The notes beneath the pieces were generated by a model, which worked only from the letters and a program-made list of their open reading frames with translations, did not search any database and was not told the origin of the DNA. From NCBI GenBank assembly GCA_045805985.1, contig JBJMKA010000015.1, forward strand, positions 31,843-95,842: DNA of 64,000 bases, in the 5' to 3' direction. Position numbers and translations under genes: made by a program. Of this stretch, positions 1 through 64,000 are shown piece after piece. Source of the stretch: Gaiellaceae bacterium. GTDB taxonomy: Bacteria > Actinomycetota > Thermoleophilia > Gaiellales > Gaiellaceae. Within the stretch, counting starts at the first letter, position 1, and the number at the start of each line of letters is the position of its first letter.

Positions 1-96
1 CGTGTCGAGACCCGCCAGCTTCAGCTTGTCCATCTCAGTCTTCGCGAACGCGTAGTCCTGCGCCTTCACGACGTCGTCGGCGGCGCCGACCATCAT
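1..96 (-). CDS. 5' end of an unidentified gene running off the window edge (MMVGAADDVVKAQDYAFAKTEMDKLKLAGLDT...)
   Basis: ATG-ATG at 96..91 on the minus strand. 30 of 32 codons end in G/C, as in confirmed genes here. The competing +strand extension 95..193 of uvrC is rich in A/T-ending codons. Confidence 0.35.
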   Translation of the reverse strand, partial: MMVGAADDVVKAQDYAFAKTEMDKLKLAGLDT

Positions 97-193
97 GAAC
101 GGGCCGCCGGCGAACGACGACGGCGCCCACACCAAAAAGACCAGCACAACCCCTAAGAGCGCCCTCACGGGTGCAGAGTACCCTGGCTCTCCG

Positions 194-2053
194 ATGGCAA
201 CGGACCGCATCGAAAGCCAGCTGAAGCGCCTCTCGACGGGGCCCGGCGTGTACATCCTGCGCGACGCGAAGGGCGACGTCCTTTACGTGGGCAAGGCGAA
301 GTCGCTCCGGCCGCGCGTGCGCTCGTACTTCCAGGCGGGCTCGAGCGACACACGCCAGGGGATCCGCCAGATGGCCTCGCGGGTGGAGGCGATCGAGACG
401 ATCGTCACTTCGAGCGAGGTCGAGGCACTGCACCTCGAGCAGAACCTCGTCAAGCGCCACCGCCCGCCGTTCAACGTGCGCCTGCGGGACGACAAGTCGT
501 TCCCCTACATCGCGGTCACTGTCGAGGACGACTTCCCGCGCGTGATGTTCACGCGCGAGCGTCACCGGCGCGGCATCGTCTACTTCGGGCCGTACGCGAA
601 CGCGAAGAAGGTGCGCGAGACGCTCGACGTGCTCAACCGCGTCTTTCGCTACCGCCCGTGCGAGGGGCCGCAGCCCGGCCGGCACAGCGGCATCCCGTGC
701 CTCGACTTCCACATCGAGCGCTGTTACGCGCCGTGTGTCGGCTACATCTCGAAGGAGGACTACCGCGACCTGATCGACCAGGTGATCGAGTTCCTCTCCG
801 GCGACGACCGGCCGATCCGCCGGCGGCTCGAGGAGCAGATGCGGGACGCGGCGGCGGAGGAGCGGTTCGAGGACGCGGCGCGTTATCGCAACCGGTTGCA
901 TGCGATCGAGCGCCTGTCTGAGCGTCAGGCTGTCGAGCGCAAGTCGATCGGGACGATCGACGTGATCGGCGTCGCGGTCTCGTCCGAGCGCGCGGCAGTG
1001 CAGGTGTTCCCGCTGCGCGACGGGCGCATGGTCGACCGCTACTCGTTCCACCTCGAAAACGCAGCGGGCGAGCCGGTCGAGGAGGTGCTTGAGCAGTTTT
1101 GCCTGGAGTACTACGGCTCGGCGCCGTCGATCCCGCCGCAGATCCTCGTGCCGCGCGGGACCGGCGACCTGACGGCGCTCGAGCTGTTCCTCTCGGAGCG
1201 CCGAGGCTCGCACGTCGAGGTGCGCGCGCCCGAGCGCGGCGAGAAGCGACGCCTGCAGGAGCTCGCGCAGCAGAACGCGCAGCTCGCGCTCGACTCGCAG
1301 ACGTTCGTGACGGAGACGAAGCGTGCGCGGCGGATGGAGTCGCTCGAGGAGCTGCGCGAAGCACTGAACCTCGAGTCGCTGCCGATCCGGATCGAGTGCT
1401 TCGACATCTCGAACATCCAGGGCCAGGAGATCGTCGGCTCGATGGTCGTGTTCGAGGATGCGGTCGCGAAGAAGGCGCACTACCGCAAGTTCACGGTGAA
1501 GGGTGTCGAGGGCCAGGACGACTTCGCGTCGATGCGCGAGGTGATCTCGCGTCGCTTCTCACGCCTCTCTGCCGATCCCGGCTCGGACGACTGGAACGAG
1601 TCATTCGCTGCAACGCCGAACCTTGTCGTGATCGACGGCGGCAAAGGCCAGCTGAGCGCGGCGCTGGCGGCGATGCAAGAGCTCGACCTGCCGCGCGTCG
1701 CGGTGATCTCGCTCGCGAAGCGCATCGAAGAGGTGTTCGTCCCCGGCCGCCCCGACCCGATCATCCTCGACCCGCGCTCGCCCGGCCTGCAGCTCCTGCA
1801 GCGGATCCGGGACGAGGCGCACCGCTTCGCCGTCACGTTCCATCGCCAGCGGCGCGACGCGGCGGCGCGCGAGTCGGTTTTCGATCAAATCGAAGGTGTC
1901 GGCCCGGCCCGGCGGCGCGCGCTGCTGCGGCACTTCGGCTCGGCCGACCGCGTGCTCGCGGCGACGGAGGAAGAGCTGGAGGGCGTCCCGGGCCTGCCGG
2001 CACGGACCGCGCGCAGCATCTACTCGCAGCTGCGCCGGACCGGCCGCGCGTAG
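194..2053 (+). CDS. uvrC: Excinuclease ABC subunit C
   Basis: ORF 95..2053. GIY-YIG N-terminus (GVYILRDAKGDVLYVGKAKSLRPRVRSYF), UvrC central region, C-terminal helix-hairpin-helix (GVGPARRRALLRHFGS). Start moved to ATG 194 on codon usage. Confidence 0.95.
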   Translation: MATDRIESQLKRLSTGPGVYILRDAKGDVLYVGKAKSLRPRVRSYFQAGSSDTRQGIRQMASRVEAIETIVTSSEVEALHLEQNLVKRHRPPFNVRLRDDKSFPYIAVTVEDDFPRVMFTRERHRRGIVYFGPYANAKKVRETLDVLNRVFRYRPCEGPQPGRHSGIPCLDFHIERCYAPCVGYISKEDYRDLIDQVIEFLSGDDRPIRRRLEEQMRDAAAEERFEDAARYRNRLHAIERLSERQAVERKSIGTIDVIGVAVSSERAAVQVFPLRDGRMVDRYSFHLENAAGEPVEEVLEQFCLEYYGSAPSIPPQILVPRGTGDLTALELFLSERRGSHVEVRAPERGEKRRLQELAQQNAQLALDSQTFVTETKRARRMESLEELREALNLESLPIRIECFDISNIQGQEIVGSMVVFEDAVAKKAHYRKFTVKGVEGQDDFASMREVISRRFSRLSADPGSDDWNESFAATPNLVVIDGGKGQLSAALAAMQELDLPRVAVISLAKRIEEVFVPGRPDPIILDPRSPGLQLLQRIRDEAHRFAVTFHRQRRDAAARESVFDQIEGVGPARRRALLRHFGSADRVLAATEEELEGVPGLPARTARSIYSQLRRTGRA

Positions 2054-2064
2054 GCTACGCCCCC

Positions 2065-2502
2065 GTGCGCCGTCTTGCACTCTTGCTCGCCGCCCTCGCA
2101 CTCGCCGGTTGCGGCGGCTCGTCCGGCACGACGCTGTACGCAGGTGGCGACTGGAAGCTCGTCCTCGACGGCGGTCAGGCGACCGCATTCCACCAAGTCG
2201 CGGGCACCTGGAAGGCGGACACGACGGGCGCCGTGAAGATCCGGATTCTCGCGCCCGAGGGCACGGTCGCGGCGATGCCCCAGGTCGCCGCCGAGCTCTC
2301 GGCGAAGAAGCCGTTGATCGAGTCCGGCATGTGGGTCGACGGCACCGAGCTGACCGCCAAGGGCGGCGGGCTCACACCGACGAAGGGAACGATCTACGGC
2401 GCGCCGGCAGCGCCGCTGACCAAGGGCACGCACGTCGCCGTCGCCTACGCTCGGACGGACGACCACGCCACGGCCGTGGCCTGGTCGTTCACCGTGGCCT
2501 GA
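2065..2502 (+). CDS. Small lipoprotein, function unknown
   Basis: In-frame tail of ORF 1099..2502. GTG 2065 gives VRRLALLLAALALAGCGGSS, a signal peptide plus lipobox L-A-G-C. Confidence 0.7.
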   Translation: MRRLALLLAALALAGCGGSSGTTLYAGGDWKLVLDGGQATAFHQVAGTWKADTTGAVKIRILAPEGTVAAMPQVAAELSAKKPLIESGMWVDGTELTAKGGGLTPTKGTIYGAPAAPLTKGTHVAVAYARTDDHATAVAWSFTVA

Positions 2503-2509
2503 GCCTCGT

Positions 2510-4162
2510 CTAGCTCCCGGCGGTGTCCGGGTCCGTGTCCATGAACGGGTACCGGTAGTTCTTGGGCGGGATGAACGTCTCCTTGATCGTGCGGGGGCTG
2601 ACCCAGCGGATCACGTTCCACATCGAGCCGGCCTTGTCGTTCGTCCCCGAGGCGCGCGCGCCGCCGAACGGCTGCTGGCCCACCACGGCACCTGTCGGCT
2701 TGTCGTTCACGTAGAAGTTGCCCGCCGCATAGCGGAGCTTGTCGCGCGCATCGTCGATCGCGGCGCGGTCCTCGGAGAAGACGGCGCCCGTGAGCCCATA
2801 GGGCGCGGTGCTGTCGACGAGCGCGAGCGTCTCGTCCCACTTGCTTTCGTCGTAGACGTAGGTGGTGACGACCGGCCCGAAGAGCTCGTCGCGCATCGTG
2901 CGGAAGCCGGGATCGCTCGTCTCGATCACCGTGGGCTCGACGAAGTAGCCGTGCGAGTCGTCGTAGCCGCCGCCGACGACGATGTCGGCGGCCGCGCTTG
3001 CCTTCGCCTCCTCGATCGCCTCGGCCTGTGTGCGGAAGGACGAGCTGTCGATCACGGCACCCATGAAGTTCCCGAAGTCGGAGACGTCCCCCATCTTGAT
3101 TGTCGCCACCTCTTCCTGAAGCCGTTCGCGCAGCGCCGGCCAGAGGTTCGACGGCGCGTAGACGCGCGAAGACGCCGAGCACTTCTGTCCCTGGTACTCG
3201 AACGAGCCGCGCACAATCGCCGTGGCGAGCGCGTCGACATCTGCCGACGGGTGCGCGACGATGAAGTCCTTGCCGCCCGTCTCGCCGACGATGCGCGGGT
3301 AGTTGCGGTATCGCTCCATGTTCGACGCGACCGTGCGCCACATCGAGTTGAAGACCGGGGTGGAGCCGGTGAAGTGGATGCCCGCGAGGTGCGGGCTGGA
3401 GAGGGCCGCGTCGCCGATCGTCGCGCCCGATCCGTAGACGAGGTTGATCACCCCGTCCGGTAGACCGGCCTCCTGGAAGAGGCGCATCAAGTAGTAGGCG
3501 GAGAGCATCGCCGTGCCCGCCGGCTTCCAGACGACGACGTTGCCCATCAGCGCCGGCGAGCTCGTCAGGTTCGCGGCGATCGCGGTGAAGTTGAACGGTG
3601 AGACCGCGAAGACGAAGCCTTCGAGCGGACGGTACTCCAGGCGGTTCCAGATTCCGGGCGAAGAGACCGGCTGCTCCGAGTACACGCGGTGCATGAACTC
3701 GACGTTGAAGCGGAAGAAGTCGATCGATTCGCAGGCCGCGTCGATCTCCGCCTGGTGGGCCGTCTTCGACTGGCCGAGCATCGTCGCGGCGTTGAGGGTG
3801 TCGCGCCAAGGCCCTGCGAGCAGCTCGGCCGCGCGCAGCACCACACCCGCGCGCTCCTCCCACGGCCAGCGCGACCAGTCCTCCCAGGCCTTCGCCGCGG
3901 CGTCGATCGCGAGCTGCACGTGCTCGGCGCCGCCCTGGTGGACCTCGGCGAGGACGTGCTCCTTGTCGTGCGGCATCACGGCCGGCTTCGTCTCGCCGGT
4001 GAAGACGTCCTCGCCGCCGATCACGAGTGGGATCTCGGTGCGCTCGTTGCGCATCTGCTCGAGCCGGAGCTGCAGGCGCAGGCGCTCCGGGCTGCCGGGG
4101 GCGTAGTCGTGGATCGGCTCGTTGTGGGCGGGCGGGGGACGGAGGATCGCGTGGGTGCTCAT
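2510..4162 (-). CDS. pruA: L-glutamate gamma-semialdehyde (1-pyrroline-5-carboxylate) dehydrogenase
   Basis: ORF 2510..4744 trimmed to ATG 4162 (MSTHAILRPP). Aldehyde dehydrogenase motifs VGETGGKD and EYQGQKCSA. About 550 aa, typical of PruA. The upstream 190 codons are Arg/Gly-rich junk. Confidence 0.9.
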   Translation of the reverse strand: MSTHAILRPPPAHNEPIHDYAPGSPERLRLQLRLEQMRNERTEIPLVIGGEDVFTGETKPAVMPHDKEHVLAEVHQGGAEHVQLAIDAAAKAWEDWSRWPWEERAGVVLRAAELLAGPWRDTLNAATMLGQSKTAHQAEIDAACESIDFFRFNVEFMHRVYSEQPVSSPGIWNRLEYRPLEGFVFAVSPFNFTAIAANLTSSPALMGNVVVWKPAGTAMLSAYYLMRLFQEAGLPDGVINLVYGSGATIGDAALSSPHLAGIHFTGSTPVFNSMWRTVASNMERYRNYPRIVGETGGKDFIVAHPSADVDALATAIVRGSFEYQGQKCSASSRVYAPSNLWPALRERLQEEVATIKMGDVSDFGNFMGAVIDSSSFRTQAEAIEEAKASAAADIVVGGGYDDSHGYFVEPTVIETSDPGFRTMRDELFGPVVTTYVYDESKWDETLALVDSTAPYGLTGAVFSEDRAAIDDARDKLRYAAGNFYVNDKPTGAVVGQQPFGGARASGTNDKAGSMWNVIRWVSPRTIKETFIPPKNYRYPFMDTDPDTAGS

Positions 4163-4182
4163 GCGCCGTACACTACGGCCGC

Positions 4183-4689
4183 TCAGCGCCGAAGGAGATA
4201 GGTCGCCGTCACGACCACCCACACCATGAAGCCGAGCGACGAGGCGTACACCGCGTCGCCGGCAAGCGTCCAGTCCGCGGCGCCCTCGACGACGCCGACT
4301 GCCAGCACGGCGAGACCTCCCACGAGGCCGGCCTGCCCAAACCACCGGGGAATCTTGCGCGCGCGCCAGGCGGCCAGCGACGAGCCGATGATCACCGTGG
4401 CGGCGCAGGCGGAGGATGGAGCGGCGCTCTGGGTGGTGGCGGCCAGGACCGCAAGCGTTTGCAACACGAGATATGCCGCGCCGCCCAGCACAACGATGCT
4501 TGCGAAGAACCCGTCGGGATCGAAGCGCACGAGCTGGGCCCGCAAGCTCGCGATGAACCAGAGATAGGCGAACGCGGCCGCCGTGAGGAGGGCGGTCGTC
4601 GCGCGCGCATGGTCGCGCCCAAGGAGGAGCGCGGGGAGCGCGAGCGCCACATATGCATATCCCAGAGCCGGGAGCCTCGCCCGCGTCAC
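4183..4689 (-). CDS. Hypothetical integral membrane protein
   Basis: ORF with GTG start. About five hydrophobic helices. Good G/C third-position bias. No family recognised. Confidence 0.6.
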   Translation of the reverse strand: MTRARLPALGYAYVALALPALLLGRDHARATTALLTAAAFAYLWFIASLRAQLVRFDPDGFFASIVVLGGAAYLVLQTLAVLAATTQSAAPSSACAATVIIGSSLAAWRARKIPRWFGQAGLVGGLAVLAVGVVEGAADWTLAGDAVYASSLGFMVWVVVTATYLLRR

Positions 4690-4713
4690 GCGGCGAAGCT
4701 ACAACATCGAGGG

Positions 4714-5178
4714 ATGAAGCCGACGCTCTTGCAGTACTACGCACCCGGCTGGGGCGTGGGCGAGGTGTGGCTCGACGACGACGGACGCGTCTTCTACAGC
4801 GAGCTCCCCCGTCCGAAACGGCCCCGTCCGGTGTCAGACACGGGTGATGTCCTTGCGGGACGGTTGGCCGCGTTCTTCGCCGGCGCGCCCGACGACTTCG
4901 CCGACGTGCCGCTGGGGATCGACGATGGCTTCTACGGCGACTGCGCCCGGGTCTTGCGAGGCGTGCGGCGCGGGGAGGTCGTCACCTACGGCGAGCTGGC
5001 GGCCCTCGCCGGCTATCCCGGCGCCGCGCGCGCGGCGGGGACGTTCTGCGCCCGTTGCGAGCTCGCGCCGTTCCTGCCCGTGCACCGCGTGATCGCGGCC
5101 AACGGGATCGGGAGCTGGGGGACGCTCGGCGTCGAGTACAAACGACGGCTGCTGGAGCTCGACCATGTCGTTATCTGA
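4714..5178 (+). CDS. Ogt/MGMT-fold protein lacking the acceptor cysteine (alkyltransferase-like)
   Basis: Tail of ORF 4027..5178 from ATG 4714 (MKPTLLQYY). MGMT DNA-binding domain (VTYGELAALAGYPGAARAAG ... LPVHRVIAANG), with PVHRV where Ogt has PCHRV. Confidence 0.8.
   Translation: MKPTLLQYYAPGWGVGEVWLDDDGRVFYSELPRPKRPRPVSDTGDVLAGRLAAFFAGAPDDFADVPLGIDDGFYGDCARVLRGVRRGEVVTYGELAALAGYPGAARAAGTFCARCELAPFLPVHRVIAANGIGSWGTLGVEYKRRLLELDHVVI
4830..4842. repeat. Copy of the GTGTCAGACAC palindrome inside the Ogt-like gene
   Basis: gGTGTCAGACACg, read in frame as V-S-D-T (PRPVSDTGDV). Confidence 0.7.
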
Positions 5179-6070
5179 CGAACTCCGCGACGAGCTGGCG
5201 CAGATCGCGCCTGCTCGCCGCTGCTGTCGCCACGCCGAGCTCTCGGCGCTCTTCCACGCGTCCGGTGCCTGGCACCTGCGCGGCGGGCACGTCGCCGTGC
5301 ACCTCGACCTCGCCGGCTCTGCGGCGGCGCGGCGCGCGTTCGCGCTCTTGCGCGACCTCGGCGTCCGCTCCGAGATCCGCACCTACAGGCGCCGGGCGTT
5401 CGAGCAGGCGACCAGGTACCAGCTGCACGTCGAGGTCGACGACCGCGCGCTCAGTGTGCTGCGCGAGGCAGGCGTCCTCTCGCCGACGGGAGCGCCCCTC
5501 GAGCATCCTCCGAAGCGCGTCGTCGGCCGCTCCTGCTGCCGGGGCGCGTACCTGCGAGGCGCGCTGCTGGGTGCCGGCTCGCTGTCCGGTCCGCGCGACC
5601 CGCACCTCGAGGTGCGGGCGAGCGGCCTCGACGGCGCGCGCTTCATCGCCGAGGTCGCGGCACGGGAGGGCGTCGAGCTCTCGGTGGCGGAGCGTCGCGC
5701 GCACGCGGTCGCATACGCCAAGGGCCACGAGCCGATCGCGCACGTGCTTGCGCTCGCCGGCGCGGGTGACACCGTGCTGAGGCTCGAAGAGCACGCGGTG
5801 GTCGCCGCGCTTCGCGCCGATGCGAACCGACTTGCGAACGCGGATGAGGCGAATCTCGTGCGCGCCGCGCGCGCCGCCCACCGGCAGCTCGAGGCGATCC
5901 GGTCCCTCGACCTCGACGCGTTGCCCCCGCAGCTGGCCGAGATCGCGGAGCTCCGTCTGCGCCACCCGTCCGCATCGCTCCGAGAGCTCGCGGCGAAGGC
6001 CCGGCCACCTCTCTCCAAAGCCTCTGCACACCGTCGCTTGCAGGCCGTCGTGAAGCTTGTTGAAAACTAA
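5165..6070 (+). CDS. whiA: Sporulation/cell-division transcription factor WhiA
   Basis: Full-length ORF. Degenerate LAGLIDADG-type N-domain and C-terminal HTH (SLRELAAKARPPLSKASAHRRLQ). Start overlaps the preceding stop by 14 nt. Confidence 0.93.
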   Translation: MSLSDELRDELAQIAPARRCCRHAELSALFHASGAWHLRGGHVAVHLDLAGSAAARRAFALLRDLGVRSEIRTYRRRAFEQATRYQLHVEVDDRALSVLREAGVLSPTGAPLEHPPKRVVGRSCCRGAYLRGALLGAGSLSGPRDPHLEVRASGLDGARFIAEVAAREGVELSVAERRAHAVAYAKGHEPIAHVLALAGAGDTVLRLEEHAVVAALRADANRLANADEANLVRAARAAHRQLEAIRSLDLDALPPQLAEIAELRLRHPSASLRELAAKARPPLSKASAHRRLQAVVKLVEN

Positions 6071-6271
6071 TGTTGTCTATTTTGCAACTGCTCTAGCCAC
6101 GGTCGCGCTGCGGTCCTCATACTGCGTTTGCGGCGGGCCCGGGTTCAGCCGACGGCGGATACAGACCCCGTCCACCGTCAGCGCTGAACGCGGTTCAAGC
6201 CTGGGGGGAGGATCGTCCTCGGAGCCTCCTCCCAGGCCCGCCGTGTGCGCGTTCAGATAGCTTTCGCGGCC

Positions 6272-7786
6272 GTGAGCCAGGCGAAATTCGACGAGCTCCG
6301 GACGCGGCTCGCAGAGATCGCCGATCTGGTGAAGACGGCGTCGGTCCTTGCCTGGGACCAGCAGGTGATGATGCCGCCGCGCGGCGCCGCGATCCGTGCG
6401 GAGCAGCTGGCGACCGTCGGCCGCATCGCCCACCAGAAGTTCACCTCCGCCGAGGTCGGCAAGCTGATCGACGACCTCCGCGACTGGGGTGAGCAAAAGG
6501 AGTACGACTCCCTCGAGGCGAGCCTCATTCGGGTCGCGGCGAAGGACTGGGAGAAGGCGAGCAAGGTCCCCTCCGAGCTGCGCGCTGAGATGTCGCGCTC
6601 GGCGGCGCTCGCAAATCCGGTCTGGGTCGAGGCGCGCAAGAACAACGACTTCAAGACGTTCCTGCCCGTCTTGCGCAAGAACCTCGACCTGCGCAAGCGC
6701 TACATCGAGTGCTTCGAGATCGACGACGAGCCGTACGACATCGTGCTCGACGACTACGAGCGTGGGATGAAGACGAAGGAAGTGCGCCGCATCTTCGACT
6801 ATCTGAAGGAGCACCAGGCGCCGCTCGTCAAGGAGGTCGCGGCGCGCGGCGGGAACGGGCCGCGGGCAGCGCAGTTCGAGATCGAGCCGCAGAAGGTCTT
6901 CGAGCTCGAGGTCGCTCATGCGTTCGGCTTCACGGAGGACGCCTGGCGGCTCGACCCGACCGTGCACCCATTCGCATCCGGCGCTGGCATCGAGGACATC
7001 CGCATCACGACCCGCTACTTCACCGAGCACCTCGGCGGCCTTTTCGGGACCATGCACGAGTTCGGTCACGGGCTCTACGAGCACCAGATCGATCCCACGC
7101 TCGAGCGCACGCCGCTCGCACGCGGCGTCTCGCTCGGCCTGCACGAGTCACAGAGCCGCATGTGGGAGAACCTCGTCGGGCGCTCGATGCCGTTCTGGCG
7201 GCACTTCTTCCCGCGCCTGCAGGAGCTGCACCCGGCGCTCCGCGACTACGACGTCGAGCGCTGGTATCGCGAGGTCAATCTCGTCGAGCCGTCGCTGATC
7301 CGCGTCGAGTCGGACGAGGCGACCTACAACCTCCACATCATCCTTCGCTTCGAGCTCGAGCAGGCTATGCTCGCGGACGAGTTCCCGCTCGAGCAGCTGC
7401 CGGACGAATGGAACAGCCGCATGTGGGACTATCTCGGGATTACGGTCCCGAACGATACGGAGGGCGTGCTCCAAGACGTCCACTGGTCGGGCGGGTCGAT
7501 CGGCTACTTCCCGACATATGCGCTCGGGAACCTGATCTCCGCGCAGATCTGGCAGTGCGTGATCGCCGACCTCCCGGATCTCTACGACGGCTTCGAGCAG
7601 GGCGAGTTCGGCCAGCTGCGCGACTGGCTGCGCGAGCACCTGCACCGGCACGGCCGCAAGTTCACGCCGGGCGAAACGCTCGAGCGCGTCTGCGGCACAC
7701 CCGAGATCGACCCGGAGCCGTACGTGCGCTACCTGCGCGAGAAGCTCGCTGCGATCTACGGGATCGCCGAGCCATCTCCTAGGTAA
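6272..7786 (+). CDS. M32 family (Taq-type) metallocarboxypeptidase
   Basis: ORF 6245..7786. HEFGHGLYE zinc motif and family-wide similarity. GTG 6272 is preferred; GTG 6245 is possible. Confidence 0.9.
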   Translation: MSQAKFDELRTRLAEIADLVKTASVLAWDQQVMMPPRGAAIRAEQLATVGRIAHQKFTSAEVGKLIDDLRDWGEQKEYDSLEASLIRVAAKDWEKASKVPSELRAEMSRSAALANPVWVEARKNNDFKTFLPVLRKNLDLRKRYIECFEIDDEPYDIVLDDYERGMKTKEVRRIFDYLKEHQAPLVKEVAARGGNGPRAAQFEIEPQKVFELEVAHAFGFTEDAWRLDPTVHPFASGAGIEDIRITTRYFTEHLGGLFGTMHEFGHGLYEHQIDPTLERTPLARGVSLGLHESQSRMWENLVGRSMPFWRHFFPRLQELHPALRDYDVERWYREVNLVEPSLIRVESDEATYNLHIILRFELEQAMLADEFPLEQLPDEWNSRMWDYLGITVPNDTEGVLQDVHWSGGSIGYFPTYALGNLISAQIWQCVIADLPDLYDGFEQGEFGQLRDWLREHLHRHGRKFTPGETLERVCGTPEIDPEPYVRYLREKLAAIYGIAEPSPR

Positions 7787-7823
7787 ACGTAGGCGCATCG
7801 CCTCCTAGGTAACGTAGGCGCAT
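7776..7823. repeat. Tandem 23/22-nt duplication at the carboxypeptidase-gap junction
   Basis: CTCCTAGGTAAACGTAGGCGCAT (7776..7798) and CTCCTAGGTAACGTAGGCGCAT (7802..7823). Copy 1 contains the TAA stop; copy 2 ends in the gap ATG. Confidence 0.85.
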
Positions 7824-8826
7824 GGCCAAAACTCGCGTAGGTATCAATGGATTCGGCCGGATCGGCCGTAACTTCTTCCGGGCAGCGCAGGAGCGCGGTG
7901 CGGACTTCGAGATCGTTGCGTTCAACGATCTCGGCGATGTTCCGACGATGGCGCACCTCCTCCGCCACGATTCGGTGCTCGGCCCGTTCAAGGGAACGGT
8001 GGAGGCGGAAGGCGGATCGCTGAAGGTCGACGGCAAGGAGCTGAAGGGCCTCGCCGAGCGGGATCCGGCCAACCTGCCGTGGGGAGATCTCGGCGTCGAC
8101 GTGGTGATCGAGTCGACCGGGTTCTTCACCGATCGTGCGTCCGCGCAGAAGCATCTCGATGCAGGGGCGAAGAAAGTGATCATCTCGGCGCCCGCCACCG
8201 ACCCCGACATCACGCTCGTCCTGGGCGTCAACGACGACCAGTACGACCCGGAGCAGCACTCGATCATCTCCAACGCCTCGTGCACGACGAACTGCGTCGC
8301 GCCGATGGCGAAGGTGCTCGACGAGACGTTCGGCGGGATCCAGCAGGGCTTCATGACAACCATCCACGCCTACACGAACGACCAGCAGGTGCTCGACCTC
8401 CCGCACAAGGATCTCCGTCGCGCGCACGCGGCCGCGATCAACCTCATTCCCACCTCGACCGGGGCCGCGAAGGCGATCGGCCTCGTGCTCCCGCACCTCA
8501 AGGGCAAGGTCGACGGCATCTCGGTGCGCGCACCCGTCGCGTGTGGCTCGATCACCGACTTCGTGGTCACGCTCGGCCGCGACGTGACGGCCGAAGAGAT
8601 CAACGCTGCCTTCAAGGCGGCCTCGGAGGACGGATCGCTCGCGCCCTACCTCCACTTCTCCACGGAGGAGCTCGTTTCGACCGCGATCGTCCATTCGCCG
8701 GCGTCCTGCACCTTCGACAGCAAGCTGACGATGGCAAGCGGCACGAATGCGAAGGTCTTCGGCTGGTACGACAACGAGTGGGGGTACTCGTGCCGCCTGG
8801 TCGACCTGGTTCCGCACGTCCTATGA
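7822..8826 (+). CDS. gap: Glyceraldehyde-3-phosphate dehydrogenase
   Basis: [11 protein letters not shown]-binding motif and SNASCTTNC active site. Full length, 334 aa. Confidence 0.97.
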
Positions 8827-9869
8827 GGCTGCCGCGGTCCGTCGAGGCCGCAGAGGTCGACGGCAAGGTCGTCCTCGTCCGCTCGGACCTGAACGTGCCG
8901 CTCGAGGACGGCCGGATCGCAGATGACACGCGCATCCGGTCGTCCCTGGCGACGCTCGAGCTGCTGCTGCTGGAGCGGGGCGCGCGAGAGGTGCGCGTGT
9001 GTTCCCACCTGGGGCGGCCGAAGGGGCCGGACGAGCGCTACGCGATCGCACCGGTGCGCGAGCGGCTGCTCGAGCTCGTCGGGGACGAGCGCGTGAGCGT
9101 GCTCGAGAACACGCGCTTCAATCCGGGCGAGACGAAGAACGACGTCGGGTTCGCGCGCGAGCTCGCCGATGGTTGCGATCTGTTCGTCAACGACGCGTTC
9201 GGCTCTGCGCACCGCGCGCACTCGTCGACCGTCGGCGTCGCGGAGTTGCTGCCGGCATACGCGGGCTTGCTGCTGCTCGCCGAGCTGGAGAACCTCGGCA
9301 AGCTGCTCGGTGAGGTCGAGCGCCCGTTCGTGATCGTCTCGGGCGGTGCGAAGGTGGAGGACAAGATCGGCGTGCTCGAGAATCTCGGCTCGCATGCCGA
9401 GGACGTGCTGATCGGCGGAAAGATGGCCGAGGACGTGCGCACGGACAACCCGTTCTCGTTCGAAGCCGTGCTGCCGAAGGACGTCGTCGCGGCGTCGTCG
9501 TTCGACGCGGACGCCGAGACGCAGGTGACGCCGTTCGACTCGTTGCCCGAGGGCTGGCTCGGGCTCGACATCGGGCCGGAGACGCAGGAAGACTTCGCAC
9601 GGCGGATCGCCGGCGCGCGCACCGTCTTCTGGAACGGGCCGATGGGCGTCTTCGAGTGGCCGAAGTTCTCCGAAGGCACGTTCGCGGTCGCGCGCGCGCT
9701 CGCAGGTAGTGATGGGTTCACCGTCGTCGGCGGCGGCGACTCGGTGCGCGCCGTGCACGACGCCGGCGTCGCCGACCGCATCTCGTGGATCTCGACGGGC
9801 GGCGGCGCATCGCTCGAGCTACTCGAAGGCAAAGAGCTTCCGGGCGTGGCCGCCGTCCCCGATGCCTGA
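8823..9869 (+). CDS. pgk: Phosphoglycerate kinase
   Basis: Tail of ORF 8079..9869 from ATG 8823, with an ATGA overlap onto the gap stop. Motifs [26 protein letters not shown]. Confidence 0.95.
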
Positions 9870-9881
9870 GAGACTGAACCG

Positions 9882-10583
9882 ATGCTGATCGCCGGCAACT
9901 GGAAGATGTTCAAAGGCCCGGCCGAAGCGGGCGCGTTCTGTCGCGGCCTGCGTGACGCAGATCTGCCTGCCGAGGTCGACGTGGTCGTATGCCCGCCGTA
10001 CGTTTCGCTCGAGACCGCTGTGCAGGCGCTCGCGGGCACGGAGGTGGGGGTGTTCGCCCAGAACTGCCACTGGGAGCTCGAGGGCGCGTTCACCGGCGAG
10101 GTCTCGGCGTCGATGCTCCAGGAGCTCGGCGTGTACGGGACGCTCGTCGGTCACTCGGAGCGGCGCCAGTGGTTCGGCGAGACGGATGAAACGGTCGCGC
10201 ATCGCGTCAGGACCGCGCTCGCACAGGGTCTCCACGTGATCGCGTGCGTCGGCGAGAGCGAGGCGGAGCGCGAGGCGGGGGAGACCGATGCCGTGCTGCG
10301 CCGCCAGGTCGGCGTGCTCGAAGCCGACGACAACCTCGTGATCGCCTATGAGCCGGTGTGGGCGATCGGCACGGGCAAGACCGCGACGCCGGAGCTGGCG
10401 CAGCAGGCGCACGAGACGATCAAGTCGGTGCTCGACCTGCCGGTCCTGTACGGCGGCTCGGTGAAGCCGGACAATGCAGCCGAGCTGATGTCGCAGCCGG
10501 CGGTGGACGGCGCGCTCGTCGGCGGTGCCTCCCTCGACGTCGAATCGTTCGCCGCGATATGCCGCAACGCTTCCCTCTCATAG
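9882..10583 (+). CDS. tpiA: Triosephosphate isomerase
   Basis: GNWKM, GHSERR and AYEPVWAIGTG motifs. Confidence 0.95.
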   Translation: MLIAGNWKMFKGPAEAGAFCRGLRDADLPAEVDVVVCPPYVSLETAVQALAGTEVGVFAQNCHWELEGAFTGEVSASMLQELGVYGTLVGHSERRQWFGETDETVAHRVRTALAQGLHVIACVGESEAEREAGETDAVLRRQVGVLEADDNLVIAYEPVWAIGTGKTATPELAQQAHETIKSVLDLPVLYGGSVKPDNAAELMSQPAVDGALVGGASLDVESFAAICRNASLS

Positions 10584-12016
10584 TTTTGGTCATCCTCGAC
10601 GGCTGGGGCATCGCGCCGGCCGGCCCGGGGAACGCCGTCGAGCTCGCAGACACGCCGGTCTTCGACCGCCTCTGGCGCGACTACCCGCACACGACCATCG
10701 AGGCGTCGGGCGAGGCGGCGGGACTGCCGCCGGGCCAGATGGGAAACAGCGAGGTCGGCCATCTGACGATCGGCGCCGGGCGCCGGCTCTACCAGGATCT
10801 GATGCGCGTGAACAAGTCGATCGCGGACGGGTCGTTCTTCGAGAACCCTGTGCTGCGCGCCGCGTTCGAGCGCGGTAACCGTGTCCACTTGATGGGGCTC
10901 GTCTCACACGGCGGCGTCCACTCGCACATCGACCACGTCAAGGCTTTGCTTCGCTTCGCGCCCGAGAAGACGTGGATCCACGCATTCACCGACGGACGCG
11001 ACGTATCGCCGATCTCGGCCGTGCACGACTTGGCCGAGCTGCCGCTAGAGCGAATCGCCACGGTCGTCGGGCGCTACTACGCGATGGACCGGGACCAACG
11101 CCTCGAACGCACGGAGAAGGCGTTCGACGCGATCGTGCACAACCGCTGCACCGAGACCGTTCCTGCAAGCGACCTGCTCGACGCGGTGCAGCGCAGCTAC
11201 GACGCCGGCATCACCGATGAGTTCCTCGAGCCGATCTGCGTCGAGCGTGCGCCGCGGGTCGAGCCCGGGGACACGGTGATCTTCTTCAACTTCCGCCCGG
11301 ATCGCGGCCGGCAACTGACCCGCACACTGCTCGACCACGACCTCGACGTGACGACCATGACGCGGTACTCGTCCGATCTCGATACACCGATCGCGTTCTC
11401 GGAGCAGGACGTCGAAGGTACGCTCGCGCAAACGCTCGCCGAGCACGACGTGCGCCAGCTGCACGTGGCCGAAACCGAAAAGTACGCCCACGTCACCTAC
11501 TTCTTCAACGGGGGCCGCGAGGACGCTTGGCCTGGCGAGACGCGAACTCTCGTGCCGAGCCCGCGAGACGTCCCGAGCTACGACTTCAAGCCGGCGATGT
11601 CCGCGGATGAGGTGGCCGACAAGGTGGTCGAGCAGGTCGGTGACGGCTACGGGTTCTGTGTCGTCAACTTTGCGAACCCCGACATGGTCGGCCACACCGG
11701 CTCGATCCCGGCGGTGGTCGAGGCGGTGCAGACCGCCGACCGCTGCCTGGGCCGGATCGTCGAGCGCGTGACCGAGCTCGGGGGCGTCTGCCTCATCACC
11801 GCCGACCACGGGAACGCGGAGAAGATGCTCGAGGAGGACGGCGTCAGCCCGCACACCGCCCATACGACGAACCCCGTCCCGCTGATCGTGACGATCTCCG
11901 GCGCGACCCTCGCGGCAGGCGGCGAGCTGGCCGATCTGGCGCCGACTGCCCTGCAATTGCTGGAAATCGAGGCGCCCGTGCAAATGACTGGGAAGCCTCT
12001 CGTAAACCCTGCGTAA
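10559..12016 (+). CDS. gpmI: 2,3-bisphosphoglycerate-independent phosphoglycerate mutase
   Basis: Tail of ORF 10358..12016 from ATG 10559 (MPQRFPLIVLVILDGWG). Motifs GNSEVGH and ADHGNAE. Overlaps the tpiA 3' end by 25 nt. Confidence 0.93.
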   Translation: MPQRFPLIVLVILDGWGIAPAGPGNAVELADTPVFDRLWRDYPHTTIEASGEAAGLPPGQMGNSEVGHLTIGAGRRLYQDLMRVNKSIADGSFFENPVLRAAFERGNRVHLMGLVSHGGVHSHIDHVKALLRFAPEKTWIHAFTDGRDVSPISAVHDLAELPLERIATVVGRYYAMDRDQRLERTEKAFDAIVHNRCTETVPASDLLDAVQRSYDAGITDEFLEPICVERAPRVEPGDTVIFFNFRPDRGRQLTRTLLDHDLDVTTMTRYSSDLDTPIAFSEQDVEGTLAQTLAEHDVRQLHVAETEKYAHVTYFFNGGREDAWPGETRTLVPSPRDVPSYDFKPAMSADEVADKVVEQVGDGYGFCVVNFANPDMVGHTGSIPAVVEAVQTADRCLGRIVERVTELGGVCLITADHGNAEKMLEEDGVSPHTAHTTNPVPLIVTISGATLAAGGELADLAPTALQLLEIEAPVQMTGKPLVNPA

Positions 12017-12058
12017 GGCCGGCTTTTAGGACCGAGAAGGGGGCTATACTCCGCTCCC

Positions 12059-12640
12059 TTGCCTCTCCCACAGCCTGACCTGGCGGTCCTCCGGAAGGCC
12101 CAAAAAGGTGACGAGCGTGCGTTCGCGATCATCCTTCGCACCTACGAGACGCCGGTCTACAACTACGTGCTCCGGCTGACGAACGGCGACAAGGCTCTGG
12201 CCGAGGATCTGACGCAAGAGGTCTTCCTCCGCGTGTTCCAAGGACTGCCTCGCTTCTCGCTGCGCTGCAAGTTCACGACGTGGCTCTTTCAGGTGACGAA
12301 GAACAGGGTGCTCGACGAGCTTCGCGCCAAGGAGCGCCGGCCGCTCAACCCGATCAACCTGGACGACGCCCCGCAGCTCGAGGCGCTCGACCAGCCGGTC
12401 GAGCGCGCCGAGGCGATCGACGCGCTGTGGCACGCGATCGACGGCTTGCCCGTCGACCTGAAGATGGCGCTGCTGCTCCGTGACGTTGTCGGGCTCTCCT
12501 ACAACGAGATCGCGGATTCGCTCGAGGTCACGCTCGCGACCGTCAAGTGGCGGATCTTCAAGGCACGCGAAGACGTTCAGCTGGCGCTCGCCCGCGAGGG
12601 CATCACCTTCGGCAGCGCCGCCGACGCACAAGCTCTTTAG
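12059..12640 (+). CDS. ECF-type RNA polymerase sigma factor
   Basis: Sigma region 2 (AEDLTQEVFLRVF) and region 4.2 HTH (LSYNEIADSLEVTLATVKWRIFKARE). TTG start is inferred and uncertain. Confidence 0.85.
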   Translation: MPLPQPDLAVLRKAQKGDERAFAIILRTYETPVYNYVLRLTNGDKALAEDLTQEVFLRVFQGLPRFSLRCKFTTWLFQVTKNRVLDELRAKERRPLNPINLDDAPQLEALDQPVERAEAIDALWHAIDGLPVDLKMALLLRDVVGLSYNEIADSLEVTLATVKWRIFKAREDVQLALAREGITFGSAADAQAL

Positions 12641-12680
12641 GCGTCAGCCTCTTTAAGACTCCCTTAAGACGTCGGCCTCT

Positions 12681-13598
12681 CTAGCGCGAGTAGGTCTTCA
12701 GCCAGGCGCTGAGGTTGCGTGCTTGTTGCGCAGGCGTCGTCGCGTGCGGCACCGGCTCGACGCGCGCCCGTTGCTTCCCGCCGCCGGCCGTTGTCACCGC
12801 GAGCGCAGCCACGATTGCGGCCGCCGCGCCTGCCGCCAGGAGCTTGGAACGTGTTGCGAACCGTGGCCGGTGCTCCGTGCGTGTCGGGCCTAGGACTCGC
12901 GTCGCGTCGATTTGCGTCACACCGACTTGCGTGACGCCGAGCGTCGAGGCGACCTCGTCGGCCGACGGCCGTGACCGGAGATCGTGCGCACGCATGCGGT
13001 CGAGCAGCGCGCGGTCATCGGCAGTGGCGTTCTCCAGCAGCTCGTCGAACACAACACCGAGCGAGTAGACGTCCGCCTCCGTCCCGACGACCCGCCCCTC
13101 CGCCTGCTCCGGCGAGAGATAGCGCATCGTGCCGAGGACGGTGCCGATCTGCGTGACCATCGTCTCCTCGAGCGCGCGCGCGATTCCGAAGTCGGCGATC
13201 TTCACTTCGCCGCCGTCCGAGCGGAGGAGGTTCGCGGGCTTGAGATCACGGTGCACGACGCCGCGGCCGTGCGCATGCGCGAGCCCGGCGGCGACCGTGC
13301 CCGCCTCCTCTCGCGTCAGCGAATCGCCCTCGAGCGTTCCGCCGGTCAGGAGCTCCATCACGATGCACGGAAGCCCGCCAACCTCGGTGATGTCGTAGGT
13401 CTGGACGAGGTTCGGATGGTGCAGCTTCGATGCGATGCGCGCCTCACGAAGGAAGCGCGCTCGGAACTCCGGATCGCCGGCGAGATGCTCTGCGAGCACC
13501 TTTAGTGCGACCGGCCGCCCCAGCTGCTCGTGCCAACCGGCGTAGACGATCGCCATTCCGCCGCGTCCGATCTCCGCGTCGATGCGGTAGGTGCTCAA
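12681..13598 (-). CDS. Membrane-anchored Ser/Thr protein kinase
   Basis: ORF 12681..13838 trimmed to TTG 13598 (LSTYRIDAEIGRGGMA). Motifs HRDLKPANLL, DFGIA, SPEQ. C-terminal TM helix (LLAAGAAAAIVAALAV). TTGA overlap with the upstream gene's stop. Confidence 0.85.
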   Translation of the reverse strand: MSTYRIDAEIGRGGMAIVYAGWHEQLGRPVALKVLAEHLAGDPEFRARFLREARIASKLHHPNLVQTYDITEVGGLPCIVMELLTGGTLEGDSLTREEAGTVAAGLAHAHGRGVVHRDLKPANLLRSDGGEVKIADFGIARALEETMVTQIGTVLGTMRYLSPEQAEGRVVGTEADVYSLGVVFDELLENATADDRALLDRMRAHDLRSRPSADEVASTLGVTQVGVTQIDATRVLGPTRTEHRPRFATRSKLLAAGAAAAIVAALAVTTAGGGKQRARVEPVPHATTPAQQARNLSAWLKTYSR

Positions 13599-13990
13599 TC
13601 CTTGCCTCTGCCCTTGCCGTGGTGCTCGTGCTTGTCCTTCTTCCCGTGTCTGGGGACGGTCGTGATTGTGGACGGCGTCGTCGCGGCCGGAACCGCCGGG
13701 AGGCAGGGCGGCGTCAGTGCAACGAGCCCGTTCACACCCGACGACAACGGGTCCTGCAGCGCGGAGGGGACCTTGTGCGCGTTGATGAGCTTGATCCTGA
13801 GCGCGCCGAGCGCCCGGATGTCCCGCGCCTGGGCACACGGCGCCTCGCGCGAGATCCGGTCGGCGAGCGTGATCAGCGGCGCTGCATCCTCGCGCGCCAG
13901 GTGTGGTGTCCCGCCGCCGTCGCAGCCGGCGAGCAGCACGGCGGCGACGGCGGCGAGGACGCCGACACTACGACGAGGTCTCGTTCGGAT
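13595..13990 (-). CDS. Putative lipoprotein without a canonical start codon
   Basis: Track ORF 13595..13939 starts at GTG inside the h-region. The frame stays open upstream and reads (I)RTRPRRSVGVLAAVAAVLLAGCDGGG, a textbook lipoprotein signal. The only candidate starts are ATC 13990 and ACG 13984; GAGGAGG lies at 13997..13991. Lys/His-rich C-terminus. Confidence 0.5.
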   Translation of the reverse strand: MRTRPRRSVGVLAAVAAVLLAGCDGGGTPHLAREDAAPLITLADRISREAPCAQARDIRALGALRIKLINAHKVPSALQDPLSSGVNGLVALTPPCLPAVPAATTPSTITTVPRHGKKDKHEHHGKGRGKD

Positions 13991-14468
13991 CCTCCTCGGA
14001 CGCGAGCTCCAGGGAGGCCTTGCGCACCGTGTCGAGGTGGCGCTTCTGGATCGGCAGCGCCCAGTCGACGAGCTGGGAAACCTCGCTTCTGCGTGCGCGC
14101 TCGTTGAGGGTGCCGAGGATCTCCCAGTGGCCGACCTCGCCGGCCTCCGCCATCGTCAAGAACTCGAAGCCGTCGAGCGCATCGGACGCCTCATCGAGGT
14201 ACGTCTTCATCATCTGCTGTGCCTTCTGCTTTACCTCGCGCGCCTCGTCGAGGATGGCCGTCTTCTTGCCCTCGAACAAGCCCGCGACCTCGGTTCCGCG
14301 GTCTTCGGTCTCTTTCGCCTCGTCGCGCATGCGGTCGAGCTTGCGCACGAGGTCGTCGTTGCCGTCGTCCTTCGCCAGCCTGGTCACCTTCTGGCCGGCT
14401 TCCTGCGCCGCCATCGCGAGACCCACGACCTCGCCGAGCTTCGACTCGAGGTTCGTCAACTCCGCCAT
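13968..14468 (-). CDS. Ferritin-like/four-helix-bundle protein (YciE/DUF892-like), function unknown
   Basis: Full ORF with strongly helical, charged sequence. MAEAGEVGHWEILGTL resembles the YciE-type EHxE segment. The family call is from memory only. Confidence 0.6.
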   Translation of the reverse strand: MAELTNLESKLGEVVGLAMAAQEAGQKVTRLAKDDGNDDLVRKLDRMRDEAKETEDRGTEVAGLFEGKKTAILDEAREVKQKAQQMMKTYLDEASDALDGFEFLTMAEAGEVGHWEILGTLNERARRSEVSQLVDWALPIQKRHLDTVRKASLELASEEDPNETSS

Positions 14469-14485
14469 CGTTCAACCCCTCCTTC

Positions 14486-15214
14486 TCAGACGCCGCGCGC
14501 GAGTCGGGCCGCCAGGTCCTCGGGGAGGCCCGCCGCCCGCATCTCTGCCTGCGTCTCTTCGATCGGATACGGAATACGCCGGAAAGCTGCCCGTCCCGTG
14601 TCGATGTCAATCAAGAGCCACGCGGCGCGCGGATCGCTGTCCCTGGGCTGCCCGACCGAGCCGGGATTGATCAGCCAGCGGGCGCCGGAGGTGTCGAGCT
14701 CGGTGCCGCCGCGGGCGAGGCCCCCGTCCAGCCGGTCGCCGTCCCACGAAAGCGCCAGCGCGAGATGGCTGTGGCCGACGAGCACGATCGGTGCGCTCGT
14801 CAGCTCGAAGTTCTCGAGCGCGACCTCCTCGGTGAGCACGTACTCCCATACCGGATCTCGTGCGCTGCCGTGGTACAGCTCGAGCCCGGCGCGCGTCGCC
14901 GACGGTTCCAGCGTCCGCAGCCACGCGGTCTGCTCCTCGCCGAGCGCGCCCTCGGTCCAGTGGGCCGACTTGCTGGCGAGCGGGCCGAAGTCAGACGTGT
15001 CGAGCTTGCCGATCGCTGCGAGATCGTGGTTGCCGACGAGCACGACAGCCGCCCGCTCGCGCACGATGTCGGCACACTCGTTCGGCCTCGGCCCGTACCC
15101 GACGGTGTCGCCTAGGCACCAGATCTCGTCAGGCGCCTCGACGTCGATGTCGGTCAGGACCGCCTCGAGGGCGTGAAGATTGGAATGAATGTCGGAGATG
15201 ACCGCGATGCGCAT
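14486..15214 (-). CDS. Metallophosphoesterase (calcineurin-like, YfcE/Ap4A-hydrolase-like)
   Basis: ORF 14486..15259 trimmed to ATG 15214 (MRIAVISDIHSN). Motifs GDTVGYG, GNHD, GHSH. Confidence 0.85.
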   Translation of the reverse strand: MRIAVISDIHSNLHALEAVLTDIDVEAPDEIWCLGDTVGYGPRPNECADIVRERAAVVLVGNHDLAAIGKLDTSDFGPLASKSAHWTEGALGEEQTAWLRTLEPSATRAGLELYHGSARDPVWEYVLTEEVALENFELTSAPIVLVGHSHLALALSWDGDRLDGGLARGGTELDTSGARWLINPGSVGQPRDSDPRAAWLLIDIDTGRAAFRRIPYPIEETQAEMRAAGLPEDLAARLARGV

Positions 15215-16412
15215 CAGGAAGGCCGCCACGCTAGCGGTGGGGGCAGGGCTGTGGTGCACCTCTGCGTGGCTACTGGCCCGGACGAGCGTGCCTTCGCTCG
15301 AGACCTCGGGTCTCGATCCCCACCCATACTTCTCGCAGCGTTCGCTCGACCGGGCCGCAAGCTACACGCGCGGCGTTGAGCTGCTGTGGCTCCTGAGCAC
15401 CGCCGCGACGCTGGTGGCGTTCGTCGTGCTCGCCTGGCGCCTGCCGCCGAGGGTGCGGTCGATCGGGCTCGGACGGATCGGGAGCGCGGTGATCGTCGGG
15501 ATGGTGCTGATCGTCGGGCTGTGGTTCGTCGCGCTGCCGTTCAGCCTGGCTGACCTCTGGTGGCAGCACCACTGGGGACTTGGCCCGTTCGACATTCTCG
15601 CGTGGCTGAGCGGCCAGTGGGCGATGCTGGCGCCGGCGGCGGTCTCGGCGCTTGCGACGATCGTGCTGCTCGTCGGCTTGGCGGGCCGCTTCCGCCGTTG
15701 GTGGCTCGTTGCGACGCCGATCGTGGTCGCGATCGCGGCGCTCTTCGCGTTCGTCTCCGGTTGGTTGCTCGCGGCCTCGGCCCACCCGCTGCGGAATCAG
15801 CAGCTGGCAGCAGACGCGCGGCGCCTGGAGCGGATTGAGCACGTGACCGGCACGCCGGTCAGCGTGCAGGACGTTTCGACGTGGACCGACCAGCCGAACG
15901 CCTACACCGTGGGCTTCGGGCCCTCGACGCACGTGATTCTCTGGAACACACTGCTCGACGGACGCTTCACCCGCGGCGAAGAGACGGTCGTGATCGCGCA
16001 CGAGCTCGGGCACGTGCGCAGCCGCCACATCGTCAAGGGGATCGGCTGGGCGGCGCTCGACGTGCTGCCGATGCTCTGGATCCTCGCGCTTGTCACGCGG
16101 CGCCGCGGCGGCGTCGGCGACCCGGCGAACCTGCCGCTCGTCATTCTCGTGCTGACGGTGCTCGGGCTGCTGACGGCGCCGCTTCAGAACGTCGTCTCGC
16201 GCCGCTACGAGTCCGAGGCCGACTGGCGGGCGCTGGACGCCACGCGCGATCCTGCCTCCGCGCGCAAGCTGTTCCAGTCGTTCGAGCGCACGAGTCTCGA
16301 GGACCCGGCCCCGCCGACCTGGGACTACCTCTGGCTGCAGACCCACCCGACGCTGGCGCAGCGCATCGCGATGGTCGAGCAGTGGAGGAGCCGCGCCGGG
16401 CGAGCGGGTTGA
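15207..16412 (+). CDS. M48 family (Ste24/HtpX-like) membrane zinc metallopeptidase
   Basis: ORF 15189..16412. Multiple TM helices and HELGH zinc motif (VIAHELGHVRSRH). ATG 15207 is preferred (GGAG 9 nt upstream); ATG 15189 and 15198 are possible. Confidence 0.85.
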   Translation: MRIRKAATLAVGAGLWCTSAWLLARTSVPSLETSGLDPHPYFSQRSLDRAASYTRGVELLWLLSTAATLVAFVVLAWRLPPRVRSIGLGRIGSAVIVGMVLIVGLWFVALPFSLADLWWQHHWGLGPFDILAWLSGQWAMLAPAAVSALATIVLLVGLAGRFRRWWLVATPIVVAIAALFAFVSGWLLAASAHPLRNQQLAADARRLERIEHVTGTPVSVQDVSTWTDQPNAYTVGFGPSTHVILWNTLLDGRFTRGEETVVIAHELGHVRSRHIVKGIGWAALDVLPMLWILALVTRRRGGVGDPANLPLVILVLTVLGLLTAPLQNVVSRRYESEADWRALDATRDPASARKLFQSFERTSLEDPAPPTWDYLWLQTHPTLAQRIAMVEQWRSRAGRAG

Positions 16413-16413
16413 G

Positions 16414-16707
16414 CTAGCGGTCGTCGGTCTCGGGCAGGTCCTGGATGCCCTTGACCGTCGTGTACTTCGAGTAGGCCTCCTGCAGCGCGGCGAGCAGCTC
16501 GCCCGCGAACTGCTGCGACATGTTGACCCGCGAGACGACGACGCCCGGGACGTCGCCCTCCTCGACCTCGTGGTCGATGCGCGCGAAGGTGAGCGTGAAC
16601 TCGTAGTCCGAGAACGTGATGTTCGCGAAGTTCGCATAGACCCCGGCCAAGTGCTGCGGATCCATGTGGATGTTGAGCTGGCGCTCGGGAAGGCCGTCGT
16701 CCATCAA
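16414..16707 (-). CDS. DUF3467-like small protein
   Basis: 97-aa ORF. VYANFANITFSDYEFTLTFARI matches my recollection of DUF3467. Good codon bias. Confidence 0.65.
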   Translation of the reverse strand: MMDDGLPERQLNIHMDPQHLAGVYANFANITFSDYEFTLTFARIDHEVEEGDVPGVVVSRVNMSQQFAGELLAALQEAYSKYTTVKGIQDLPETDDR

Positions 16708-16727
16708 ACGCCACGATACTAGAGCCC

Positions 16728-17750
16728 ATGAAGGGCGACGGGTTCACACGCCGCGAAGTCGCGATCCTGGTAGCCGCCGTCATCGTCGTCTTCACCGGCG
16801 GCACCCTCGGGTTCATGAGCTTCCTGGGGGAGTCCTGGCACGAGGCCCTCTACCGCACGATCGTCACCGCCTCCCTCACGGGCCTCGACTCGACGCCTCA
16901 CGGCCTGAAGGCCGAGCTGCTGACGATCGCGATCGTCCTCTCCGGCGTGGCTATCTTTGGCTACTTCGCCGCGCAGATCTTCGATTCGATCGCGCACAGC
17001 GTCATGGGCGGGGCCTGGAGGGAGAAGAAACGCCGCAAGATGATCGACGAGCTTCGCAATCACATCATCGTCTGCGGCTACGGCCGGGTCGGCCGGCGCG
17101 CGGGGGAGGAGCTGCGCGAGGCCGGAGTCCCATACGTCGTGCTCGACTTCGGCGAGGAGGCGCTCGAGCATGCGCGGGAGGACGACGTGCTGTTCGTCGA
17201 CGGCAGCGGCTCGGAGGACGAGGACCTCGTCAAGGCGGGAATCGATCGCGCGCGCGGCATCCTCGTGGCCTCCGACGACGACGGCGACAACCTCTACATC
17301 ACGCTGTCGGTCAAGGCTCGCCGCCCGGACCTGATCGTCATCGCGCGGGGCTCGAGCGAGGAGGCGGAGCGCAAGCTGAAGCTCGCGGGCGCCGACCGCG
17401 TCGTCACGCCGTACACGACGGCCGGTCGCGTGATGGCCCAGCTGATGATCAAGCCGCAGGTCACGTCGTTCGTGAACGCGATGACATCGTCGGAGGCGCC
17501 CGACCTGAACTTCGAGGAGATCGAGGTCACCTCGAGCTCCGGCGCCGCGGGCCGGACGATCGGCGCGCTCAACATCTCGTCGCAGACAGGCGCGAACATC
17601 GTCGCCGTACGCAAGCTTGGCGGCGCGCTCGAACTGCGCCCGACGAAGGAGACGCTGCTCGAGGAATCGGACGTGATCGTCGGGCTCGGCTCGCCCGCCG
17701 AGATCAGAAAGCTCGAAAAGATGTTCGAGCCGCGGGATCTTCTTGGGTAG
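16728..17750 (+). CDS. Two-TM ion channel with RCK (TrkA-N/TrkA-C) domains and a non-canonical pore
   Basis: N-terminal TM-pore-TM. Rossmann motif IIVCGYGRVGRR. C-terminal TrkA-C domain. Filter position reads TASLTGLDS instead of TVGYGD. Confidence 0.85.
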   Translation: MKGDGFTRREVAILVAAVIVVFTGGTLGFMSFLGESWHEALYRTIVTASLTGLDSTPHGLKAELLTIAIVLSGVAIFGYFAAQIFDSIAHSVMGGAWREKKRRKMIDELRNHIIVCGYGRVGRRAGEELREAGVPYVVLDFGEEALEHAREDDVLFVDGSGSEDEDLVKAGIDRARGILVASDDDGDNLYITLSVKARRPDLIVIARGSSEEAERKLKLAGADRVVTPYTTAGRVMAQLMIKPQVTSFVNAMTSSEAPDLNFEEIEVTSSSGAAGRTIGALNISSQTGANIVAVRKLGGALELRPTKETLLEESDVIVGLGSPAEIRKLEKMFEPRDLLG

Positions 17751-19254
17751 CGCTGTCGAGCGCCTCGCGGCACGCGTCGGCGAGGCCGTGGGCGCGGACG
17801 TCGAGCTCGAGCGGCCGAAGGATCCGGCGCACGGCGACTTCGCTACGAACGTCGCGATGCGCTCGGCCAAGGCGATCGGACGGTCGCCGCGCGAGTTCGC
17901 GCAGGAGCTCGCGGAGAAGGTCATCGAGCTCGACGAGATCGAGTCGGCTGACGTGGCCGGCCCGGGATTCCTCAACCTGCGCGTCGCTGACCGCTTCTTC
18001 CTCGACGCGCTCGCCGAGGTCGACGAGAGCTACGGCGGCGGCTGGGCGGAGACCCCGGAGCGCGTGCAGGTCGAGATGGTCTCCGCGAACCCGACGGGCC
18101 CGATCGTCGTCTCGGCCGCGCGCAACGGCGCGTACGGCGACTCGGTCGCGCGGCTACTCGAGTTCGCCGGCCACGACGTGTCGCGCGAGTACTACTACAA
18201 CGACGCGGGCCGTCAGATCGACCTCTTCCGCGCGTCCGTCGCTGCGCTGAGGCGCGGTGAGGAGTTGCCCGAGGAGGGGTACAAGGGCGACTATGTCGTC
18301 GAGCTCGCGCAGCTCGAGGGCGATCCGGTTCCGCGCATGCTCGCCTCGATCGAGCGGACGATGGAGCGCTTCCGGATTCATTTCGACAGCTGGGCGCTAC
18401 AGAGCGAGCTCGAGCAGCGCCTCCCCGAGTTCCTGCCGCGGCTCGATACCTACGAGAAGGACGGCGCGCTCTGGGCACGCTCGTCGGCGTACGGCGACGA
18501 CGCCGACTGGGTGATCATCCGCTCGGCCGAGAAGGGCGGCACGCCGACGTATCGCGCGGGCGACATCGTCTACCTGGTCGACAAGCTCGAGCGCGGCCTC
18601 GATCGCGCAATGTACGTGCTCGGCGCCGATCACCACGCGACCGCCAAGTGGTACAAGGCGATCGCGCGGATGCTCGGCTACGACGAGTCGCGCATCGAGG
18701 TGCTGCTCTACCAATTCGTGCACCTGTTGCGGAGCGGTGAGAGTGCGAAGGCGTCAAAGCGCTCCGGCAATGTCTTCCTCCTCGACGACTTCATTGACGA
18801 GGTCGGCGTGGACGCGGCGCGGTGGTACCTCGTCAACCGCGGGCCGGACCAGACGATTGAGATCGACCTCGACCTCGCGGCCGAGAAGTCGCCGAAGAAT
18901 CCGGTGTACTACGTGCAGTACGCGCACGCGCGCATTGCGTCGATCCTGCGTAGCGCGGGCGGTCTGGAGATCGGGGGCCCGCCGCCGGGCCCGCTCGCGA
19001 CGGAGGAGAAGGAGCTGATCAAGCGGCTGACGGACTTCCCGGCGACGGTCCGTGAAGCGACCGAGCGCCGCGGTCCGCAGCTGCTTCCGTCGTATGCGAT
19101 CAGGCTCGCCGACGATTTCCATCGCTTCTACCACGAGCGCCGCGTCCTCGGCGAGCCCGAGCAGGCGTTCCGCCTCGGCCTGATCCGCAAGACGCAGGTC
19201 GTGATCGCGCGCTCGCTCGACCTGATCGGGGTCGAAGCGCCCGAGTCGATGTGA
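17743..19254 (+). CDS. argS: Arginine--tRNA ligase (compact, HIGH histidines absent)
   Basis: N-terminal Arg-tRNA-synthetase domain, SANPTGP segment, DALR anticodon-binding domain (YYVQYAHARIASILR), terminal Met. TTG start overlaps the channel gene's stop. Confidence 0.9.
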   Translation: MGSAVERLAARVGEAVGADVELERPKDPAHGDFATNVAMRSAKAIGRSPREFAQELAEKVIELDEIESADVAGPGFLNLRVADRFFLDALAEVDESYGGGWAETPERVQVEMVSANPTGPIVVSAARNGAYGDSVARLLEFAGHDVSREYYYNDAGRQIDLFRASVAALRRGEELPEEGYKGDYVVELAQLEGDPVPRMLASIERTMERFRIHFDSWALQSELEQRLPEFLPRLDTYEKDGALWARSSAYGDDADWVIIRSAEKGGTPTYRAGDIVYLVDKLERGLDRAMYVLGADHHATAKWYKAIARMLGYDESRIEVLLYQFVHLLRSGESAKASKRSGNVFLLDDFIDEVGVDAARWYLVNRGPDQTIEIDLDLAAEKSPKNPVYYVQYAHARIASILRSAGGLEIGGPPPGPLATEEKELIKRLTDFPATVREATERRGPQLLPSYAIRLADDFHRFYHERRVLGEPEQAFRLGLIRKTQVVIARSLDLIGVEAPESM

Positions 19255-19266
19255 AAGCAAGCTCCT

Positions 19267-19463
19267 GAACCTGGTTCGGCCTGCACGCCACGGGCGACCC
19301 GGCTGTGACGGGCACTGCCGAATCAGGTTCGGCCTCGAGTCGGAACCTGATTCGCGCAACCAGCGACAGACCTCACCGCCGAATGCGGCGCGCGCGAACC
19401 AGGTTCGTGAGTTCCGGTCGCCCAGCGCAAACTCCTGAACCTGGCGCCCCGAATCAGGTTCAG
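19267..19463. repeat. Array of six GAACCWGGTTC-type dyads with alternative helices (argS-glpX spacer)
   Basis: Copies at 19267, 19320, 19343, 19396, 19437 and 19451. Helices: 19267-19280/19317-19330, 19319-19331/19341-19354, 19435-19443/19455-19463. Confidence 0.85.
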
Positions 19464-19500
19464 TCTCGAAGCGCGCCGCTGAACTCTAGGATCAGTCCCG

Positions 19501-20484
19501 GTGAGCACGCCCCGCCCCGACCGCAACCTCGCTCTCGAGCTCGTCCGCGTCACCGAAGCCGCCGCCATGGGCGCCGGCCGCTGGATCGGCCGCGGCGACA
19601 GGAACGCCGCCGACCAGGCGGCCGTCGATGCGATGCGCGCGATGCTCGACACCGTTGTCATGGACGGGGTCGTCGTGATCGGCGAAGGGGAGAAGGACGA
19701 GGCACCAATGCTCTACAACGGCGAGCACATAGGTGCGGGCGGGCCCGAAGTCGACGTCGCTGTCGACCCGCTGGAGGGCACGCGGCTGGCGGCGCTCGGC
19801 CAGCCGAACGCGATTGCTGTGATCGCCGCCGCAGAGCGCGGGTCGATGTTCTTTCCCGGCGGGGCGTTCTACATGGAGAAGATCGCCGCCGGCGCAGATG
19901 CGATCGACGCGATCGACATCAACGCAACGCCCACCGAGAACGTGAACGCGGTCGCGAAGGCGAAGGGCCGGCGGGTGACTGACATTCGCGTCGTCGTGCT
20001 GGAGCGCGAGCGGCACGAGCAGCTGATCGGGGAGCTGCGCCAGGCGGGCGCCCGTGTCAACCTGATCAGGGACGGGGACGTCGCTCCGGCAATCGCGGCC
20101 GCGCGTCCCGAAACGGGTGTCGACCTGCTGTACGGCATCGGCGGCACGCCCGAGGGCGTGATCTCGGCGGCCGCGCTCAAGTGCGTCGGCGGCGGCATTC
20201 AGGGCAAGCTCTGGCCGCGCAACGACGAGGAGCGGCAGGCATTGATCGACACGGGCTACGACCTCGACCGCGTCCTGATGACCGAGGACCTCGTGCAGAG
20301 CGACAACGTCTTCGTCTCCGCGACCGGTGTCACAACCGGGGCGCTTCTACGCGGGATTCGCTATGTCAATGACGGCGCGATCACCGATTCGATCGTCATG
20401 CGCTCTCGCTCCGGCACAGTTCGCCGGATCGAGGCGCGCCACAAACTGAGCAAGCTGACGCATTTCACCGGAAGGGAGTACTGA
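19501..20484 (+). CDS. glpX: Class II fructose-1,6-bisphosphatase
   Basis: Full-length GlpX similarity ([30 protein letters not shown]). GTG start. Confidence 0.93.
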
Positions 20485-21398
20485 TGAGCAAGATCGGGCT
20501 GAACGAGCTCGGATACGACGAACGTCTCTACATGCTCGCGTTCGACCATCGAGGGTCGTTCGAGAAGATGGTCGGGGACGTCGAGCTCGTGCCGGGTGCA
20601 AAGACGTTGATCTGGGAGGGGTTCCAGCGCGCGGTCGAGGAGGGTGCGCCCAAGGAGTTCGCGGGCATCCTGGTCGATGCGAAGTACGGGCCGAACGTTG
20701 CGCGTGAGGCGAAGGCCGGCGGCTACAAGCTCGCGATGCCGGTCGAGAAGTCGGGCCAGAACGAGTTCGACTTCGAGTACGGCGAGCAGTTCGGCGAGAA
20801 GATCGAAGAGTGGGACCCCGATTTCAACAAGGTCCTCGTTCGCTACAACCCCGAGGGCGACCAGGAGATGAACGAGCGCCAGACCGCGAGGCTGCTGCGT
20901 CTGTCGGAGTGGCTGCACGAGCATCATCGGAAATTCCTCTTCGAGCTGCTCGTCCCGGCGGAGCCGGCGCAGCTCGAGCAGGTCGGCGGTAGCGAGGAGC
21001 GCTACGACGTCGAGCTGCGGCCGCAGCTGATGATGGAGACGATCCTGCAGCTGCAGAACGCCGGCGTCGAGCCTGACATCTGGAAGATCGAGGGCATCTC
21101 GGATCGCGAGGCCTGCGCCGAGATCGCGCAGCTCGCACGTCGTGAGGGCCGCGATCGCGTGTCGTGTGTCGTGCTCGGCCGCGGCGCCTCCGACGACAAG
21201 GTCGACGAGTGGCTGCGCGCAGGCGCGGGCCTCGACGGCTACATCGGCTTCGCGATCGGACGCTCGATCTTCGCCGAGGCGGTCAAGGCCTACGCGGCGG
21301 ACCCGGCCGGCTTCGACCGCGAAGCGGCGATCGAGGACATCGCCCGCCGCTACCTGCGCTTCATCGAGGTCTACGAGGGCGCGAGCGTCCCCGCGTAG
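20484..21398 (+). CDS. Class I aldolase-like protein (DUF2090 / LacD-fold)
   Basis: ATG shares its A with the glpX TGA. LAFDHRGSF and DIWKIEG (candidate Schiff-base Lys) resemble the tagatose/DKGP-aldolase fold. Exact function not established. Confidence 0.7.
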   Translation: MSKIGLNELGYDERLYMLAFDHRGSFEKMVGDVELVPGAKTLIWEGFQRAVEEGAPKEFAGILVDAKYGPNVAREAKAGGYKLAMPVEKSGQNEFDFEYGEQFGEKIEEWDPDFNKVLVRYNPEGDQEMNERQTARLLRLSEWLHEHHRKFLFELLVPAEPAQLEQVGGSEERYDVELRPQLMMETILQLQNAGVEPDIWKIEGISDREACAEIAQLARREGRDRVSCVVLGRGASDDKVDEWLRAGAGLDGYIGFAIGRSIFAEAVKAYAADPAGFDREAAIEDIARRYLRFIEVYEGASVPA

Positions 21399-21415
21399 AA
21401 GTCTCAAAACCGACG

Positions 21416-21468
21416 GGGGAGGGGCGGCGGGTCGCAGCGTCCTTTGCTGCGAGATCCGCGCCCCTCCC
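21416..21468 (+). terminator. Compound GC-rich hairpin after the aldolase-like gene, followed by a short GAGGC/GCCTC-TTT hairpin
   Basis: GGGAGGGGCG (21417-21426) pairs with CGCCCCTCCC (21459-21468). Inner stem is TCGCAGC/GCTGCGA. A second small hairpin at 21476-21490 is followed by TTTG. Confidence 0.5.
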
Positions 21469-21610
21469 TCAGTCAGAGGCCCCTCGCCTCTTTGCCACCA
21501 CCGGCGTTCTCTCCTGCTGTCCCCGTCGAGCTGAGGGCGCTTCCCATCGGTCTGCTGCGAATAGAGACGCCGGAACGTCGTCAATCTTGCGCGGCTAGGA
21601 TGCTGGCGAC

Positions 21611-21683
21611 GCGGGGATAGCTCAGTTGGTAGAGCATCAGCTTCCCAAGCTGAGGGTCGCGGGTTCGAGCCCCGTTCCCCGCT
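21611..21683 (+). tRNA. tRNA-Gly (anticodon CCC)
   Basis: Manual cloverleaf: GCGGGGA acceptor stem, anticodon loop UUCCCAA, T-loop UUCGAGC, discriminator U. 73 nt, no encoded CCA. Confidence 0.95.
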
Positions 21684-21732
21684 TCGAGACAAACCGAGCG
21701 GAATCGCGGCCGAGCCGCAGGAGGAGACGCTG

Positions 21733-21846
21733 ATGAAAGGCGCCCAGAAGCCCAAGAAAGGCGACAAGAAGCCGGCCCAGAAGACGCTGAAGGAGAAGCG
21801 GCAGGACAAGCGGAACGCCGCGAAGGGCAACTCCGGCCTGCATTAG
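21733..21846 (+). CDS. Unannotated 37-aa lysine-rich basic peptide
   Basis: AGGAGGAG lies 7 nt upstream of the ATG. Sequence MKGAQKPKKGDKKPAQKTLKEKRQDKRNAAKGNSGLH. G/C-ending codons dominate. Too short for the ORF track. Confidence 0.45.
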   Translation: MKGAQKPKKGDKKPAQKTLKEKRQDKRNAAKGNSGLH

Positions 21847-21853
21847 CTTCCGG

Positions 21854-22717
21854 TTAGTAGGCGATCTTCAGCGTCACCGGACGCGACGCGGCAAGCCCGG
21901 TGCTATCGGAGGCCGAGACGACGACGTTGATCCGGCCGCTTCGTTTCGGGACACCGTCGATGCTCCCGCCGGGGCGCAGGCTCAGTCCTCTCGGGAGCGA
22001 ACCGCGCGTGATGCGCCACGTGTAAGGACCGACGCCGCCGCGTGCGGTGAAGCGCGCCGCGTATGTGCGACCCACGCGGGCAACGGGTAGCGGCGCCGCA
22101 TTGATCACGACCGGATCGATGACCTGGTCGATCGCTCGACGAAACAGCGTCGCCATCGCGATAGCGCCTGAGTACACGAGATGCACGCTGTCGCTCTGGA
22201 ACCACGACCAGTGAGGGAGCGCATAGCCGTTCCAGTCGACCACGGTCAGCTCCGGGTGCCGCCGCGCAGCCGCGTCGAGGACCGCGTTCATGTCGAGCCA
22301 CTTCTGTTCGAATCCGCGCAGGTTCGCCCAAAGGATTCTCTGCACGCCGGCACGGAGAAGAGCGGTGATCGATTGCTCCACGCTCTGGGCGAACGTGTCG
22401 TGATCGTCGTTGTAGCCGACCTCGACGAGCACGACTTTCCCGAGCTCCGGCCCGAGGCTGTCCGCGAGGTCGACGAGTGTTGGGACGCGGCTGCCTTCGA
22501 ACGGGCAGCTCTCGCCGGTCAGCAGCCGGCAGACCCCGATCTCGAGCCGCATGTCGAGTCCTTGCTGCAGGATCGCGAGCGGCTGCGGGTTCCACTGCAC
22601 GGCGGTCAGGATCGAGTCCCCGATCACCGTCACCTGCGGCGGTGCCGCGACAGCCGTCTTGGCGCTGCCGGCGAGCGCTGCCAATACAACGACGAGGACT
22701 GCGGCGACCCTCCGCAC
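21854..22717 (-). CDS. Secreted SGNH/GDSL hydrolase with a C-terminal Ig-like domain
   Basis: ORF 21854..22900 trimmed to GTG 22717 (VRRVAAVLVVVLAALAG signal). GDS motif (VTVIGDSIL). C-terminal putative-Ig repeat (GVGPYTWRITRGSLPRGLSL). Confidence 0.75.
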   Translation of the reverse strand: MRRVAAVLVVVLAALAGSAKTAVAAPPQVTVIGDSILTAVQWNPQPLAILQQGLDMRLEIGVCRLLTGESCPFEGSRVPTLVDLADSLGPELGKVVLVEVGYNDDHDTFAQSVEQSITALLRAGVQRILWANLRGFEQKWLDMNAVLDAAARRHPELTVVDWNGYALPHWSWFQSDSVHLVYSGAIAMATLFRRAIDQVIDPVVINAAPLPVARVGRTYAARFTARGGVGPYTWRITRGSLPRGLSLRPGGSIDGVPKRSGRINVVVSASDSTGLAASRPVTLKIAY

Positions 22718-22731
22718 AGCGCGAGGGTAGC

Positions 22732-23196
22732 TCAGGAAAAATGTGGTCGCAGGCGCTCGGCGGTGCGCACCAGCGCTTCCGGCAGCACCTTGACGTCGGC
22801 GAGCACGGGCATGAAGCTCGTGTCGCCGTTCCAGCGCGGGACCACGTGCAGATGGACGTGATCCTCGATGCCGGCGCCCGCGACGCGCCCGAGGTTCCAC
22901 CCGAGGTTGTGCCCGTGGGGCGCGTACTCGTCGCGCAGTGCCTCGACGCCGCGTGCCCCGAGCCGGTGCACCTCGAGCGCCTCGTCGTCCGACAGCAAGC
23001 CGAAGTCGCCGAGATGCCGGTGCGGGGCAATCAGCAGATGGCCGGACGAGTACGGGTACTTGTTCAGCACGACGAGGGCGTGCTCACCGCTGTGGACGAG
23101 CAGCTCTGCCTCGGGCTCGCAAAAGATGCAGCGGTCGAGCTCGTCCGCCTGCTCGATGTACTCGAGGCGCCACGGCGCCCACAGGGGCTTCGGCAC
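22732..23196 (-). CDS. HIT family protein (Ap4A phosphorylase/Rv2613c-like)
   Basis: Histidine triad HVHLHVVPRW and NKYPYSSGHLLIAP. Confidence 0.85.
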   Translation of the reverse strand: MPKPLWAPWRLEYIEQADELDRCIFCEPEAELLVHSGEHALVVLNKYPYSSGHLLIAPHRHLGDFGLLSDDEALEVHRLGARGVEALRDEYAPHGHNLGWNLGRVAGAGIEDHVHLHVVPRWNGDTSFMPVLADVKVLPEALVRTAERLRPHFS

Positions 23197-23201
23197 GGTG
23201 A

Positions 23202-24191
23202 CTACAACCAGCGCTTGAGCCGGAAGAACGCCAGCAGGCTGCCGAGCACGACGGCCATCCCGACGAAGATCGCCCAGAATGCCCAGACCGTGCCGAAGCC
23301 GGGGAAGTGCACGTTCATCCCGAAGAAACCGGTGATCAACGTCAGCGGCAGCAGCACGACCGAGAACACGGTCAGGATCCGCAGCACGTCGTTCTGGCGG
23401 TGCTGGATCACGGACTCGTTCGTGTCCTCGAGCGCCTCGACGACTTCCTTGTAGTTGTCGAGGATGTCCCAGATGCGCTCGGCGGCGTCGACGATGTCGT
23501 CGAAGTAGAGCTCGAGCTCCTCGGGCAGGAAGCGCTCGATGTGACGCTCGAGCACGCGGAGCGTCGAACGCTCCGGCTTGACGATCTTCCGATAGCTGAT
23601 GATCTCCTGCTTGACGTTCGAGATGTCGCGGACGACCTCTTCGGAGCGACCCTCGAACACGTCGTCTTCGAGCGAGTCGAGCTTGTGCCCGATCTTGTCG
23701 AGGATCGGGAAGCAGTAGTCGAAGAGATCGTCGAGCACCTCGTAGAGCAACCGGCCAGAGCCCTTCGAGAAGAGTTGCTCGCGAAACGCCTCGTCCTCCT
23801 CGCAGCGGCGGAAGAGCCGCGTGAGCGGCAGCAGCTCGACGGTCGGAAGCGTGACGAGATAGTCGGGCCCCACGAACACGTCGAGCTCGGCGGCGTTCAG
23901 CCGCTGGATTGCGCGGTCGTACACCGGGAAGTGGAGGACGCCGAAGAGGTACCCCTCGTCGGCGTAGTCGTCGACCTTCGGGCGCTGGCGCTTGGACATC
24001 ACGTCCTCGACGTCGAGCGGGTGCCAGCCGAACCGGTCGGCGAGCTCCTGCGCGCGCGGCAGCGACGGAGCGTCGAGGTGAATCCAGGTAAGGCCGGCCG
24101 CGCTGAGCTCAGCGGGCGGTGACTGCGGCGCCGAGGCGGTGACCACGGTGTCGCGCGCACGAGTGCGCCGGATGCGAGGCAGGCTCGGCAT
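23202..24191 (-). CDS. corA: Magnesium/cobalt transporter CorA
   Basis: Cytoplasmic domain plus two C-terminal TM helices with the GMN motif (FFGMNVHFPG). Confidence 0.93.
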   Translation of the reverse strand: MPSLPRIRRTRARDTVVTASAPQSPPAELSAAGLTWIHLDAPSLPRAQELADRFGWHPLDVEDVMSKRQRPKVDDYADEGYLFGVLHFPVYDRAIQRLNAAELDVFVGPDYLVTLPTVELLPLTRLFRRCEEDEAFREQLFSKGSGRLLYEVLDDLFDYCFPILDKIGHKLDSLEDDVFEGRSEEVVRDISNVKQEIISYRKIVKPERSTLRVLERHIERFLPEELELYFDDIVDAAERIWDILDNYKEVVEALEDTNESVIQHRQNDVLRILTVFSVVLLPLTLITGFFGMNVHFPGFGTVWAFWAIFVGMAVVLGSLLAFFRLKRWL

Positions 24192-24307
24192 CGGTACTGA
24201 GCGGATCCTCGATCAGAGGGATCATCGGCATGTTCGCCATTCTACCCTGCATTCCCGCCTAATCCGCCGGGGGTATCGTCGCCCATGTCGAACCACGGGG
24301 TGCGAAA

Positions 24308-24529
24308 GTGCAGTGGTGGGCGATGCGCCCTGCGCAGAGCCTGAAGCCGGCGAGCTACGTCTGCCCGTTCTGCGACGGGATGCTGCACGCGACGAGCGAG
24401 CATGCGCTGGTTGCGCCCGAGGGCGACGTGTCGAAGCGGCGGCACGCGCACCTGGACTGTGTCGTCGCGGCGCGCAAGCGCGGCGAGCTTCCGACCGAGG
24501 ACGAGTTCGAGAAGCGGAAGCAGCGCTGA
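24308..24529 (+). CDS. Small conserved Cys/His (zinc-binding-like) protein
   Basis: 73-aa ORF. YVCPFCDG ... RRHAHLDCV. Good codon bias. Start is GTG 24308 or ATG 24320. Confidence 0.6.
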   Translation: MQWWAMRPAQSLKPASYVCPFCDGMLHATSEHALVAPEGDVSKRRHAHLDCVVAARKRGELPTEDEFEKRKQR

Positions 24530-24551
24530 GCGCGGTCGCCGAAGCCTGTGG

Positions 24552-24599
24552 ACGAAACGTCACTGTTTCGGGCCTGTGTCTGACACCGGCCATGGCCGG
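24552..24599. repeat. Cluster of palindromes between the Zn-protein gene and tRNA-Arg
   Basis: Hairpin CGAAAC-gtcact-GTTTCG (24552-24569), GTGTCTGACAC (24576-24586), and CCGGCCATGGCCGG (24586-24599). Confidence 0.8.
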
Positions 24600-24714
24600 G
24601 CTGGACAGGGACGTTGGAGATATGCGTCCGGCATGCGACCTCTCGCTCCGCGTTTGGGATCAGACGAGCGCTAGTCGACCTTGTGAAGCGCGGTTGGATT
24701 ACGACTGCGAAAGG

Positions 24715-24787
<73 letters not shown>

Positions 24788-24798
24788 GTGCGCGCACT

Positions 24799-24828
24799 AG
24801 TGTAGCCCCGGTGAAAATGCGGGCTCAA
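24799..24828 (-). promoter_or_regulatory. Candidate tRNA-Arg promoter overlapping the epimerase start
   Basis: Minus strand: TTGAGC (24828-24823), 18-nt spacer, TACACT (24804-24799), 11 nt before the tRNA 5' end. Confidence 0.3.
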
Positions 24829-25818
24829 AAGGTGACGCTGCGGCTCGCGGAGACGTTCACGATCTCCCGTGGCTCGGAGGACGAGGCCGAGGTGGTGCAG
24901 GTCGAGATCGCACTGAACGGCGTCACGGGATTCGGTGAAGCGGCGCCGACCGCGCATTATGACCAGACCGCGGACTCCGCGCTCGCGTGGCTGGAGCGCG
25001 TCACGCTCGGCGGCGATCCGTTCGCGCTCGACGAGATCTTCGAGAGCCTGCCGCCGGGGGAGCAAGCCGCGCGCGCCGCCGTCGATGCGGCGCTCTACGA
25101 CCTGCAGGGGAAGCTGACGGGGCGCCCCGTGTACCAGCTCCTTGGCGTGCGCCCGGTCGGTCCGCCGACGTCGTGGACGATCTGGCTCGGCGATCCGGAT
25201 GACATGGCACGCCGCACGGAGACGATCGCGGCTCGCGGCTTCAAGCGGCTGAAGCTGAAGCTCGGCGGCTTCGACGGTCTCGACGTCGAGCGCGTCAAGG
25301 CGGTGCGCTCGGCGACCGACCTACCCTTGATGTGCGACGCGAACGAAGCGTGGACGTTCGACGAAGCGCTCGAGGTGATCCCGCAGCTGGACGTCGAGTG
25401 CTGCGAGCAGCCGCTGAAGGCGGGCGACCCCGACGGGCCCGCGCTGAAGGTGCGCTCGCCGGTCCCCATCTACGTCGACGAGGACTGCGGCACGCTGGCC
25501 GACGTCGCCGCCTGTGCGGAGCGCGCGCACGGCATCAACATCAAGCTCGCGAAGTCCGGCGGGATTCGCGAAGCCGTGCGCATGACAAGCGCCGCCCGCG
25601 CGCTCGGGCTCGGCGTGATGCTCGGCTGCATGGTCGAGTCCGGGCTCGGCATCGCGGCGGGCGTGCACATCGCGAGCTTGATGGACCACGTCGACCTCGA
25701 CGGAAACCTCCTGCTCGCCGAAGACCCGTGGCCGGGCATCGAGCTCGTCGACGGTGTGCAACGTCCCCCCGATCGTCCCGGACTCGGGGTCGAAAAACAC
25801 GGTGTCCAAGGCGCGTAG
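24817..25818 (+). CDS. Enolase-superfamily dipeptide (L-Ala-D/L-Glu) epimerase / DgcA-like racemase
   Basis: Tail of ORF 24139..25818, whose N-terminus runs through the tRNA. ATG 24817. KLKLG, DANEAW, VDEDC and IKLAKSGG are typical of the MLE subgroup. Confidence 0.88.
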   Translation: MRAQKVTLRLAETFTISRGSEDEAEVVQVEIALNGVTGFGEAAPTAHYDQTADSALAWLERVTLGGDPFALDEIFESLPPGEQAARAAVDAALYDLQGKLTGRPVYQLLGVRPVGPPTSWTIWLGDPDDMARRTETIAARGFKRLKLKLGGFDGLDVERVKAVRSATDLPLMCDANEAWTFDEALEVIPQLDVECCEQPLKAGDPDGPALKVRSPVPIYVDEDCGTLADVAACAERAHGINIKLAKSGGIREAVRMTSAARALGLGVMLGCMVESGLGIAAGVHIASLMDHVDLDGNLLLAEDPWPGIELVDGVQRPPDRPGLGVEKHGVQGA

Positions 25819-26830
25819 GCGGCTATTGATCCTTGCGGAGGGATACTCCGCGGACCCGCACCACGGCAAGACGGCCCGGGGGGTGATCCGGTACCGCCCC
25901 GAGGACATCGTCGCGATCCTCGACACACAGCGCGCCGAGGGCGACACGCAGGACGGTTTTCCTGTCGTGCGCAGTGTCGAAGAAGCGTGTCAGTACGAGC
26001 CGACGATCGCTCTCGTCGGCGTCGCGACGACGGGCGGACGCTTCCCGCCGAAGTGGCGCGAGCTGCTGAAGGACGCGATCCGCGCGGGCCTGGATCTCGA
26101 GAACGGGCTGCACGAGTTCATCTCGGAGGATCCCGAGCTGGTCGAGCTCGCGCGCGGGCACGGCGTGGAGCTGCGCGACCTCCGCAAGCCGCCTCCCGGC
26201 CTGAACGTGCCGACGGGCGCGAACCTCACGCACGGTGCGAGGACCGTCCTGACCGTCGGCTCCGACTGCGCGATCGGGAAGATGACCGTCTCGCTCGAGC
26301 TCGATCGTGAAGCCCGCAGGCGCGGAATCAAGAGCGAGTTCGTCCCGACCGGCCAGACCGGAATCGCGATTGCGGGGTGGGGGATCTCCGTCGACGCGGT
26401 CGTCTCCGACTTCGTCGCGGGCGCCGCCGAGCAGCTCGTCGTCCAGGGCGCCGAGCGCGGCGCCGAGCTGCTGCTCGTCGAGGGCCAGGGATCGCTCCTC
26501 CATCCGTTCTACTCCGGCGTCACCCTCGGACTGATCCACGGCTCCGCCCCGCACGCCTATGTTCTCTGCCACAAGGCCGGCGCGCGGTTCGTCGAAGGGG
26601 ATGAGCGGTTCGTGATCCCGCCGCTCTCCGAGCTGGCCGACCTCCATGCCCGCATGAGCCTCCTCGCCAGGCCGGCCAAGGTGAGCGCGATCGCCCTCAA
26701 CACGAGTGACCTGGACGAGCCTTCGGCGCGCCGCGCGCTCGAGGAAACCGAGGCCGAGACCGGCCTCCCGGCCGACGATCCCGTCCGCTTCGGAGCCGGG
26801 AAGCTGGTGGACGCTCTTCAGAAGGAGTAG
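25802..26830 (+). CDS. DUF1611 protein (DgcN-like N-acetyltransferase family)
   Basis: ORF 25754..26830. GTG 25802 overlaps the epimerase by 17 nt. P-loop-like segment VLTVGSDCAIGKMT and DUF1611-wide similarity. Confidence 0.85.
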   Translation: MSKARRRLLILAEGYSADPHHGKTARGVIRYRPEDIVAILDTQRAEGDTQDGFPVVRSVEEACQYEPTIALVGVATTGGRFPPKWRELLKDAIRAGLDLENGLHEFISEDPELVELARGHGVELRDLRKPPPGLNVPTGANLTHGARTVLTVGSDCAIGKMTVSLELDREARRRGIKSEFVPTGQTGIAIAGWGISVDAVVSDFVAGAAEQLVVQGAERGAELLLVEGQGSLLHPFYSGVTLGLIHGSAPHAYVLCHKAGARFVEGDERFVIPPLSELADLHARMSLLARPAKVSAIALNTSDLDEPSARRALEETEAETGLPADDPVRFGAGKLVDALQKE

Positions 26831-26852
26831 GTCGGGCCGAGCGGAACGATAG

Positions 26853-26875
26853 GCCGACTGGCGGGTACAGTCGGC
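26853..26875 (+). terminator. Hairpin after the DUF1611 gene (no U-tract)
   Basis: GCCGACTG-gcgggta-CAGTCGGC, a perfect 8-bp stem. Confidence 0.35.
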
Positions 26876-26898
26876 GGCCGCGCTGCCGATAAGAGCCT

Positions 26899-26912
26899 CG
26901 AACGTTCGTTCC
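26899..26912. promoter_or_regulatory. SOS-box-like dyad upstream of the GH-like gene
   Basis: CGAAC-gttc-GTTCC, 19 nt upstream of GTG 26931. Matches GAAC-N4-GTTC. Confidence 0.45.
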
Positions 26913-26930
26913 TACCCCCTAGGAGATGCA

Positions 26931-28274
26931 GTGAAGAGAGTCCTTGCGGCTGCCGTAGCGCTCGTCGTCGTGGCACTGAGCTTCGGCGCTGCGCGCGCGG
27001 CCGCCGATGGTGTCAGGTACGGAGTGAACGACGACCAGGGCATGTTCGAGAAGGGCGCCGGGCCGTTCTTCTCGAACCTGACCGGGCTCGGCATGCGCGA
27101 CAACACCGTGACTGTGCGCTGGGACGAGACGTCCGCCGACGGTTTCGAGGTGCTCGATGCGGCCACGAACGTCTCGTTGAAGGACTTCCTGCCGGAGACC
27201 GTCGCTGCCGCGAACCTGGCCGGCGTGACGCTGACCTTCGACGTCTACCCCCGGCACTCGCTTGCCGCCGGTGCCCCAGCGGCGAACGCGGCGAAGTTCG
27301 CGGCCTGGCTGGCTCAGCTCGCCAAGGATTATCCATCCGTCAAGAGCTACGTCGTGATGAACGAATGCAACCAGCCGCTCTTCGTCAACCCGCAGTACGG
27401 CGGCGGCAACCTTGTCTCCGCCGCTGCATGCGGTGAGTTCCTCGCCGCCGGTTACCAGGCGCTGAAGTTGGTCGACCCGAGCATCTTCGTCTGGGGTCTC
27501 GGCCTCTCGCCACACGGCGCGAAGGGGGACGGACGGGATCACCGCGACTCGAGCCCCTTCGATTTCCTCTCGGCGCTCGGCACCTGGTACAAGGCCAGCA
27601 CCTACAGCGGCCAGAAGATCATGGACGGCCTCGACCTCCACCCGTACCCGATCCCCCAGTCCGTGCCGTTCGCGCAGGGGAACAGCAATGTGGGCGGCCC
27701 TGCCTACGGCGTGACGACGCTTCCGCTCGTCTATCAGGCCTTCTACAACGCCTTCAAGGGCACCGTGCAGCCGACGGTCGGCCCCGGCCGGTTGCCCGTC
27801 AGCCTCAACGAGGTTGGTATCCAGACGGTCCCCTCGGCCGGCGGATACACCGGCACGGAGACCGCCGGCTGGGACGTGAGTGGCACGACCGGCGATGAGG
27901 CCTACCAGGCCGCCTGGTACAAGCAGCTGATCGATGCGACGCAGTGCGACGCCTCGATCACGAACGTCAACATCTTCAAGCTCCTCGACCAGGCCGACCT
28001 CGGTGCCTGGCAGAGCGGCCTCTACCAGCTCGGCTGGGTGGCGAAGCAGTCGGCCGACGTCGTAAAGAACGAGATCGCTTCGGTGACGACCTGCCCAACG
28101 GGCTCGGCGAGGTTCTGGGCTCCGTCGACAGCCTCCACCGGGAAGCCAATCGCGAAGCCTGCGAAGAAGGCCGTCAAGAAACCGGTGAAGAAATCGGCGA
28201 AGAAGCCGGGGAAGACGAAGCAGGCGAGGTACGACCATTGGCTGCCCGGAACGGGGGTCCCACACGGTGCTTGA
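26931..28274 (+). CDS. Secreted TIM-barrel glycoside-hydrolase-like protein (clan GH-A signature) with a Lys-rich tail
   Basis: AGGAGA Shine-Dalgarno sequence plus GTG. Signal peptide. VMNECNQP (acid/base NE), DLHPYP, SLNEVG (nucleophile E). C-terminal KPIAKPAKKAVKKPVKKSAKKPGKTKQ. Confidence 0.65.
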   Translation: MKRVLAAAVALVVVALSFGAARAAADGVRYGVNDDQGMFEKGAGPFFSNLTGLGMRDNTVTVRWDETSADGFEVLDAATNVSLKDFLPETVAAANLAGVTLTFDVYPRHSLAAGAPAANAAKFAAWLAQLAKDYPSVKSYVVMNECNQPLFVNPQYGGGNLVSAAACGEFLAAGYQALKLVDPSIFVWGLGLSPHGAKGDGRDHRDSSPFDFLSALGTWYKASTYSGQKIMDGLDLHPYPIPQSVPFAQGNSNVGGPAYGVTTLPLVYQAFYNAFKGTVQPTVGPGRLPVSLNEVGIQTVPSAGGYTGTETAGWDVSGTTGDEAYQAAWYKQLIDATQCDASITNVNIFKLLDQADLGAWQSGLYQLGWVAKQSADVVKNEIASVTTCPTGSARFWAPSTASTGKPIAKPAKKAVKKPVKKSAKKPGKTKQARYDHWLPGTGVPHGA

Positions 28275-28315
28275 CATACGAACAGGCGTTCGCTAGCATG
28301 GCGAACACATGTTCG
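28271..28315 (+). promoter_or_regulatory. Consensus promoter with two LexA-type boxes driving the LysM gene
   Basis: TTGACA (28271-76), 17-nt spacer, TAGCAT (28294-99). Box 1 CGAACaggcGTTCG (28279-92) lies in the spacer. Box 2 CGAACacatGTTCG (28302-15) covers the ATG at 28309. Confidence 0.7.
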
Positions 28316-28548
28316 TCCGAATCTTGCTCATCGTGGGAATCGCCGTGCTGCTGTGGAGCGCCATGGCGCGCTCCTCGAACGCTCACGGCGCGAAGCAGGT
28401 GGTAACGGTTCGCGCGTACGAGACGCTCTGGTCGATCGCGCAGAAGCACTATGCGGGCGACGTCCGCGACGCGGTCTGGCAGATCGAGAAGGCGAACCAC
28501 CTGCGGAGCGCAGACGTGCGCGTCGGCCAGACCCTCGTCCTTCCCTGA
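28309..28548 (+). CDS. TM + LysM small protein (YneA/ChiZ-like candidate SOS cell-division inhibitor)
   Basis: N-terminal TM helix (ILLIVGIAVLLWSAM). LysM domain (VTVRAYETLWSIAQKHY ... VGQTLVLP). Confidence 0.85.
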   Translation: MFVRILLIVGIAVLLWSAMARSSNAHGAKQVVTVRAYETLWSIAQKHYAGDVRDAVWQIEKANHLRSADVRVGQTLVLP

Positions 28549-28574
28549 CGGTCCCGCGCCCGCTGCGGCGCTGC

Positions 28575-28597
28575 AAAAAACCGTCTCGCTGCGAGAC
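28575..28597 (-). terminator. Canonical intrinsic terminator oriented leftward (no annotated leftward gene feeds it)
   Basis: The minus strand reads GTCTCG-cag-CGAGAC-GG-TTTTTT. This is the only A6/T6 run I noticed in my manual scan of the window. Confidence 0.5.
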
Positions 28598-28608
28598 TGT
28601 GCCCTGGC

Positions 28609-29601
28609 ATGGACCTGGACATCGTCTTTCTCGGCACGTCGGCGAGTGCGCCCACTGCGCGGCGGGCGCCGATGGCGCTGCTCGTACGTCGGGGCGGCGA
28701 CCGCCTGCTCTTCGACTGCGCGGAGGGCACGCAGCGGCAGTTGATGCGCTCGGCGATCGGGTTGCCCGATCTCGAAGAGATCTTTCTCACGCACTTCCAC
28801 GCCGACCACTACCTCGGCCTGCCCGGGATGCTGAAGACGTTCTCCCTGCGTCAGCGCGAGCTCCCGCTCACGGTGTACGGCCCAGCCGGGCTGCGCGATC
28901 TCTTCAAGAGCCTGGGACGGATCATCGGCAAGCTCAGCTACCCGATCGAGCTCGAGGAGCTGCGGCCGGGGGAGGCCTTGGAGCGCGACGGCTACCGGAT
29001 CCTCGCCTTTCCGGTGCACCACGGCGTGTCTGCGGTCGGCTACGTGGTCGAAGAGGACGAGCGGCCGGGCGAGTTCGACGCCACCGCGGCGGACGCGCTC
29101 GGCATCCCGTTCGGGCCCGAGCGCGGCGCGCTGCAGCGCGGGGAGTCGGTGACCTTCGAGGACGGTCGCGTGCTCACGCCGGATGCGGTGCTCGGGCCCG
29201 CGCGTCGCGGCCGGCGCATCGTGATTCCCGGCGACACAGCGCCGGTCGAGACGGTGCGCGTGCTTGCGGAGGGCGCCGATGTGCTGGTCCACGAGGCGAC
29301 GTTCCTCGAGGACGAACGCGATCGCGCGGCCGACACGCTGCACTCGACGGCGCGCCAGGCAGCCGAGGTGGCGCGTGACGCAGACGTCCGCCTGCTCGCG
29401 CTCACGCATGTCTCACCGCGCTACTTCGGCGAAGAGCTCGTGCGCGAGGCGCGCGACGTATTTCCCGCGACCGTGGTGCCCAAGGACTTCGACGTGATCG
29501 AAGTGCCATTCGTGGAGCGGGGATCGCCCGAGTTGATCAGGCGCGGCGCGCGGCCCGAAAAGGTGTCTGACACCGTTCCGCCGGCGGACGTCGCTCTGTA
29601 G
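28609..29601 (+). CDS. rnz: Ribonuclease Z
   Basis: Metallo-beta-lactamase motif HFHADHYLG. Typical N-terminus MDLDIVFLGTSASAPT. C-terminal tail KVSDTVPPADVAL is encoded by a palindrome copy. Confidence 0.9.
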   Translation: MDLDIVFLGTSASAPTARRAPMALLVRRGGDRLLFDCAEGTQRQLMRSAIGLPDLEEIFLTHFHADHYLGLPGMLKTFSLRQRELPLTVYGPAGLRDLFKSLGRIIGKLSYPIELEELRPGEALERDGYRILAFPVHHGVSAVGYVVEEDERPGEFDATAADALGIPFGPERGALQRGESVTFEDGRVLTPDAVLGPARRGRRIVIPGDTAPVETVRVLAEGADVLVHEATFLEDERDRAADTLHSTARQAAEVARDADVRLLALTHVSPRYFGEELVREARDVFPATVVPKDFDVIEVPFVERGSPELIRRGARPEKVSDTVPPADVAL

Positions 29602-29638
29602 CTCGCAGAGGTGTCAGACACCTTTGGTATCAGACACG
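29562..29638. repeat. Three GGTGTCWGACACC-family palindromes at the rnz/aminopeptidase convergent ends
   Basis: 29562-29574 GGTGTCTGACACC, 29610-29622 GGTGTCAGACACC (15-mer with flanks), 29626-29638 GGTATCAGACACG. Confidence 0.9.
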
Positions 29639-30834
29639 AGCTGCCACGCTCCCCCGCGCAACACCGCGACCTCTTCGCCGTCGCGCGTCAGTCCGGTGAC
29701 GGTCACGTCGTCGCTGCCGATCATGAAGTCGACGTGGATCTCGCTCTGGTTGATGCGGTCGTGGTCGGCGTCGCCGACATGCGTTGCGTAGGCGTTACCG
29801 AGCGCAAGATGGCTGGCGGCGTTCTCGTCGAGCAGGGTGTTGAAGAACACCGTGCCGGTCTTGCCGATGCGGCCTTCGCGGTCGACGAGCGCCAGCTCGC
29901 CCAGCCGCTTCGCACCGTCGTCCCTCTCCGTGCGCGTTCGCAGTGCGTCCGCGTTTTTGCCCTGGATGTCGACGACACGGCCGCTCTCGAAGCGAACCTG
30001 GAGGTTGTGAACGACAGAGCCCGCGACGTCGAGCGGCTTGGTGGCGGTCACGACGCCGTCGGCGCGCAGCGGGTCGGGCGTTGTCGTCACCTCCTCGGTC
30101 GGCAGGTTGGGGGCGTGGATCACGCCGTCCACCGTCTGCATGCCGGGCGTCTCCGACCCGAAGCGTGAGGTGGGGAGGAGGCCCACGGTGAGGTCGGTTC
30201 CCGGCCCTTGGAAGCGGATGGCGTCGAAGTGCCGTTCGTTGAGCAGGTTGCCGGCGTCGTGCAGCTGCCGGAGACGCGTGTGCCATGCCGCCGCAGCGTC
30301 GGGCTCGTCGAGTCGCAACACGTAGATGAGTTGCTCCCAGAGCTTCGCCATCGCCGTGTCCTCGTCGAGGCCCGGGTGCACGAGGTGCGCCCATTCCGGC
30401 ACGGCCCAGGGCACGACCGTCCAGTTCGTCGTCCGCGCGTTGATGACGCCGAAGCTCTCCGCATGCCCCGGCAGAGCATCGCGGCCGGCGAGTCCGGGAT
30501 CGATGCCGTCAAGGAGCCCCGGAGGCACCTGCGGCGTGATCGAGATGCGGGCGCCGTGGCCCTCGCCCAGCTCGATGATTCGGCGGCCGTACCAGGACGG
30601 GACGAACGCGAGGGTGTCCGCAGGCGCTCGCTCGAGCCGGATCCGCTTCACGAAGGGGTCGAAGTACCACGGGTCGACGAACTTTGCTCCGCGCTCATAC
30701 GCCTCGGCGGCCACGACCCTCACGAGCGGCGCGGCCCGTGGCTCGGCGACGATCCAGACGATCTGGCCGGGCTGGACGTTCGCGCCGACCTCGACGATCA
30801 ATTTGGCGTAGCGGCTCAGAGTCTCGGCGTCCAC
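29614..30834 (-). CDS. M29 family aminopeptidase (AmpS/PepS-like)
   Basis: Full-length ORF with family-wide similarity (YAKLIVEVGANVQPGQ ..., LLDENAASHLALGNAY). Confidence 0.9.
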   Translation of the reverse strand: MDAETLSRYAKLIVEVGANVQPGQIVWIVAEPRAAPLVRVVAAEAYERGAKFVDPWYFDPFVKRIRLERAPADTLAFVPSWYGRRIIELGEGHGARISITPQVPPGLLDGIDPGLAGRDALPGHAESFGVINARTTNWTVVPWAVPEWAHLVHPGLDEDTAMAKLWEQLIYVLRLDEPDAAAAWHTRLRQLHDAGNLLNERHFDAIRFQGPGTDLTVGLLPTSRFGSETPGMQTVDGVIHAPNLPTEEVTTTPDPLRADGVVTATKPLDVAGSVVHNLQVRFESGRVVDIQGKNADALRTRTERDDGAKRLGELALVDREGRIGKTGTVFFNTLLDENAASHLALGNAYATHVGDADHDRINQSEIHVDFMIGSDDVTVTGLTRDGEEVAVLRGGAWQLVSDTKGV

Positions 30835-30923
30835 AGCGGCGCAACACTAACCTCCGTCGAGCTCCGTCCGACGGGATGCACTACAGTCCCCGGCGGCACT
30901 GCTCAATCACCACGCCCCTTTAA

Positions 30924-30949
30924 CCCGGTCCAGAGAGGCCGGAAAGGAG
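30924..30949 (+). promoter_or_regulatory. PyrR-binding stem-loop abutting the pyrR ribosome-binding site
   Basis: CCCGGUC-CAGAGA-GGCCGG contains the conserved UCCAGAGAGG core. AAAGGAG Shine-Dalgarno sequence follows immediately; ATG at 30954. Confidence 0.8.
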
Positions 30950-30953
30950 TCGG

Positions 30954-31539
<586 letters not shown>

Positions 31540-31547
<8 letters not shown>

Positions 31548-32517
31548 CCTGCGCGTCGTCGGCGGCGACCTCCTGCCGCCGCCCGTGCCGGAGAAGCGCA
31601 ACCTGCTGTCGATCGCGGATCTCTCGCCGGGCGACGTCGAGCGCCTGCTCGCGACCGCGCGCTCGTTCGCGCACTCGCAGGAGCGCGACAACAAGAAGCT
31701 GCCGACTCTGCGCGGCAGGCTGATCCTGAACGTCTTCTATGAGTCCTCGACACGGACGTCGTCGAGCTTCGAGCTCGCGGCGAAGCGCCTCTCCGCCGAT
31801 ACGATGACGCTCAAGGCCGCCGGCTCCTCGGTGGACAAGGGTGAGTCGCTCAAGGACACGGCGCTCACGCTCTCCGCGTACGACCCCGACGTGATCGTCC
31901 TGCGCCATCCCGATGTCGGCGCCGCGGAGTACGTCGCGCGGCTGACCGACGCGCGCGTCGTGAACGCGGGCGACGGCAAGCATCAACACCCGACGCAGGC
32001 GCTGCTCGACCTCTACACGATGCGCGAGGCCTTCGGCAGGCTCGACGGACTGCAGGTTGCGATCGTGGGCGATGCCATGCACTCGCGTGTCGCCCGCTCG
32101 CTCGTGCAGGCACTGCGCCTCGTCGGCGCAGATGCGATCCTCGTCGGCCCGCCGGCGCTGTTGCCTCACGGTCTCGCGCCGACCTCGCACGACATCTCGA
32201 CGATCGGCGACGCCGACGTCGTCTACGTCCTGCGCATGCAGCGCGAGCGGATGCTCGAGGGCGCGAACTTCGTCCCGTCACTGCGCGAGTACACCGCACA
32301 GTGGGGCATCACGCCCGACCGGCTCCGTGACGGCCAGCGCGTCATGCACCCGGGACCGATGAACCGCGGCGTCGAGATCGACGCCCGTGTCGCGGACTCA
32401 GACGCCGGCCTGATCGTCGATCAGGTGCGCGCGGGCCTGATCGTTCGCATGGCGGTGCTCTACGACCTGCTGACCACCGGCCCGGTCGCGGTCGAGACCA
32501 CGGTGGAGGTCGCGTGA
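31540..32517 (+). CDS. pyrB: Aspartate carbamoyltransferase catalytic subunit
   Basis: Tail of ORF 31294..32517 from GTG 31540. Motifs ESSTRTS, HPTQ, HPGPMNRG. Confidence 0.95.
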
Positions 32518-33815
32518 TGCTGGCCGGCCGCACGGGAGCAGACAACGTCGTCGTGCGCGGCGCGCGGGTGCTCGACCCTGTCGAGGGAATCGACGCGACG
32601 CTCGACGTGCGGATCGACAACGGCGTGATCGCACAGATCGGGGAAAACGTGGACGCGAATGAGCACCGCGTGGTCGAGGCAGCCGGGCTGACGCTCGCGC
32701 CGGCCTTCATCGACCCGCATGTGCACCTGCGCACACCAGGGCGCGAGGACGAGGAGACGATCGCGAGCGGGACCGCCGCTGCAGCGGCGGGCGGGTACTG
32801 CGCGATCCTCGCCGTCCCGAACACCGACCCGGTGATCGACGACGCCGACGTGCTCCGGGGTCTCCGCGCCCGCGCGGATGAGGAGGCGCGCATCCCCGTC
32901 GGCTTCCTCGCCGCGATCACCAAGGGTCAGGAGGGATCGGAGCTGACCGAGATGGCCGCGCTCGCAGCTGCCGGCGCCGCCGGCTTCACCGACGACGGCA
33001 GGCCGGTCGCGTCCGCCGGTGTGATGCGGCGCGCGCTGCAATACAACGCGGTCACCGGCCGGATGATCGCCGTCCATTGCGAAGAGGCATCGCTGACGCG
33101 CGGCGGCCACGCGCACGCCGGCCTCGTCGCTGCCGAGCTCGGGCTCGGAGGTTGGCCCTCGCTCGGCGAGAGCCTGATGGTCGCGCGCGACCTCGACCTC
33201 GCCGGCGAGACGGAACAGGCCGTGCACCTGATGCACCTCTCGGCCCGCGAGTCGGTCGTTCATCTGCGCCGCGCGCACGAGGCCGGCACACGTGCGACCG
33301 CCGAGGCGACGCCGCACCACCTGTGCCTGACCGACGAGGCAATCCGCACACTCGACGCCAACATGAAGATGAACCCGCCCCTGCGTGGCGAGGACGACCG
33401 GGCCGCCCTGATCGATGCGGTGCGCGACGGAACGATCGCGGCGATCGCGACCGATCACGCTCCGCATTCGCCCGAGGAGAAGGACGTCCCGTTCGAGGCG
33501 GCGCCTTTCGGCGTCACCGGCCTCGAGACGTCGTTCGCCTCGCTCTTCACTTATCTGATTCAGCCGGGCGTGCTCACGCTCGAAACCGTGCTCCAGCGGA
33601 TGTCGGCAGGGCCCGCCGCGATCTTCGGGCTCGACCGTCCCCGGATCGTCGTCGGCGCGCAGGCCAATGTCACCCTGATCGACACCGATGCGAGCTGGCG
33701 CGTCAAGGTGGAGCGCTTCCAGTCGCGGTCGCAGAACTCGTGGCTCCTCGGCAAGCGGCTGCGCGGACGGGTCAAGTTGACGATCGCCGCCGGCAAGGTG
33801 GTGCACGAGCTGTGA
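32514..33815 (+). CDS. pyrC: Dihydroorotase
   Basis: DPHVHLR metal site and ATDHAPH. Confidence 0.93.
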   Translation: MMLAGRTGADNVVVRGARVLDPVEGIDATLDVRIDNGVIAQIGENVDANEHRVVEAAGLTLAPAFIDPHVHLRTPGREDEETIASGTAAAAAGGYCAILAVPNTDPVIDDADVLRGLRARADEEARIPVGFLAAITKGQEGSELTEMAALAAAGAAGFTDDGRPVASAGVMRRALQYNAVTGRMIAVHCEEASLTRGGHAHAGLVAAELGLGGWPSLGESLMVARDLDLAGETEQAVHLMHLSARESVVHLRRAHEAGTRATAEATPHHLCLTDEAIRTLDANMKMNPPLRGEDDRAALIDAVRDGTIAAIATDHAPHSPEEKDVPFEAAPFGVTGLETSFASLFTYLIQPGVLTLETVLQRMSAGPAAIFGLDRPRIVVGAQANVTLIDTDASWRVKVERFQSRSQNSWLLGKRLRGRVKLTIAAGKVVHEL

Positions 33816-34845
33816 AGGGATACTTGGTGCTCGAGGACGGAACGGTCTTCGAGGGGCAATCGGTCGGCGCCGAGGGCTACGCGTTCGGCGAGGCGGTCTT
33901 CACCACGTCGATGAGCGGCTACCAGGAGGTGGCGACCGACCCGAGCTTCGAAGGTCAGATCGTCACCTTCACGGCGCCGATGGTCGGCAACTACGGCGTC
34001 GACGGAGCGCGGTCGGAGTCGAAGCGGGCACACGCCAAGGCGGTCGTGATGCGCGAGGCGCGCGGGCCGCAGTGGACCGACTGGCTGCATGCAAACGGTC
34101 TCGTCGCCGTTACCGGTGTGGACACGCGCTCGGTCGTGCTGCACCTACGTGAAGCGGGCGCGATGCGCGCTGCCGCCGTCGCAGGCGACATGTCAGTCGA
34201 CCAGGTGCTGAACGCCGTACGCGCCCAGCCTGAGATGACGGGTGCGGCGCTCGTCGCCGGCGTCTCGACGAAGGAGCGCTACACGTTCACGACTGAGGGG
34301 GTCGTTCGCGTCGCCGTTGTCGACTACGGGTGCAAGCGCTCGGTTCTCAGAAGAGTCGCCGCGAACGGCGCAGCAGTGGACGTCTTCCCCCACGACGCGG
34401 ACGCGCACACACTCGCCGGGTACGACGGCGTTCTGCTCTCGCCGGGCCCCGGTGACCCGGCGCCGCTCACCGGCGAGGTGCAACGGCTCCAGGAGCTGCT
34501 CGGTCGCGTGCCCGTGCTCGGCATCTGCCTCGGCCACCAGCTCGTCGCGCTCGCGACCGGCAAGGAGACGTTCAAGCTGCCGTTCGGCCACCGCGGGGCG
34601 AACCACCCGGTGATCGATCACCGCTCGCGCAGGGTGATCGTCACGTCGCAGAACCACGGTTTCGCCGTCGCCGCCGGAGACGAGTCAGGCGTGACGCACA
34701 GCTCGCTCTACGACGGCACGGTCGAAGGGCTCGCGTATCCCGAGCTTCGCGCGCGCTCCGCGCAGTTCCATCCGGAAGCTGCTCCGGGGCCGCACGACGC
34801 GGCGTCGATCATCGGTGGCTGGGTCGACGAATTGAAGGCGGCGTA

Positions 34846-34846
<1 letters not shown>
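33812..34846 (+). CDS. carA: Carbamoyl-phosphate synthase small (glutaminase) subunit
   Basis: Tail of ORF 33077..34846 from GTG 33812 ([15 protein letters not shown]). GICLGHQ catalytic Cys. HGFAV. Confidence 0.95.
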
Positions 34847-37768
<2,922 letters not shown>

Positions 37769-37797
<29 letters not shown>

Positions 37798-38437
37798 GGT
37801 CGCCGGCGTCGACGCCGTCGGGCCGTACGCGTTCGTGCGGGTCGACCGCGGCGCCATCGATCCGGGGACGCCGGGACAGTTCTTCATGCTCGAGGCGCCG
37901 GGCCGCGTGCTGCCCCGCCCGATGTCGCTTTGCCTCGCGCCGCGAGGCGAGCTCGCCTTCCTGCTCGACCCGATCGGGCCGGGCACGCAGGCGCTTGCGT
38001 CGTTGGAGGGAGGAGAACGGATCCACGTCTTCGGGCCGCTCGGCAACGGCTTCCGGCTCGACGTCGCGCGTCCGCTGCTCGTCGGCGGCGGCATCGGCAT
38101 CGCACCGTTGCCGTATCTCGCCGAAGCGCTCGAGCATCCGCCGGCCGTGCTCGGCTTTCGGTCCCAGCACCACGCGGAAGCGGCGGTGTTGATCCCGAAT
38201 GCCGAAACAGTCATCGACCCGACACTCGTTACGGATGTCATGCCCCTGGATCGCGACGTACTCGCGTGTGGTCCGGAACCGATGCTCGAGGCGGTTCGCG
38301 CACTCGTCCCAGACGCGCAACTCGCGTGGGAGGCGCCGATGGCCTGCGGCTACGGAGCGTGTTATGGCTGCGCCGTCGAGATCGATGGAGAGCTGAAACG
38401 GCTGTGCGTCGAGGGGCCGGTGCTGTGCTCCTCCTGA
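37769..38437 (+). CDS. pyrK: Dihydroorotate dehydrogenase electron-transfer subunit
   Basis: Tail of ORF 37670..38437 from ATG 37769. FNR-like fold. 2Fe-2S motif [13 protein letters not shown] ... LCVEGP. Confidence 0.85.
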
Positions 38438-39270
38438 ACGCGAGCGGTTGCCTCGACGCGCTCACCGCACCCGAGATCGCCTCGTCATTCGACGCGTTCG
38501 TGACGAAGACCGTGACGCCGGAACCGCGCAAGGGGAACACGCCCGTGCGCATCGCGGAGACTGACTTCGGGATGCTGAACGCGATCGGTTTGGCGAACCC
38601 GGGACGCGAAGTGTTCCTCGCGGAGACGCTGCCGCAATTGCGTGCGTTGAACGTTCCCTTGTGGGTGTCGGTCGGTGGGTTCGCCGCGCACGAGTACGCG
38701 GACACGTGTGCCCGGCTGGACAACGTGACGATCGAGCTGAACCTCAGTTGCCCGAACGTCGACGAGGCGCCCGAGTCGGCTGCAGAGATCGTCGCGGCCT
38801 GCCGTGAGGCGACCGCAAACCCGCTCTACGCCAAGGTTTCGCCGCATTCCTGGGACCTGGCCGAGACCGTGCGAGCGGTCGAGGCTGCCGGCGCGGACGG
38901 TGTCAGCCTGGTCAACACACTGCGCGGTGTCGCACTGGACGCGCGTCTGCGCCCGAAGCTTGACCGCGGTGCCGGTGGTTACTCGGGACCGGCGATGAAA
39001 CCGGTCGCGCTTGCCGCGGTGCTCGCGGCGCGACGTGCGACTGATCTCCCGATAGTCGGCATGGGCGGCGTGTGCAACGGGCGCGATGCTCTCGAACTGA
39101 TTGCGTGCGGTGCGACGCACGTCGCACTCGGCACTGTGCTGTTCGCGGACCCCGACGCTCCGGCGCGTGTTCGTGTTGAACTCGACGCGGAAGCGACACG
39201 TGCAGGGTTCGACCGTCCGGACGATGCGTTCGGTATCGCGGGCGACGGCGTTGCCCGGTTGGCAAACTAG
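38425..39270 (+). CDS. pyrD: Dihydroorotate dehydrogenase, class 1B catalytic subunit
   Basis: Tail of ORF 37930..39270 from GTG 38425 (VLLLNASGC). Motifs NLSCPN, GGYSGPAMKP, GMGGV. Confidence 0.88.
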   Translation: MLLLNASGCLDALTAPEIASSFDAFVTKTVTPEPRKGNTPVRIAETDFGMLNAIGLANPGREVFLAETLPQLRALNVPLWVSVGGFAAHEYADTCARLDNVTIELNLSCPNVDEAPESAAEIVAACREATANPLYAKVSPHSWDLAETVRAVEAAGADGVSLVNTLRGVALDARLRPKLDRGAGGYSGPAMKPVALAAVLAARRATDLPIVGMGGVCNGRDALELIACGATHVALGTVLFADPDAPARVRVELDAEATRAGFDRPDDAFGIAGDGVARLAN

Positions 39271-39285
39271 GGCAAAACGTGGCAG

Positions 39286-39313
39286 TTGCACGCGGCTGTG
39301 AGGTTGGTAGAGT
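39286..39313 (+). promoter_or_regulatory. Candidate mihF promoter giving a near-leaderless mRNA
   Basis: TTGCAC (39286-91), 16-nt spacer, TAGAGT (39308-13). ATG lies 9 nt after the -10 element. Confidence 0.35.
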
Positions 39314-39322
39314 GCTGCGCTC

Positions 39323-39655
39323 ATGGTGCCGCCCCAGACACAGGTCCAAGCTCCGGTCCGCTCCTTGGATCAGAGGATGGAGGCGCTCAAGCGGGCGAAC
39401 GACATCCGCGTGAAACGCGCACAGCTGAAGAAGAACCTGAAGTCGGGAAGCGTCTCGATCGAGCAGATCCTCGGCCAGCCGCCCGAGTACGTGTCGACGG
39501 CCAAGGTGTTCGACATGCTGATGGCGGTGCCGAAGTTCGGCCGCGTCAAGGCCGCCCGCCTGCTCAACCAGTGCCGCATCAGCCAGTCGAAGACGGTCGG
39601 CGGCCTCTCCGACCGCCAGCGGCACGAGCTGATTGACCTCTTCAACCACCGGTAA
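39323..39655 (+). CDS. mihF: Actinobacterial integration host factor
   Basis: RAQLKKNLKSGSVS ... PKFGRVKAARLL ... GGLSDRQRHEL, typical of mIHF. Conserved position upstream of gmk. Confidence 0.85.
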   Translation: MVPPQTQVQAPVRSLDQRMEALKRANDIRVKRAQLKKNLKSGSVSIEQILGQPPEYVSTAKVFDMLMAVPKFGRVKAARLLNQCRISQSKTVGGLSDRQRHELIDLFNHR

Positions 39656-40235
39656 CAGCAACAAGCCGGTCTTCGTGGTCACCGGCCCTTCGGGTGCCGG
39701 GAAGGGCACGTTGATCCAACTCGTCCTGCCGCGCTTCCCGGCGCTCGCCGCTGCGGTGTCCGCGACGACGCGCCCGCAGCGCCCGGGCGAGCAGGACGGT
39801 GTCGATTACCACTTCCTCAGCCGCGAGGCGTTCGACGCGAAGATCGAAGCGGGCGAATTCCTCGAGTGGGTCGACTACGTCGGCAACCGCTACGGGACGC
39901 TCAGGTCGGAGATCGACCGCTTGCGCGCCGCGGGCAAGGCACCGCTGCTCGAGCTCGAGACGGAAGGAGCGTTGCGCGTGAAGCGTCGGGAGGAGCTCGC
40001 GGTCACGATCTTCGTCACGGCGCCGGTCGAGGAGCTGGAGCAGCGGTTGCGGAAGCGCGCGACGGAGAGCTCCGGCGCGATCGGCGAGCGGATCGAGACG
40101 GCCAAGCGTCAGCTCGAGCTTCAGGGGCAGTTCGACTTCGTGGTCGAGAACGACGACCGGGACCGCGCCGCGGATGCCCTCGCAGCCATCATCACGCAGG
40201 AATTGGACCGTGCCGCTACCATGGCCGCACAATGA
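39633..40235 (+). CDS. gmk: Guanylate kinase
   Basis: P-loop GPSGAGKGT and [12 protein letters not shown] start is uncertain and overlaps the mihF end. Confidence 0.9.
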
Positions 40236-40474
40236 TTCATCCCCGCATCGACGAATTGATGGACAAGGTCGACTCGCGCTACGCGCTGGTCATCGTCGCC
40301 GCCAAGCGCGCGCGGCAGATCAACAACTACCACCACCAGCTCGGTGAGGGGACGTTCGACGAGTTCGCTCCGCCGCTGATTGAGTCGCGCTCGAAGAACT
40401 ACCTGACGATGTCCCTCGAGGAGATTGCCGAGGGCAAGATCGTCTACGAGTACCCCAAGACGCCAAAGAGGTAG
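40232..40474 (+). CDS. rpoZ: RNA polymerase omega subunit
   Basis: Tail of ORF 39866..40474 from ATG 40232, with an ATGA overlap. [16 protein letters not shown]. Confidence 0.92.
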
Positions 40475-40483
40475 GTCCCGGGG

Positions 40484-40547
40484 AACCTGGTTGGCGCTAC
40501 CTGCGGCGTTGGGCCTCAGGGATAGACGTTCGCGCCGCAACCAGGTT
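40484..40547 (+). other. 64-nt hairpin element sharing the AACCTGGTT base with the 19.3-kb dyads
   Basis: AACCTGGTTGGCGC (40484-97) pairs with GCGCCGCAACCAGGTT (40532-47): 10 bp, a 2-nt bulge, then 4 bp. 34-nt loop. Followed by TGTGCGTT. Confidence 0.6.
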
Positions 40548-40587
40548 TGTGCGTTAGACCGCGCTTGTGCCAGGCACAATCTGACGC

Positions 40588-41748
40588 ATGAGCCGGATCT
40601 TGCTTGGCGTCTCCGGAGGTATCGCGGCCTACAAGGCCTGCGAACTGACGCGCCTGCTCGTCAAGGCGGGGCACGACGTGGTTCCGCTCGTCACGCCCGG
40701 GGCGCAGCGGTTCGTGACCGAGGAGACGTTCCTCGCACTCGCCCGGCGTCCGAAGAACGAGGACCTCTACCCGCACCTGACCCGGGCCGACCTCCTGGTC
40801 GTGGCGCCGTGCACGGCGAACACGCTGGCGAAGCTGGCGCACGGGATCGCCGACAACGTCCTCACCGAGGCGGCGCTCGCCCACCGTGGGCCGATGCTCG
40901 TCGCGCCCGCGATGAACCCGCGCATGTGGATGCACCCGGCCACGCGCGCGAACGTGGAGACGCTGCGCGCGCGCGGCGTCGAACTCGTCGGCCCGGACGA
41001 GGGCGAGCTGGCGGAGGGCGAGTGGGGGGTGGGGCGGCTCGCAGAGCCCGCCGAGATCGCCGCCCGGGCCGAGCAGCTGCTCGCGCCCGGCTCCCTCGCC
41101 GGCCGGCGCATCCTGATCACCGCCGGGGGCACACGCGAACCGGTCGACAGCGTGCGGTTCGTCGGGAACCGCTCATCGGGCCGCATGGGAGTCGCGCTTG
41201 CCGAAGAGGCTCAGCGCCGCGGCGCCGAGGTGATCGTGCTCGCCGCGAACCTCGCCGTCGACGTTCCTTTCGGGATCGAAGCGATCCCGACGCCGACGGC
41301 CGAGTCGATGCGGGACGCGGCGCTCGCGCTGCCGGACGTCGACGTCCTGCTGCTCGCAGCCGCCGTCGCCGACTATCGCCCGGCGGAGGCCCTCGCGGGC
41401 AAGCGCTCGAAGAGCGACCAGAGCTGGACACTGGAGCTGCAGCCGACCGACGACATCGCGAAGGCCCTCGGCGAGCGCAAGCGCGCCGGCCAGGTGCTGG
41501 TCGCGTTCGGCGCCGACCACGGCGCGGAGGGACTGGAACGGAAGCGCGCGATGCTCGAGACGAAGAACGCCGACCTCGTCGTCTTCAACGACGTCAGCCG
41601 TTCGGACATCGGCTTCGACAGCACGGAGAACGAAGTCGTGCTGGTCGCACGGGACGGCGAGCGTACGGTGCCGAGGGCCGCGAAGGCAGCGATCGCCTCG
41701 GCGATCCTGGACGAGGTCGAGAGGCTGCTCCCTTCATCAAGCCTCTAG
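40588..41748 (+). CDS. coaBC: Bifunctional phosphopantothenoylcysteine decarboxylase / synthetase
   Basis: Flavoprotein N-domain (LLGVSGGIAAYK, PAMNPRMW) and DFP C-domain (ITAGGTREPVDSVRFVGNRSSG). Confidence 0.93.
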   Translation: MSRILLGVSGGIAAYKACELTRLLVKAGHDVVPLVTPGAQRFVTEETFLALARRPKNEDLYPHLTRADLLVVAPCTANTLAKLAHGIADNVLTEAALAHRGPMLVAPAMNPRMWMHPATRANVETLRARGVELVGPDEGELAEGEWGVGRLAEPAEIAARAEQLLAPGSLAGRRILITAGGTREPVDSVRFVGNRSSGRMGVALAEEAQRRGAEVIVLAANLAVDVPFGIEAIPTPTAESMRDAALALPDVDVLLLAAAVADYRPAEALAGKRSKSDQSWTLELQPTDDIAKALGERKRAGQVLVAFGADHGAEGLERKRAMLETKNADLVVFNDVSRSDIGFDSTENEVVLVARDGERTVPRAAKAAIASAILDEVERLLPSSSL

Positions 41749-41756
41749 ACGCGGTC

Positions 41757-42332
41757 GTGATGGCCGCCGGGCTCGGCACGCGGCTGCGCCCGCTGACCGA
41801 GCACTGGCCGAAGCCGGTGCTTCCGATCGACGGGAAGCCCGTCGTCGTGACGCTCGTCCACGACCTTGCGGCCGCCGGCTGCGAGCGGATCGTCGTCGTC
41901 ACGGGTCATCTTGCGGAGCAGGTCGAGGCGCTGCTCGAACCGCTGCCGTACGACATCCGCTTCGTTCGCCAGCCTCCGGGCCAGGGATCGGCCGACGCGG
42001 TGTTGCGCGCGCATGCGACCCCGCCGTATCTCGTGGTGGCCGCCGACAACGTCTTCGCAGAGGGCGATCTGGCGCGCTTCGCGCGTGCCGGCGCCGGCTT
42101 AGACGGGGCGGTCGCCGTGCACGGTGAGAGGCGACCGCCGCTGTGGCTCGTCGGCGAGCGGGTGCACCGTTTCCTCGATCCACTGCCCGGCAAGGCGCCC
42201 TACGAGTTGCAGGACGTCTTTGGTCGTGCCACCGACGCCGGCGCAAAGGTGTCTGCTATCCAGATAGGGCGCACCCGCGACCTCACCGAGCCCGTTGACC
42301 TGGTGCGCCAGAACTTCCCGTACCTGAGATGA
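41757..42332 (+). CDS. Nucleotidyltransferase family protein (sugar-phosphate NTP-transferase-like)
   Basis: Tail of ORF 40425..42332. GTG 41757 or ATG 41760. [12 protein letters not shown] signature. Confidence 0.75.
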
Positions 42333-42685
42333 GCGACGCGTATCACCTGTTCCGAGAAGGCCAGAAGCGGCTCCGCACCGGGCTGACCGCGCAGGCGACC
42401 GTGCCGCTCGAGAAGGCGAAGAGGCTCGAGCCGGAGAAGGCGTCGATCAGGGAAGCGCTCGGCATCGCGTACTTCAGGCTCGCCCGCTGGCGGGAGGCGG
42501 AAGACGAGTTCCGGACGATCGTCGAGGAGCTCGAGCCGACCGACGACTACGCGCACTACGCCCTCGGCCGATCCCTCGAGCAGCAGGGCCGCCAAGCCGA
42601 GGCAAACGGGCACTACAAGCTCGCGAGCTCGATGAAGCCCGGCTCCGAGACGTACGCAGCGCGGATCCGCGAGCTCGAGCCGTAA
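42329..42685 (+). CDS. TPR-repeat protein
   Basis: 118-aa ORF with 2-3 TPR-like helical hairpins. ATGA overlap with the upstream gene. Confidence 0.7.
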
Positions 42686-42690
42686 GCGGC

Positions 42691-43110
42691 TTGAGGGCTG
42701 TCGTCCAGCGGGTGACCCGCGCCGCCTCCACGCCGGGTGGCTCGATCGGCCCCGGCCTCTGCATTCTGCTCGGTGTGGCGGAGGGCGACGACGCGGCCGG
42801 CGCGGCCCGGCTGGCGGAGAAGATCGCCCGGCTGCGGATCTTCGAGAACGAGGAGGGCAGGTTCGACCGCTCGCTGCTCGACTCCGGCGGCGCCGCGCTG
42901 GTCGTGAGCCAGTTCACGCTGCTCGCGGACACGGCGAAGGGCAACCGGCCGAGCTTCTCCGGTGCGGCCCAGCCGGAGGTCGCAGAGCCGCTCTACGAGC
43001 GGTTCGCGCAGGCCCTCCGCGAGCTCGGCGTCCACGTCGAGACCGGCGTCTTCGGCGCGCGGATGTCCGTCGAGCTCGAAAACGACGGTCCCGTCACGAT
43101 CGTCATCTGA
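42691..43110 (+). CDS. dtd: D-aminoacyl-tRNA deacylase
   Basis: MRAVVQRV and SQFTLLADT ... GNRPSF motifs. TTG start. Confidence 0.92.
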
Positions 43111-43175
43111 GCTCGGGAGATCCCGCAAATAGGGGTTTCCTGGTACCCTGCACCCAACATTTCGGTGGGTTCGAG

Positions 43176-43198
43176 ATGGGCGCGCGGCGCCCATTTTT
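43176..43198 (+). terminator. Rho-independent terminator upstream of rimP
   Basis: ATGGGCGC-gcg-GCGCCCAT followed by TTTTTGTT. Confidence 0.8.
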
Positions 43199-43218
43199 GT
43201 TGATGGGGGTAGTTCGCA

Positions 43219-43671
43219 GTGGCAACGGCTCAGCTCCAAAAGGAACGACAGCTTCAGCGTGACGTAGCGCGCCTCGTCGAGGCCGCGGTACCGGGTGTGG
43301 AGGTGCTGGCTCTCGAGCTGACAGGCAAGGAACGGTTTTGCGTGTTCGTCGACCACGCCCAGGGCGTCGACCACGCTCTGTGTGTCCGGGTGACCGAGGC
43401 TCTTCGGGACTACCTCGACTCCTACAGCGTCGAGGTCTCCTCACCCGGGTTCGAACGTCCACTGCGAACGAAAGAGCATTTCGAGCGTGCGGTCGGGCAG
43501 GCCGTGCGAGTCAAGACCGAGACAGGCCGCGCACGCGGCGAAGTTGTCTCCGCCGGGGAGAAGAGCGTGCAGATCGAGAATGGGTCGGGTTCAGAGCAAC
43601 ACTCGCCGGTGGAGATTCCGTACGACCAAATCGTGCGGGCCAACTTGATCGATGAAGGGACGAAGGGATGA
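43219..43671 (+). CDS. rimP: Ribosome maturation factor RimP
   Basis: VEVSSPGFERPL motif. Conserved position before nusA. Confidence 0.9.
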   Translation: MATAQLQKERQLQRDVARLVEAAVPGVEVLALELTGKERFCVFVDHAQGVDHALCVRVTEALRDYLDSYSVEVSSPGFERPLRTKEHFERAVGQAVRVKTETGRARGEVVSAGEKSVQIENGSGSEQHSPVEIPYDQIVRANLIDEGTKG

Positions 43672-45176
43672 GCCAGGAGATCGTTGACGCCGTTCGCGAG
43701 ATCGAGCGCGAGAAGGGCATCGAGAGCGGGACGCTCGTCGCCGCCCTCGAGGACGCGCTGCTTGCGGCGTATAAGAAGACGCCGGGTGCGTCCCGGCACG
43801 CAACCGTGGTGCTCGACGACAAGGGCGACTTCCGTGTCTTCGCGATCGAGATCCCCGAAGACCTCGAGGTGCGCCTGCTCGAGGAGGCACGCGAGCGCGC
43901 CCTCGACGATCTCGAGCGCATCGAGGAGGAGACCGGCGAGAAGAACCACACGCTGCTTTCGGACGACGACCTCGAGATCGACTGGACGCAGGTCCCCGAC
44001 AGCGAGGTGAACCGGGAGGACGTGACGCCGGACAACTTCGGCCGCATCGCCGCGCAGACCGCGAAGCAGGTCATCCTGCAGCGGATCCGTGAAGCGGAGC
44101 GCGAGATGATGTACGACGAGTACATCGACCGCGTCGGCGAGGTCGTCACCGGCATCGTCCAGCAGACCGGCGACCGCCGGAACATCCTGGTCGACCTCGG
44201 CAAGGTCGAGGCGCTGCTGCCCGGCCCGGAGCAGGTCGACGGCGAGCGCTACGAGCAGGGCTCGCGGATCAAGGCCGTGATCCGCGAGGTCCGCACGGGC
44301 ACGAAGGGCCCGCAGGTGATCCTCTCGCGCCGCGACCCGGAGCTGATCAAGACGCTGTTCGAGCTCGAGGTGCCCGAGATCGCCGACGGACTTGTCGAGA
44401 TCCGAGGCGTGGCACGCGAGCCGGGGTACCGTTCGAAGATTGCCGTCGAGTCGCACGCCCAGGGCGTCGACCCGGTCGGGGCGTGTGTCGGCCCGCGTGG
44501 CTCGCGTGTCCGCATGGTCGTCTCGGAGTTGCGCGGCGAGAAGATCGACATCATCCCGTGGAACAACGAGCCGGCGCGCTTCGTCGCCAAGGCGCTGTCG
44601 CCGGCCCGCGTCCGCGAGGTCTACCTGGACGACGAGGGCAAGGAAGCAACCGTGGTCGTCCCCGACGACCAGCTCGCGCTCGCGATCGGCAAGGAGGGCA
44701 TGAACGCCCGCCTCGCCGCGCGTCTGACCGGTTGGAAGATCGACATCACCTCCGACTCCGAGTTTGCACAGCAGGAGGCCGACGCGGCCTTCGGTGGCGG
44801 TGAGCCCGGCGACGAGAACGACTACTCGGGCCGCTGTGCGGCGATCCTCTCGAACGGCAAGCGCTGCCCGAACGCCGCGCTCCCCGGCTCGAAGTACTGC
44901 GGCGTTCCGGCGCACCAGGCGCTCGAGGGCCAGGAAGTGCCGGTTGTCACCGAGCCGGAGCCCGAGCTCGAGGCCGAGGCGGAGCTCGCCGACGAGTTTC
45001 CGGCCGGTCCCGGCGACGAGCCAGTGCTCGTGAGCGACGACGACAACCCGCCGGTCGACCCCGAGGCGGGCCACGTGGACGAGGTCGTCCAGGTCGTCCC
45101 GGTCGTCACGGATCCCGCCGTCCTCGAAACCACGGTCCTCGAAAACAGCGAGCAGGAGACCGAGACGAACGAGTAA
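43668..45176 (+). CDS. nusA: Transcription termination/antitermination factor NusA (extended)
   Basis: NTD, S1 and two KH domains ([33 protein letters not shown]). Also an insertion after the NTD and a 150-aa Cys3His plus acidic tail. Confidence 0.95.
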
Positions 45177-45408
45177 CCGGGTCCGCACCTGTGCCGGCTG
45201 CGGCCGCAAGGCGCCCCAGGACGAGCTGCAGCGCTTCCACGCGGAAGGCGGCGAGCTCGTTCCGCGCGCTGGAGCGGGCCGGGGCACGTACACCTGCCCG
45301 CGCTTGCAGTGCTTCGAGCGCGCGACGTCCCGGCGGGCGTTCAATCGCATCCTGCGTACGAACCTCCGCGTCGACCCTGCTCTCGCCCGTCTCTACACTG
45401 GAAACTGA
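45169..45408 (+). CDS. ylxR: YlxR/RnpM (DUF448) RNA-binding protein, no canonical start codon
   Basis: Frame open 45034..45408. Reads ...[22 protein letters not shown] ... GRGTYTCP ... RRAFNRILR, the DUF448 signature. The first ATG/GTG/TTG is TTG 45301, after the RTCxxC motif. ACG 45169 with AGGAG 10 nt upstream is used as a provisional start. Confidence 0.7.
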   Translation, partial: TSNRVRTCAGCGRKAPQDELQRFHAEGGELVPRAGAGRGTYTCPRLQCFERATSRRAFNRILRTNLRVDPALARLYTGN

Positions 45409-45411
45409 CCA

Positions 45412-47385
<1,974 letters not shown>

Positions 47386-47386
47386 C

Positions 47387-47686
47387 TTGGGCTCGGGCTT
47401 CGTCGCAATCCTCACCGTCGAGCTCCACTTTCCGGAAGCAGCGTCCCTGAAGGGGAAGCGCCACTACGTGCGCTCCGCGAAGGACAACCTGCGCAACCGC
47501 TTTGGCGCCGCAGTCGCGGAGGTCGACCACCACGACCTCTGGCAACGCGTAACGCTCACGGTTGCCTGTGTGTCCCGCTCGGCACACGAAGCCGAAGAGC
47601 TGGCCGACGGCGCCGAGCGCTGGCTCGCCTCCGGCGACTGGGTGCTCGTGCGGTGCGATCGCCTGCTCGTGTCACCGGACGATTGA
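47387..47686 (+). CDS. ylxP: DUF503 (YlxP-like) protein
   Basis: SLKGKR ... RFGAAVAEVDHHDLWQR signature. Conserved position between infB and rbfA. TTG start. Confidence 0.8.
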   Translation: MGSGFVAILTVELHFPEAASLKGKRHYVRSAKDNLRNRFGAAVAEVDHHDLWQRVTLTVACVSRSAHEAEELADGAERWLASGDWVLVRCDRLLVSPDD

Positions 47687-47850
47687 TGATCGGTTCCCGA
47701 TTCGAGTGCCCGCGGGGAGGGTCTGCACCAAGCAGCGTGGCTGACCCGACCGGTGCGAAGGCAGGTTTGCCTTGGTGCTGGTCGGGGCGGGCGCGATGCG
47801 CCGCGTGCAGGCCCCCATCCGTGGGTGCTCAGAATCGGGAATCGATCATC
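47685..47850 (+). other. ~166-nt rod-like imperfect palindrome filling the ylxP-rbfA spacer
   Basis: 47685-47703 pairs with 47832-47850 (19 bp, one G.U). 47704-47711 pairs with 47823-47830 (8 bp, two G.U). Further pairing 47712-47728/47805-47822. Apical helices 47741-47753/47778-47790 and 47758-47763/47768-47773. Confidence 0.75.
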
Positions 47851-47863
47851 TACGCTGCCGGTC

Positions 47864-48232
47864 GTGTCCGAGCGCATGCGCAGAGTCAACGAGTCCGTCC
47901 GCGCCGTCGTCGCGGAAGGCCTCGGGGAGCTCAAGGACCCGCGGATCGGGATGGTCACCGTCACCGGCGTGCACGTCACACCCGACCTCGCGGAGGCGCG
48001 CATCTTCGTCTCCGTGCTCGGCAGCGACAAGAAGCGGACGGCGACGCTTGCCGGCCTCGATTCGGCGCGCGGGGTCTTGCAAGCGAAGCTCGGCCGGCAA
48101 CTCAGCTTGCGCCGGACACCCGCGTTGACCTTCACCTACGATGACTCCGTCGAGCGCGGCGTGCGCATGACGAAGCTGATCGAGGATCTGGCGGCGGACC
48201 TTCCCGAGAGTGAGCCAGATGCAGAGCAGTGA
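47864..48232 (+). CDS. rbfA: Ribosome-binding factor A
   Basis: Tail of ORF 47753..48232. GTG 47864 (VSERMRRVNESV) or ATG 47876. RbfA KH-like core (VTVTGVHVTPDLAEARIFVS). Confidence 0.9.
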   Translation: MSERMRRVNESVRAVVAEGLGELKDPRIGMVTVTGVHVTPDLAEARIFVSVLGSDKKRTATLAGLDSARGVLQAKLGRQLSLRRTPALTFTYDDSVERGVRMTKLIEDLAADLPESEPDAEQ

Positions 48233-49235
48233 TCCGAGCGATGGCGCTGTGAAGGCGGTTGCGGACGCGATCCGGTCGAACGATCGCTTCCTCGTCGTGA
48301 CGCACGAGAACCCGGACGGCGATGCGCTCGGCTCGATGATCGGTGCCACTCTTGCTCTGCGCGAGCTCCGCAAGGACGTGGTCATGTACCTGTCGGGTAG
48401 GGCACCGACGCCGGCCGAGTACCATTTTCTCGACCTGAGCGAGGTGCGGCGCGAGCTGCCGGACGATCTCGAGGAGCGCGTGCTGCTCGCCGTCGATTGC
48501 GCGAACGAGCGGCGCATCGGCGAGGAGAACACGGGCGTCGATCGCGCGAAGCTCGTGGTGAACGTCGACCACCATCACGACAACTCGCGATTCGGCGACG
48601 TCAACCTGATCGTCGACGACGCATCGTCGACGGCGGAGATCGTTCGCGACATCCTTCGCGAGCTCGATGTGACGCTAACGCCTGATATCGCGGCCGCGCT
48701 CTACGTCGGACTCGTGACGGACACGGGGCGCTTCCAATACGCCAACACGACCGCGAAGGCGTTGCGGCTCGCCGCGGAGCTCGTCGAGGCGGGCGCAGAC
48801 GTGCACGGGATCTTCCGTCACGTCTACGAGACGGTGCAGTTCGCAAAGCTGAAGTTGCTCGCGCGTGCGCTCGAGCGCGCACAGCTGTTCGAAGGTGGGC
48901 GCCTCGTCGTCACCTACCTGCTGAAAGACGACTTCGGCGACGTCGGCGCCGAGGAGCCCTACTCCGAGGGGATCATCGACTCGTTGCGCGCGGTCGAAGG
49001 CTCGGAGATGGTCGCGCTGATTCGCGAGCCGCCGCGCAACGAGGGACCGGCCCGCCGCATCTCACTGCGCTCGAGCCACGACGAGGTGGACGTTTCCGCG
49101 ATCGCACGCAAGGAGGGAGGCGGCGGGCATCGCCAGGCTGCGGGCTTCTCCTCCGAGAAGCCGATCGGCGAGATCGTCGACTTCCTTCGCCGCGAGTTCG
49201 CGCTGGTTGCAGACGGTGCCGGCCCCCAAGGCTAG
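48210..49235 (+). CDS. nrnA: DHH-family phosphoesterase (NrnA-like oligoribonuclease/pAp phosphatase)
   Basis: HENPDGDALGS, DHHHDN and GGGHRQAAGF motifs. Confidence 0.85.
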   Translation: MSQMQSSDPSDGAVKAVADAIRSNDRFLVVTHENPDGDALGSMIGATLALRELRKDVVMYLSGRAPTPAEYHFLDLSEVRRELPDDLEERVLLAVDCANERRIGEENTGVDRAKLVVNVDHHHDNSRFGDVNLIVDDASSTAEIVRDILRELDVTLTPDIAAALYVGLVTDTGRFQYANTTAKALRLAAELVEAGADVHGIFRHVYETVQFAKLKLLARALERAQLFEGGRLVVTYLLKDDFGDVGAEEPYSEGIIDSLRAVEGSEMVALIREPPRNEGPARRISLRSSHDEVDVSAIARKEGGGGHRQAAGFSSEKPIGEIVDFLRREFALVADGAGPQG

Positions 49236-49271
49236 GGCTCGGGGAATCGTGTTCTTCGCAAGTCAAGGTTC

Positions 49272-50036
49272 ATGGTTCCGCGAGCCCTAACACCGGTCGG
49301 GATTGCGCTGGTCGACAAGCCGGCGGGCCCGTCGTCGTTCGGCATCGTCGCGGCGCTCCGCCGGCGCACCCGGGCGCGGACCGGTCACGCCGGGACACTG
49401 GACCCATTCGCCACGGGTCTTTTGGTCCTGTTGTCCGGCGCGGCAACCAGACTGGCACCGTGCTTCGTTGGGCTCGACAAGCGCTACGTGACCGACGTCG
49501 ACCTCACGTCGACGACGACGACCGGAGACCCGGAAGGGGAGATCGTCGAGCGGCACCCTGCACCATCCCGCGCGGAGCTGGACGAAGCACTCGCGCGCCT
49601 CCGCGGTGAGATCGAGCTGCCGATCCCCGCAGCGTCCGCGGTGAAGATCGGCGGTGAGCGCGCCTACAAGCTGGCGCGTCGGGGCGTCGCGGTCGAGATG
49701 CCCCTGAGGCGCTCAGTCGTGCATGCGCTCGACGTCATTTCCTATAGCGGCGATCCCGCAGCCGTACCCGGTGTGCGGATCGAGCTGCACGTCGGCTCCG
49801 GGACCTACGTGCGCTCGATCGCGCAGGCACTCGGCGGCCACTGCACGACGCTGCGTCGCACCGCGGTGGGGCCCTTCACGGTCGACGAGTCGGCGCCTGT
49901 CGACGAGGCGACGTTGCTGCCGGTCGCGGACGCGCTGAACCGCCTGCCGGCGGAAGCGCTGGAGCGCGTTCCCGATCCCGTGCGAGTCGGGGTGCTGGCA
50001 CTCGACGCGCCTGTCGGGAACGGGAGCGCAGCTTGA
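49272..50036 (+). CDS. truB: tRNA pseudouridine-55 synthase
   Basis: GHAGTLDPFATGLL catalytic Asp motif. Confidence 0.93.
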   Translation: MVPRALTPVGIALVDKPAGPSSFGIVAALRRRTRARTGHAGTLDPFATGLLVLLSGAATRLAPCFVGLDKRYVTDVDLTSTTTTGDPEGEIVERHPAPSRAELDEALARLRGEIELPIPAASAVKIGGERAYKLARRGVAVEMPLRRSVVHALDVISYSGDPAAVPGVRIELHVGSGTYVRSIAQALGGHCTTLRRTAVGPFTVDESAPVDEATLLPVADALNRLPAEALERVPDPVRVGVLALDAPVGNGSAA

Positions 50037-50046
50037 GGGCCGCACG

Positions 50047-50955
50047 GTGAACGTCGTTCGGAGGCCAGAAGAGCTCGAGCAGCGGCCGCGCGCGGTCGCG
50101 ATCGGCACCTTCGACGGTGTGCACCTGGGTCACCGCGCGGTCATCCGCGCGGCGCTCGATGCCGGCGCAGGTTCGACGAAGTCGGACACCGAAGGGGCCG
50201 CGCTGACCCCGACGGTCGTCACCTTCCATCCGCACCCGCGGACCGCGTTCGGCAACCGGGTCGCGCTCCTCTCGACGCTCGAGCGGCGGCTCGAGCTCTT
50301 GGCGGCACTCGGGGTCGAAGACGTGCTCGTCGTCGAGTTCACGCCCGAGCTGGCTTCCGTGCCACCTGAGGACTTCGCGCGCGACTACCTGGCGCAGATC
50401 GGCGCGGAGATCGTCGTGTGCGGGACCGGGTTCCGATTCGGACGCCAGCGTGCGGGTGACTGCGACCTGCTACGGGCGCTGGGCTTTGACACGCGCGAGG
50501 TGCCGCTCGTCGCGGGAATCTCGTCGACCAAGATCCGTCAGCTGGCAGAGGCCGGCGACGTAGAGGGTGCCGCGCGTCTGCTCGGACGGCCGCTCGAAGT
50601 CGATGGCACGGTCGTCAGCGGCGACCATCGCGGCGGCACACTCGGTTTCCCGACCGCGAACTTGCTGGTCGCGCCGGACATGCTCGTGCCCGAGTTCGGC
50701 ATCTATGCGGGTGCCGTCGGGGACAAGCGGGCTGCGATCTCAATCGGCGTCAACCCGCACTACGGCGGCACCGAACGGCGGGTCGAGGCCTACCTCCTCG
50801 ACTGGACCGGCGATCTCTACGGCGACCGCCTGGTCGTCGAGCTCTGGCGGCGGCTGCGGGAGGAGCGAGCCTTCGCGAGCGAGGCCGATCTGGTCGAGCA
50901 GATCGCCCGCGACGTCGAGGAGACGAGGTCTGCTTCCCGTCCGGTAGAGGCTTGA
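50047..50955 (+). CDS. ribF: Bifunctional riboflavin kinase / FMN adenylyltransferase
   Basis: GTFDGVHLGH and GFPTANL ... YGG motifs. GTG start. Confidence 0.93.
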   Translation: MNVVRRPEELEQRPRAVAIGTFDGVHLGHRAVIRAALDAGAGSTKSDTEGAALTPTVVTFHPHPRTAFGNRVALLSTLERRLELLAALGVEDVLVVEFTPELASVPPEDFARDYLAQIGAEIVVCGTGFRFGRQRAGDCDLLRALGFDTREVPLVAGISSTKIRQLAEAGDVEGAARLLGRPLEVDGTVVSGDHRGGTLGFPTANLLVAPDMLVPEFGIYAGAVGDKRAAISIGVNPHYGGTERRVEAYLLDWTGDLYGDRLVVELWRRLREERAFASEADLVEQIARDVEETRSASRPVEA

Positions 50956-51018
50956 TGTGGATTGGGGTGCTTGCGGGCTCGCGCGCAAGGTTCTCCCGCA
51001 CACGGCGTCTTGTGACGT

Positions 51019-51258
51019 GTGGGGGAAGAGAGCAATGTCATCCGGATCAACCGTGTGCGGTGCCTGGACTGCGGCGCGAAGTACGTCAAACCTGTCGACG
51101 GTGGAACGGTGCATGCGAATCCGGGATGCCCGCGTTGCAGCTACATGGGGTGGATCTCCGCGACCATCCCGGTCGCGAAGTCGGGCCGGACTATGCCCAG
51201 CGGACCGCGCCGCTTCGCCGAGGATCGGCGCCGGCCCCCAATCGCCCCAGCGCGCTGA
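51019..51258 (+). CDS. Possible small zinc-ribbon protein
   Basis: 79-aa ORF. RCLDCGAKY ... GCPRCSY forms a CxxC...CxxC pair. Moderate codon bias. 3' end overlaps the convergent ggt by 68 nt. GTG start without a clear Shine-Dalgarno sequence. Confidence 0.4.
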   Translation: MGEESNVIRINRVRCLDCGAKYVKPVDGGTVHANPGCPRCSYMGWISATIPVAKSGRTMPSGPRRFAEDRRRPPIAPAR

Positions 51259-52558
51259 CGCCGCCGAAGTAATGGTGGCGGCTGGCCCAGCGCCGGACCG
51301 GGCGACCCCGGCGCTCGAGCGCGGACAGCCACACGTCGTCGACACCCGGCTCGGCGTTCACGACGTCGCCCGCCGGGTGGAAGCGCGGCCGATCGATCGC
51401 GGTCTGCGGCTCGACGCCGTCGTGTAGGACCGAGCCCAGGACGCCGACCAGCGCGGTCCGCAGTCGTGTGCCGCCCGCGGCGCCGATCGCGAGCTCGAGG
51501 CCGCCGCCGGAGGCCGCTCGATCGAAGGCGAGCGTCGGCGCCATCATGCTTGCCATCCGGTCGCCGGGCCGCAGCGGCTCGCGGATCAGGTCGGACTCGC
51601 CGAGCATGCTGTTCAGATGCAGGTCGAGCCCGGGCAGCCAGTCGCCTGAGCCGAGGCCGAGGCTCGTCGTCAGCACGCACGCGCTGCCCTCCGCGTCGAC
51701 GACCGTGATGTTCGTCGTGTGGCCGTCCATGACCGGCACCGCCTCGAGCGCGGCGAGCAGTGCCGACGGCCCGCCCGCCGGATCGAAGCGCGCAAGCGTC
51801 TCCGGAACGCCTGACAGGCCGCGCCGCGTGAGCACGCGGCGCCCGGCGAACTCGACGCGCACGGGCTCCGTCCACACAGGTGCGTAGCCCTCGAGGTCGG
51901 TGGGAGTGATCGCCCCGCCCCGCTCACGCATCAGTTCGAGCAGCGAGCGTGCGATCGTGCCCGAGTAGACGGAGGCCGCACCCTCGTCGCGCACGAGCTC
52001 GAGCGCACGCACGAGCCCGGGTTGCTGCAGCACATCGCCTTCGACCATCAGTCCGCCGGTCGGGGCGTAGATCGCGGCGCCCTCGCGCATCGTCATCACC
52101 GGCGCGAGCATCACGAGACACGCAACGTGCGCAGCGGGCATTGCAACGCCGTCGCGCGCGAGCCGCAGCGCCGGCTCGACGAGTCGCGCCCACGGCAGGC
52201 GACCGTACGCACGCCAAAGCGCGTCGAGCCCCGCCGGCACGCCCGGAACGGCGCACGACGAGGCGCCGATCGCGTAGTGCACGAGCTCCTCGCCGAACGG
52301 CACCTCGAGCGAGTCCATCGGCGCGCCCTCACCCCACGGCACCGAGACGAAGCAGTCGAGGTTGCGTGCTGTGCCGCTCGCGGCGTCGAAGTAGATCGCG
52401 TGACCACCGCCGAGCAGGCCGGTCATGATCGTCTCGGCGACGCACGAGGCGAGGCACGCAGCGACTGCCGCGTCGGCCGCGGTGCCGCCGTCGGCGAGGA
52501 TCTCGGCACCCGCCGCCGCGGTTGCGGGATGGCCTGCCGCGACTGCCGCTGTGCTCAC
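51191..52558 (-). CDS. ggt: Gamma-glutamyltransferase family protein
   Basis: Ntn-hydrolase nucleophile motif DGHTTNITVVD and GGG box. Confidence 0.9.
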   Translation of the reverse strand: MSTAAVAAGHPATAAAGAEILADGGTAADAAVAACLASCVAETIMTGLLGGGHAIYFDAASGTARNLDCFVSVPWGEGAPMDSLEVPFGEELVHYAIGASSCAVPGVPAGLDALWRAYGRLPWARLVEPALRLARDGVAMPAAHVACLVMLAPVMTMREGAAIYAPTGGLMVEGDVLQQPGLVRALELVRDEGAASVYSGTIARSLLELMRERGGAITPTDLEGYAPVWTEPVRVEFAGRRVLTRRGLSGVPETLARFDPAGGPSALLAALEAVPVMDGHTTNITVVDAEGSACVLTTSLGLGSGDWLPGLDLHLNSMLGESDLIREPLRPGDRMASMMAPTLAFDRAASGGGLELAIGAAGGTRLRTALVGVLGSVLHDGVEPQTAIDRPRFHPAGDVVNAEPGVDDVWLSALERRGRPVRRWASRHHYFGGVSALGRLGAGADPRRSGAVRWA

Positions 52559-53700
52559 GTGACGCGCTCGGCGAGTCGGCTGCCGAACCGGCCGAACCCC
52601 TCGAGCGGAAAGTCGAACCGCTCGTGCACTCGAGCGCGCTCGGTGATCTCGAAGCTGCGCTCGCCGATCGGTCGCGCTGCAAACTCGCCGTCCTCGAGCC
52701 TCACCGTGAGCCCGCCCACTGCGTACTCGACGTCGATCGAGCGGTCGCTGTTCGCGTACGACCCGCTGAAACCCTCGAGCACGTCGTCGGAAAGGTCAAC
52801 TGTCTCCGGCACGCGCCGCCGCGATCCGAGCACTCGCTCGAAGAACGCGTTCTCGACGTCGTACAACGCCTTCGCGCCGCGGCTGTCGTTCGTCAGCCCG
52901 ACGAAGACCGCGCCGTGCTCGGGAACGACGAGGAGCGACGACTGGAATCCGCCCCAGGACCCGCCGTGGCCCCAGACCTCGACCCCGCCGACTCGCTCGC
53001 CGAAGAGCCCGAGCCCGTAAACGCCACCCGTCGGCTTGCCGTGCACGACCCGCATCCGCACGAGTTCCGGTGAATCGAGCAGCCAGTGCCCGAAACGCAG
53101 CAGATCGGGAACGTTCGAGACGAGCCCGCCGGAAGGCCGACGTGCCCGCGGGTAAGGGCCCGGCAGCGTGTCGGGGCCGGAACCGGGAACGTCGGGCTCG
53201 CCGAACGAGGTGGCCTCGAGCCCGGCAGGCCCGATCACGCGCTCCGCCAGCGCCTCCTCGTAGGACAGGCCGGCTCGCTCCGCGCACATCCAGCCCGCGA
53301 GCCAGTAGCCGGTGTTCGCATACGACCAGGTGTGCTCGACGCCGAGGAAACGCCGGATGCTGGGCAAATCCTGGACGAGGATCGCGAGAGCGTCGTCCGC
53401 GTCACCGAAGCGGCCGAGATCGCCCGCGTCGCTGTCGAAGCCGCTCAGATGCGAGAGCAGGTGCCGCACCCGAACGTCGCCGGGCCAGATCCCGGTCGAT
53501 TCCTCGAGGTCGAGGAGCCCGAGGCACATGGCGGCGGTGAACGGCTTCGTGATCGAGGCGACCCTGAACACCGTGTCCGGAGAACATCCGATCGCATGCG
53601 CCTCGACTTCGCCTCCGACCGACACGCCGAGCGCGAGCGCGGGCACCTTCCAGGTGCGCGCGGCGGCCTCAGATGCCTGCAAAAACGACGAATCCAGCAC
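52555..53700 (-). CDS. Serine hydrolase, beta-lactamase/PBP (class C-like) family
   Basis: SxxK (ASITKPF) and YxN (YANTGY) motifs. Confidence 0.85.
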   Translation of the reverse strand: MLDSSFLQASEAAARTWKVPALALGVSVGGEVEAHAIGCSPDTVFRVASITKPFTAAMCLGLLDLEESTGIWPGDVRVRHLLSHLSGFDSDAGDLGRFGDADDALAILVQDLPSIRRFLGVEHTWSYANTGYWLAGWMCAERAGLSYEEALAERVIGPAGLEATSFGEPDVPGSGPDTLPGPYPRARRPSGGLVSNVPDLLRFGHWLLDSPELVRMRVVHGKPTGGVYGLGLFGERVGGVEVWGHGGSWGGFQSSLLVVPEHGAVFVGLTNDSRGAKALYDVENAFFERVLGSRRRVPETVDLSDDVLEGFSGSYANSDRSIDVEYAVGGLTVRLEDGEFAARPIGERSFEITERARVHERFDFPLEGFGRFGSRLAERVT

Positions 53701-53799
53701 GAGTTCGCTACCCTACTCACCGACCCGGTCTCGGCCGTGCGCGTCTTCCTTCGCGACGTTCGCTGAGACTTGGGTGTCGTCTACTCAGAGGAGAAAGAG

Positions 53800-54069
53800 A
53801 TGCCCCTCACCAAGGAAGAAAAGGTCGAGCACGTTCAGAAGTTCGGCAAGCACGAGACTGACACCGGTTCGCCGGAGGTTCAGATCGCGATGCTGTCGCA
53901 GCGCATCAGCGAGCTCACTGAGCACCTCCGCACGCACAAGCACGATCACTACTCGCGTCGCGGTCTGCTCAAGCTCGTCGGCCGGCGCCGCAGGTTCCTG
54001 AACTACCTGCAGCGGAAAGACCTCGAGGGCTATCGCGCCCTCATCAAGGAGCTCGGCCTCCGCCGGTAA
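53800..54069 (+). CDS. rpsO: 30S ribosomal protein S15
   Basis: ORF 53770..54069 trimmed to ATG 53800 (GAGGAGAAAGAG Shine-Dalgarno region). TGSPEVQIA ... [11 protein letters not shown]. Confidence 0.95.
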
Positions 54070-54083
54070 CGCTCCTTTAGTCA

Positions 54084-54156
54084 AGGAGGGTGGAGTTTGG
54101 GCGAGCGCCGCTGCCGTTCAAACGGAGCAGGGCGTTGACCCAAACTTCCACCCTTC
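54084..54156 (+). promoter_or_regulatory. Long rod hairpin in the rpsO-pnp spacer (pnp leader, RNase III-type target)
   Basis: GGAGGGTGGAGTTTGGG (54085-54101) pairs with CCCAAACTTCCACCCTTC (54139-54156), with one bulge. An inner helix lies at 54111-54130. Confidence 0.7.
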
Positions 54157-54204
54157 ACTCAGTAAGCACCGCATTTGAAGTGCAGTGGAGGAATAGGAGA
54201 ACTG

Positions 54205-56715
54205 ATGAGCATTGTTGAAGCTGAGCATCCCGCCGGGGTGCCGGTTTCCGTGTCCGTCGAGATCGGCGGCAAGGAGATTTCATTCGAGACGGGGAAGATC
54301 GCCAAGCAGGCAGACGGGGCAGTCCTCGTCCGCAGTGGCGACACCGTCGTCCTCGGGACGGCGCAGGGCCGGACGGAAGCGCGCGAAGGTGCGGACTTCT
54401 TCCCCCTGACGATCGACGTCGAGGAGCGCATGTACGCCGCCGGCAAGATCCCGGGCGGCTTTTTCAAGCGGGAAGGGCGCCCCACGGAGCGCGCAATCCT
54501 GACCGCACGCATGATCGACCGCCCGGTCCGGCCGCTTTGGCCGAAGGGCTATCGCAACGAGACCCAGGGCGTCGCCACGGTCTTCTCGGCCGACATGGTG
54601 AACGCGCACGACATCCTCGCGATCAACGCGGTCTCCGCGGCGCTGACCGTGTCGCCCCTACCGTTCGTCGGCCCAATCGGCGCCGTGCGCATGGGGATCG
54701 TCGAGGGCAACCTCGTCGTCAACCCGACGCTCCAGGAGCTCGAGGACACCGATCTCGACCTGATCGTCGTCGGCACGAAGGACGGCCTGACGATGGTCGA
54801 GGCGGGCGCGAAGCAGGTGCACGAGGACAAGCTGCTCGAGGCACTCGAGATCGCCCACCGCGAGATCGTGAAGCTCTGCGACGCCCAGCTCGAGCTGCGC
54901 GCGAAGAAGGGCAAGACGAAGTGGCTCGACCCGGCGGTCACCGAGCGGCTCGAGTCGGCCTACGGCCACGAGATCTGGGAGCGCATCCAGAAGGTGGGCC
55001 TCCGCGAGGCCGCTGCGATCGTCGAGGAGATCGTCGAGAAGGAAGTCGGCGCCCCCTCCCTCGATGCGAACGAGGAGAAGGTCTTCTCCGAGCTGCAGGT
55101 CCGCATGTCGCTGGCGCAGATCCTCGAGAAGCAGCGCTCCGTCGCGGTCGAGACCGTCGTCCGTGAGAAGTTCGAGAACGACCTGCGTGGTCTCACCGAG
55201 GCCGAGCAGGACTCGAAGGAGCTCAAGTCGGCGAAGCGGAACCTCGTCTTCGAGCACATCATCGAGAGCGTCGAGCTGCCGTTCCCGGTCGGCCCGGCCA
55301 CCGTCGACGGTGAGAGGCCCGTCGTCAAGGACGCGCTCACGAAGAGCTATGTCAAGAAGGCGTGCGAGTCGATCTACAAGTCGCTCGTCCGCCAGAAGAT
55401 CGCGGTCGACAAGCGTCGTCCCGACGGCCGGACTGCAACGCAGATCCGCCCGATCGAGATCGAGGTCAGCGTGATGCCCCGTACCCACGGGTCGGGCCTC
55501 TTCACGCGTGGCCAGACGCAGATCCTGTCGCTGTTGACGCTCGGCACCGCGAAGGAGGGGCAGCGCATCGACGACCTTTCCCTCGAGCGTGACCGGCGCT
55601 TCATGCACCACTACAACTTCCCGCCTTACTCGGTGGGTGAGACGGGCCGCATGGGCTCGCCCAAGCGGCGCGACATCGGCCACGGTGCGCTCGCACAGCG
55701 CGCACTCGAGGCCGTGCTCCCGACAACGGAGACCTTCCCGTACACGATCCGGATCGTGTCCGAGACGCTCGAGTCGAACGGCTCGTCGTCGATGGGCTCG
55801 GTCTGCGGCTCGACTCTCGCGCTGATGGACGCCGGTGTGCCGATCACGGCCCCCGTCTCCGGCATCGCGATGGGCCTCGTCAAGGAAGGCGACGAGTACG
55901 AGATCCTGACCGATATCCAGGGCGCGGAGGACCACCTCGGCGATATGGACTTCAAGGTCGCCGGCACGCAGGAGGGCATCACCGCCCTGCAGATGGACAT
56001 CAAGATCACCGGCGTCAGCCGTGAGATCATGCAGCAGGCCCTCGCCCAGGCGAAGGACGCCCGCATCGCGATCCTCGGCAAGATGAACGAGGCGATCTCG
56101 GCCCCGCGCGCAGCACTCGCGGAGCATGCACCACGGATCTCGACGATTCAGATCAACCCGGAGTTCATCGGGATGGTGATCGGCAAGGGCGGCGAGACGA
56201 TCCGCTCGCTCGAGTCCGACTACGAGGTGCAGATCGACATCGAGGAGGACGGCACGATCCTCGTGTACGCCACCGAGGGCACCAAGGGTGACGCCGCCAT
56301 CGAGGCGATCCGGAACCTGACCAAGGAGCCCGAGGTCGGCGATACCTACACGGGTCGCGTGGTCAAGACGACCGACTTCGGTGCGTTCGTCGAGCTGAAG
56401 AAGGGCACCGACGGCCTGCTCCACGTTTCGAACGTGGGCCCCGGCCGCGTCAACCACATCGAAGACGTCATCGCACGCGGTGACATCCTCGACGTCGTCG
56501 TGCAGGAAGTGGACAAGGCGCGTGGCCGCATCGGCCTCAAGCTCGTCCAGAAGCACGAAGGCGAGACCATGGTTTCCCCGGAGCAGCTCGTCGAGCGGGC
56601 GAAGGACGCCCCGCCGCGCGAGCCCCGCGAGGATCGCGGTCCGCGTCGTGACGGCCCCCGCGGTGGCGGTCGTGGCGGGCCGCGCCGCGAGCGCGAGGGC
56701 TCGCGTTCCGAGTAA
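54205..56715 (+). CDS. pnp: Polyribonucleotide nucleotidyltransferase (PNPase) with an Arg/Gly-rich tail
   Basis: ORF 54175..56715 trimmed to ATG 54205 (AGGAGA Shine-Dalgarno sequence). Two RNase PH domains, KH (GKGGETIRSL) and S1. C-terminal RDGPRGGGRGGPRRER. Confidence 0.96.
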   Translation: MSIVEAEHPAGVPVSVSVEIGGKEISFETGKIAKQADGAVLVRSGDTVVLGTAQGRTEAREGADFFPLTIDVEERMYAAGKIPGGFFKREGRPTERAILTARMIDRPVRPLWPKGYRNETQGVATVFSADMVNAHDILAINAVSAALTVSPLPFVGPIGAVRMGIVEGNLVVNPTLQELEDTDLDLIVVGTKDGLTMVEAGAKQVHEDKLLEALEIAHREIVKLCDAQLELRAKKGKTKWLDPAVTERLESAYGHEIWERIQKVGLREAAAIVEEIVEKEVGAPSLDANEEKVFSELQVRMSLAQILEKQRSVAVETVVREKFENDLRGLTEAEQDSKELKSAKRNLVFEHIIESVELPFPVGPATVDGERPVVKDALTKSYVKKACESIYKSLVRQKIAVDKRRPDGRTATQIRPIEIEVSVMPRTHGSGLFTRGQTQILSLLTLGTAKEGQRIDDLSLERDRRFMHHYNFPPYSVGETGRMGSPKRRDIGHGALAQRALEAVLPTTETFPYTIRIVSETLESNGSSSMGSVCGSTLALMDAGVPITAPVSGIAMGLVKEGDEYEILTDIQGAEDHLGDMDFKVAGTQEGITALQMDIKITGVSREIMQQALAQAKDARIAILGKMNEAISAPRAALAEHAPRISTIQINPEFIGMVIGKGGETIRSLESDYEVQIDIEEDGTILVYATEGTKGDAAIEAIRNLTKEPEVGDTYTGRVVKTTDFGAFVELKKGTDGLLHVSNVGPGRVNHIEDVIARGDILDVVVQEVDKARGRIGLKLVQKHEGETMVSPEQLVERAKDAPPREPREDRGPRRDGPRGGGRGGPRREREGSRSE

Positions 56716-56737
56716 CGAGTAGTACCGTCGGCGGTGA

Positions 56738-57271
56738 ATGAAGCCGCCCGACTCGATCACCGACGGCGTGGTCGTCCTCCGCGAATTGCGTGAGGGCGAC
56801 CGCGCCGCCACTCTTTTGACGATGCGCGACCAGGTCGTCGCGCGCTGGCTGAACATGCCGGCGGTGCCGGGCGACCGGGACTTCGATTCGCTCCTACGGG
56901 TTGGACGGGACGGCAGGGCATCGGGCGACCGCATCGACTACACCGTCACCGAGGCGGGGGATGACGTGTCGCTCGGCGCGGTGATCGCGTCGCGCCGGCA
57001 CCGCGACAACTGGGAGGTCGCGTATCTCGCGCGCGCGGAGGGGAGAGGGCGCGGCTTGATGACCCGCGCCGTGCGCCTGCTCTGCGACTGGCTGCTCCAG
57101 GAAGGCGTCGGGCGGATCGAGTTGCGCACGCACCCAGACAACGAGGCGTCGCAGAAGCTCGCCGAACGGGCCGGCTTCCGGCGCGAAGGCCTCGAGCGCC
57201 AATCGATCTGGCTGCACGGCGCGCGGGTGGATGCGATCCTGTGGTCGCTCTTGCCGAGCGACGCGCGCTGA
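56738..57271 (+). CDS. GNAT family N-acetyltransferase (RimJ/RimL-like)
   Basis: Acetyl-CoA motif region RGRGLMTRAV and NEASQKLAERAGFRREG. Confidence 0.85.
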   Translation: MKPPDSITDGVVVLRELREGDRAATLLTMRDQVVARWLNMPAVPGDRDFDSLLRVGRDGRASGDRIDYTVTEAGDDVSLGAVIASRRHRDNWEVAYLARAEGRGRGLMTRAVRLLCDWLLQEGVGRIELRTHPDNEASQKLAERAGFRREGLERQSIWLHGARVDAILWSLLPSDAR

Positions 57272-57289
57272 CCGGGGGCGCGCCCGCAA

Positions 57290-57406
57290 GGTGTCAGACA
57301 CCACTACCACTCGGGACGTTCGCGTGGGGCGCTCGAAGAGGTGTCTGACACCTGTTCGCTCGCGTGACGCGACCGGCCGACGCGAAACGCCGTGGTGTCA
57401 GACACC
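57290..57406. repeat. Three perfect GGTGTCWGACACC palindromes spaced 50 and 54 bp apart
   Basis: 57290-57302 GGTGTCAGACACC. 57340-57352 GGTGTCTGACACC (15-mer AGGTGTCTGACACCT). 57394-57406 GGTGTCAGACACC (15-mer TGGTGTCAGACACCA). Confidence 0.95.
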
Positions 57407-57434
57407 ACCGGCGCCACTCACCTACCATCCCACC

Positions 57435-58724
57435 GTGCAGAACTGGACGCTGACCGAGTTCGACTCCGGCGAACGCGTGATCTCCGAGCCGCTCGACCAC
57501 GTGCGCTCCGCCGCCGTGGGGTTTTGGATCGGCGCGGGCTCCAGGGACGAGGCGCCGGCCGAGGCAGGCGTCACGCACTTCATCGAGCATCTCCTCTTCA
57601 AGGGAACGGGTCGCTACAGCGCGGTCGAGATCGCCGAGATCTTCGACGGGCTCGGTGGCGAGCTGAACGCAGCGACCTCGCGTGAGCACACGCTCGTCTA
57701 CGCGCGCATCCCCGACCACCACCTCGAGACGGCGGTCGACGTGATGAGCGACATGGTCTTTGCGCCCGCGTTCGCGGAGCTCGACTCGGAACGTGACGTG
57801 GTGCTCGAGGAGATCGCGATGTACGACGATGCCCCGCAGGAGCTCGTGCACGACCTGATCGCGGAGGCGGTGTTCGGCGATCATCCGCTCGGGCGCCCGG
57901 TGATCGGGACCGCCGAGTCGATCTCGTCGATCTCCCGGGACGCGATTGCGCATTACCACGAGGCGATGTACATCCCTGGCAACATCGTCGTCGCGGCCGC
58001 CGGCAACCTCGAGCACGAACGCGTCGTCGAGCTCGTCCAGCGTGGTCTCGAGCGGCGCAGCCGCGTCGCAGCGACAGCGCCAAACGTACGCCCGCCGCTC
58101 GTCACCCCACCGGCGCCACGGCTGCGCTTCCACCAGAAGAACACCGAGCAGTACCACGTCTGCTTGGCCGCGCCGGGCATCTCGCGCTCCGACCGCCGCC
58201 GTTTCGCCGCCTCCATCCTCGATTCGATCCTCGGCGGCTCTGCGTCGTCTCGGCTCTTCCAGGAGATCCGCGAGAAGCGCGGGATGGCGTACGCGGTCTA
58301 CTCGTTCGTGTCGCAGTACACCGACACCGGCCAGATCGGCGTCTATCTGGGCACGCGCGAGGACAACCTCGACGAGGCGCTGAAGATCACGGCCGAGCAG
58401 ATCGCCGACATCGCGGCGGGCAATGTGCCCGCGCGCGAGCTCGAGCGCGCCAAGGAGAACCTGAAGGGGCGCATCCTGCTCTCGATGGAGTCGACGTCCG
58501 CGCGGATGAACCGTCTCGGCAAGTCGTTGATCACCGACTCCGAGCTGCTGTCGCTCGACCGCATCGTCGCGGAGATCGATGCCGTCGAGGCGTCGTCGAT
58601 CTCAGAGCTCGCCACCGCCCTGCTCGCACCCGAACGGCTGTCGGCCGCGTGCATCGGCCCGAACGACGAGCGCTTCCTGGCCGCGCTCGAGCAGATCACG
58701 CCGGGGCTGGCGCGCGCGGCGTGA
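57435..58724 (+). CDS. M16 family (pitrilysin-like) zinc peptidase
   Basis: Tail of ORF 57231..58724 from GTG 57435. Inverted zinc motif HFIEHLLFKG. Conserved position between pnp and dapB. Confidence 0.9.
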   Translation: MQNWTLTEFDSGERVISEPLDHVRSAAVGFWIGAGSRDEAPAEAGVTHFIEHLLFKGTGRYSAVEIAEIFDGLGGELNAATSREHTLVYARIPDHHLETAVDVMSDMVFAPAFAELDSERDVVLEEIAMYDDAPQELVHDLIAEAVFGDHPLGRPVIGTAESISSISRDAIAHYHEAMYIPGNIVVAAAGNLEHERVVELVQRGLERRSRVAATAPNVRPPLVTPPAPRLRFHQKNTEQYHVCLAAPGISRSDRRRFAASILDSILGGSASSRLFQEIREKRGMAYAVYSFVSQYTDTGQIGVYLGTREDNLDEALKITAEQIADIAAGNVPARELERAKENLKGRILLSMESTSARMNRLGKSLITDSELLSLDRIVAEIDAVEASSISELATALLAPERLSAACIGPNDERFLAALEQITPGLARAA

Positions 58725-59317
58725 AGATCCTCCTGAACGGCCGGAGCGGCAAGGTCGGCTCCGTGCTAGCGCCGGGGGTCGAGGCGGCGGGCCACACACT
58801 TGTGGATTCACTCGACGAGGCGGACGCGATGGTCGACTTCACCCGCCCGGACGCGGTGCTGGCGAACGTGCGCGCCGCGATCGACGCCGGTGTGCCGAGC
58901 GTGGTCGGGACGACCGGCTGGGACCCGCAGGACGTCGCCGATGCGAAGGTCGCCGTCTTCTACGCACCGAACTTCGCGATCGGGGCGGTGCTGATGATGC
59001 GGTTCGCGGCCGATGCCGCCCGATACCTCGAGCAGGCCGAGATCGTCGAGCTCCACCACGCGGCCAAGCTCGACGCGCCATCGGGCACCGCGAAGCTGAC
59101 CGCGGAGCGCATGGGCGGCGACGTGCCGATCCACTCGGTTCGGTTGCCTGGCCTCAACGCCCACCAGGAGGTGCTGCTGGGCGGCCCCGGCCAGCTGTTG
59201 ACGATCCGGCACGACGCAACGTCGCACGAGGCCTACACGCCCGGCGTCCTGCTCGCACTCGAGAAGCTGCCGACCCTGCCGCCGGGCGTCACGGTCGGCC
59301 TTGACACACTTCTCTGA
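58721..59317 (+). CDS. dapB: 4-hydroxy-tetrahydrodipicolinate reductase (compact)
   Basis: Tail of ORF 58649..59317 from GTG 58721, with a GTGA overlap. Motifs VVGTTGW, APNFAIGAVL, ELHHAAKLDAPSGTA. Confidence 0.88.
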   Translation: MKILLNGRSGKVGSVLAPGVEAAGHTLVDSLDEADAMVDFTRPDAVLANVRAAIDAGVPSVVGTTGWDPQDVADAKVAVFYAPNFAIGAVLMMRFAADAARYLEQAEIVELHHAAKLDAPSGTAKLTAERMGGDVPIHSVRLPGLNAHQEVLLGGPGQLLTIRHDATSHEAYTPGVLLALEKLPTLPPGVTVGLDTLL

Positions 59318-59330
59318 GTCTCTTGCACCC

Positions 59331-59867
59331 GTGTCGCTCGTCGTCGGCGACGTCGAGCTCTCCCTGCTGCGGCCGAGCGCGCCCGAGGCCCTGATCGACG
59401 AAACGGCCTTCGAGCAGGATGAGTTCTTGCCCTACTGGGCCGAGCTCTGGCCCGCGTCGATCGCGCTCGCTACGGCGTTGCCCGAGGTGGCCGGCCTCCG
59501 TGTCGTGGAGCTCGGCTGCGGTCTCGGGCTGCCGTCGCTCGTCGCCGCGGCGCGGGGAGCGGACGTGACCGCGACCGACTGGGCGGAGGACGCCGTCGAG
59601 TTGCTGCGCGAGAACGCGGCCCGCAACGGTCTCGAGCTGCGCACGGAGGTGCGCGACTGGCGCGAGCCGTGGCCGGAGCGATTCGACCTCGCGCTCGCGG
59701 CCGACGTGCTCTACGAGCGGCGCAACGTCGAGCCGCTGCTCGAGCGGTTGCGAGAGCTCGCGCCGGTTGCCTACGTCGGCCTCGCCGGTCGGCCGTACGA
59801 GGCCGAGTTCCTCGAGAGGGCCGGCTCCGCCGTCGAAGTTGCGGACCGCGTGGTCTCGCTCGGCTGA
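59331..59867 (+). CDS. Class I SAM-dependent methyltransferase (protein-lysine MTase-like)
   Basis: ORF 59301..59867. GTG 59331 is preferred. SAM motif I VVELGCGLGLPS and DVTATDW. Confidence 0.75.
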   Translation: MSLVVGDVELSLLRPSAPEALIDETAFEQDEFLPYWAELWPASIALATALPEVAGLRVVELGCGLGLPSLVAAARGADVTATDWAEDAVELLRENAARNGLELRTEVRDWREPWPERFDLALAADVLYERRNVEPLLERLRELAPVAYVGLAGRPYEAEFLERAGSAVEVADRVVSLG

Positions 59868-60646
59868 CGCGCGAGCATCGCGGCCGCGAGAACCACGCTC
59901 GCAAACGCAATGACGCGCAACGCGCCCAGCGCACCGCCCGGCAAGCGCTCGTGGAAGAGCGCGACGCCCGCCGCGATCGGGAGCGCATTCGTCAGCAACG
60001 TCGAGGTGCCGGCGGTCGCGAGTGGCGTCCCGCGCTGAAAGCCGAGCTGCAGCACGACGAAGGCAGCGCCGTGCGCCGCGAGCACGACCGGCACGGCGAG
60101 CAACCACACACCGCCGTGCACGGCGGCCTTCGTTGCGACGTCGCCTGCGGCATAGAGCGCGCCCGCCGCGAGCCCGAGGCCGGCGCCGGACCCGCGCGCT
60201 CCGAGGAGCGCCGCGAGGATCGCGGAGCCCACGAGCCAGACGACGAGCGCCGCCGGAGAAACCGCCGTGCTCGCCGGCGCGCCGCCTGCCAGCGACACGG
60301 CAAGCAGCGCCAGCCCCGTCACGGCGACTGCGACCGCGGGCCACCGCACGGCGTGCCCTAGGCGCTGGGCCAGTGCGGCGAGGATGCCGATGCCGCCCGC
60401 GGAGGTCGCCTGCACGAGCGAGAGCGGGGCGAGCGCGAGCGCAGCAACGTAGAAGGCCCACCCGGCGAGACCGACGACGAACCCGATGCGCCACGTACGG
60501 TCGGCAAAGAGCAGCCGCAGCGAGCGAATCGGTGTGCGTCCCGACAACGCGGGCAGCTCCTGCGTGGCGGCGTGCTGTTCGAGCCAGCCCCAGTTGAGTG
60601 CGAAAGCGGAGAGCAGCGCGAGGGCAAGCCCGGCGCCGACGCTCAC
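59771..60646 (-). CDS. Multi-pass membrane protein (EamA/DMT-like?)
   Basis: ORF 59771..60955 trimmed to GTG 60646, with a GTGA overlap onto the mprF stop. About 9 hydrophobic helices. The family assignment is weak. Confidence 0.6.
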   Translation of the reverse strand: MSVGAGLALALLSAFALNWGWLEQHAATQELPALSGRTPIRSLRLLFADRTWRIGFVVGLAGWAFYVAALALAPLSLVQATSAGGIGILAALAQRLGHAVRWPAVAVAVTGLALLAVSLAGGAPASTAVSPAALVVWLVGSAILAALLGARGSGAGLGLAAGALYAAGDVATKAAVHGGVWLLAVPVVLAAHGAAFVVLQLGFQRGTPLATAGTSTLLTNALPIAAGVALFHERLPGGALGALRVIAFASVVLAAAMLARQPSETTRSATSTAEPALSRNSASYGRPARPT

Positions 60647-62739
60647 TTGCGTTCGCCTTGGAACGGCAGATACGCCTCCGCGGCGAGCGCGGCGATGCCG
60701 ATTCTCGGCAGGTCGCGGCGGCGTTCGTAGACGACGAAGCGGCGCTCCCAACGCGGGAAGAACTTGCGGTTGAAGGCGAGCAGGTTGTCGAGCTGGAAGT
60801 GGCCCTTGAGCGTTAGCAGTGCGCGGCGCTGCACCTCTTGGAGTCCTCTGAGGTCGGCCTCGGGCGCGAGCAGTGCAGCGAACGGCGCGAAGTTCAGCGA
60901 CACGCGCTCGAAGCCGTGGTAGCGCGCCCAGGTGATGGACTCGCAGATCAGCCATTCGTTGAACCCGTTCGGCGTCGTGCGCAGGCGCGGCATCGACGAC
61001 AGCGACAGCGCGGCGCCGCAGGAGATCGCGAAGTGGAGGAAGCCCGCGGGGCGTCCGTCCGGCGCGAAGCCGATCACGAACAGCGCGTCCTCGTCGCCGA
61101 GCGAGAACAGCGCATCGAGCGCCATCACGAACCCGCGCTCGGGAGTCTCGCCGCGCCAGTCGCGCGCGACCGCCTCGAGCTCGAGGCGGAGCTCGTCGTC
61201 GAGCGCGCTCGGCCTCAGGACGCGCGCGTCATACCCGGCGTGCGCGAGCCGGTGCACGGACTGGCGCACCTTGCGGATCGATCGCCCTTCGAGCGAGAAG
61301 CTCGCCGTGTCGACGATCGCCTCGTCTCCGTGGTAGAGCGAGTGGAGGCCGTGCGCGGCGTAGAGCGGCAGGCAGCCTTCGGACGCACCGAGAATCGCCA
61401 CCCGCCAGTCGCGCCGGTGCGCGTGCTCGACGAACCGGCCGATCAGCTCGTCGAGCCGGTCGCGCGGCCCGATCGGATCGCCCGAGACGATCGCGACGCC
61501 GCTCACGACGCGATAGGCGAGGAACGCGGGTTCGTCTGCGCTGAAGAAGTACGACTTGTCCGAGCGAAGCACGAACGGCGCGAGCGTGTCGATGCCCCAC
61601 GCGTGCACGAGCGCTCGCGCGACGGCACGCTCGTGCTCCTCCTGCACGACGCGATGGCGCCACGGCGCAATCCAGCCCGCGACCAGCCACAGCGTCGAGG
61701 CGATGCCGAGTAGCAACAGCGAGAGCGGGAACCAGTCGCCGAACGGGCCGACGAGGTGCGGCGAGCCGCGGAGGTTGATCGCGAGCAGGCCGTCGAGCGT
61801 CTCGCGCAGGACGAAGCGGAAGGTCAGCGGCTGATCCGCTGCCGTTTGGTTCAGCCACAGCGCAATCAGCGCGTAGAGACCGATCGCGGCGATCACCGTG
61901 AGTGCGCGCCGCGCGACAAGCGCGCGAGAGTCGGCGTCGCCCGGCCCGTCGAAGTCGTGCCGGCGCGCGATCAGCAGGACCAGGACGACGGCCGAGGCCA
62001 GCGTCCCGTCGTTGAAGCCGTGGAGGACATGGATGGTCGTCGAGAGACCGGTGACGGCGGTGGCAACCTGCCAGGCACGGTGACGGCGACGTGCGAGCCC
62101 GCGCGACGCGACGAGCATCGCCACCGCTGCGAACACACCGGAGGCTTTCGCGAGCGGCCCGACGGCGTCGGGAGTGAACCCGTGCAGGATCCCGACGTTG
62201 CGTCCCGGAAGCATGCCGTGGATCAGGTTCAGGAGCCCACCGCTCGCGACGACGGTCGCGATGACGATCGGCGCCCGGTCGACGCGACGCACTCTCGCAA
62301 GCGTGGCCGCGCCGAGTGCCACGACAGCCGCCGAGAGGTAGACGAGTTGCAGGCGCGCCGCCGTGTCGAGCGCCGTGCGCACCGGTACCTGCCGCACGAT
62401 CGCCATCGAGACGCCGACCTGCAGGTAGCTCCAGATCCCAACGCCGAGACCGAGGATCACCGCCGCGGTCAGACGTTCGATCCGGGCCCAGCGCGCATAC
62501 GCGCCGAGCAGCGACGCGGCAGCTCCCCAGACGAGGAGATACCAGAGCAGCGAGACCGAGGAGTGCCGCGAGAGCTCGTCGAGCGGTAGGGCGAGCCCGA
62601 TGCGAGGGCCTGGCAGCGCGGGGTGGAGCAGATACATCCAGCCCGTCGCGGCGACGCCGACAACGAGGACCAGCGGGAGCGCTGCCGCCCTACGCACCGC
62701 GGAGCCTCCTCGACGCGGCGAGGTACGCGTCCACCGCAC
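60643..62739 (-). CDS. mprF: MprF-like aminoacyl-phosphatidylglycerol synthase (membrane domain + DUF2156)
   Basis: About 330-aa polytopic N-terminus. C-terminal DUF2156/GNAT-like domain (FLAYRVVSGVAIVSGDPIGP ... GFERVSLNFAPF). Confidence 0.85.
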   Translation of the reverse strand: MRWTRTSPRRGGSAVRRAAALPLVLVVGVAATGWMYLLHPALPGPRIGLALPLDELSRHSSVSLLWYLLVWGAAASLLGAYARWARIERLTAAVILGLGVGIWSYLQVGVSMAIVRQVPVRTALDTAARLQLVYLSAAVVALGAATLARVRRVDRAPIVIATVVASGGLLNLIHGMLPGRNVGILHGFTPDAVGPLAKASGVFAAVAMLVASRGLARRRHRAWQVATAVTGLSTTIHVLHGFNDGTLASAVVLVLLIARRHDFDGPGDADSRALVARRALTVIAAIGLYALIALWLNQTAADQPLTFRFVLRETLDGLLAINLRGSPHLVGPFGDWFPLSLLLLGIASTLWLVAGWIAPWRHRVVQEEHERAVARALVHAWGIDTLAPFVLRSDKSYFFSADEPAFLAYRVVSGVAIVSGDPIGPRDRLDELIGRFVEHAHRRDWRVAILGASEGCLPLYAAHGLHSLYHGDEAIVDTASFSLEGRSIRKVRQSVHRLAHAGYDARVLRPSALDDELRLELEAVARDWRGETPERGFVMALDALFSLGDEDALFVIGFAPDGRPAGFLHFAISCGAALSLSSMPRLRTTPNGFNEWLICESITWARYHGFERVSLNFAPFAALLAPEADLRGLQEVQRRALLTLKGHFQLDNLLAFNRKFFPRWERRFVVYERRRDLPRIGIAALAAEAYLPFQGERK

Positions 62740-63631
62740 GGCCGCGCCAGATCGCCCAGTTGTGGCCGCCGTGCACGACGGAGTACCGGTAGGGCAGCTG
62801 CAGCTGCGCGAGCGTCCGCGCGAAGCGATCGTTCTGCTTGAGCGCGCGGTCGCCGGTCCCGCTGTAGAACCAGAAGTAGGTGTGGGAGCGACGCAGCTTC
62901 GGTGTGGCGGCGCGGATCGTCAGCTGCGGGCTGTTCCGCTTCATCAGGGTGCGGTCACGGCCGAACACCGACGCGACCCGGTCCGCCCGCTCGTAGCCCG
63001 ACCAGCTCTCGACGACGTGGAACTCGCCGGGATGGTGGATCGCGATGTTCAACGCGGCGTAACCGCCTTCGGAGAGGCCTGCGATCGCGCGGCCCCGGCC
63101 CGACCGCACCGTGCGGTAGCGCGCGTCGATTGCGTGAACGACGTCGCGCGCAACGAACGTCTCCCAGCCCTCGTGAGGACGCACGCCGTTCGCCCACTCC
63201 TTGTCGGTGAACGAGCCTGTCGACCCGAACGGCATGACGAGGATCAGCGGGCGCGCGCGGTGCAGCGCAACGAGCTCGTCCTGCACGACGCCCATGCGCA
63301 CGGTTGCGAGGAACGCCGCCGGTCGTCCCGGGAAGCCGTGGAGGAGATAGAGCACGGCGTAGCGGCGGTCGGGGTGCGCGTTGTATCCGGGCGGCAGGTA
63401 GACGTCGACCGGTTGCCGGCGGCCGCCGAGCGCCGGGCTCGCGACCGAGATTTGCACCGCCGAGCCGTGCACCTTCACGAACGCCGCGTCGCGGGGCGGA
63501 GCGAAGCCACGGTAGACCCAGTAGTTGTCGACGTAGCGGTACGCGCCGACCAGCCCGATCACGAGGAACGTTGCGAGCGCAGCTGCCACGAGCCAGCCGC
63601 CCCGTGGTGCCGGCAGCACCGAGCTGGTCAT
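62690..63631 (-). CDS. Membrane-anchored esterase (esterase D / Ag85-type alpha/beta hydrolase)
   Basis: N-terminal TM helix. YLLHGFPGRP. Nucleophile elbow GLSEGG. Overlaps the annotated mprF start by 50 nt. Confidence 0.8.
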   Translation of the reverse strand: MTSSVLPAPRGGWLVAAALATFLVIGLVGAYRYVDNYWVYRGFAPPRDAAFVKVHGSAVQISVASPALGGRRQPVDVYLPPGYNAHPDRRYAVLYLLHGFPGRPAAFLATVRMGVVQDELVALHRARPLILVMPFGSTGSFTDKEWANGVRPHEGWETFVARDVVHAIDARYRTVRSGRGRAIAGLSEGGYAALNIAIHHPGEFHVVESWSGYERADRVASVFGRDRTLMKRNSPQLTIRAATPKLRRSHTYFWFYSGTGDRALKQNDRFARTLAQLQLPYRYSVVHGGHNWAIWRGRAVDAYLAASRRLRGA

Positions 63632-63666
63632 GCTGATGTTCTAGGCCACGCGGCCTGAACAGAGGA

Positions 63667-64000
63667 TTAACGCGTCGGTGCCGCCAAGTGCCGGAGCGCG
63701 AGACGCAGCCATCCAACCCCGTGCGCCTGCCAGAGGGCGGTCGTGTGCTTACCGGCGTAGACCTCGAACAGGTGCGGGAGATGGGCAGCGTCGAGCTCGC
63801 CGTTGAGCTGGTCGTTCTCCGTGAGGAAACGGCTGTCGCCGCGCCCGACGTAGAACCCGAAGAACGTCGAGCCACCGCGGAGCGCGCTGACGAGCGTGTG
63901 CGCGTTCGCCGCCGGCCCGCGGGCGAGCGGCTGCGTCCCGGTCGGGTCGGTCGCGTGGAAGTAACCGGACCAGGACTCGATGACGGAAAACTCCTTCGTG
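63667..64000 (-). CDS. Paralogous esterase, 3' part (5' end beyond the window)
   Basis: Minus-strand frame reads ...KEFSVIESWSGYFHATDP ... FFGFYVGRGDSRF ... HTTALWQAH...PTR*. Colinear with the C-terminus of 62690..63631. TAA at 63669-63667. Confidence 0.7.
   Translation of the reverse strand, partial: TKEFSVIESWSGYFHATDPTGTQPLARGPAANAHTLVSALRGGSTFFGFYVGRGDSRFLTENDQLNGELDAAHLPHLFEVYAGKHTTALWQAHGVGWLRLALRHLAAPTR

Follow-up and report, generated by a model that had tools for sequence, protein, structure and literature searches.

A probable REP/REPIN-type repeat cluster between argS and glpX in a Gaiellaceae bacterium, and the RAYT-like transposase genes linked to the same repeats in relatives

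Introduction

The question raised by this locus is why six copies of one short dyad should be crowded into the spacer that separates argS from the class II FBPase gene glpX in a Gaiellaceae bacterium. In the window, by which we mean the whole stretch of DNA analysed here (64,000 nt, 64 kb), the ArgRS open reading frame ends at 19254 and the GlpX frame starts at 19501, and the locus is made up as follows:

17743-19254, argS (Pfam DALR_1, Arg_tRNA_synt_N and tRNA-synt_1d)
19255-19500, the argS-glpX spacer, 246 nt
19501-20484, glpX, class II FBPase, with a GTG start at 19501

A DUF2090 gene comes after glpX. The original prediction for this spacer, made from the sequence alone, described six dyads of the GAACCWGGTTC type and left the choice between a cis-regulatory leader RNA of glpX, an operator array for a dimeric DNA-binding protein and a nest of small REP/MITE-like hairpins. 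In this work, we analyzed the composition and folding of the spacer, the distribution of the repeat and the orthologous junction in related genomes, and the genes that accompany the repeat elsewhere.

Results

A non-random array of palindromic arms

The six dyads were all reproduced, with their coordinates and pairings. Five of them match GAAYCWGRTTC (at 19267, 19320, 19343, 19396 and 19451) and the sixth, GAACCTGGCGC at 19437, is degenerate, with two mismatches to that pattern. Dinucleotide shuffling of the window (100 shuffles) gives an expected count of 0.05 for the whole 64 kb, with none of the shuffles reaching five; the density had been judged far from chance and is so, the repeat array being real and highly non-random. 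The core AACCWGGTT occurs four times in the window, twice in the argS-glpX spacer and twice as the arms of a hairpin in the rpoZ-coaBC spacer (at 40484 and 40539). The latter corresponds to the sister hairpin that had been placed at 40484-40547, and its two arms are the only other copies of the core, and the only copies of the GAAYCWGRTTC type, elsewhere in the 64 kb, so that the window holds two repeat loci. The N3 spacing within the dyad had been taken to set it apart from LexA sites (GAAC-N4-GTTC), which we agree with: this spacing and the non-regulon distribution rule LexA out.

The spacer can pair with itself in several ways. Complementary segments include 19267-19280 with 19317-19330 (14 nt, 93% complementary, 36 nt between the arms), 19319-19336 with 19337-19354 (18 nt, 89%) and 19262-19278 with 19395-19411 (17 nt, 88%). 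In the minimum-free-energy fold, arms 3 and 6 are paired, as are arms 4 and 5. The sense-strand fold reaches -113.7 kcal/mol, and the spacer folds more stably than its shuffles on both strands (z -4.8 on the sense strand and -3.9 on the other). Mutually exclusive helices, as originally proposed, are therefore present, but their meaning as a switch is lost, because all arms are near-identical palindromes and any two of them can pair. This bears directly on the possibility of a structured cis-regulatory leader RNA (a riboswitch or attenuator) of a glpX/DUF2090 operon in which the alternative helices would act as the switch. The stability of the fold, the mutual exclusion of its helices and the placement of the array between the upstream gene and the glpX start would all suit such an element, yet alternative helices follow automatically from repeated palindromic arms, and an Rfam scan of positions 18800-19900 returned no match even at E<=1.

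Scans of 19000-19700, with tools that may not suit this phylum, found neither a sigma-70 promoter nor an intrinsic terminator. The stems run into GNGAGUUYC rather than a U run, and an intrinsic terminator was rejected, as the hairpins are followed by no U-tract in that interval.

The six dyads are three units of one repeat family. Direct and inverted repeats of the spacer, together with the comparison with relatives, define two arm types arranged in three units, with the unit consensus being a 5' tag GAAACTC, 2 nt, GAACCTGGTTC, a loop and GAAYCAGGTTC. The units of the window are:

19258-19332, plus strand, unit 1, long-loop REP-like unit (from repeats and the minimum-free-energy fold; architecture from relatives)
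19341-19415, minus strand, unit 2, REP-like unit, inverted copy of unit 1 (from a 15-nt inverted repeat; homologous copy in locus L046)
19258-19415, strand not assigned, REPIN-like inverted doublet of units 1 and 2 (layout as in loci L022 and L043; homologue in L046)
19428-19463, plus strand, unit 3, short degenerate REP-like unit (from repeats of the spacer)
40483-40557, minus strand, sister copy in the rpoZ-coaBC spacer, single long-loop unit

In unit 1, the tag CAAGCTC (19258-19264, 5/7 to GAAACTC) stands 2 nt before the arm GAACCTGGTTC (19267-19277), a G+C-rich loop of 42 nt (19278-19319) leads to the arm GAATCAGGTTC (19320-19330), and the stem spans 19265-19332 in the minimum-free-energy fold. 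Unit 2 has the arms GAACCTGATTC (19343-19353) and GAACCAGGTTC (19396-19406) around a 42-nt loop (19354-19395) and its tag on the other strand, where GAGTTCC at 19409-19415 reads GGAACTC (6/7), again 2 nt from the arm; the pairing of 19343-19357 with 19392-19406 (15 nt, 93% complementary) identifies it as an inverted copy of unit 1. The doublet is laid out as tag, arm, loop, arm, 12 nt, arm, loop, arm and inverted tag, and can form either a pair of hairpins or a single long one, in which arm 1 joins arm 4 and arm 2 joins arm 3. Unit 3 consists of the tag CAAACTC (19428-19434, 6/7), the arm GAACCTGGcgC (19437-19447), 3 nt and the arm GAATCAGGTTC (19451-19461), and forms a hairpin of 9 nt with 100% complementarity (19435-19443 with 19455-19463). 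The sister copy has the arms GAACCTGGTTG (40483-40493) and CAACCAGGTTT (40538-40548) and, read on the other strand, a poorly matching tag (CTAACGC, 40551-40557, 4/7). TAAC-type tags are also present in two loci of relatives (L021 and L042). Every arm is a palindrome except for the central W, and no GTAG or GTGG stands at the foot of the hairpin. The asymmetric tag beside each hairpin and the inverted-copy relation of units 1 and 2 had been overlooked in the original prediction, as had the origin of the mutually exclusive helices in the palindromic nature of each arm.

Dispersal of the repeat among relatives

The gapped pattern GAACCTGGTTC-N30-56-GAAYCAGGTTC (22 bases), scanned in one genome per species, retrieved 66 loci. 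About 42 of these belong to Thermoleophilia/Gaiellaceae MAGs, in which even so strict a pattern found several loci per MAG and at most six, and further repeat clusters were found within the 8-kb loci. The basic unit in relatives reads GAAACTC-NN-GAACCTGGTTC-(6-13 nt)-GAACCAGGTTC, and units stand alone, pair up as inverted doublets with GAAACTC...GAGTTTC as their outer limits, or follow one another in runs that reach 12 arms. Among 94 Thermoleophilia units, the gap between the arms is 7 nt in 37, 9 nt in 18 and 37-45 nt in nine. The nine units with 37-45-nt loops resemble the long-loop copies of the window. Of 93 units, 75 have a GAAACTC-like tag at positions -9 to -3, where chance would give 1%, and in 71 of these 75 it is one-sided. 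The central bases of adjacent arms at short gaps are T..A in 84 cases, A..T in 15 and non-complementary (T..T or A..A) in another 15, and the centres are complementary in 99 of the 117 short-gap arm pairs. Since the loci behind these unit statistics were picked via the repeat itself, and therefore carry an ascertainment bias, their repeat densities will be too high; loci of close relatives that were not selected in this way hold 0-2 clusters per 21 kb, and the window holds two per 64 kb. With only two repeat loci in 64 kb, a high copy number in the window's own genome would be an extrapolation from its relatives.

Inverted doublets of the window's layout are found in L010, L022, L042, L043 and L057, those of L022 and L043 having exactly the layout of the window, including a C-to-T variant in both inner arms. 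The closest counterpart, L046:7059-7225, is homologous to the window doublet over about 160 nt, loops included (nhmmer E 2e-20), with about 80% identity over about 165 nt by manual count and a mean column identity of 86% as given by the tool. It sits between unrelated genes in MAG RYN_240, and that MAG's own glpX locus (L159, with a GlpX 96% identical to that of the window) is without the repeat. The presence of the same 160-nt sequence at an unrelated locus speaks against a leader RNA dedicated to glpX.

The distribution of the clusters is also informative about an operator array, that is, a set of sites at which a dimeric regulator of GAACC-N-GGTTC would control glpX and other genes. By manual tally, the clusters lie in about 23 tandem, about 11 convergent and about 4 divergent spacers, mostly outside high-GC3 ORFs, and the genes beside them in relatives are functionally unrelated. 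Such a frequent convergent and rare divergent position, neighbours of unrelated function, a one-sided tag in 81% of units and the strong T..A polarity at short spacing are not what an operator would be expected to show, even though each arm is a dyad and its symmetry has been kept by compensatory change (GAACTWAGTTC in L158), which hairpin pairing alone does not need.

The orthologous junction

The argS-glpX synteny is widespread among GlpX relatives and, in most of them (GlpX 60-83% identical), the argS stop codon TAG lies inside TAGGATC and the spacer measures 11-48 nt. Judged from its GlpX relatives, the organism of the window belongs with Gaiellaceae-like Thermoleophilia of soil metagenomes. 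Lack of conservation in orthologous spacers had been named in advance as an outcome that would count against a function of the array in glpX expression, and neither its sequence nor its pairing was found in any orthologous spacer examined: the motif occurs in none of 80 metagenome glpX loci (0/80), at any position, and the dyads occur upstream of glpX in none of the 10 closest-relative loci (0/10). The array is shared only with the identical contigs L001 and L002.

Other sequences occupy the junction in close relatives. In L079, L101, L149, L151, L153, L159, L161 and L162 (GlpX 96-97%), glpX is preceded, at a distance of about 24 nt, by the start of a divergent ABC-transporter gene; in those contigs that reach argS (L149, L151, L153 and L161), five ABC-transporter genes lie between argS and glpX. 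In L160 there are two ABC genes, and a remnant of 30 nt is left of the divergent one. A single repeat unit follows directly after argS in L153 and L161 and is absent in L149, L151 and L160, so that a unit appears to have been gained or lost at this position among relatives. The right-hand limit of the array in the window is marked by a short element that lies downstream of it and outside the repeats:

19487-19503, plus strand, TAGGAT (19487-19492), 8 nt and the glpX start (GTG at 19501)

This TAGGAT is conserved 6-8 nt before the glpX start in relatives, whatever lies upstream, and may serve glpX either as a Shine-Dalgarno site or, if the mRNA is leaderless, as its -10 box. A deletion of the ABC block at a TCAC microhomology may be part of the history of the junction. 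Locally, the argS-glpX pair, which abutted ancestrally, has been separated by insertions and deletions.

The array-free orthologous junctions and the presence of the doublet elsewhere leave both regulatory readings unsupported. We consider the leader RNA extremely improbable. The operator array, for all that six sites stand directly upstream of a gluconeogenic gene, is very unlikely as well, with the motif absent upstream of glpX in all relatives examined and with repeats that are linked to a transposase gene and not to a regulator, as described below.

Transposase genes beside the repeats

RAYT genes were located by reading the ORFs enclosed between repeat clusters. In L011 and L051, an ORF of 156-165 aa is enclosed by two such clusters; the upstream units read hairpin-GAGTTTC and the downstream unit GAAACTC-hairpin, so that on either side the repeats are turned towards the gene, in inverted orientation, and the final codons of the ORF (ETREPGS) are the repeat sequence itself. 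Searches by tblastn and HMM placed RAYT-like genes next to repeats in L051, L011, L038, L023, L042 (frameshifted) and L036, and detected no RAYT homologue in the 64-kb window. The L051 protein matches Pfam Y1_Tnp with 29.4 bits (cutoff 23), and the sole NCBIfam match is REP_Tyr_transpos (E 1e-9), whose 38 bits lie below the equivalog cutoff of 80. Homologues of the RAYT-like protein number 166 at E<=1e-5 and are assigned to Gaiellaceae by NCBI, many of them carrying the JGI label 'REP element-mobilizing transposase RayT'. In their alignment, the Tyr of YIAENPP and the second His of THYHLL (the HUH motif) are invariant, and at least 90% of the sequences have the first His. The AF2 (AlphaFold) model of the protein has a pLDDT of 87.5, and its top fold match in the PDB is 4er8_A, the complex of E. 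coli RAYT with a REP hairpin (E 1.2e-6, TM 0.62), followed by the IS608, ISDra2 and IS200 transposases. The linked protein is thus one with a predicted RAYT fold and the catalytic motifs of that family. Searches of the PDB by sequence, with one RAYT or with a 27-sequence profile, gave chance matches only, which indicates that this RAYT clade is remote from the studied enzyme; tblastn of E. coli YafM/RayT against all loci also gave no significant match.

The association was also examined in the reverse direction, starting from RAYT homologues chosen regardless of repeats and inspecting their flanks. Hairpins with a tag, built alike but with variant arms, were present there in L157 (GAATCTGATTC and GACTCTGGTTC) and L158 (GAACTWAGTTC). 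L154-L156 contain a second RAYT paralogue, from the same MAG as L051, whose flanks carry another hairpin, GAAACTGTTTGGTG...CACCAAACAGTTTC. In published REP systems, too, every RAYT paralogue is paired with one type of repeat (PMC6006769, PMC5581495). Besides, a RAYT-like gene of Levyibacteriota is flanked by the same GAACCWGGTTC arms.

The only transposase found beside the repeats is the Y1/HUH enzyme, and no DDE transposase was found nearby. This weighs on the possibility that the repeats are MITEs of a classical DDE insertion sequence, with terminal inverted repeats (TIRs) and a target-site duplication and with no dependence on a RAYT. A dispersed family and a doublet of about 160 bp with inverted ends (tag and arm at both) would be compatible with this origin, but single units and tandem runs, which fit poorly with a TIR-bounded element, are common, and neither the window copy nor that in L046 shows a target-site duplication; MITEs of this kind are accordingly most improbable here. 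No clean pair of an empty and a filled site was found among the loci compared. Integron attC sites, with conserved arms and variable centres, were likewise considered and rejected: neither cassettes nor an integrase are present, the repeats are flanked by housekeeping genes, and both the tag and the arms are different.

Discussion

Taken together, the anatomy of the repeat, its dispersal in relatives, its linkage to RAYT-like genes and the absence of the array from orthologous junctions make it highly probable that the argS-glpX spacer array is a REP/REPIN-type repeat cluster of Gaiellaceae-like Thermoleophilia. The third option of the original prediction, a nest of REP/MITE-like hairpins, is the one borne out, since the same tagged hairpin is dispersed in relatives and flanks a RAYT-type gene there. 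The leader RNA of the first option is contradicted by the glpX loci of relatives, and the operator array of the second by the one-sided tag, the T...A polarity and the frequent convergent position of the clusters.

By analogy with the REP-RAYT systems that have been studied, the units would be non-autonomous and would be recognized through the tag and the hairpin of single-stranded DNA. A single-copy HUH-Tyr RAYT encoded elsewhere in the genome would cut and rejoin them in trans, carrying copies to new intergenic sites, and in this way copies would have been inserted 3' of the argS stop codon into a junction that was ancestrally 11-48 nt long. We infer such mobilization, via the single-stranded hairpin and with cleavage near the tag, from the E. 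coli system (PMC3479197, PMC6006769), and likewise we infer the presence of a RAYT in the window's own genome.

Some present-day effect of the array on its neighbours is possible, although we would rate it as unlikely. The likeliest one would be exerted by stable hairpins in an argS read-through transcript: they could protect the argS mRNA from 3'-5' decay or dampen read-through into glpX. In E. coli operons, REPs are known to make the mRNA upstream of them more stable, to attenuate transcription and to influence translation close to stop codons. Repeats that are REPs by origin may in the same manner have been co-opted locally, either as an attenuator or decay barrier that uncouples glpX/DUF2090 from argS or as a cause of ribosome stalling at the argS stop, the latter being a candidate since the distance from the argS stop codon to the start of the first stem (19265) is about 10 nt. 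Co-option would add to the REP/REPIN reading rather than exclude it, and we regard it too as possible but doubtful. The very stable folds of the sense-strand RNA argue in its favor, as does the ancestral abutment of the genes, which makes read-through transcription plausible. On the other hand, the hairpins lack the U-tract of a terminator, glpX retains its conserved TAGGAT 3' of the array, close relatives carry ABC genes at the same place instead, and the array is confined to one population (the window, L001 and L002), so that there is no sign of selection.

One property stays unexplained by the REP/REPIN reading, namely the self-palindromy of the arms, which is kept by coordinated changes among relatives. 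It is tempting to speculate that GAACCWGGTTC-type hairpins form a separate, cross-phylum REP class beside the GTAG and CGTC classes, in which the arms would be recognized as a duplex with two-fold symmetry, whether by a RAYT clade of their own or by a dimeric protein of the host. Hints in this direction are the four coordinated arm substitutions that turn GAACC/GGTTC into GAACT/AGTTC with the internal dyad preserved, the W-centred palindrome AAAC-W-GTTT in the repeat of the second paralogue, and the GAACCWGGTTC flanks of the Levyibacteriota RAYT-like gene; even so, we think that a separate class is improbable. In a weaker variant of this idea, the array may now tune the expression of argS and glpX.

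For annotation, these results mean that a non-random dyad array next to a metabolic gene is here parasitic or commensal repeat DNA and not the signal of a regulon, and motif-based searches for regulons or riboswitches in Gaiellaceae should mask this repeat family. They also describe a REP/REPIN-RAYT system from soil, in an uncultured lineage of the Actinomycetota, whose non-canonical tag, self-palindromic arms and paralogue-specific variants widen the known sequence range of REP-RAYT systems, and they define tag-plus-hairpin substrates and enzymes (e.g. P0121) for biochemistry. Literature searches on REPIN/RAYT in Actinobacteria, on REP in Gaiella and with the motif strings found no description of the family, the motif strings occurring only in unrelated papers.

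REP, BIME and REPIN repeats with their RAYT (TnpA_REP) have been described in E. coli and Pseudomonas (PMC3116915, PMC3479197, PMC5581495, PMC6006769). The Gaiellaceae repeats share with them a short hairpin at whose foot stands a conserved, asymmetric tag; an arrangement in singlets, inverted doublets and clusters in extragenic space; a gene for a small single-domain HUH-Tyr transposase between inverted repeats (a REPtron), in this case in relatives; a repeat sequence proper to each RAYT paralogue; and a RAYT at a conserved chromosomal position in several genomes. Whereas the canonical REP tag is GT[AG]G, 0-2 nt from the stem (PMC6006769, PMC3733652), the Gaiellaceae tag is GAAACTC, 2 nt from the stem; non-canonical tags have already been reported for some RAYT classes (PMC6006769). 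In contrast to the E. coli and Pseudomonas REPs, each Gaiellaceae arm is an 11-nt palindrome, so that the hairpin doubles as a direct repeat of a dyad, and one subfamily has structured loops of 37-45 nt. The host belongs to the Thermoleophilia (Actinomycetota) and not to the Proteobacteria of the classic REPs, and the RAYTs of Gaiellaceae and E. coli have only about 13% identity, their kinship being detectable only by profile or fold.

Comparable features are found in other systems. TIRYT/TIRtron elements and CGTC-tagged REPs (PMC3733652) are also non-GTAG palindromic families, some of them linked to a RAYT, but the family described here consists of short hairpins with a tag, not of long terminal inverted repeats, and the tag differs from CGTC. 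In the IS200/IS605 family (TnpA of IS608 and ISDra2), subterminal DNA hairpins are read in single-stranded form by a Y1 HUH transposase, as would be the case here, and the fold of the linked protein matches 2vic, 2a6m and 2xm3; unlike IS200/IS605, however, the repeats are not the ends of a multi-copy insertion sequence with tnpA/tnpB, and the best structural match is the RAYT 4er8 and not TnpA_IS200. Finally, the REP between malE and malF in E. coli lies within an operon and acts on mRNA stability. The argS-glpX hairpins likewise stand between co-oriented, ancestrally adjacent genes, and may be comparable to it in this respect.

RAYT genes and their flanking hairpins

Two paralogues of the RAYT gene (a small HUH-Tyr transposase gene), 73% identical, are carried by MAG GCA_035652835.1 (L154:3001-3429 and L051:5770-6267), and each is bordered by its own hairpin type: one by the GAACCWGGTTC type and the other by GAAACTGTTTGGTG..CACCAAACAGTTTC, which also holds a W-centred palindrome, AAAC-W-GTTT. 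RAYT orthologues elsewhere are accompanied by variant arms, as follows.

L158:2880-3520, arms GAACTWAGTTC at a RAYT orthologue
L157:2880-3000, arms GAATCTGATTC/GACTCTGGTTC at a RAYT orthologue

In these variants the change from CC..GG to CT..AG preserves the self-palindrome of each arm, which requires four coordinated substitutions per hairpin.

In several MAGs (L157, L158, L038, L042 and L023) the RAYT gene occupies the same chromosomal position, preceded by an Abhydrolase_2 gene and followed by an acetyltransferase gene on the opposite strand, which is consistent with vertical inheritance of a single-copy gene. The homologue at L042:3275-3729, which is divided between two reading frames, is a probable pseudogene; the repeats on its flanks are still present. 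RAYT ORFs extend at their 3' ends into the downstream repeat (L011:6483-6953, L051:5770-6267 and their homologues in the RAYT alignment A1), and many of the proteins therefore terminate in ETREPGS..., the residues encoded by GAAACTCGCGAACCTGGTTC.

The argS-glpX junction and the sister repeat

Comparison of window 19255-19500 with the loci L149, L151, L153, L160, L161, L079 and L101 shows the argS-glpX junction to be a hot spot of rearrangement. The spacer measures 11-48 nt in distant relatives, five ABC-transporter genes lie between argS and glpX in the closest relatives, and the L160 interval retains two of these five together with a 30-nt stub of the divergent one. At window 19255-19500 the transporter genes were either lost or never present. 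TCAC is a possible microhomology at the deletion joint of this junction.

The motif TAGGAT (within window 19487-19503), 6-8 nt 5' of the glpX start codon, is conserved in nearly all relatives whatever the upstream context, and in many of them the argS stop codon lies inside it. Two roles are conceivable for TAGGAT: a Shine-Dalgarno site, or a -10 box if the glpX mRNA is leaderless.

Immediately after the sister repeat of the rpoZ-coaBC spacer there is a second stem-loop, unrelated to it, that stops at the coaBC start codon.

Window 40549-40589, stem-loop GUGCGUUAGA...UCUGACGCAU

The arm sequence in other phyla

Hairpins with GAACCTGGTTC/GAACCAGGTTC arms but different flanks occur in further phyla, several in each.

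L003, L012 and L064, Planctomycetota BC2.32
L033, L052, L063 and L050, Viridilinea
L024, L031 and L054, Curtobacterium
L006 and L034, Lachnospiraceae

No RAYT homologue is present within these 8-kb loci. In an AT-rich CPR genome, a Candidatus Levyibacteriota MAG, the segment L035:2794-3599 comprises a Y1 transposase-like ORF with repeats containing GAACCWGGTTC on both sides.

L035:2816-3523, minus strand, Y1 transposase-like ORF of 235 aa with the motifs HVH and YIHLNPV

This locus hints that the GAACCWGGTTC arm sequence is associated with a wider RAYT lineage.

Follow-up and report, generated by a model that had tools for sequence, protein, structure and literature searches.

A perfect LexA-motif dyad before a PslG-like glycosidase gene of a Gaiellaceae bacterium is most likely a fortuitous or very recent match beside a conserved predicted LexA operator

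The stretch of DNA analysed here (64,000 nucleotides, C15:31843-95842; hereafter called the window) derives from an uncultured member of Gaiellaceae, the assembly of which comprises 3.56 Mb in 20 contigs with a G+C content of 68%. The locus of interest contains a DUF1611 gene (25754-26830), a plus-strand ORF of 447 aa (26931..28274, GTG to TGA) predicted to encode a secreted PslG-like clan GH-A glycoside hydrolase (GH), and a plus-strand ORF of 79 aa (28309..28548), the product of which has a LysM domain (Pfam LysM, 1.1e-9) and a single transmembrane helix. The gene order of MR_MLE epimerase, DUF1611, GH, LysM, RNase Z (rnz), and M29 peptidase is conserved, and in some relatives (e.g. P0012/L033) a Metallophos gene is inserted between the GH and LysM genes.

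The 100-nt spacer between the DUF1611 and GH genes carries the LexA-motif dyad tcGAACgttcGTTCct (GAAC-GTTC-GTTC; wider stretch 26898-26913, no strand assigned). Its core, GAACGTTCGTTC, occupies positions 26900-26911 and is bordered by a C on either side (26899-26912). The left arm, TCGAAC, matches the full actinobacterial half-site, the right arm is GTTCC, and the first ten bases of the dyad region, CGAACGTTCG (26899-26908), form a perfect 10-bp palindrome. The dyad is separated by 19 nt from the GTG codon at 26931, exactly as described in the initial annotation. An AGGAG ribosome-binding site is present at 26921..26925 on the plus strand, and homologous GGAG(A) sequences precede the start codons of the orthologues.

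A hairpin, GCCGACTG-N7-CAGTCGGC (26853..26875, plus strand), was read from the sequence after the DUF1611 stop codon. It is conserved in one relative, L031, and a metagenome scan for further copies of this shared hairpin found none. The hairpin is a possible terminator lacking a U-tract; if it does terminate transcription, only about 55 nt would be left for a promoter of the GH gene itself. No sigma-70-like promoter was recognised between 26700 and 26930 by a consensus scan. Since the dyad lies 19 nt before the GTG codon, it would be located downstream of any promoter in the spacer, or downstream of the start of any read-through transcription from upstream genes. A box upstream of the promoter, which the initial annotation had regarded as evidence against LexA control, would thus not apply here: the dyad would be downstream in either arrangement, though no promoter is recognised. 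The predicted RNA fold of the whole spacer or GH leader was no better than that of shuffled sequences, and an Rfam scan of 26750-28650 yielded no family at E <= 1; a riboswitch or attenuator before the GH gene was dropped on these grounds.

The GH protein is predicted to consist of a signal peptide (residues ~1-25), a TIM barrel (~27-400), and a disordered tail (402-447). Its N-terminus, MKRVLAAAVALVVVALSFGAARA/AADG, resembles a Sec signal peptide, in agreement with the earlier reading of the ORF as a signal-peptide protein. No Pfam or NCBIfam family, including Pfam GH39 and GH5, matched the protein. A total of 593 homologues were found, and all of the named ones are MAG proteins of 'Gaiellaceae bacterium'. 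The family is present in all 24 sampled genomes of the genus, with 2-7 matches per genome (these are matches, not copies), and in none of 16 genomes from other families of the order. The genomic context of the four GH paralogues in this genome showed no polysaccharide-synthesis cluster and gave no clue to the substrate.

An AlphaFold (AF2) model built with 34 homologues (mean pLDDT 83, pTM 0.81) showed the strand-helix alternation of a (beta/alpha)8 barrel. The best fold matches in the PDB were the PslG chains 9g17 and 5bx9 (E 2e-13 to 2e-12, TM-score 0.52-0.57, 19-20% identity), followed by GH5_18, GH10, GH39, GH53, and GH1 enzymes. Among 519 PDB matches at E <= 0.001, the best 50 were all TIM barrels; almost all of these 50 were clan GH-A glycosidases, and the remainder were engineered Kemp eliminases. 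PslG was also the sole PDB match at the sequence level (E 0.025 in a single-sequence comparison, 0.11 when a profile was used). Based on the model, the enzyme is predicted to be a PslG-like member of clan GH-A, yet none of the curated families of Pfam or NCBIfam includes it.

The residues N144-E145, H237-P238-Y239, and N293-E294-x-G296 were invariant in the 34 homologues. E145 (codon 27363..27365, plus strand; motif VVMNEC), the predicted acid/base after beta-4, belongs to the N144-E145 pair that follows model strand 139-142 and aligns to the NE of PslG WNEPN, and H237-P-Y239 follows strand 6. E294 (codon 27810..27812, plus strand; motif SLNEVG) lies in model strand 290-295, the end of beta-7, and its role as the nucleophile is suggested by clan GH-A topology. 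The NE, HPY, and NEVG landmarks of clan GH-A on which the initial annotation had relied are thus substantiated by their invariance, the barrel model, and the match to PslG. In addition, C146, C167, C339, and C388 were invariant in the 34 homologues, a pattern which would fit two extracytoplasmic disulfides.

PslG of Pseudomonas aeruginosa, the best fold match (PDB 5bx9, 4zn2, 9g17), is a GH39-type Psl endoglycosidase that acts on polysaccharide outside the cytoplasm, and its NE acid/base motif aligns with that of the GH protein. We take the Glu of the PslG NE motif that is aligned to E145 to be the PslG acid/base, E165; E165 and E276 of PslG have reportedly been discussed in published work. 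The PslG/GH39 architecture includes a C-terminal beta-sandwich domain. In contrast, the GH model has no such domain, its chain being disordered after helix 373-383, and a Lys-rich tail takes its place. Unlike the PslG gene, moreover, the GH gene lies outside any recognisable polysaccharide-synthesis operon.

The Lys-rich low-complexity tail, KPIAKPAKKAVKKPVKKSAKKPGKTKQ, corresponds to residues 405-431 (28143..28223, plus strand) and is predicted to be disordered, the pLDDT being below 50 from residue 402 onward. At least 20% Lys was found within the last 40 residues of 78 of 114 homologues, although the tail sequence itself is not conserved; the tail noticed in the initial annotation is therefore a family trait by composition, not by sequence, and 'histone-like' is a fair description of that composition. 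The tail is kept where another gene separates the GH gene from the LysM gene (P0012/L033), which indicates that it is a feature of the protein. The idea that the Lys codons supply the LysM promoter with an AT-rich upstream element was rejected because the tail persists across the intervening Metallophos gene. Mycobacterial HBHA and HupB/Hlp carry low-complexity, PAKK-like Lys/Ala/Pro repeats at their C-termini, and the tail of HBHA mediates the binding of this surface protein to polyanions. The GH tail resembles these tails in being made of C-terminal PAKK-like repeats of an actinobacterial protein; on the other hand, it follows a secreted glycosidase barrel, and its composition alone is conserved.

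Downstream of the GH gene, a promoter of the LysM gene, TTGACA-17-TAGCAT, was predicted at 28271..28299 on the plus strand (10 of 12 consensus matches, with 0.1 such hits expected in shuffled sequences), and the GH stop codon TGA (28272-28274) is contained in its -35 hexamer. Two predicted LexA boxes, neither assigned a strand, overlap this promoter region. Box 1, acGAACaggcGTTCgc (28280..28291), lies in the promoter spacer and is conserved; box 2, gcGAACacatGTTCgt (28303..28314), covers the predicted transcription start and the ATG codon at 28309, and its spacer, ACAT, occurs 28 times among the loci compared. The LysM mRNA is probably leaderless. Two perfect boxes were found at the LysM start in 30 of the 31 loci reaching that far, and the remaining locus has a single box. 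This conservation bears out the downstream pair of boxes as a genuine operator.

The best NCBIfam match of the 79-aa LysM protein was YneA (1.8e-10, profile positions 7-85 of 87), at a score below the curated YneA equivalog cut-off (40.6 versus 60 bits). The protein is thus a candidate YneA-like SOS division inhibitor. Mycobacterial ChiZ has been described as a damage-induced LysM cell-wall hydrolase. Both YneA of Bacillus subtilis and ChiZ/Rv2719c of Mycobacterium tuberculosis are SOS-induced division inhibitors with a transmembrane segment and a LysM domain, and the 79-aa protein shares their build and has a LexA-type operator. Unlike yneA, the 79-aa gene is not divergent from lexA, which is located on another contig (C5, behind the box at 201886); it also differs in having a double operator and probably a leaderless mRNA. 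Damage-inducible envelope proteins are not unprecedented, since the LysM protein YneA is a division inhibitor induced in the SOS response (PMC13396833). The neighbouring operator and the YneA-like gene match the known design represented by YneA (PMC13396833) and SosA (PMC6851548).

SOS genes of this genome were identified by Pfam (LexA_DNA_bind plus Peptidase_S24, RecA, UvrA, IMS, and others). Perfect boxes with a purine-N-N-pyrimidine (R-N-N-Y) spacer were found directly upstream of lexA, recA, uvrA, and dnaB, and also before an RNase_T + GIY-YIG + UVR gene (dnaQ/GIY-YIG), a radical-SAM gene, a DUF5131 gene, and a DinG-like helicase gene; imuB-dnaE2 and the LysM gene of the window are each preceded by two. 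One-mismatch boxes abut dinB and precede a 91-aa ORF. Judged by these promoters, the LexA motif of this Gaiellaceae genome is GAAC-N4-GTTC, and the motif assumed in the initial annotation thus holds when defined from the genome itself, with boxes at lexA, recA, and uvrA.

A 20-nt palindromised weight matrix was constructed from 12 sites of this genome, and the entire genome was scanned with it. Eleven operators scored 22.2-27.6 bits (20.3-26.5 in leave-one-out scoring), the LysM boxes 1 and 2 scoring 22.4 and 24.4 bits, and the boxes of dinB and the 91-aa ORF scored 21.4 and 19.5 bits, respectively. All 13 of these clear operators (19.5-27.6 bits) are situated at gene 5' ends. Below them the scores form a continuum, in which the GH dyad ranks 25th genome-wide with 15.5 bits, outside the range of the clear operators. 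Among the other 11 sites scoring 15.5-17.7 bits, eight lie deep within ORFs and a ninth in a sigma-factor coding sequence; the only non-coding ones are a DinG-like site and one that precedes a secreted-protein gene by 273 nt. The deficit of the GH dyad is due to its flanks and its spacer, GTTC. The third spacer base is a T (on the opposite strand, an A as second base), which was found in none of the 12 operators of this genome and in none of the 61 boxes collected from LysM genes of relatives. The right arm of the dyad, GTTCC, also occurs in the recA operator.

Exactly four GAAC-N4-GTTC dyads are present in the window, at 26900, 28280, 28303, and 61522, the last of which is inside a 698-aa ORF; the statement that three of the four fall in this locus is accordingly correct. 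Shuffling of the window gave 0.90 +/- 0.99 dyads per shuffle, and four or more were reached in 1 of 100 shuffles. In the whole 3.56-Mb genome there are 47 perfect dyads, of which about 35 are away from recognisable SOS genes, corresponding to a background of about 0.6 in every 64 kb. An additional dyad in the window is thus to be expected, and the initial estimate of 'well under one' chance dyad was somewhat low. The excess of dyads in the window stems from the genuine double operator at 28280 and 28303, and the argument drawn from three dyads in one locus treats the two boxes of a single bona fide operator as if they were independent of each other.

Several other perfect dyads unrelated to SOS genes are likewise close to gene starts (C6:163933, C13:68106, and C19:27467), and about three background dyads are expected at gene starts genome-wide. 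The GH dyad can be one of these three. With about 34 background dyads and about 11 operators in the genome, simple arithmetic puts the chance of one such dyad landing within 1.5 kb of an operator at approximately 0.3. The apparent clustering of three boxes would then represent a double operator plus one background dyad.

GH loci were collected from 24 genomes of the same GTDB genus, by exact-protein look-ups, and by a protein-guided metagenome scan, and the box was searched for from -200 to +30 relative to the GH start. The 5' region of the GH gene could be read in 60 loci; a perfect box near the GH start was found in the window only and was absent from the 59 others. Most GH spacers of the relatives can no longer be aligned with that of the window. 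The only relative with an alignable spacer is L031, the GH protein of which shows 85% aa identity; in this single-relative comparison, the sequence at the dyad position is CAACGTTCGTTC, in which CAAC replaces GAAC and creates a core mismatch. By contrast, the LysM promoter on the same 1.6-kb L031 contig is 100% identical from the -35 hexamer through box 2. These comparisons suggest that selection holds the LysM operator and visibly does not hold the GH dyad. In many orthologues, an AACGTT near the start results from spacer sequence running into a TTG start codon (ggcaacgTTG), which hints at a way in which such strings may come about without any operator role.

The GH dyad is similar to an actinobacterial LexA operator (Cheo box, CGAAC-N4-GTTCG) in its 12-bp core, its TCGAAC half-site, and its location near a translation start. 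It differs from LexA operators in its lower score, its atypical central spacer base, its lack of overlap with a recognisable promoter, and its lack of conservation. Most likely, the dyad at 26900-26911 is a lineage-specific match to the LexA motif, either fortuitous or very recent and weak, and not an established operator. The reading we favour, and hold to be probable, is that the GH protein is a surface-held, secreted retaining glycosidase expressed independently of LexA, and that the dyad is background. Membership of the glycanase in the SOS regulon is not supported, given a score of 15.5 bits against at least 19.5 bits for the clear operators, an atypical spacer, no perfect box in any of the 59 relatives, and CAAC in L031.

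Alternatively, the dyad could be a functional low-affinity LexA operator gained in this lineage. In that case repression of the glycanase would be partial, DNA damage would induce it early or weakly together with the YneA-like gene, and envelope or matrix glycan remodelling would be coupled to the division block. We judge this unlikely. The dyad does combine a perfect core with a TCGAAC left arm in an intergenic position 19 nt before the GH start codon; the LexA of this organism uses GAAC-N4-GTTC, with the GTTCC arm shared by the recA operator; and the site between any possible promoter and the ribosome-binding site is a workable one for a repressor. It is also the second-best non-canonical dyad near a gene start, behind the DinG-like site. 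Peripheral members of SOS regulons turn over quickly, so the lack of conservation is compatible with function at the strain level, and the base-by-base comparison rests on a single close relative, L031. However, the score lies 4-12 bits under all 13 clear operators, the spacer base is atypical, and there is no recognisable GH promoter for LexA to occlude. Moreover, the box is missing from the other 59 GH 5' regions, and in L031 its core is broken while the adjoining operator is invariant; the roughly three background dyads expected at gene starts suffice to account for it.

Precedents from other bacteria also bear on a functional low-affinity operator. In Streptomyces venezuelae, LexA is found at considerably more than a hundred sites, which it binds with graded affinity, and its consensus, tCGAAC-N4-GNNCGa, is tolerant of a degenerate right arm (PMC9380542). 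Actinobacterial LexA binding is permissive and graded (PMC9380542), which makes measurable binding of LexA to the GH dyad plausible, and SOS-induced LysM or envelope proteins have precedent (PMC13396833). A stronger form of this alternative, in which LexA has recently captured a surface-tethered PslG-like glycanase so that DNA damage would induce both a YneA-like division block and envelope or matrix glycan remodelling from two adjacent promoters, appears decidedly unlikely.

It is highly improbable that another regulator recognises the palindrome CGAACGTTCG or its AACGTT core and that the GAAC-N4-GTTC match is incidental to this, for although the palindrome is perfect and a second orthologue group, consisting of L003, L043, and L044, also has AACGTTCG shortly before the start codon, the 10-mer has 7 genome copies against about 3.6 expected, a count that gives no sign of a regulon, the palindrome is broken in L031, and the AACGTT of many orthologues is merely the ggcaacgTTG junction.

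Under the favoured reading of a LexA-independent glycosidase, the GH gene product would be a Sec-exported retaining enzyme with a clan GH-A barrel resembling that of the exopolysaccharide endoglycosidase PslG, in which E145 may act as the acid/base and E294 as the nucleophile. The tail, which is disordered, polycationic, and rich in Lys, Pro, and Ala, most likely keeps the enzyme attached to anionic polymers of the envelope or matrix, and the substrate may be a surface or matrix glycan made by the organism itself. The damage response of the locus would run via the double LexA operator of the YneA-like gene, and as far as can be read from the DNA this conserved operator is the genuine DNA-damage switch of the locus.

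A working box before the GH gene would tie the SOS response to the remodelling of extracellular glycans in a little-known lineage of soil actinobacteria, and the capture by LexA, if true, would represent a hitherto undescribed SOS output. The evidence favours ordinary motif noise beside a genuine and well-conserved SOS operator, and the case serves as a caution that a perfect core match and local clustering are insufficient to place a gene in a regulon. What remains of note is a GH family restricted to Gaiellaceae, with no Pfam model, a predicted PslG-like fold, and a polycationic tail kept by selection, together with a first computational outline of the LexA regulon for this uncultured genus.

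The stop codon of the GH gene (TGA, 28272-28274) was located within the −35 hexamer of the LysM promoter (TTGACA, 28271-28276), and the end of the GH open reading frame and the SOS promoter therefore have bases in common. The same arrangement of the GH stop codon and the −35 hexamer was found in the nearest relative, L031. In some relatives, a gene for a 169-aa Metallophos_2 phosphoesterase is inserted between the GH and LysM genes (positions 3999-4508 of locus L033 and 3424-3933 of locus L034), and the double LexA box is still immediately upstream of the LysM gene in these relatives.

A short motif, GAAcgATAGG, GAATAGGAC or GAAGATGGG, common to many of the orthologous spacers, lies shortly after the DUF1611 stop codon upstream of the GH gene. 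It is followed by a G+C-rich hairpin; motif and hairpin span 26843-26875 in the window and occupy the same position in the related loci L002, L003, and L036-L044. The motif and hairpin had no Rfam match; together they could represent a terminator or a piece of the GH promoter.

In the GH protein (encoded at 26931-28274), the residues at positions 146, 167, 339, and 388 were Cys, invariant across 34 homologues, and one invariant Cys directly follows the predicted catalytic Glu (NEC). This exported enzyme likely contains two disulfides. Two tandem GH paralogues with VGNEPN and HPY/HVY motifs were found on the minus strand of the same contig (C15:29534-32097, the end reaching 1-255 of the window), adjoining uvrC (plus strand, about 95-2053 of the window). 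Their maximal ORFs overlap at the 5' ends, and no LexA box was seen at these paralogues.

Outside the window, a LexA box, ataGAACgtctGTTCgta, with a high score of 24.4 bits (C5:178967 of the same assembly) closely precedes dnaB, which encodes the replicative helicase. An SOS regulon that includes dnaB was not expected. LexA boxes were also located upstream of a DUF5131 (phage Gp37/Gp68-like) gene (C13:273920), a radical-SAM (SplB-like) gene (C13:182882), and an unannotated 91-aa ORF (C8:213861). These three are candidate peripheral SOS genes of the genus.

Follow-up and report, generated by a model that had tools for sequence, protein, structure and literature searches.

Two convergent genes of an uncultured Gaiellaceae bacterium, rnz (ribonuclease Z) and the gene of an M29 aminopeptidase, are both predicted to end in a short peptide that contains VSDT, and both run at their 3' ends into copies of one short palindrome. 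This raises the question of where the two tails come from. The first-pass annotation had proposed that the palindromes invaded the 3' ends of both genes and rewrote them. The question was addressed in a window of 64,000 nt, which is the whole stretch of DNA that was analysed and to which all coordinates refer unless a contig is named. The genes and the elements at their junction are as follows.

28609-29601, plus strand: rnz, ribonuclease Z, 330 aa; orthologues share homology with codons 1-318, and the repeat accounts for codons 319-330.
29614-30834, minus strand: M29 (AmpT/PepS-type) aminopeptidase, 406 aa; the repeat accounts for residues 400-406 (29617-29637).
29562-29574, no strand: P1, perfect palindrome GGTGTCTGACACC; in rnz it reads as (K)VSDT, i.e. 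the G of AAG (K318) followed by GTG TCT GAC ACC.
29575-29609, no strand: spacer of the P1-P2 doublet, 35 nt; it encodes VPPADVAL and the stop TAG of rnz.
29610-29622, no strand: P2, perfect palindrome GGTGTCAGACACC; on the minus strand GGT GTC TGA, the last two codons and the stop of M29.
29626-29638, no strand: P3, degenerate copy GGTATCAGACACG with two mismatches to the consensus; on the minus strand it is the VSDT of M29.
29559-29625, no strand: REPIN-like long hairpin, in which AAAGGTGTCTGACACC (29559-29574) pairs with GGTGTCAGACACCTTT (29610-29625) on either strand and which encloses both stops.

Both genes are well-defined. They are the only open reading frames at 29400-29800 that are both long and coding-like. 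The rnz product is a full-length match to NCBIfam TIGR02651 (330.9 bits against a cut-off of 292.95, aa 4-299), with the RNase Z profile ending on it at aa 299-301, and matches the structure 1Y44 at 5e-66. The M29 product matches Pfam PF02073 with 367 bits over aa 4-397, where the profile ends, and the solved AmpT homologue 2AYI at 5e-81, the 2AYI chain ending one residue beyond the alignment. At its C-terminus, rnz reads ...GARPEK-VSDT-VPPADVAL before the TAG at 29599-29601 (predicted terminal peptide ...PEKVSDTVPPADVAL), and M29 reads ...GGAWQL-VSDT-K-GV before a TGA (predicted peptide ...AWQLVSDTKGV). The M29 stop, at 29616-29614, lies at the centre of the perfect palindrome 29610-29622, and 12 nt (29602-29613) separate the two stops. 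The translation of the tails follows from the open reading frames alone. The first-pass readings of the junction agree with these frames: the VSDT of rnz comes from the palindrome at 29562, that of M29 from the degenerate copy at 29626, the codons GGT-GTC-TGA from the perfect copy at 29610, with the TGA at the palindrome centre and the stops 12 nt apart. That a palindrome supplies a stop of the two genes holds for the TGA of M29; the TAG of rnz also comes from the array, from its spacer.

The palindromes at the junction stand out statistically. Five perfect copies of the 13-mer GGTGTCWGACACC are present in the window, against 0.00 expected in 100 shuffles. P3 by itself is not significant, as 1.2 matches with at most two mismatches are expected per window, and gains its support from a perfect copy that lies 3 nt away and from its orthology to a one-mismatch copy, GGTGTCAGACACG, in the related locus L038. 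Another GGTGTCAGACACG copy, at 4830-4842, falls within a coding region; taken with the copies at 3' ends, coding copies are read in the VSDT frame or in the one that gives a stop, and almost never in the Cys-containing frame. The stem formed by P1 and P2 has 16 bp. Predicted RNA folds of 29545-29660 reach -53.1 kcal/mol on the plus strand (z -3.17) and -59.5 kcal/mol on the minus strand (z -3.98). Measured from the stops, the hairpin begins 8 nt past the rnz TAG, and the M29 stop lies inside it. Canonical terminators, promoters and Rfam families were searched for in 29300-29900 and none was found. A mir-598 match to Rfam in the same interval was taken as chance (18.4 bits against a gathering score of 69, E 0.51).

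Beyond the window, the 13-mer is the core of a large repeat family. This genome (3.56 Mb, 68% G+C) harbors 63 perfect copies, and about 93 copies have at most one mismatch and an A or T centre. Perfect copies range from 0 to 184 per genome in 24 congeners (184 in G011 and 118 in G017) and number at most one in each of 16 genomes from four other families of the order; the 13-mer is genus-restricted, and patchy within the genus. The copies of this genome group into 50 arrays, the prevailing form of which is a doublet with 44-50 nt from start to start (about 48), the first copy centred on T and the second on A. At 40-55 nt spacing, 21 doublets are T-then-A and two are A-then-T. The two cores of a T/A doublet, of which P1 and P2 are an example, are exact reverse complements. 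Single copies extend in about half of the cases to imperfect hairpins of 20-40 nt with -15 to -24 kcal/mol. A position-by-position count of flank complementarity gave no signal, and folding is required to see the stems because they carry bulges.

The core of the family is strongly conserved relative to its diverged flanks. A conserved doublet spacer was sought across the copies and not found, the spacers being poorly conserved, and no fixed, family-wide GTAG or CGTC tag is evident in the doublet consensus. GTAG is present 5' of P2 here, in L038 and in L041, where it is the rnz stop. The T-then-A order was considered as a family-wide design and rejected, since G011 and G017 each have six A-then-T doublets against one and two T-then-A doublets, respectively. 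In G008, most copies form pairs 16-18 nt apart (two palindromes separated by 3 to 5 nt) in both centre orders, and the 48-nt doublet is rare; array architecture is lineage-specific. According to our own crude gene caller, by which 79% of the genome is coding, 16 of the 50 arrays (32%) lie between convergent genes, against a background of 18% of gene pairs, and four (8%) lie between divergent genes, against 18%. One atypical group of six perfect copies, arranged as three T/A doublets 112-114 nt apart, is found at C13:129347-129630 of this genome, in a divergent intergenic region by the same gene calls.

Candidate mobilising enzymes were found next to copies of the repeat. This genome carries four Y1/HUH transposase genes, one of which, at C6:573230-573775 (181 aa), passes the Pfam Y1_Tnp cut-off (37.6 bits against 23) and has its best NCBIfam match in REP_Tyr_transpos (NF047646), with 64.6 bits against a cut-off of 80, which it does not pass. 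Its HUH (HYH) and YxxxNP motifs are visible, and gtgcYTGTGTCTGACACCggNcgtg stands on either side of the gene, at 573206 and 573856. This REPtron (C6:573206-573868) lies outside the window; the same structure is present in G012, where a 76% orthologue has flanks identical to those of the C6 gene. In G017, a RAYT-like paralogue (C1 982.6-983.1 kb, in the locus C1:982407-983135) has four pairs of a T-centred and an A-centred palindrome joined by aaaa upstream and one downstream; a palindrome also encodes part of its C-terminus, ...LTRCLTP-stop, this time in the third frame (CLT). RAYT-like tyrosine transposase genes with flanking copies are present in three genomes. A survey of 40 relatives revealed several RAYT-like paralogues per genome, with a close C6 orthologue only in G012 and no correlation between the presence of a C6 orthologue and the palindrome copy number. 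Because copy number, doublets, hairpins, convergent-gene enrichment and RAYT-like flanking occur together, GGTGTCWGACACC is read as the conserved tip of a REP-type repeat, and the system fits the REP/REPIN-RAYT type.

To define where the ancestral proteins end, orthologues were read through to their stops, for rnz from 30 relatives and for M29 from 80 loci. M29 ends WQ[LIV]-stop, at query residue 399, in 69 of the 80 loci, which span Gaiellales and Solirubrobacterales. The other 11 mostly stop at that position within the tblastn match, a few end one or two residues later (WAF[AG]-stop, WQLVT-stop), and one match is truncated. The VSDTKGV tail is absent from all 80 loci. The rnz sequence is conserved across the order to about residue 318 (...ERGxPxLxRxGARPxR), orthologue alignments ending at aa 310-326, and beyond it the tails vary freely; genomes without the palindrome have unrelated rnz tails of similar length. 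The orthologue alignment that the first-pass annotation had suggested as a check accordingly puts the end of homology at residue 399 of M29 and at about residue 318 of rnz. Its estimate that the rnz tail is about 25 aa longer than typical was not borne out: conservation extends to about residue 318, the repeat adds the last 12 aa, and repeat-free relatives are similar in length. As judged from these alignments, the last 12 aa of rnz and the last 7 aa of M29 are repeat-encoded.

Comparison of the junction among relatives revealed both an empty site and shared arrays. In many congeners (L004, L007-L009, L012-L015 and L021), the 3' ends of rnz and M29 overlap by 4-42 nt, 27 nt being the commonest length, and the old rnz tail there (e.g. 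..SELPGAAA-stop) is read antisense to the final M29 codons. L037, with 84% identity in M29 and 86% in rnz, has kept this empty, overlapping site. The junction carries one to six copies in L036, L038, L041, L039, L040, L005 and L006. The arrays of L038 and L041 are alignable with the one here, in the order P1, 35-nt spacer, P2, spacer of about 34 nt, P3. P1 lies at the same position, 13/13 identical, in L036 (genome G018), L038 and L041, and P1 and P2 are 13/13 identical across the array species, whereas the spacer between them is 60-74% identical in pairwise comparisons. In this genome, L038 and L041, P1 is translated as VSDT in rnz, which ends at a TAG that has the same place in all three spacers; its tail is VSDTVPPADVAL here and VSDTAASTEAAP and VSDTTAKTESAP (VSDTAAST.. 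and VSDTTAKT..) in the sister species L038 and L041.

The M29 side of the array differs between this genome and its relatives by two indels. In L038, the M29 end tgg cag ctg TAG is intact and P3 follows 2 nt later. The sequence gctaca(g/a)ctgcca, which holds the M29 stop (TAG in the M29 sense), is present in L035, L036 and L038; its gctaca is missing here. Six nucleotides between AGCT repeats have been deleted here, AGCTAC when read on the plus strand and CTGTAG in the M29 sense, with the in-frame loss of a Leu codon and the TAG. Moreover, the P2-P3 spacer is 3 nt long here against 36 nt in L038 and 34 nt in L041; it is 33 nt shorter, and the next in-frame TAG is gone. A mirror image is seen in G003, G009 and L040, where rnz ends ...LVSDTEGV-stop with the stop centred in the second of two palindromes 16 nt apart.

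Two further observations concern the junction in other genomes. A second, unrelated repeat family, with gaacctgattcg, gaaccagattcg and gaacctggttc dyads, is found at the same junction in L002/L036, L003 (in tandem), L035 and L041. Because this unrelated dyad family occupies the same site in several congeners, the rnz-M29 convergent overlap is a hotspot for more than one repeat family. In addition, a contig of a MAG labelled 'Burkholderiales bacterium' (JAICUZ010000153.1) carries an rnz-M29 pair with 80% and 65% identity to this genome, and is probably mis-binned.

The analysis shows how both genes are read, to which family the repeats belong, a site without the array, an array shared with relatives, and the indels. 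We consider it very likely that the entry of a REP array into the gene overlap, together with later indels, rewrote both tails, and that the palindromes are repeats of the RAYT-mobilised type. The invasion claimed by the first-pass annotation is thus supported by the orthologue ends, the empty site in L037 and the shared arrays. In the order of events that we propose, rnz and M29 would have been convergent in the ancestor, with overlapping 3' ends. An array of the form P1-spacer-P2-spacer-P3 would then have entered the overlap in the common ancestor of this and at least three related species, separating the genes and severing the old rnz tail. rnz would from then on have read through P1 (VSDT) and the spacer to the spacer TAG, and M29 would initially have retained its own stop. 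In this lineage alone, a 6-nt slippage deletion between the AGCT repeats would have removed the M29 Leu codon and TAG, and the next in-frame TAG would have been lost with the 33-nt shortening of the P2-P3 spacer, the polarity of both indels being set by parsimony over a few MAGs. Because both TAGs would have been removed in this way, M29 would now run on through P3 (VSDT) and AAA (K) to end at the central TGA of P2. The idea that the insertion itself made the tails would hold for rnz and fail for M29, since the array would first have followed an intact TAG, as in L038, and the tail would have come with the later indels.

In the AlphaFold2 model of M29, built with 26 orthologues, the mean pLDDT is 89.4 and residues 402-406 fall below 50, the tail having no alignment depth; the model is consistent with the M29 tail being a floppy appendage. 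Both tails would be neutral, disordered by-products, presumably tolerated because only 7-12 residues are added past the folded domains. Any function of the hairpin would then lie at the DNA or RNA level, as a RAYT substrate or a 3'-end hairpin, and not in the peptides.

The same kind of gene ending recurs elsewhere in this genome. By crude gene calls, nine genes end ..GV-stop at the TGA of a perfect copy, and they encode a His_biosynth protein, a HAD hydrolase, GatB, a luciferase-like oxidoreductase, RecN, a second M29 peptidase, an aldo/keto reductase, a ROK kinase and the M29 peptidase studied here; about one perfect copy in seven thus supplies a gene stop codon. VSDT occurs within the last 13 residues of rnz, an ABC-F ATPase, a MoCoBD_2 (molybdopterin cofactor-binding) protein and a membrane protein without Pfam match, as well as of the M29 peptidase studied here. 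Pfam confirms the repeat-ended genes as real, with domains that end 2-8 residues before the stop. Repeat-free orthologues of gatB and recN have their own stops, one or two residues earlier: gatB ends ..KL(xx)-stop without the repeat, with ..KLTG-stop in G003 against ..KLTGV-stop here, and recN ends ..FLASLER-stop against ..FLAAHQQGV-stop here. The recN copy is also present in the sister species G018. Because the Pfam domains and the gatB and recN orthologues end just before the stops, the surviving copies sit tight against the natural C-termini and alter few residues. For the annotation of Gaiellales MAGs, this means that terminal ..GV-stop and ..VSDT.. are to be read as repeat-derived and not as functional motifs.

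Alternative explanations of the junction were weighed against the entry of a REP array. In the first, the arrangement is adaptive: a hairpin on or within 15 nt of both stops would tune termination or mRNA 3'-end stability, and the outward-facing TGA of the doublet would be a selected, inbuilt stop for both directions. We regard this as unlikely. Both stops do lie within the predicted long hairpin, and in E. coli a REP that follows a stop codon at a distance of less than 16 nt causes ribosome stalling and reduces translation (Liang, Rudd & Deutscher 2015, as summarised in PMC12306157); by analogy, the hairpin near the stops could stall ribosomes here. A canonical terminator is nevertheless absent from the junction, which is moreover empty or occupied by other repeats in close relatives, arguing against a conserved requirement. 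The 13/13 conservation of P1 and P2 in three to four species against 60-74% in the spacer would fit selection, as would the nine genes that stop on the palindrome TGA, but a stop is irrelevant in intergenic DNA, where most doublets lie. The T-then-A order (21 against 2) would present the TGA form first to a gene from either side, but this bias is lineage-specific, G011 and G017 showing the opposite.

Taken further, the T-then-A doublet would be a bidirectional 'stop codon plus hairpin' cassette that makes 3'-end insertions self-terminating and whose hairpin tunes the termination and mRNA stability of both genes, to which we likewise give only a small chance. If it were true, a gene would from either side meet GGTGTCTGACACC first, which gives a stop in one frame and a harmless VSDT in another, and the element could colonise overlapping convergent gene ends.

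Less probable still, the palindromes could be operators of a dimeric regulator or sites of a nucleoid protein, with their overlap of gene ends incidental. A perfect 13-bp dyad whose core is strongly conserved against diverged flanks would suit such a role, and so would the six-copy array in a divergent intergenic region (C13:129347-129618). The arrays as a whole, however, favour the space between convergent genes (32% against a background of 18%) over that between divergent ones, where they are scarcer than the background (8% against 18%). Nor would a binding site be expected to number 0-184 copies within one genus and near zero outside it, to form tandem arrays and inverted doublets, to come and go at one junction among close relatives, or to flank RAYT-like genes.

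It is very improbable that the tails are ancestral coding sequence that merely resembles the repeat, or is its source, without any invasion. Repeat-free orthologues with the same C-termini, which would argue for such an origin, were sought: none was found for M29, and for rnz a single resemblance came from a distant congener, L017 (genome G022, with no perfect copies), whose product ends ...QRESDTTPPA-stop, compared with VSDTVPPA here. At the DNA level (gagagcgatacgacgccacccgca), that tail is 12/24 identical and encodes Ser by AGC instead of TCT, unlike the palindrome, and about 20 other congeners have unrelated tails. Because the array gives VSDTAASTEAAP and VSDTTAKTESAP in the sister species that share it, with other residues after VSDT, VPPA is recent, and on this sequence comparison we judge the L017 likeness to be chance. 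The 13-mer is, besides, an exact copy of a 63-member family, and M29 ends WQ[LIV]-stop elsewhere (69 of 80 loci). Finally, an assembly or binning artefact is hardly credible, for although assemblers can be misled by repeats and this MAG is in 20 contigs, the one concerned is 105 kb long and the same array occupies the same junction in independent MAGs of other studies (L036, L038 and L041).

The preferred reading, entry of a REP array and later indels, places this locus among known repeat systems. The selfish palindromic repeats of Rickettsia (Rickettsia palindromic elements, RPE) and Neisseria (Correia/NEMIS elements) insert in frame in coding regions, where a stop-free frame yields short peptide additions. 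Those elements are 100-150 bp long and often internal to the protein, whereas here 13-bp cores lie at extreme C-termini. They are further precedents for the present case (background in PMC3733652). A close likeness is to the REP/BIME/REPIN elements with RAYT (TnpA_REP) of E. coli, Pseudomonas and Stenotrophomonas. Shared with these are short repeats that form hairpins and number from tens to hundreds, a location mostly after gene ends and between convergent genes, a coming and going among close relatives, inverted doublets folding to long hairpins, and Y1/HUH genes flanked by copies (REPtron). The differences are that the host is a genus of uncultured soil Gaiellales (Thermoleophilia), that strong conservation is confined to the 13-bp tip, with variable stems and with doublet spacers that, unlike those of classical REPINs, are poorly conserved, that no GTAG/CGTC tag was seen in the family, and that the transposase falls below the NCBIfam RAYT cut-off. 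In geometry, the junction also resembles the ribosome-stalling REPs, as these are summarised in PMC12306157, with a hairpin 8 nt past the rnz stop and the M29 stop inside it.

Gene ends formed by such repeats have a direct precedent in the GTAG-tagged REPs, which supply a TAG stop to flanking ORFs and also occur inside ORFs (Di Nocera et al. 2013, PMC3733652). As there, the copies here overlap real gene 3' ends and give a stop and a few C-terminal residues, in about a tenth or more of the copies. Here, however, the stop is not the terminal GTAG tag but a TGA at the centre or loop of the palindrome, and the two convergent genes of this locus share a single array. REPs that supply stops and residues have thus already been described (PMC3733652), and no new mechanism is added here. 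In summary, the locus extends REP/RAYT-type elements to Thermoleophilia and offers a clean stepwise case of selfish hairpin repeats remodelling C-termini, from empty site to array, stop lost and new stop captured. Compared with the known systems, what is new is the host lineage, the stop in the palindrome loop instead of a terminal tag, and the use of one array by two convergent genes, for which the order of events can be reconstructed.

Follow-up and report, generated by a model that had tools for sequence, protein, structure and literature searches.

The hairpin that separates the DUF503 (ylxP-like) gene from rbfA is very probably a lineage-specific insertion of a non-autonomous MITE-like element of about 165 nt, which belongs to a repeat family of uncultured soil Gaiellaceae. 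It is located at 47685-47850 of the stretch of DNA that was analysed (64,000 nt, the window). Two readings of this structure had been offered in a preliminary description: a dedicated processing or stability element of the nusA-infB-rbfA operon, and a miniature inverted-repeat insertion. The insertion reading is supported by a dispersed family of related hairpins and by short empty spacers in the relatives; the operon reading is not supported, as no conserved element was found at this position in the relatives examined and their spacer is short. Striking as the hairpin is, a MITE-like insertion is nothing out of the ordinary.

The hairpin fills the spacer between the two genes, as had been claimed, and forms a 72-bp rod in RNAfold. 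The folding energy of 47675-47870 was -137.3 kcal/mol, compared with -87 +/- 4.3 kcal/mol in 200 dinucleotide shuffles (z = -11.6), and none of the 200 shuffles was as good. The main stem of the rod includes 45 G-C, 17 A-U and 10 G.U pairs. All structural details of the preliminary description were correct on recomputation. The pairing of 47685-47711 with 47823-47850 contains 27 pairs, a single bulge (47831) and exactly three G.U pairs, and the apex AAGGCA-GGTT-TGCCTT is present in the computed fold. The stem starts inside the stop codon of the ylxP-like gene (TGA at 47684-47686, stem from 47685), and its right arm ends close to rbfA, with 13 nt between the stem end and the GTG start codon at 47864. 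The features of the locus are listed in Table 1.

Table 1. Features of the hairpin and its surroundings in the window.
Feature	Position	Strand	Basis
DUF503 (ylxP-like) gene, stop overlapping the element	47387..47686	+	Pfam PF04456, E = 2.1e-25
Non-canonical left junction, T in place of TA	47684	.	Comparison with relatives
Full-length copy of the mobile hairpin, 166 nt	47685..47850	+	Fold and family profile match
Left terminal inverted repeat GATGATCGGTTCCCGATTC	47685..47703	+	Alignment with 10 close copies, whose termini are GATGRTYGRTTCC
Conserved core, CAAGCAG (47729-47735) and GATGCGCCGCGT (47795-47806)	47729..47806	+	Invariant or near-invariant columns
Right terminal inverted repeat, reverse complement GATGATCGATTCCCGATTC	47832..47850	+	One mismatch to the left end
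TA at the right end, junction ...CATC/TA/cgct	47851..47852	.	Right-flank TA in 46/54 copies
rbfA	47864..48232	+	Pfam PF02033, E = 4e-31; starts in relatives
Truncated family copy, left end TA-GAGGCTTGATGTGGATTGGGGTGCTTGCGGG	50945..50979	+	Terminus search

The 19-nt terminus GATGATCGGTTCCCGATTC was found at 47685 on the plus strand and, with one mismatch, at 47850 on the minus strand, where the chance expectation is 0. A genome search for this terminus had been suggested as a check; the exact sequence was not found in the genome beyond the element itself. The family came to light through its core. The two conserved core blocks bracket a covarying apical stem, and the core-pattern match G000:C15:79571-79648 corresponds to 47729-47806 of the window. 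The whole genome (3.56 Mb, 20 contigs, 68% G+C) was searched by BLAST with the 166-nt query, which gave a 72%-identical copy on contig C19 and many matches to the core, each of which is itself a rod of ~165 nt. BLAST and nhmmer identified about 16 full-length family copies in this genome. A profile built without the 47685-47850 copy recovered that copy with E = 4.7e-9 (model positions 13-170, same orientation), and a profile of the major subfamily alone recovered it with E = 1.9e-5.

Twelve of the genome's copies form a young, near-identical subfamily bounded by GAGGCTTGATGTGG...CCACATCAAGCCTC. The copy beside rbfA falls in a second subfamily (GATGRTYGRTTCC...), which has two other, diverged members in this genome and is abundant in other genomes; it has the core and the outermost GATG...CATC motif in common with the rest of the family. 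The family termini also bound mini-versions of 25-77 bp and occur as solo ends, and both look like decay products. The truncated copy at 50945-50979 provides the final codons and the TGA stop of ribF in the same gene cluster.

The family is also present in other genomes. Full-length matches with 77-88% identity were found at many loci when 142 same-genus genomes were searched, and those inspected were non-orthologous. The locus L064 (genome G018) was considered as an orthologous filled site and rejected, as its neighbours are an SDR gene on one side and an aquaporin gene on the other. The distribution was examined with the two-block core pattern CAAGCAG N45-75 GATGCGCCGCGT, and the reversed pattern served as control. 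The core pattern is multi-copy in several Gaiellaceae genera, including 34 matches in genome G080 and 22 in genome G372 from another genus. Elsewhere in the order, in its four remaining families, the pattern was no more frequent than the reversed control, and the matches were coding sequence. The protein relatives of infB all came from metagenome-assembled genomes labelled Gaiellaceae, Gaiellales or Thermoleophilia, which places the window in an uncultured actinobacterial lineage of soil. The Gaiellaceae that carry the family are an abundant, uncultured soil lineage. A literature search on MITEs in Gaiellales gave no paper, and the family appears to be a new, undescribed MITE-like family in this little-studied lineage.

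Comparison of the orthologous spacer, which had been proposed as a check, showed that the hairpin is missing from the relatives examined. The distance between DUF503 and rbfA is -4 to 33 nt in 16/20 same-genus loci, compared with 177 nt in the window. Three of the remaining four loci have spacers of 64-143 nt without a family match, and one has a partial DUF503 match with an unmeasurable spacer. The DUF503 stop and the rbfA start are -4 to 5 nt apart in 8/9 loci from other families of the order. In a genus-wide DNA search, the two flanks matched as adjacent segments in every listed genome. The short spacers of the relatives indicate that the hairpin is an insertion. The joined flanks of at least nine of the genome's copies are contiguous in the nearest relatives; most copies are missing there and are thus recent gains.

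The junctions were compared with those of the nearest relatives, whose flanks are ~90% identical to the flanks here. The junction reads 'ccggacgat TGA tc TA cgctccc...GTG' in the relative genome G079, 'gac TGA tcatc TA cgct...' in G048 and 'gat cga TGA tc TA gggt...' in G067. The filled junction reads 'ccggacgat T[GATGATCGG...CCGATCATC]TA cgctgcc...GTG'. On the right, the junction has the canonical form, and its TA-cgct is present once in the spacers of the nearest relatives. The left junction lacks the GATC(ATC) found in the relatives, and the DUF503 stop TGA is composed of the flanking T (47684) and the first two bases of the element, GA. The 'empty' spacers of the relatives hold 4-7 nt (GATC, GATCATC or GATGATC) that are identical to the element ends.

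Two histories fit these junction sequences. The element might have inserted recently at that TA, and six bases might then have been lost between GAT repeats. Alternatively, an older insertion could have been lost later from the relatives, leaving footprints of 4-7 nt of the element ends. The more distant relatives have either 'gac TAG gctccc...', where the stop codon is C-TAG-G, or 'gac TGA <9-25 nt>CCATC TAG gctccc'. The 'CCATC TAG' junction looks like the right end of a copy from a different subfamily, and therefore the site may have been hit more than once. In the proposed course of events, the target would have been a TA that adjoined the DUF503 stop codon or lay inside it; the left junction would have been altered later, or the insertion would have been imprecise, so that the DUF503 gene now ends in a flanking T and the GA of the element.

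The ends of the family were defined from 59 collected copies, from this genome and including 40 fetched from other genomes; the ends were definable in 54. The copies are 163-172 nt in length. Their termini are inverted with the common sequence GAKGVTTGAT, seen as GAGGCTTGATG, GATGATTGATT and GATGGTTGATC, and the copy ends read C-TA-[GAKG...CMTC]-TA-G. A flanking TA was found on the left in 39/54 copies, on the right in 46/54 and on both sides in 34/54, whereas base composition alone predicts about 2.5%. The combination CTA...TAG flanks 19 of the 54 copies; C precedes the left TA in 30/39, and G follows the right TA in 28/46. The outer bases beside the TAs vary independently, and the first G and last C of the element are constant, which rules out a 4-bp duplication and indicates a 2-bp one (TA) with a preference for CTAG. 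The two clean comparisons of filled and empty sites (copies C15:12184 and C18:33544) showed a single CTAG or TA in the empty site; the filled and empty pairs 8, 9, 11, 12, 13, 14 and 16 were too diverged or ambiguous for the duplication to be read. Several junctions hinted at a likeness between the target sites and the element ends that goes further than TA; a permutation test rejected this, with 2.5-2.6 of 10 matches in both the real and the permuted sites.

Many copies are located on stop codons. In 26/54 copies, the flanking TA and the terminal G of the element form the TAG stop of the flanking gene, and these genes have a strong coding signature (GC3 about 0.9). Such junctions were found at 12 left and 16 right ends, with two copies on both sides. 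By the same gene criteria, stop codons account for 5% of the non-coding TA and 21.5% of the non-coding CTAG sites in this genome. With its G at the start and C at the end, the element restores a TAG whenever it lands on the TA of a TAG or TAA stop, whichever strand the gene is on. This rebuilding, together with the safety of gene 3' ends, might explain why half of the copies are on stop codons. The enrichment could reflect either targeting or the survival of harmless insertions. Stop-regenerating insertion into stop codons is a feature that deserves follow-up.

These observations agree with the properties of a MITE: the copies are small, numerous and dispersed, they have inverted ends and a duplicated TA, and their presence varies between relatives. 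An autonomous partner with the same termini was not found in a scan of this whole genome and of the IS630-type loci of the genus. The element would presumably be moved in trans by a putative TA-duplicating DDE transposase, of the IS630/Tc1-mariner type or an IS5 subgroup. IS630 itself prefers CTAG targets. The TA duplication and the CTAG preference are consistent with a MITE derived from IS630/Tc1-mariner; similarity to the termini of DDE_3 elements was not found. No pair of family termini 250-3000 bp apart in this genome enclosed a transposase, and the search returned only a nested artefact. A terminus pair of 735 bp on contig C5 was rejected as an autonomous element, as it encloses the start of an ordinary lipoprotein-like gene. 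IS630-type (DDE_3) sequence is represented in the genome solely by a fragment that lies at the ends of contigs C13 and C16; it was rejected as the partner, because its terminus ...CTCAGGTCAC/TA/G shares the target and has different ends. DDE_3 was found in only 22/142 same-genus genomes, and the family termini were found at 0/30 IS630-type loci of the genus. An IS427-like element at the start of contig C5 was also rejected, since its termini (GAACCTGG...) are those of another repeat family in the genome.

The genome also contains five Y1_Tnp genes (RAYT/IS200-like), and a family copy was found within 3 kb of one of the five, at a distance of 735 nt. An association with RAYT was rejected: 29 orthologous RAYT loci in other genomes, representing orthologues of one RAYT clade, lacked a copy in the surrounding 1.5 kb, and at the position of the RAYT-adjacent copy the site is empty in the nearest relatives. 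The adjacency in this genome is a coincidence.

The fold of the family is conserved. In an alignment of 28 copies with 59 consensus pairs, 94% of the cells were paired, compared with 80.8% after shuffling and about 40% when the register was slid. Two-sided changes were found in 39 pairs, whereas 23 were expected, and none of 500 shuffles reached this number. Compensatory changes thus maintain the hairpin. Whereas CAAGCAG and GATGCGCCGCGT are near-invariant, the apical stem between them covaries, even across genera. The profile and covariation results both speak against the copies being unrelated sequences.

The two strands of the element are not equivalent. The consensus pairs include 321 G.U and 9 A.C, and the fold-independent comparison of each copy with its own reverse complement gave 924 G.T and 241 A.C. 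One strand folds better in 54/54 copies, with a mean of -113.6 compared with -91.5 kcal/mol (a difference of about 22 kcal/mol). The values for the 47685-47850 copy are -129.5 kcal/mol and -97.4 kcal/mol on the complement. In this copy, the 'stable-strand' orientation of the family coincides with the sense strand of the operon. Among the copies between co-directional neighbours, the stable strand is sense in 7 and antisense in 16. Gene orientation was rejected as the cause of the asymmetry, as was indicated by the stop-codon junctions (12 left and 16 right); GC skew (11/17) and the gene-strand majority (8/17) were also rejected in this genome. The copies are not co-oriented with genes, and the asymmetry is therefore not explained by selection acting on hairpins in the mRNAs where copies reside. 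The asymmetry points to a single-stranded step in propagation, or to strand-specific mutational exposure, and it sits awkwardly with double-strand cut-and-paste. A strand-specific fold that is kept by covariation without gene co-orientation is also a feature deserving follow-up. If the asymmetry reflects mobilisation, it would bear on the movement of orphan hairpin repeats, such as Correia and ERIC.

One speculative reading, which we consider unlikely, takes the family not as an ordinary cut-and-paste MITE but as a mobile hairpin that needs one strand folded (as ssDNA or RNA) for its propagation, is recognised through the internal-loop blocks CAAGCAG and GATGCGCCGCGT, and specifically homes to stop codons and rebuilds them. 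If true, this would be an undescribed kind of bacterial repeat, which combines TA/CTAG duplication with single-strand, structure-dependent mobilisation.

It is likewise unlikely that the family is mobilised as ssDNA by an HUH/Y1 enzyme, as in REPIN-RAYT or IS200/IS605-like systems, with TA as the cleavage or target motif and no true duplication. The strand asymmetry in 54/54 copies, where G.U pairs far outnumber A.C, speaks for such a mechanism; so do the compensatory changes through G.U intermediates and the lack of a gene-orientation bias by which mRNA-level selection could account for the asymmetry. The genome has five Y1_Tnp genes, and REPINs are hairpins with compensatory changes that are thought to move as ssDNA (PMC3116915). 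However, the symmetric C-TA and TA-G flanks fit a 2-bp duplication of the palindromic CTAG, and the two clean empty sites have one TA. The single neighbourhood of RAYT and a family copy is coincidental (0/29 orthologous loci), and no orientation bias was found against GC skew (11/17) or the gene-strand majority (8/17). In summary, the compensatory changes and the single-strand fold resemble a REPIN/RAYT system, whereas clustering next to RAYT genes was not found.

The gene order around the copy beside rbfA is rimP, nusA, a ylxR-sized ORF, infB, DUF503, the hairpin, rbfA, a DHH/DHHA1 gene (nrnA-like), truB and ribF. It is improbable that the hairpin is a selected RNA processing or stability element, such as a site of RNase III cleavage by which rbfA-truB would be uncoupled from infB, whether ancestral or exapted in this lineage from the inserted repeat. 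Several observations could be read in this way. The duplex is very long and stable, it is in the sense orientation within the operon, and the copy is better paired than the family (-129.5 compared with a mean of -113.6 kcal/mol). The genome encodes RNase III, the enzyme that in E. coli processes transcripts such as metY-nusA-infB and rpsO-pnp. Correia hairpins are also cleaved by it (PMC2229807). Nevertheless, the element is missing at this site in all other genus genomes examined, so that presence at the orthologous position in related genomes was not found; the same element is located at unrelated loci in both orientations, and nothing in its sequence is locus-specific. An annotation of the hairpin as a regulator of the translation-factor operon should therefore be avoided.

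The insertion might still have consequences for its host operon. In the relatives, where the DUF503-rbfA spacer is very short or missing and a Shine-Dalgarno sequence is not obvious, translation of rbfA seems to be coupled to termination of DUF503. The stem has the DUF503 stop at its 5' base, and its 3' base is followed 13 nt later by the rbfA start. In a rimP-nusA-infB-DUF503-rbfA-nrnA-truB-ribF transcript, the element would form a very stable RNA rod that brings the DUF503 stop near the rbfA start. The rod could hold the two codons physically adjacent. The coupling may thus survive, and the insertion may be tolerated because of this closeness. The operon sense transcript would carry the more stable strand of the element. 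As a side effect, the transcribed hairpin would probably be a good RNase III substrate, by analogy with known repeats, and it may act as a barrier to 3'-exonucleases, as suggested by its likeness to Correia, ERIC and REP sequences. The Correia analogy also makes it plausible that the hairpin affects the expression of rbfA. Rods inside operons represent natural experiments on how a stable RNA duplex acts on coupling, processing and decay.

The start of rbfA was assigned to the GTG at 47864 by homology (VSERMRRVNE in relatives). The rbfA frame is open upstream into the element (ORF 47753-48232), and gene callers could therefore over-extend rbfA. The annotation should use the start at 47864, and not an in-frame GTG upstream within the repeat.

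Finally, it is highly improbable that the element is a mobile small-RNA gene (~165 nt, with its own signals and a cellular or selfish function through internal-loop motifs): CAAGCAG and GATGCGCCGCGT are conserved across genera, the intervening stems covary and the fold is strand-specific, but no Rfam family matched, no sigma-70 promoter or intrinsic-terminator consensus was found near the hairpin, the copies are on stop codons in either orientation, their presence or absence varies among close relatives as for a selfish repeat, and the conserved blocks could equally be transposase-binding sites. The best Rfam scores of the region were from plant miRNA precursor models (18-21 bits, compared with gathering thresholds of 124-142), and these sub-threshold matches reflect the generic hairpin shape only.

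Several known bacterial repeats resemble the family. RUP is a 107-bp pneumococcal MITE with TA targets, and IS630-Spn1 is its proposed mover (PMC2229807). Both RUP and the Gaiellaceae family are small, non-coding, multi-copy and intergenic, insert at TA, and have inverted ends that pair into one hairpin (PMC2229807, PMC3049150). The termini of RUP match a resident IS630-family element, whereas no matching element was found for the Gaiellaceae family. The two have no sequence similarity. GC richness, a length of about 165 nt, strand asymmetry and a strong association with stop codons set the Gaiellaceae family apart.

The Correia repeats of Neisseria (CREE/NEMIS) are also similar: they are about 100-155 bp, have inverted ends and a TA site, and have no known transposase. 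They differ in phylum and in sequence. The co-transcribed Correia RNA hairpins are cleaved by RNase III, which changes the expression of neighbouring genes (PMC2229807, PMC2649163, PMC10969869). RNase III cleavage, IHF binding and promoter creation have been shown for Correia. Stop-codon rebuilding and the G.U strand asymmetry are features of the Gaiellaceae family, for which no description was found in Correia.

The likeness to REPINs includes dispersed hairpin repeats with two-sided compensatory changes, for which an action as ssDNA was proposed (PMC3116915); RAYT-like genes are also present in this genome. REPINs cluster by the RAYT gene and are without target duplication, whereas the Gaiellaceae copies are TA-flanked and adjacency to RAYT failed. 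The ERIC/IRU and REP/BIME sequences are imperfect palindromes in transcription units, which alter mRNA stability or processing (PMC10969869, PMC3049150). The comparison with them is an analogy of possible consequence only and not of homology. Action as an RNase III target or as a 3'-exonuclease barrier was shown for Correia, REP and ERIC, and might be expected here by analogy only.

In another species of the same genus, a family copy (1718-1878 of locus L048, G007:C73) lies directly after rbfA (1342-1701), not before it. This copy inserted independently of the window copy, into another gene junction of the same operon. The DUF503-rbfA spacers of two other relatives, L050 (G021) and L052 (G010), are 121 and 143 nt long. 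Neither spacer matched the family profile, and with their flanks they showed only moderate folding (-59 and -67 kcal/mol, respectively).

The rbfA frame has no stop in the 37 codons that precede its true start (window 47753-47863) and runs into the family copy, with a GTG at 47753. Automatic annotation could, owing to this open frame, give RbfA an N-terminal extension. A truncated family copy was also observed at window 50945-50979; it reads TA-GAGGCTTGATGTGGATTGGGGTGCTTGCGGG, beyond which the sequence is unrelated, and it overlaps the 3' end of ribF. The last codons of ribF (gta gag gct) and its TGA stop (50953-50955) are supplied by this truncated copy.

The genome containing the window (G000) has identical sequences at the ends of several contigs, which fall into four groups (see table). 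The sequence at one shared end is the 3'-terminal part of a gene for an IS630-type transposase, terminating ...GGTCAC|TA|G; therefore, the assembly was broken by multi-copy insertion sequences and under-represents them.

Y1_Tnp genes and shared contig ends in the genome containing the window (G000)
Feature	Location
Y1_Tnp gene	C7:292484
Y1_Tnp gene	C12:86472-87059
Y1_Tnp gene	C6:573410
Y1_Tnp gene	C13:332663
Y1_Tnp gene	C6:265813
Shared contig end	C13 start / C16 end
Shared contig end	C10 start / C11 end / C15 end
Shared contig end	C1 / C19 start
Shared contig end	C7 / C9 start

Five Y1_Tnp (RAYT/IS200-like) genes were found in this single 3.6-Mb genome, and a relative of the one on contig C12 is present in 98 of the 142 genus genomes. 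This rich HUH-transposase complement probably serves the other REP-like repeat families of the genome. Outside the window, an IS427-like element of the IS5 family (G000:C5:1-900) carries DDE_Tnp_1 and DDE_Tnp_1_2. Its termini are GAACCTGGAAG... and ...CTCCTGGTTC, and the motif of these ends is the GAACCWGGTTC dyad motif (compare window 19260-19465 and 40484-40547). As an alternative to a REP/RAYT origin, the GAACCWGGTTC dyads of the window might be derived from the ends of the IS427-like element.

Follow-up and report, generated by a model that had tools for sequence, protein, structure and literature searches.

The palindrome GGTGTCWGACACC, found in three perfect copies between the GNAT and M16 peptidase genes of a Gaiellaceae genome, is probably the core of a family of dispersed short extragenic palindromes that behave like REP/BIME/REPIN elements. 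The working unit would be a pair of neighbouring copies in opposite orientation, with T and A as their central bases, which could form a single long hairpin on one strand; the outer stem of this hairpin would consist of the two 13-mers. The elements pile up just past stop codons, chiefly between convergent genes. Fast gain, loss and amplification have left orthologous spacers of close relatives with 0, 2, 3, 4 or 5 copies. In kind, the Gaiellaceae family is ordinary. What is unusual is its short perfect core, the doublet logic, the recurrence of the core elsewhere and the fact that no tag or mobiliser was found. This REP-like family is previously undescribed. In the full-text literature searched, the motif and its variants were met only in primers and in an unrelated GntR-type operator, and no description was found in the literature on RAYT/REPIN in Bordetella and Achromobacter or on REP elements in Thermoleophilia. 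This agrees with an earlier note on the same DNA, which had recognised the motif from no described system; the interpretation given there is, as a whole, partly supported.

The stretch of DNA analysed here, 64,000 nucleotides long and referred to as the window, belongs to a Gaiellaceae MAG, and identical contigs were present in several sequencing runs. Its G+C content is 68.6%. The genes are core housekeeping genes: uvrC, an MGMT-like gene, whiA, gap, argS, glpX, pyrB, carB, nusA-infB-rbfA-truB-ribF, rpsO-pnp, GNAT, M16 peptidase and dapB. No mobile-element gene was detected among the 49 ORFs of the window by a Pfam scan, and no transposase was among them. A search of the window against Rfam gave two tRNAs and nothing else, and no other repeat family of note was seen within the 64 kb.

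Eight copies are present in the window: five perfect ones, two with one mismatch and a degenerate one with two mismatches (Table 1). Not one perfect copy appeared in 100 dinucleotide-preserving shuffles, and nine matches with two mismatches or fewer were found against 1.2 expected, the ninth being the symmetric variant at 5264; chance or base composition as the source of the copies is ruled out by these shuffles and mismatch counts. The 11-mer GTGTCWGACAC occurs seven times in the window, TGTCNGACA was not found elsewhere in it, and the commonest palindrome of the 6+N+6 type is GGTGTC-N-GACACC. The unit comprises a 13-nt core, which reaches 15-17 nt, or about 25 nt if imperfect flanks are counted. 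The earlier note had correctly given the eight-member family, the three perfect copies of the triplet with their spacings of 50 and 54 bp, the extension of two copies beyond the 13-mer (P2 and P3) and the rarity of the motif, which by chance is expected less than once in 64 kb. Two of its details need small corrections. The copy placed at 24576 starts one base earlier, 24576 being the start of its 11-mer core, and the other positions stand; the GNAT-M16 spacer, which does hold the triplet, is bounded by the GNAT stop (57271) and the M16 start (57435) and is 163 nt long, not 164. The flank GCTCG-M-AGA...T, described there as shared, is indeed common to 57331 and 29601. When the copies were aligned together with their flanks (MAFFT and anchored alignments), a few shared bases of this kind were confirmed, but the flanks were unconserved beyond them and no longer conserved element was found around the copies.

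Table 1. Copies of the palindrome and associated features, numbered from the first nucleotide of the window.
Feature	Coordinates	Strand	Description
P1	57290..57302		Perfect copy GGTGTCAGACACC, centre A, 19 nt 3' of the GNAT stop codon; inside a 36-nt stretch that relative L129 lacks
P2	57340..57352		Perfect copy GGTGTCTGACACC, centre T; 15-mer palindrome 57339-57353
P3	57394..57406		Perfect copy GGTGTCAGACACC, centre A; 17-mer palindrome 57392-57408
Inverted doublet P1:P2	57290..57352	+	Predicted long hairpin with a 13-bp outer stem; mutually exclusive with P2:P3
P2..P3 doublet block	57339..57419		81 nt; missing from the orthologous GNAT-M16 spacer of L129
Perfect copy, centre T	29562..29574		In the 3'-terminal 13 codons of the RNase Z-like ORF (28549..29601)
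Perfect copy, centre A	29610..29622		Between convergent genes, 48 bp past the 29562 copy; contains the stop codon of the M29 peptidase gene (- strand, 29614-29616)
Degenerate copy GGTATCAGACACG	29626..29638		16 bp past the 29610 copy; spacing of 16-17 bp is common in the lineage
One-mismatch copy TGTGTCTGACACC	24575..24587		46 nt 3' of the stop of ORF 24263..24529; precedes a convergent tRNA-Arg (24713-24787, - strand)
One-mismatch copy GGTGTCAGACACG	4830..4842		Inside the MGMT-like ORF (4714..5178), read as P-V-S-D-T-G
Symmetric variant palindrome GGTGCCTGGCACC	5264..5276		Inside whiA
TACCAT, -10-like box	57423..57428	+	6 nt 5' of the M16 start codon; context, outside the repeat

Six of the eight copies in the window lie in spacers or at gene ends. 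The triplet P1-P3 is placed 3' of the GNAT stop codon and 5' of M16, and the copies at 29562, 29610 and 29626 are located between the convergent genes of the RNase Z-like protein and the M29 peptidase. Copies also alter the 3' ends of genes, as one stop codon and one C-terminal tail fall inside them. The tail of the RNase Z-like ORF, K-V-S-D-T-V-P-P-A-D-V-A-L, reads through the 29562 copy, and its stop codon falls in the loop of the 29562/29610 doublet. The 29562 and 4830 copies are both read in the V-S-D-T frame. The symmetric variant GGTGCCTGGCACC within whiA is of the form amplified in sister lineages; here it probably matches coding sequence by chance. Directly 3' of the GNAT stop codon, at 57274-57285, there is another, G+C-rich palindrome, GGGGGCGCGCCC, within the same 36-nt stretch that contains P1 and is missing from L129.

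The positions of copies relative to genes were then compared outside the window. A species scan, in which one genome per species was searched for two copies 25-55 nt apart, gave at least 120 stretches; genes in the high-GC loci among the matches listed were called by third-position G+C. Among these matches, 82 clusters could be classified: 43 are in convergent, 34 in tandem and 5 in divergent spacers. A further eight clusters among the matches listed are intragenic. In the Gaiellaceae relatives inspected, the cluster starts 6-19 nt past the stop codon, and in a Chromatiales locus it lies 3-9 nt past the stop codon. Such gene-end placement is typical of REP elements and terminators and does not suit operators. 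An operator would be recognised by a promoter position and by conservation among orthologues; only the 5 of the 82 clusters mentioned above are in divergent spacers, and the triplet is missing from the closest relatives.

From this location, and by analogy with REP elements and with 3' structures of mycobacterial transcripts (PMC3993855), the doublets probably act as RNA hairpins at 3' ends. Such hairpins would keep 3'-to-5' exonucleases from advancing and would mark where mRNAs end. As terminators, the doublets may be bidirectional and weak at best, because the copies in the window are without U-tracts. The 29562/29610 doublet is followed by UUU or UUUU only. A canonical terminator would comprise a U-tract in addition to the hairpin, and a consensus scan found no terminator-like site at either cluster of the window; a promoter consensus scan of the same clusters also found none. 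No Rfam match was obtained in 18 motif-rich loci, and nothing meaningful was obtained in the triplet spacer at E-values up to 10. At 57290-57406, the hairpins might separate the pnp-GNAT transcript from a leaderless M16 promoter. In 54 of 57 distinct upstream regions of M16 orthologues, a TAnnnT box (TACGCT, TACCAT or TACGAT) ends 6-7 nt short of the start codon, and a conserved box so close to the start would imply a conserved promoter and a leaderless mRNA.

A related reading, which we consider rather unlikely, is that the copies are a selected, sequence-specific 3'-end signal comparable to the TRIT elements of Mycobacterium: a cellular factor, for example a double-stranded-RNA- or hairpin-binding protein or a termination factor, would bind the hairpin and end or stabilise transcripts, and this function, rather than selfish spread, would maintain the family. 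The tight placement of the clusters next to stop codons and the preference for convergent pairs are consistent with it, as are the near-invariant core with its varying flanks and the persistence of a cluster at the end of pnp (or pnp-GNAT) in many relatives despite changing copy number. In AT-richer lineages, moreover, A-runs and T-runs border the core, an arrangement known from bidirectional terminators. There is also a precedent, since TRIT is conserved in Mycobacterium in 147 copies, is bidirectional and lies near stop codons, and a dsRNA-binding factor was proposed by its authors (PMC3152330). However, arrays of 4-20 copies exceed the need of such a signal, the triplet is missing from the closest relatives and the site in L129 is empty, and the copies in the window have no U-tract and match no Rfam family. 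The mycobacterial RNA polymerase needs a U-tract for termination in vitro (PMC3993855), which makes a terminator role doubtful for TRIT and for the Gaiellaceae doublets alike.

The relation between neighbouring copies argues for the inverted doublet as the functional unit. In all loci among the matches listed, the central W alternates at spacings of 45-56 bp: the combinations TA and AT were found 98 times, as against 25 times for TT and AA. Among the 47 neighbour pairs of the Gaiellales set, the central base alternates in 36, and at short gaps it does so in 14 of 15 (p = 0.001). Covariation was examined in 20 informative pairs, that is, neighbour pairs in which each copy has exactly one non-central deviation. 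Exact inter-copy complementarity was observed in 5 of these 20 pairs, with about 0.6 expected, and three of the five (L038, L049 and L066) break the copy's own palindrome. Such compensatory changes between copies mean that the functional unit is the doublet. Inter-copy pairing, or an origin by inverted duplication, explains both the alternation and the covariation. A two-fold symmetric site in double-stranded DNA accounts for neither; in such a site an alternating central base has no meaning.

The predicted folds are in line with this architecture. The stretch containing P1 and P2 (57285-57357, 73 nt) folds at -39.4 kcal/mol (z = -5.3). The stretch containing P2 and P3 (57335-57411, 77 nt) gave -38.1 (+ strand) and -43.3 kcal/mol (- strand), and that of the 29562/29610 doublet (29555-29645, 91 nt) gave -38.4 and -40.7 kcal/mol, respectively. 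The z values of the doublet folds range from -3.2 to -5.5, and lone copies reach just -5.4 to -7.1 kcal/mol. In the triplet, P1 and P3 would compete for P2 as their partner, and only one of the two hairpins can form at a time. The earlier view that an RNA hairpin role is weak, because the stem would be only 5-6 bp, holds for single copies alone; it fails for the doublets, as the copies pair mutually with stems of at least 13 bp and energies of -38 to -43 kcal/mol. The spacing had been taken as helical phasing of about five turns. In the Gaiellales set, however, the spacing has maxima at 16-17 bp and about 48 bp and otherwise scatters widely, including values of 35-40 and 44-54 bp. The 50 and 54 bp spacings of the triplet are thus due to the doublet architecture, not to helical phasing.

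A doublet of more regular form is found in Alcaligenaceae, where GGTGTCTGACACCC, 36 variable nucleotides and GGGTGTCAGACACC follow one another, so that the two copies start 51 bp apart. Of 52 distinct elements among the matches listed, 40 have the T copy first and the A copy second. In this group (for example L073, L031, L076 and L121), the interiors of 36-38 nt vary except for a loose inner inverted repeat, GAGAC...GTCTC, and the units are often in tandem arrays of up to 10 or more copies.

The earlier note had favoured a site in double-stranded DNA for a dimeric protein, such as a nucleoid-associated or global regulator or a partition or condensin-loading factor. The perfect 6+1+6 palindromic core would suit such a protein, and so would the copies of the Alcaligenaceae doublet, which are fixed at 51 bp though the interior varies. 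One version of this reading concerns WhiA, as each copy is made of two inverted GACAC sequences and whiA itself is present in the window (5165..6070). GACAC is the WhiA motif; it mimics the GACA of the -35 element read by sigma region 4, with which it has these four bases in common (PMC10243135, PMC3781837). One GACAC half of P3 lies at about -34 to -30 from the M16 start codon, which sets it near the -35 position of the putative conserved leaderless promoter. Against these points, divergent, promoter-type spacers are few among the classifiable clusters listed, the central base alternates, and the inter-copy compensation breaks each copy's own symmetry. The Gaiellales spacings of 16-17, 35-40 and 44-54 bp are out of helical phase, and the sites are not conserved between close relatives. 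The same element is present in Proteobacteria, which are not known to encode WhiA. With gene-end clusters, an alternating W and a triplet missing from the closest relatives, the dimeric site is unsupported and seems very unlikely.

Turnover was examined in 80 orthologous loci (L127-L206) obtained by an M16 protein scan of metagenomes, with identities of 72-93%. The six closest by M16 identity (L127-L132, 89-93%) have no copy in 3-7 kb. L129 has the same GNAT gene upstream and a spacer of 63 nt with no copies. In an affine-gap alignment with L129, the window has 36 additional nucleotides right after the stop codon, which contain P1, and 81 additional nucleotides, which contain P2 and P3; the L129 spacer is orthologous to the interval that separates P1 from P2. 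The 81-nt P2..P3 block, missing from L129, thus looks like an inserted unit. In this sole empty-site comparison, the divergence of the intergenic DNA is too great for a target-site signature to be read. The GNAT-M16 site thus has no copies in L129 and three in the window, and in L133 it has five. The region 3' of pnp has 2, 4 or 5 copies in different relatives, with different arrangements, and in L146 two copies 17 bp apart are placed immediately 5' of M16. These differences indicate that the elements are gained, lost and amplified on a short evolutionary scale. Such variation in copy number is the turnover seen in REP/REPIN elements, and transposition itself may at most be suggested by it.

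Clusters of a symmetric variant, GGTGCCWGGCACC, are present at the same kind of site, upstream of M16, in L135, L140, L169 and L175. Here the paired positions 5 and 9 are altered, T to C and A to G, which shows that the core can shift via paired, symmetric substitutions in sister lineages. The copies are not confined to this region, as the same element recurs in related Gaiellaceae and Thermoleophilia genomes; the triplet site varies and has 0 copies in the closest relatives. The gene content from pnp to M16 also differs among L127-L146, where a GNAT gene, a membrane-protein-like ORF, an opposite-strand gene or nothing is found. Palindrome clusters tend to adjoin these variable pnp-M16 junctions, and may mark or promote rearrangement.

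That the doublets are MITEs, with ends of 13-15 bp as the terminal inverted repeats of a classical DDE insertion sequence, is hardly credible. Like MITEs, the doublets measure some 60-80 bp, their ends are inverted and their interiors vary, and the 81-nt block is seemingly inserted relative to L129. However, visual inspection of doublets showed no direct repeats at their flanks, no recurrent transposase lies beside the copies (all-against-all ORF clustering over 120 loci gave just common families and spurious high-GC ORFs as associated genes), and single copies and packing with gaps of 3-4 nt are common, unlike a fixed two-ended element.

For the REP-like family favoured here, spread might proceed via a single-strand hairpin intermediate. 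Candidate agents are a HUH transposase of the RAYT type and template switching at the palindromes, which could in addition account for the perfection of the arms. Nearly all copies are perfect, however, and besides recent spread this could be due to selection for a factor that binds the sequence specifically. A phmmer search with approximate IS200 TnpA and E. coli RayT queries among the six-frame ORFs of 1.36 Mb of loci plus the window gave no Y1/RAYT homologue; this is a weak test, as a single-copy RAYT gene would probably lie outside this search space. The RAYT/IS200-like gene that the earlier note had proposed to look for was thus not seen in these loci. Of the alternatives listed in that note, the recognition sequence of a REP-type transposase comes closest to the data, although no such transposase was found.

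The best-understood REP-like repeats are those of Proteobacteria, which are explained by a dedicated transposase, RAYT. REP/BIME/REPIN doublets are mobilised by RAYT in E. coli, Pseudomonas and Stenotrophomonas (PMC3733652, PMC3116915, PMC3337134). The Gaiellaceae element resembles them in being a short extragenic palindrome of many copies, mostly in convergent and tandem spacers with occasional intragenic copies. The inverted dimers and clusters of alternating orientation, which could form a single large hairpin, match the published architecture (PMC3733652), and copy number differs between related genomes. However, its core is just 13 bp and a perfect palindrome, whereas a REP unit is usually about 20-40 nt, and the copies have no unpaired GTAG or CGTC tag of the two described superfamilies. 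An identical core recurs in many phyla, and the host is actinobacterial; a survey of REP elements from 2013 makes no mention of Actinobacteria (PMC3733652). No conserved tetranucleotide tag was found in the flanks of 84 distinct oriented copies, which have weakly A-rich 5' and T-rich 3' sides. Because no GTAG/CGTC tag and no RAYT were found, the element is not filed as a member of REP/REPIN.

It fits the loosely defined "untagged" stem-loop repeats, which include the Bor repeats of Bordetella (PMC3733652, PMC1590033). Compared by description only, both are REP-like palindromes near coding regions with no conserved terminal tag and no known transposase, but Bor repeats are 26-30 bp long and are described as resembling E. 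coli REP. The closest actinobacterial analogue in placement is TRIT, a conserved, bidirectional, stop-codon-associated palindrome of about 150 copies; this likeness is one of location only, as TRIT is reported to be restricted to Mycobacterium and forms one long conserved hairpin, not a 13-mer doublet. Inverted pairs of DNA uptake sequences (DUS/USS) double as terminators in Neisseria and Haemophilus and are maintained by the bias of the uptake machinery in competent bacteria. They are mentioned in PMC3993855. Like the Gaiellaceae copies, they are a short fixed sequence in inverted pairs 3' of genes and form hairpins. The motif is not the same, however, and there is no sign of competence in the Gaiellaceae case.

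The Gaiellaceae copies thus represent a clear REP-like family, with neither a tag nor a known mobiliser, from an actinobacterial lineage that is deep-branching and uncultured. As the inter-copy doublet is plainly visible, the family lends itself well to the question of how palindromes of this type originate and are maintained where RAYT is lacking. In Gaiellaceae genomes, the copies mark operon ends and variable junctions.

The distribution of the core is wide. The chance expectation for the species scan is, by a rough estimate, about 0.02 matches over the whole collection. Two groups dominate among the matches listed: Alcaligenaceae, and MAGs of Gaiellaceae, Gaiellales and Thermoleophilia. 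The Alcaligenaceae carriers are Achromobacter and non-classical Bordetella, including isolates with complete or near-complete assemblies. The remaining matches listed belong to at least 15 other lineages of several phyla; Acidimicrobiia, Chromatiales, Sphingomonadales, Acidobacteriota, Planctomycetota, Omnitrophota, Spirochaetota and Firmicutes are among the carriers. In many lineages, the 13-mer is the apex of a longer lineage-specific palindrome, such as gaaaatt-core-aattttc, gaacgttt-core-aaacgttc or aaaaaa-core-tttttt. In some arrays, the 13-mer is invariant and the inter-copy spacers of 7-11 nt differ. The motif pair was searched for in the viral contigs of IMG/VR and none was found; as two control palindromes gave 0 and 2 matches, this collection is of no use as a control for the recurrence across phyla.

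A broader proposal, put forward tentatively and held to be improbable, is that GGTGTCWGACACC is the invariant core of a pan-bacterial superfamily of hairpin repeats, kept or spread by one trans-acting factor. This factor could be a horizontally moving transposase or nuclease specific to hairpins, or a conserved host reader of an RNA or single-stranded DNA hairpin. The proposal is based on the finding of the same core, with lineage-specific complementary flanks, at gene ends in many phyla. Independent invention of the same 12 paired bases in at least 15 lineages seems unlikely. With 4,096 possible arms, perhaps a few thousand independent palindromic families in bacteria and at least 15 lineages among the matches listed, a rough argument suggests recurrence beyond coincidence. 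If non-random, the recurrence of the core across phyla would suggest that a factor which reads such hairpins has gone unrecognised. The question is testable, as the carriers include the culturable Achromobacter and Bordetella petrii.

Two further kinds of array were observed. Arrays with a period of 20-21 bp (L034 4817-4892, L042 1487-1604, L055 6304-6356 and L029 6645-6698) have an invariant 13-mer and differing spacers of 7-8 nt, which would not result from simple tandem duplication. In Treponema MAGs (L116 2074-3280 and L067 2237-4536), long arrays consist of 42-58-bp units that contain the 13-mer, all in direct orientation; many copies are degenerate, and none of the neighbour pairs has inter-copy compensation. 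The Treponema arrays may be coding tandem repeats unrelated to the hairpin doublets.
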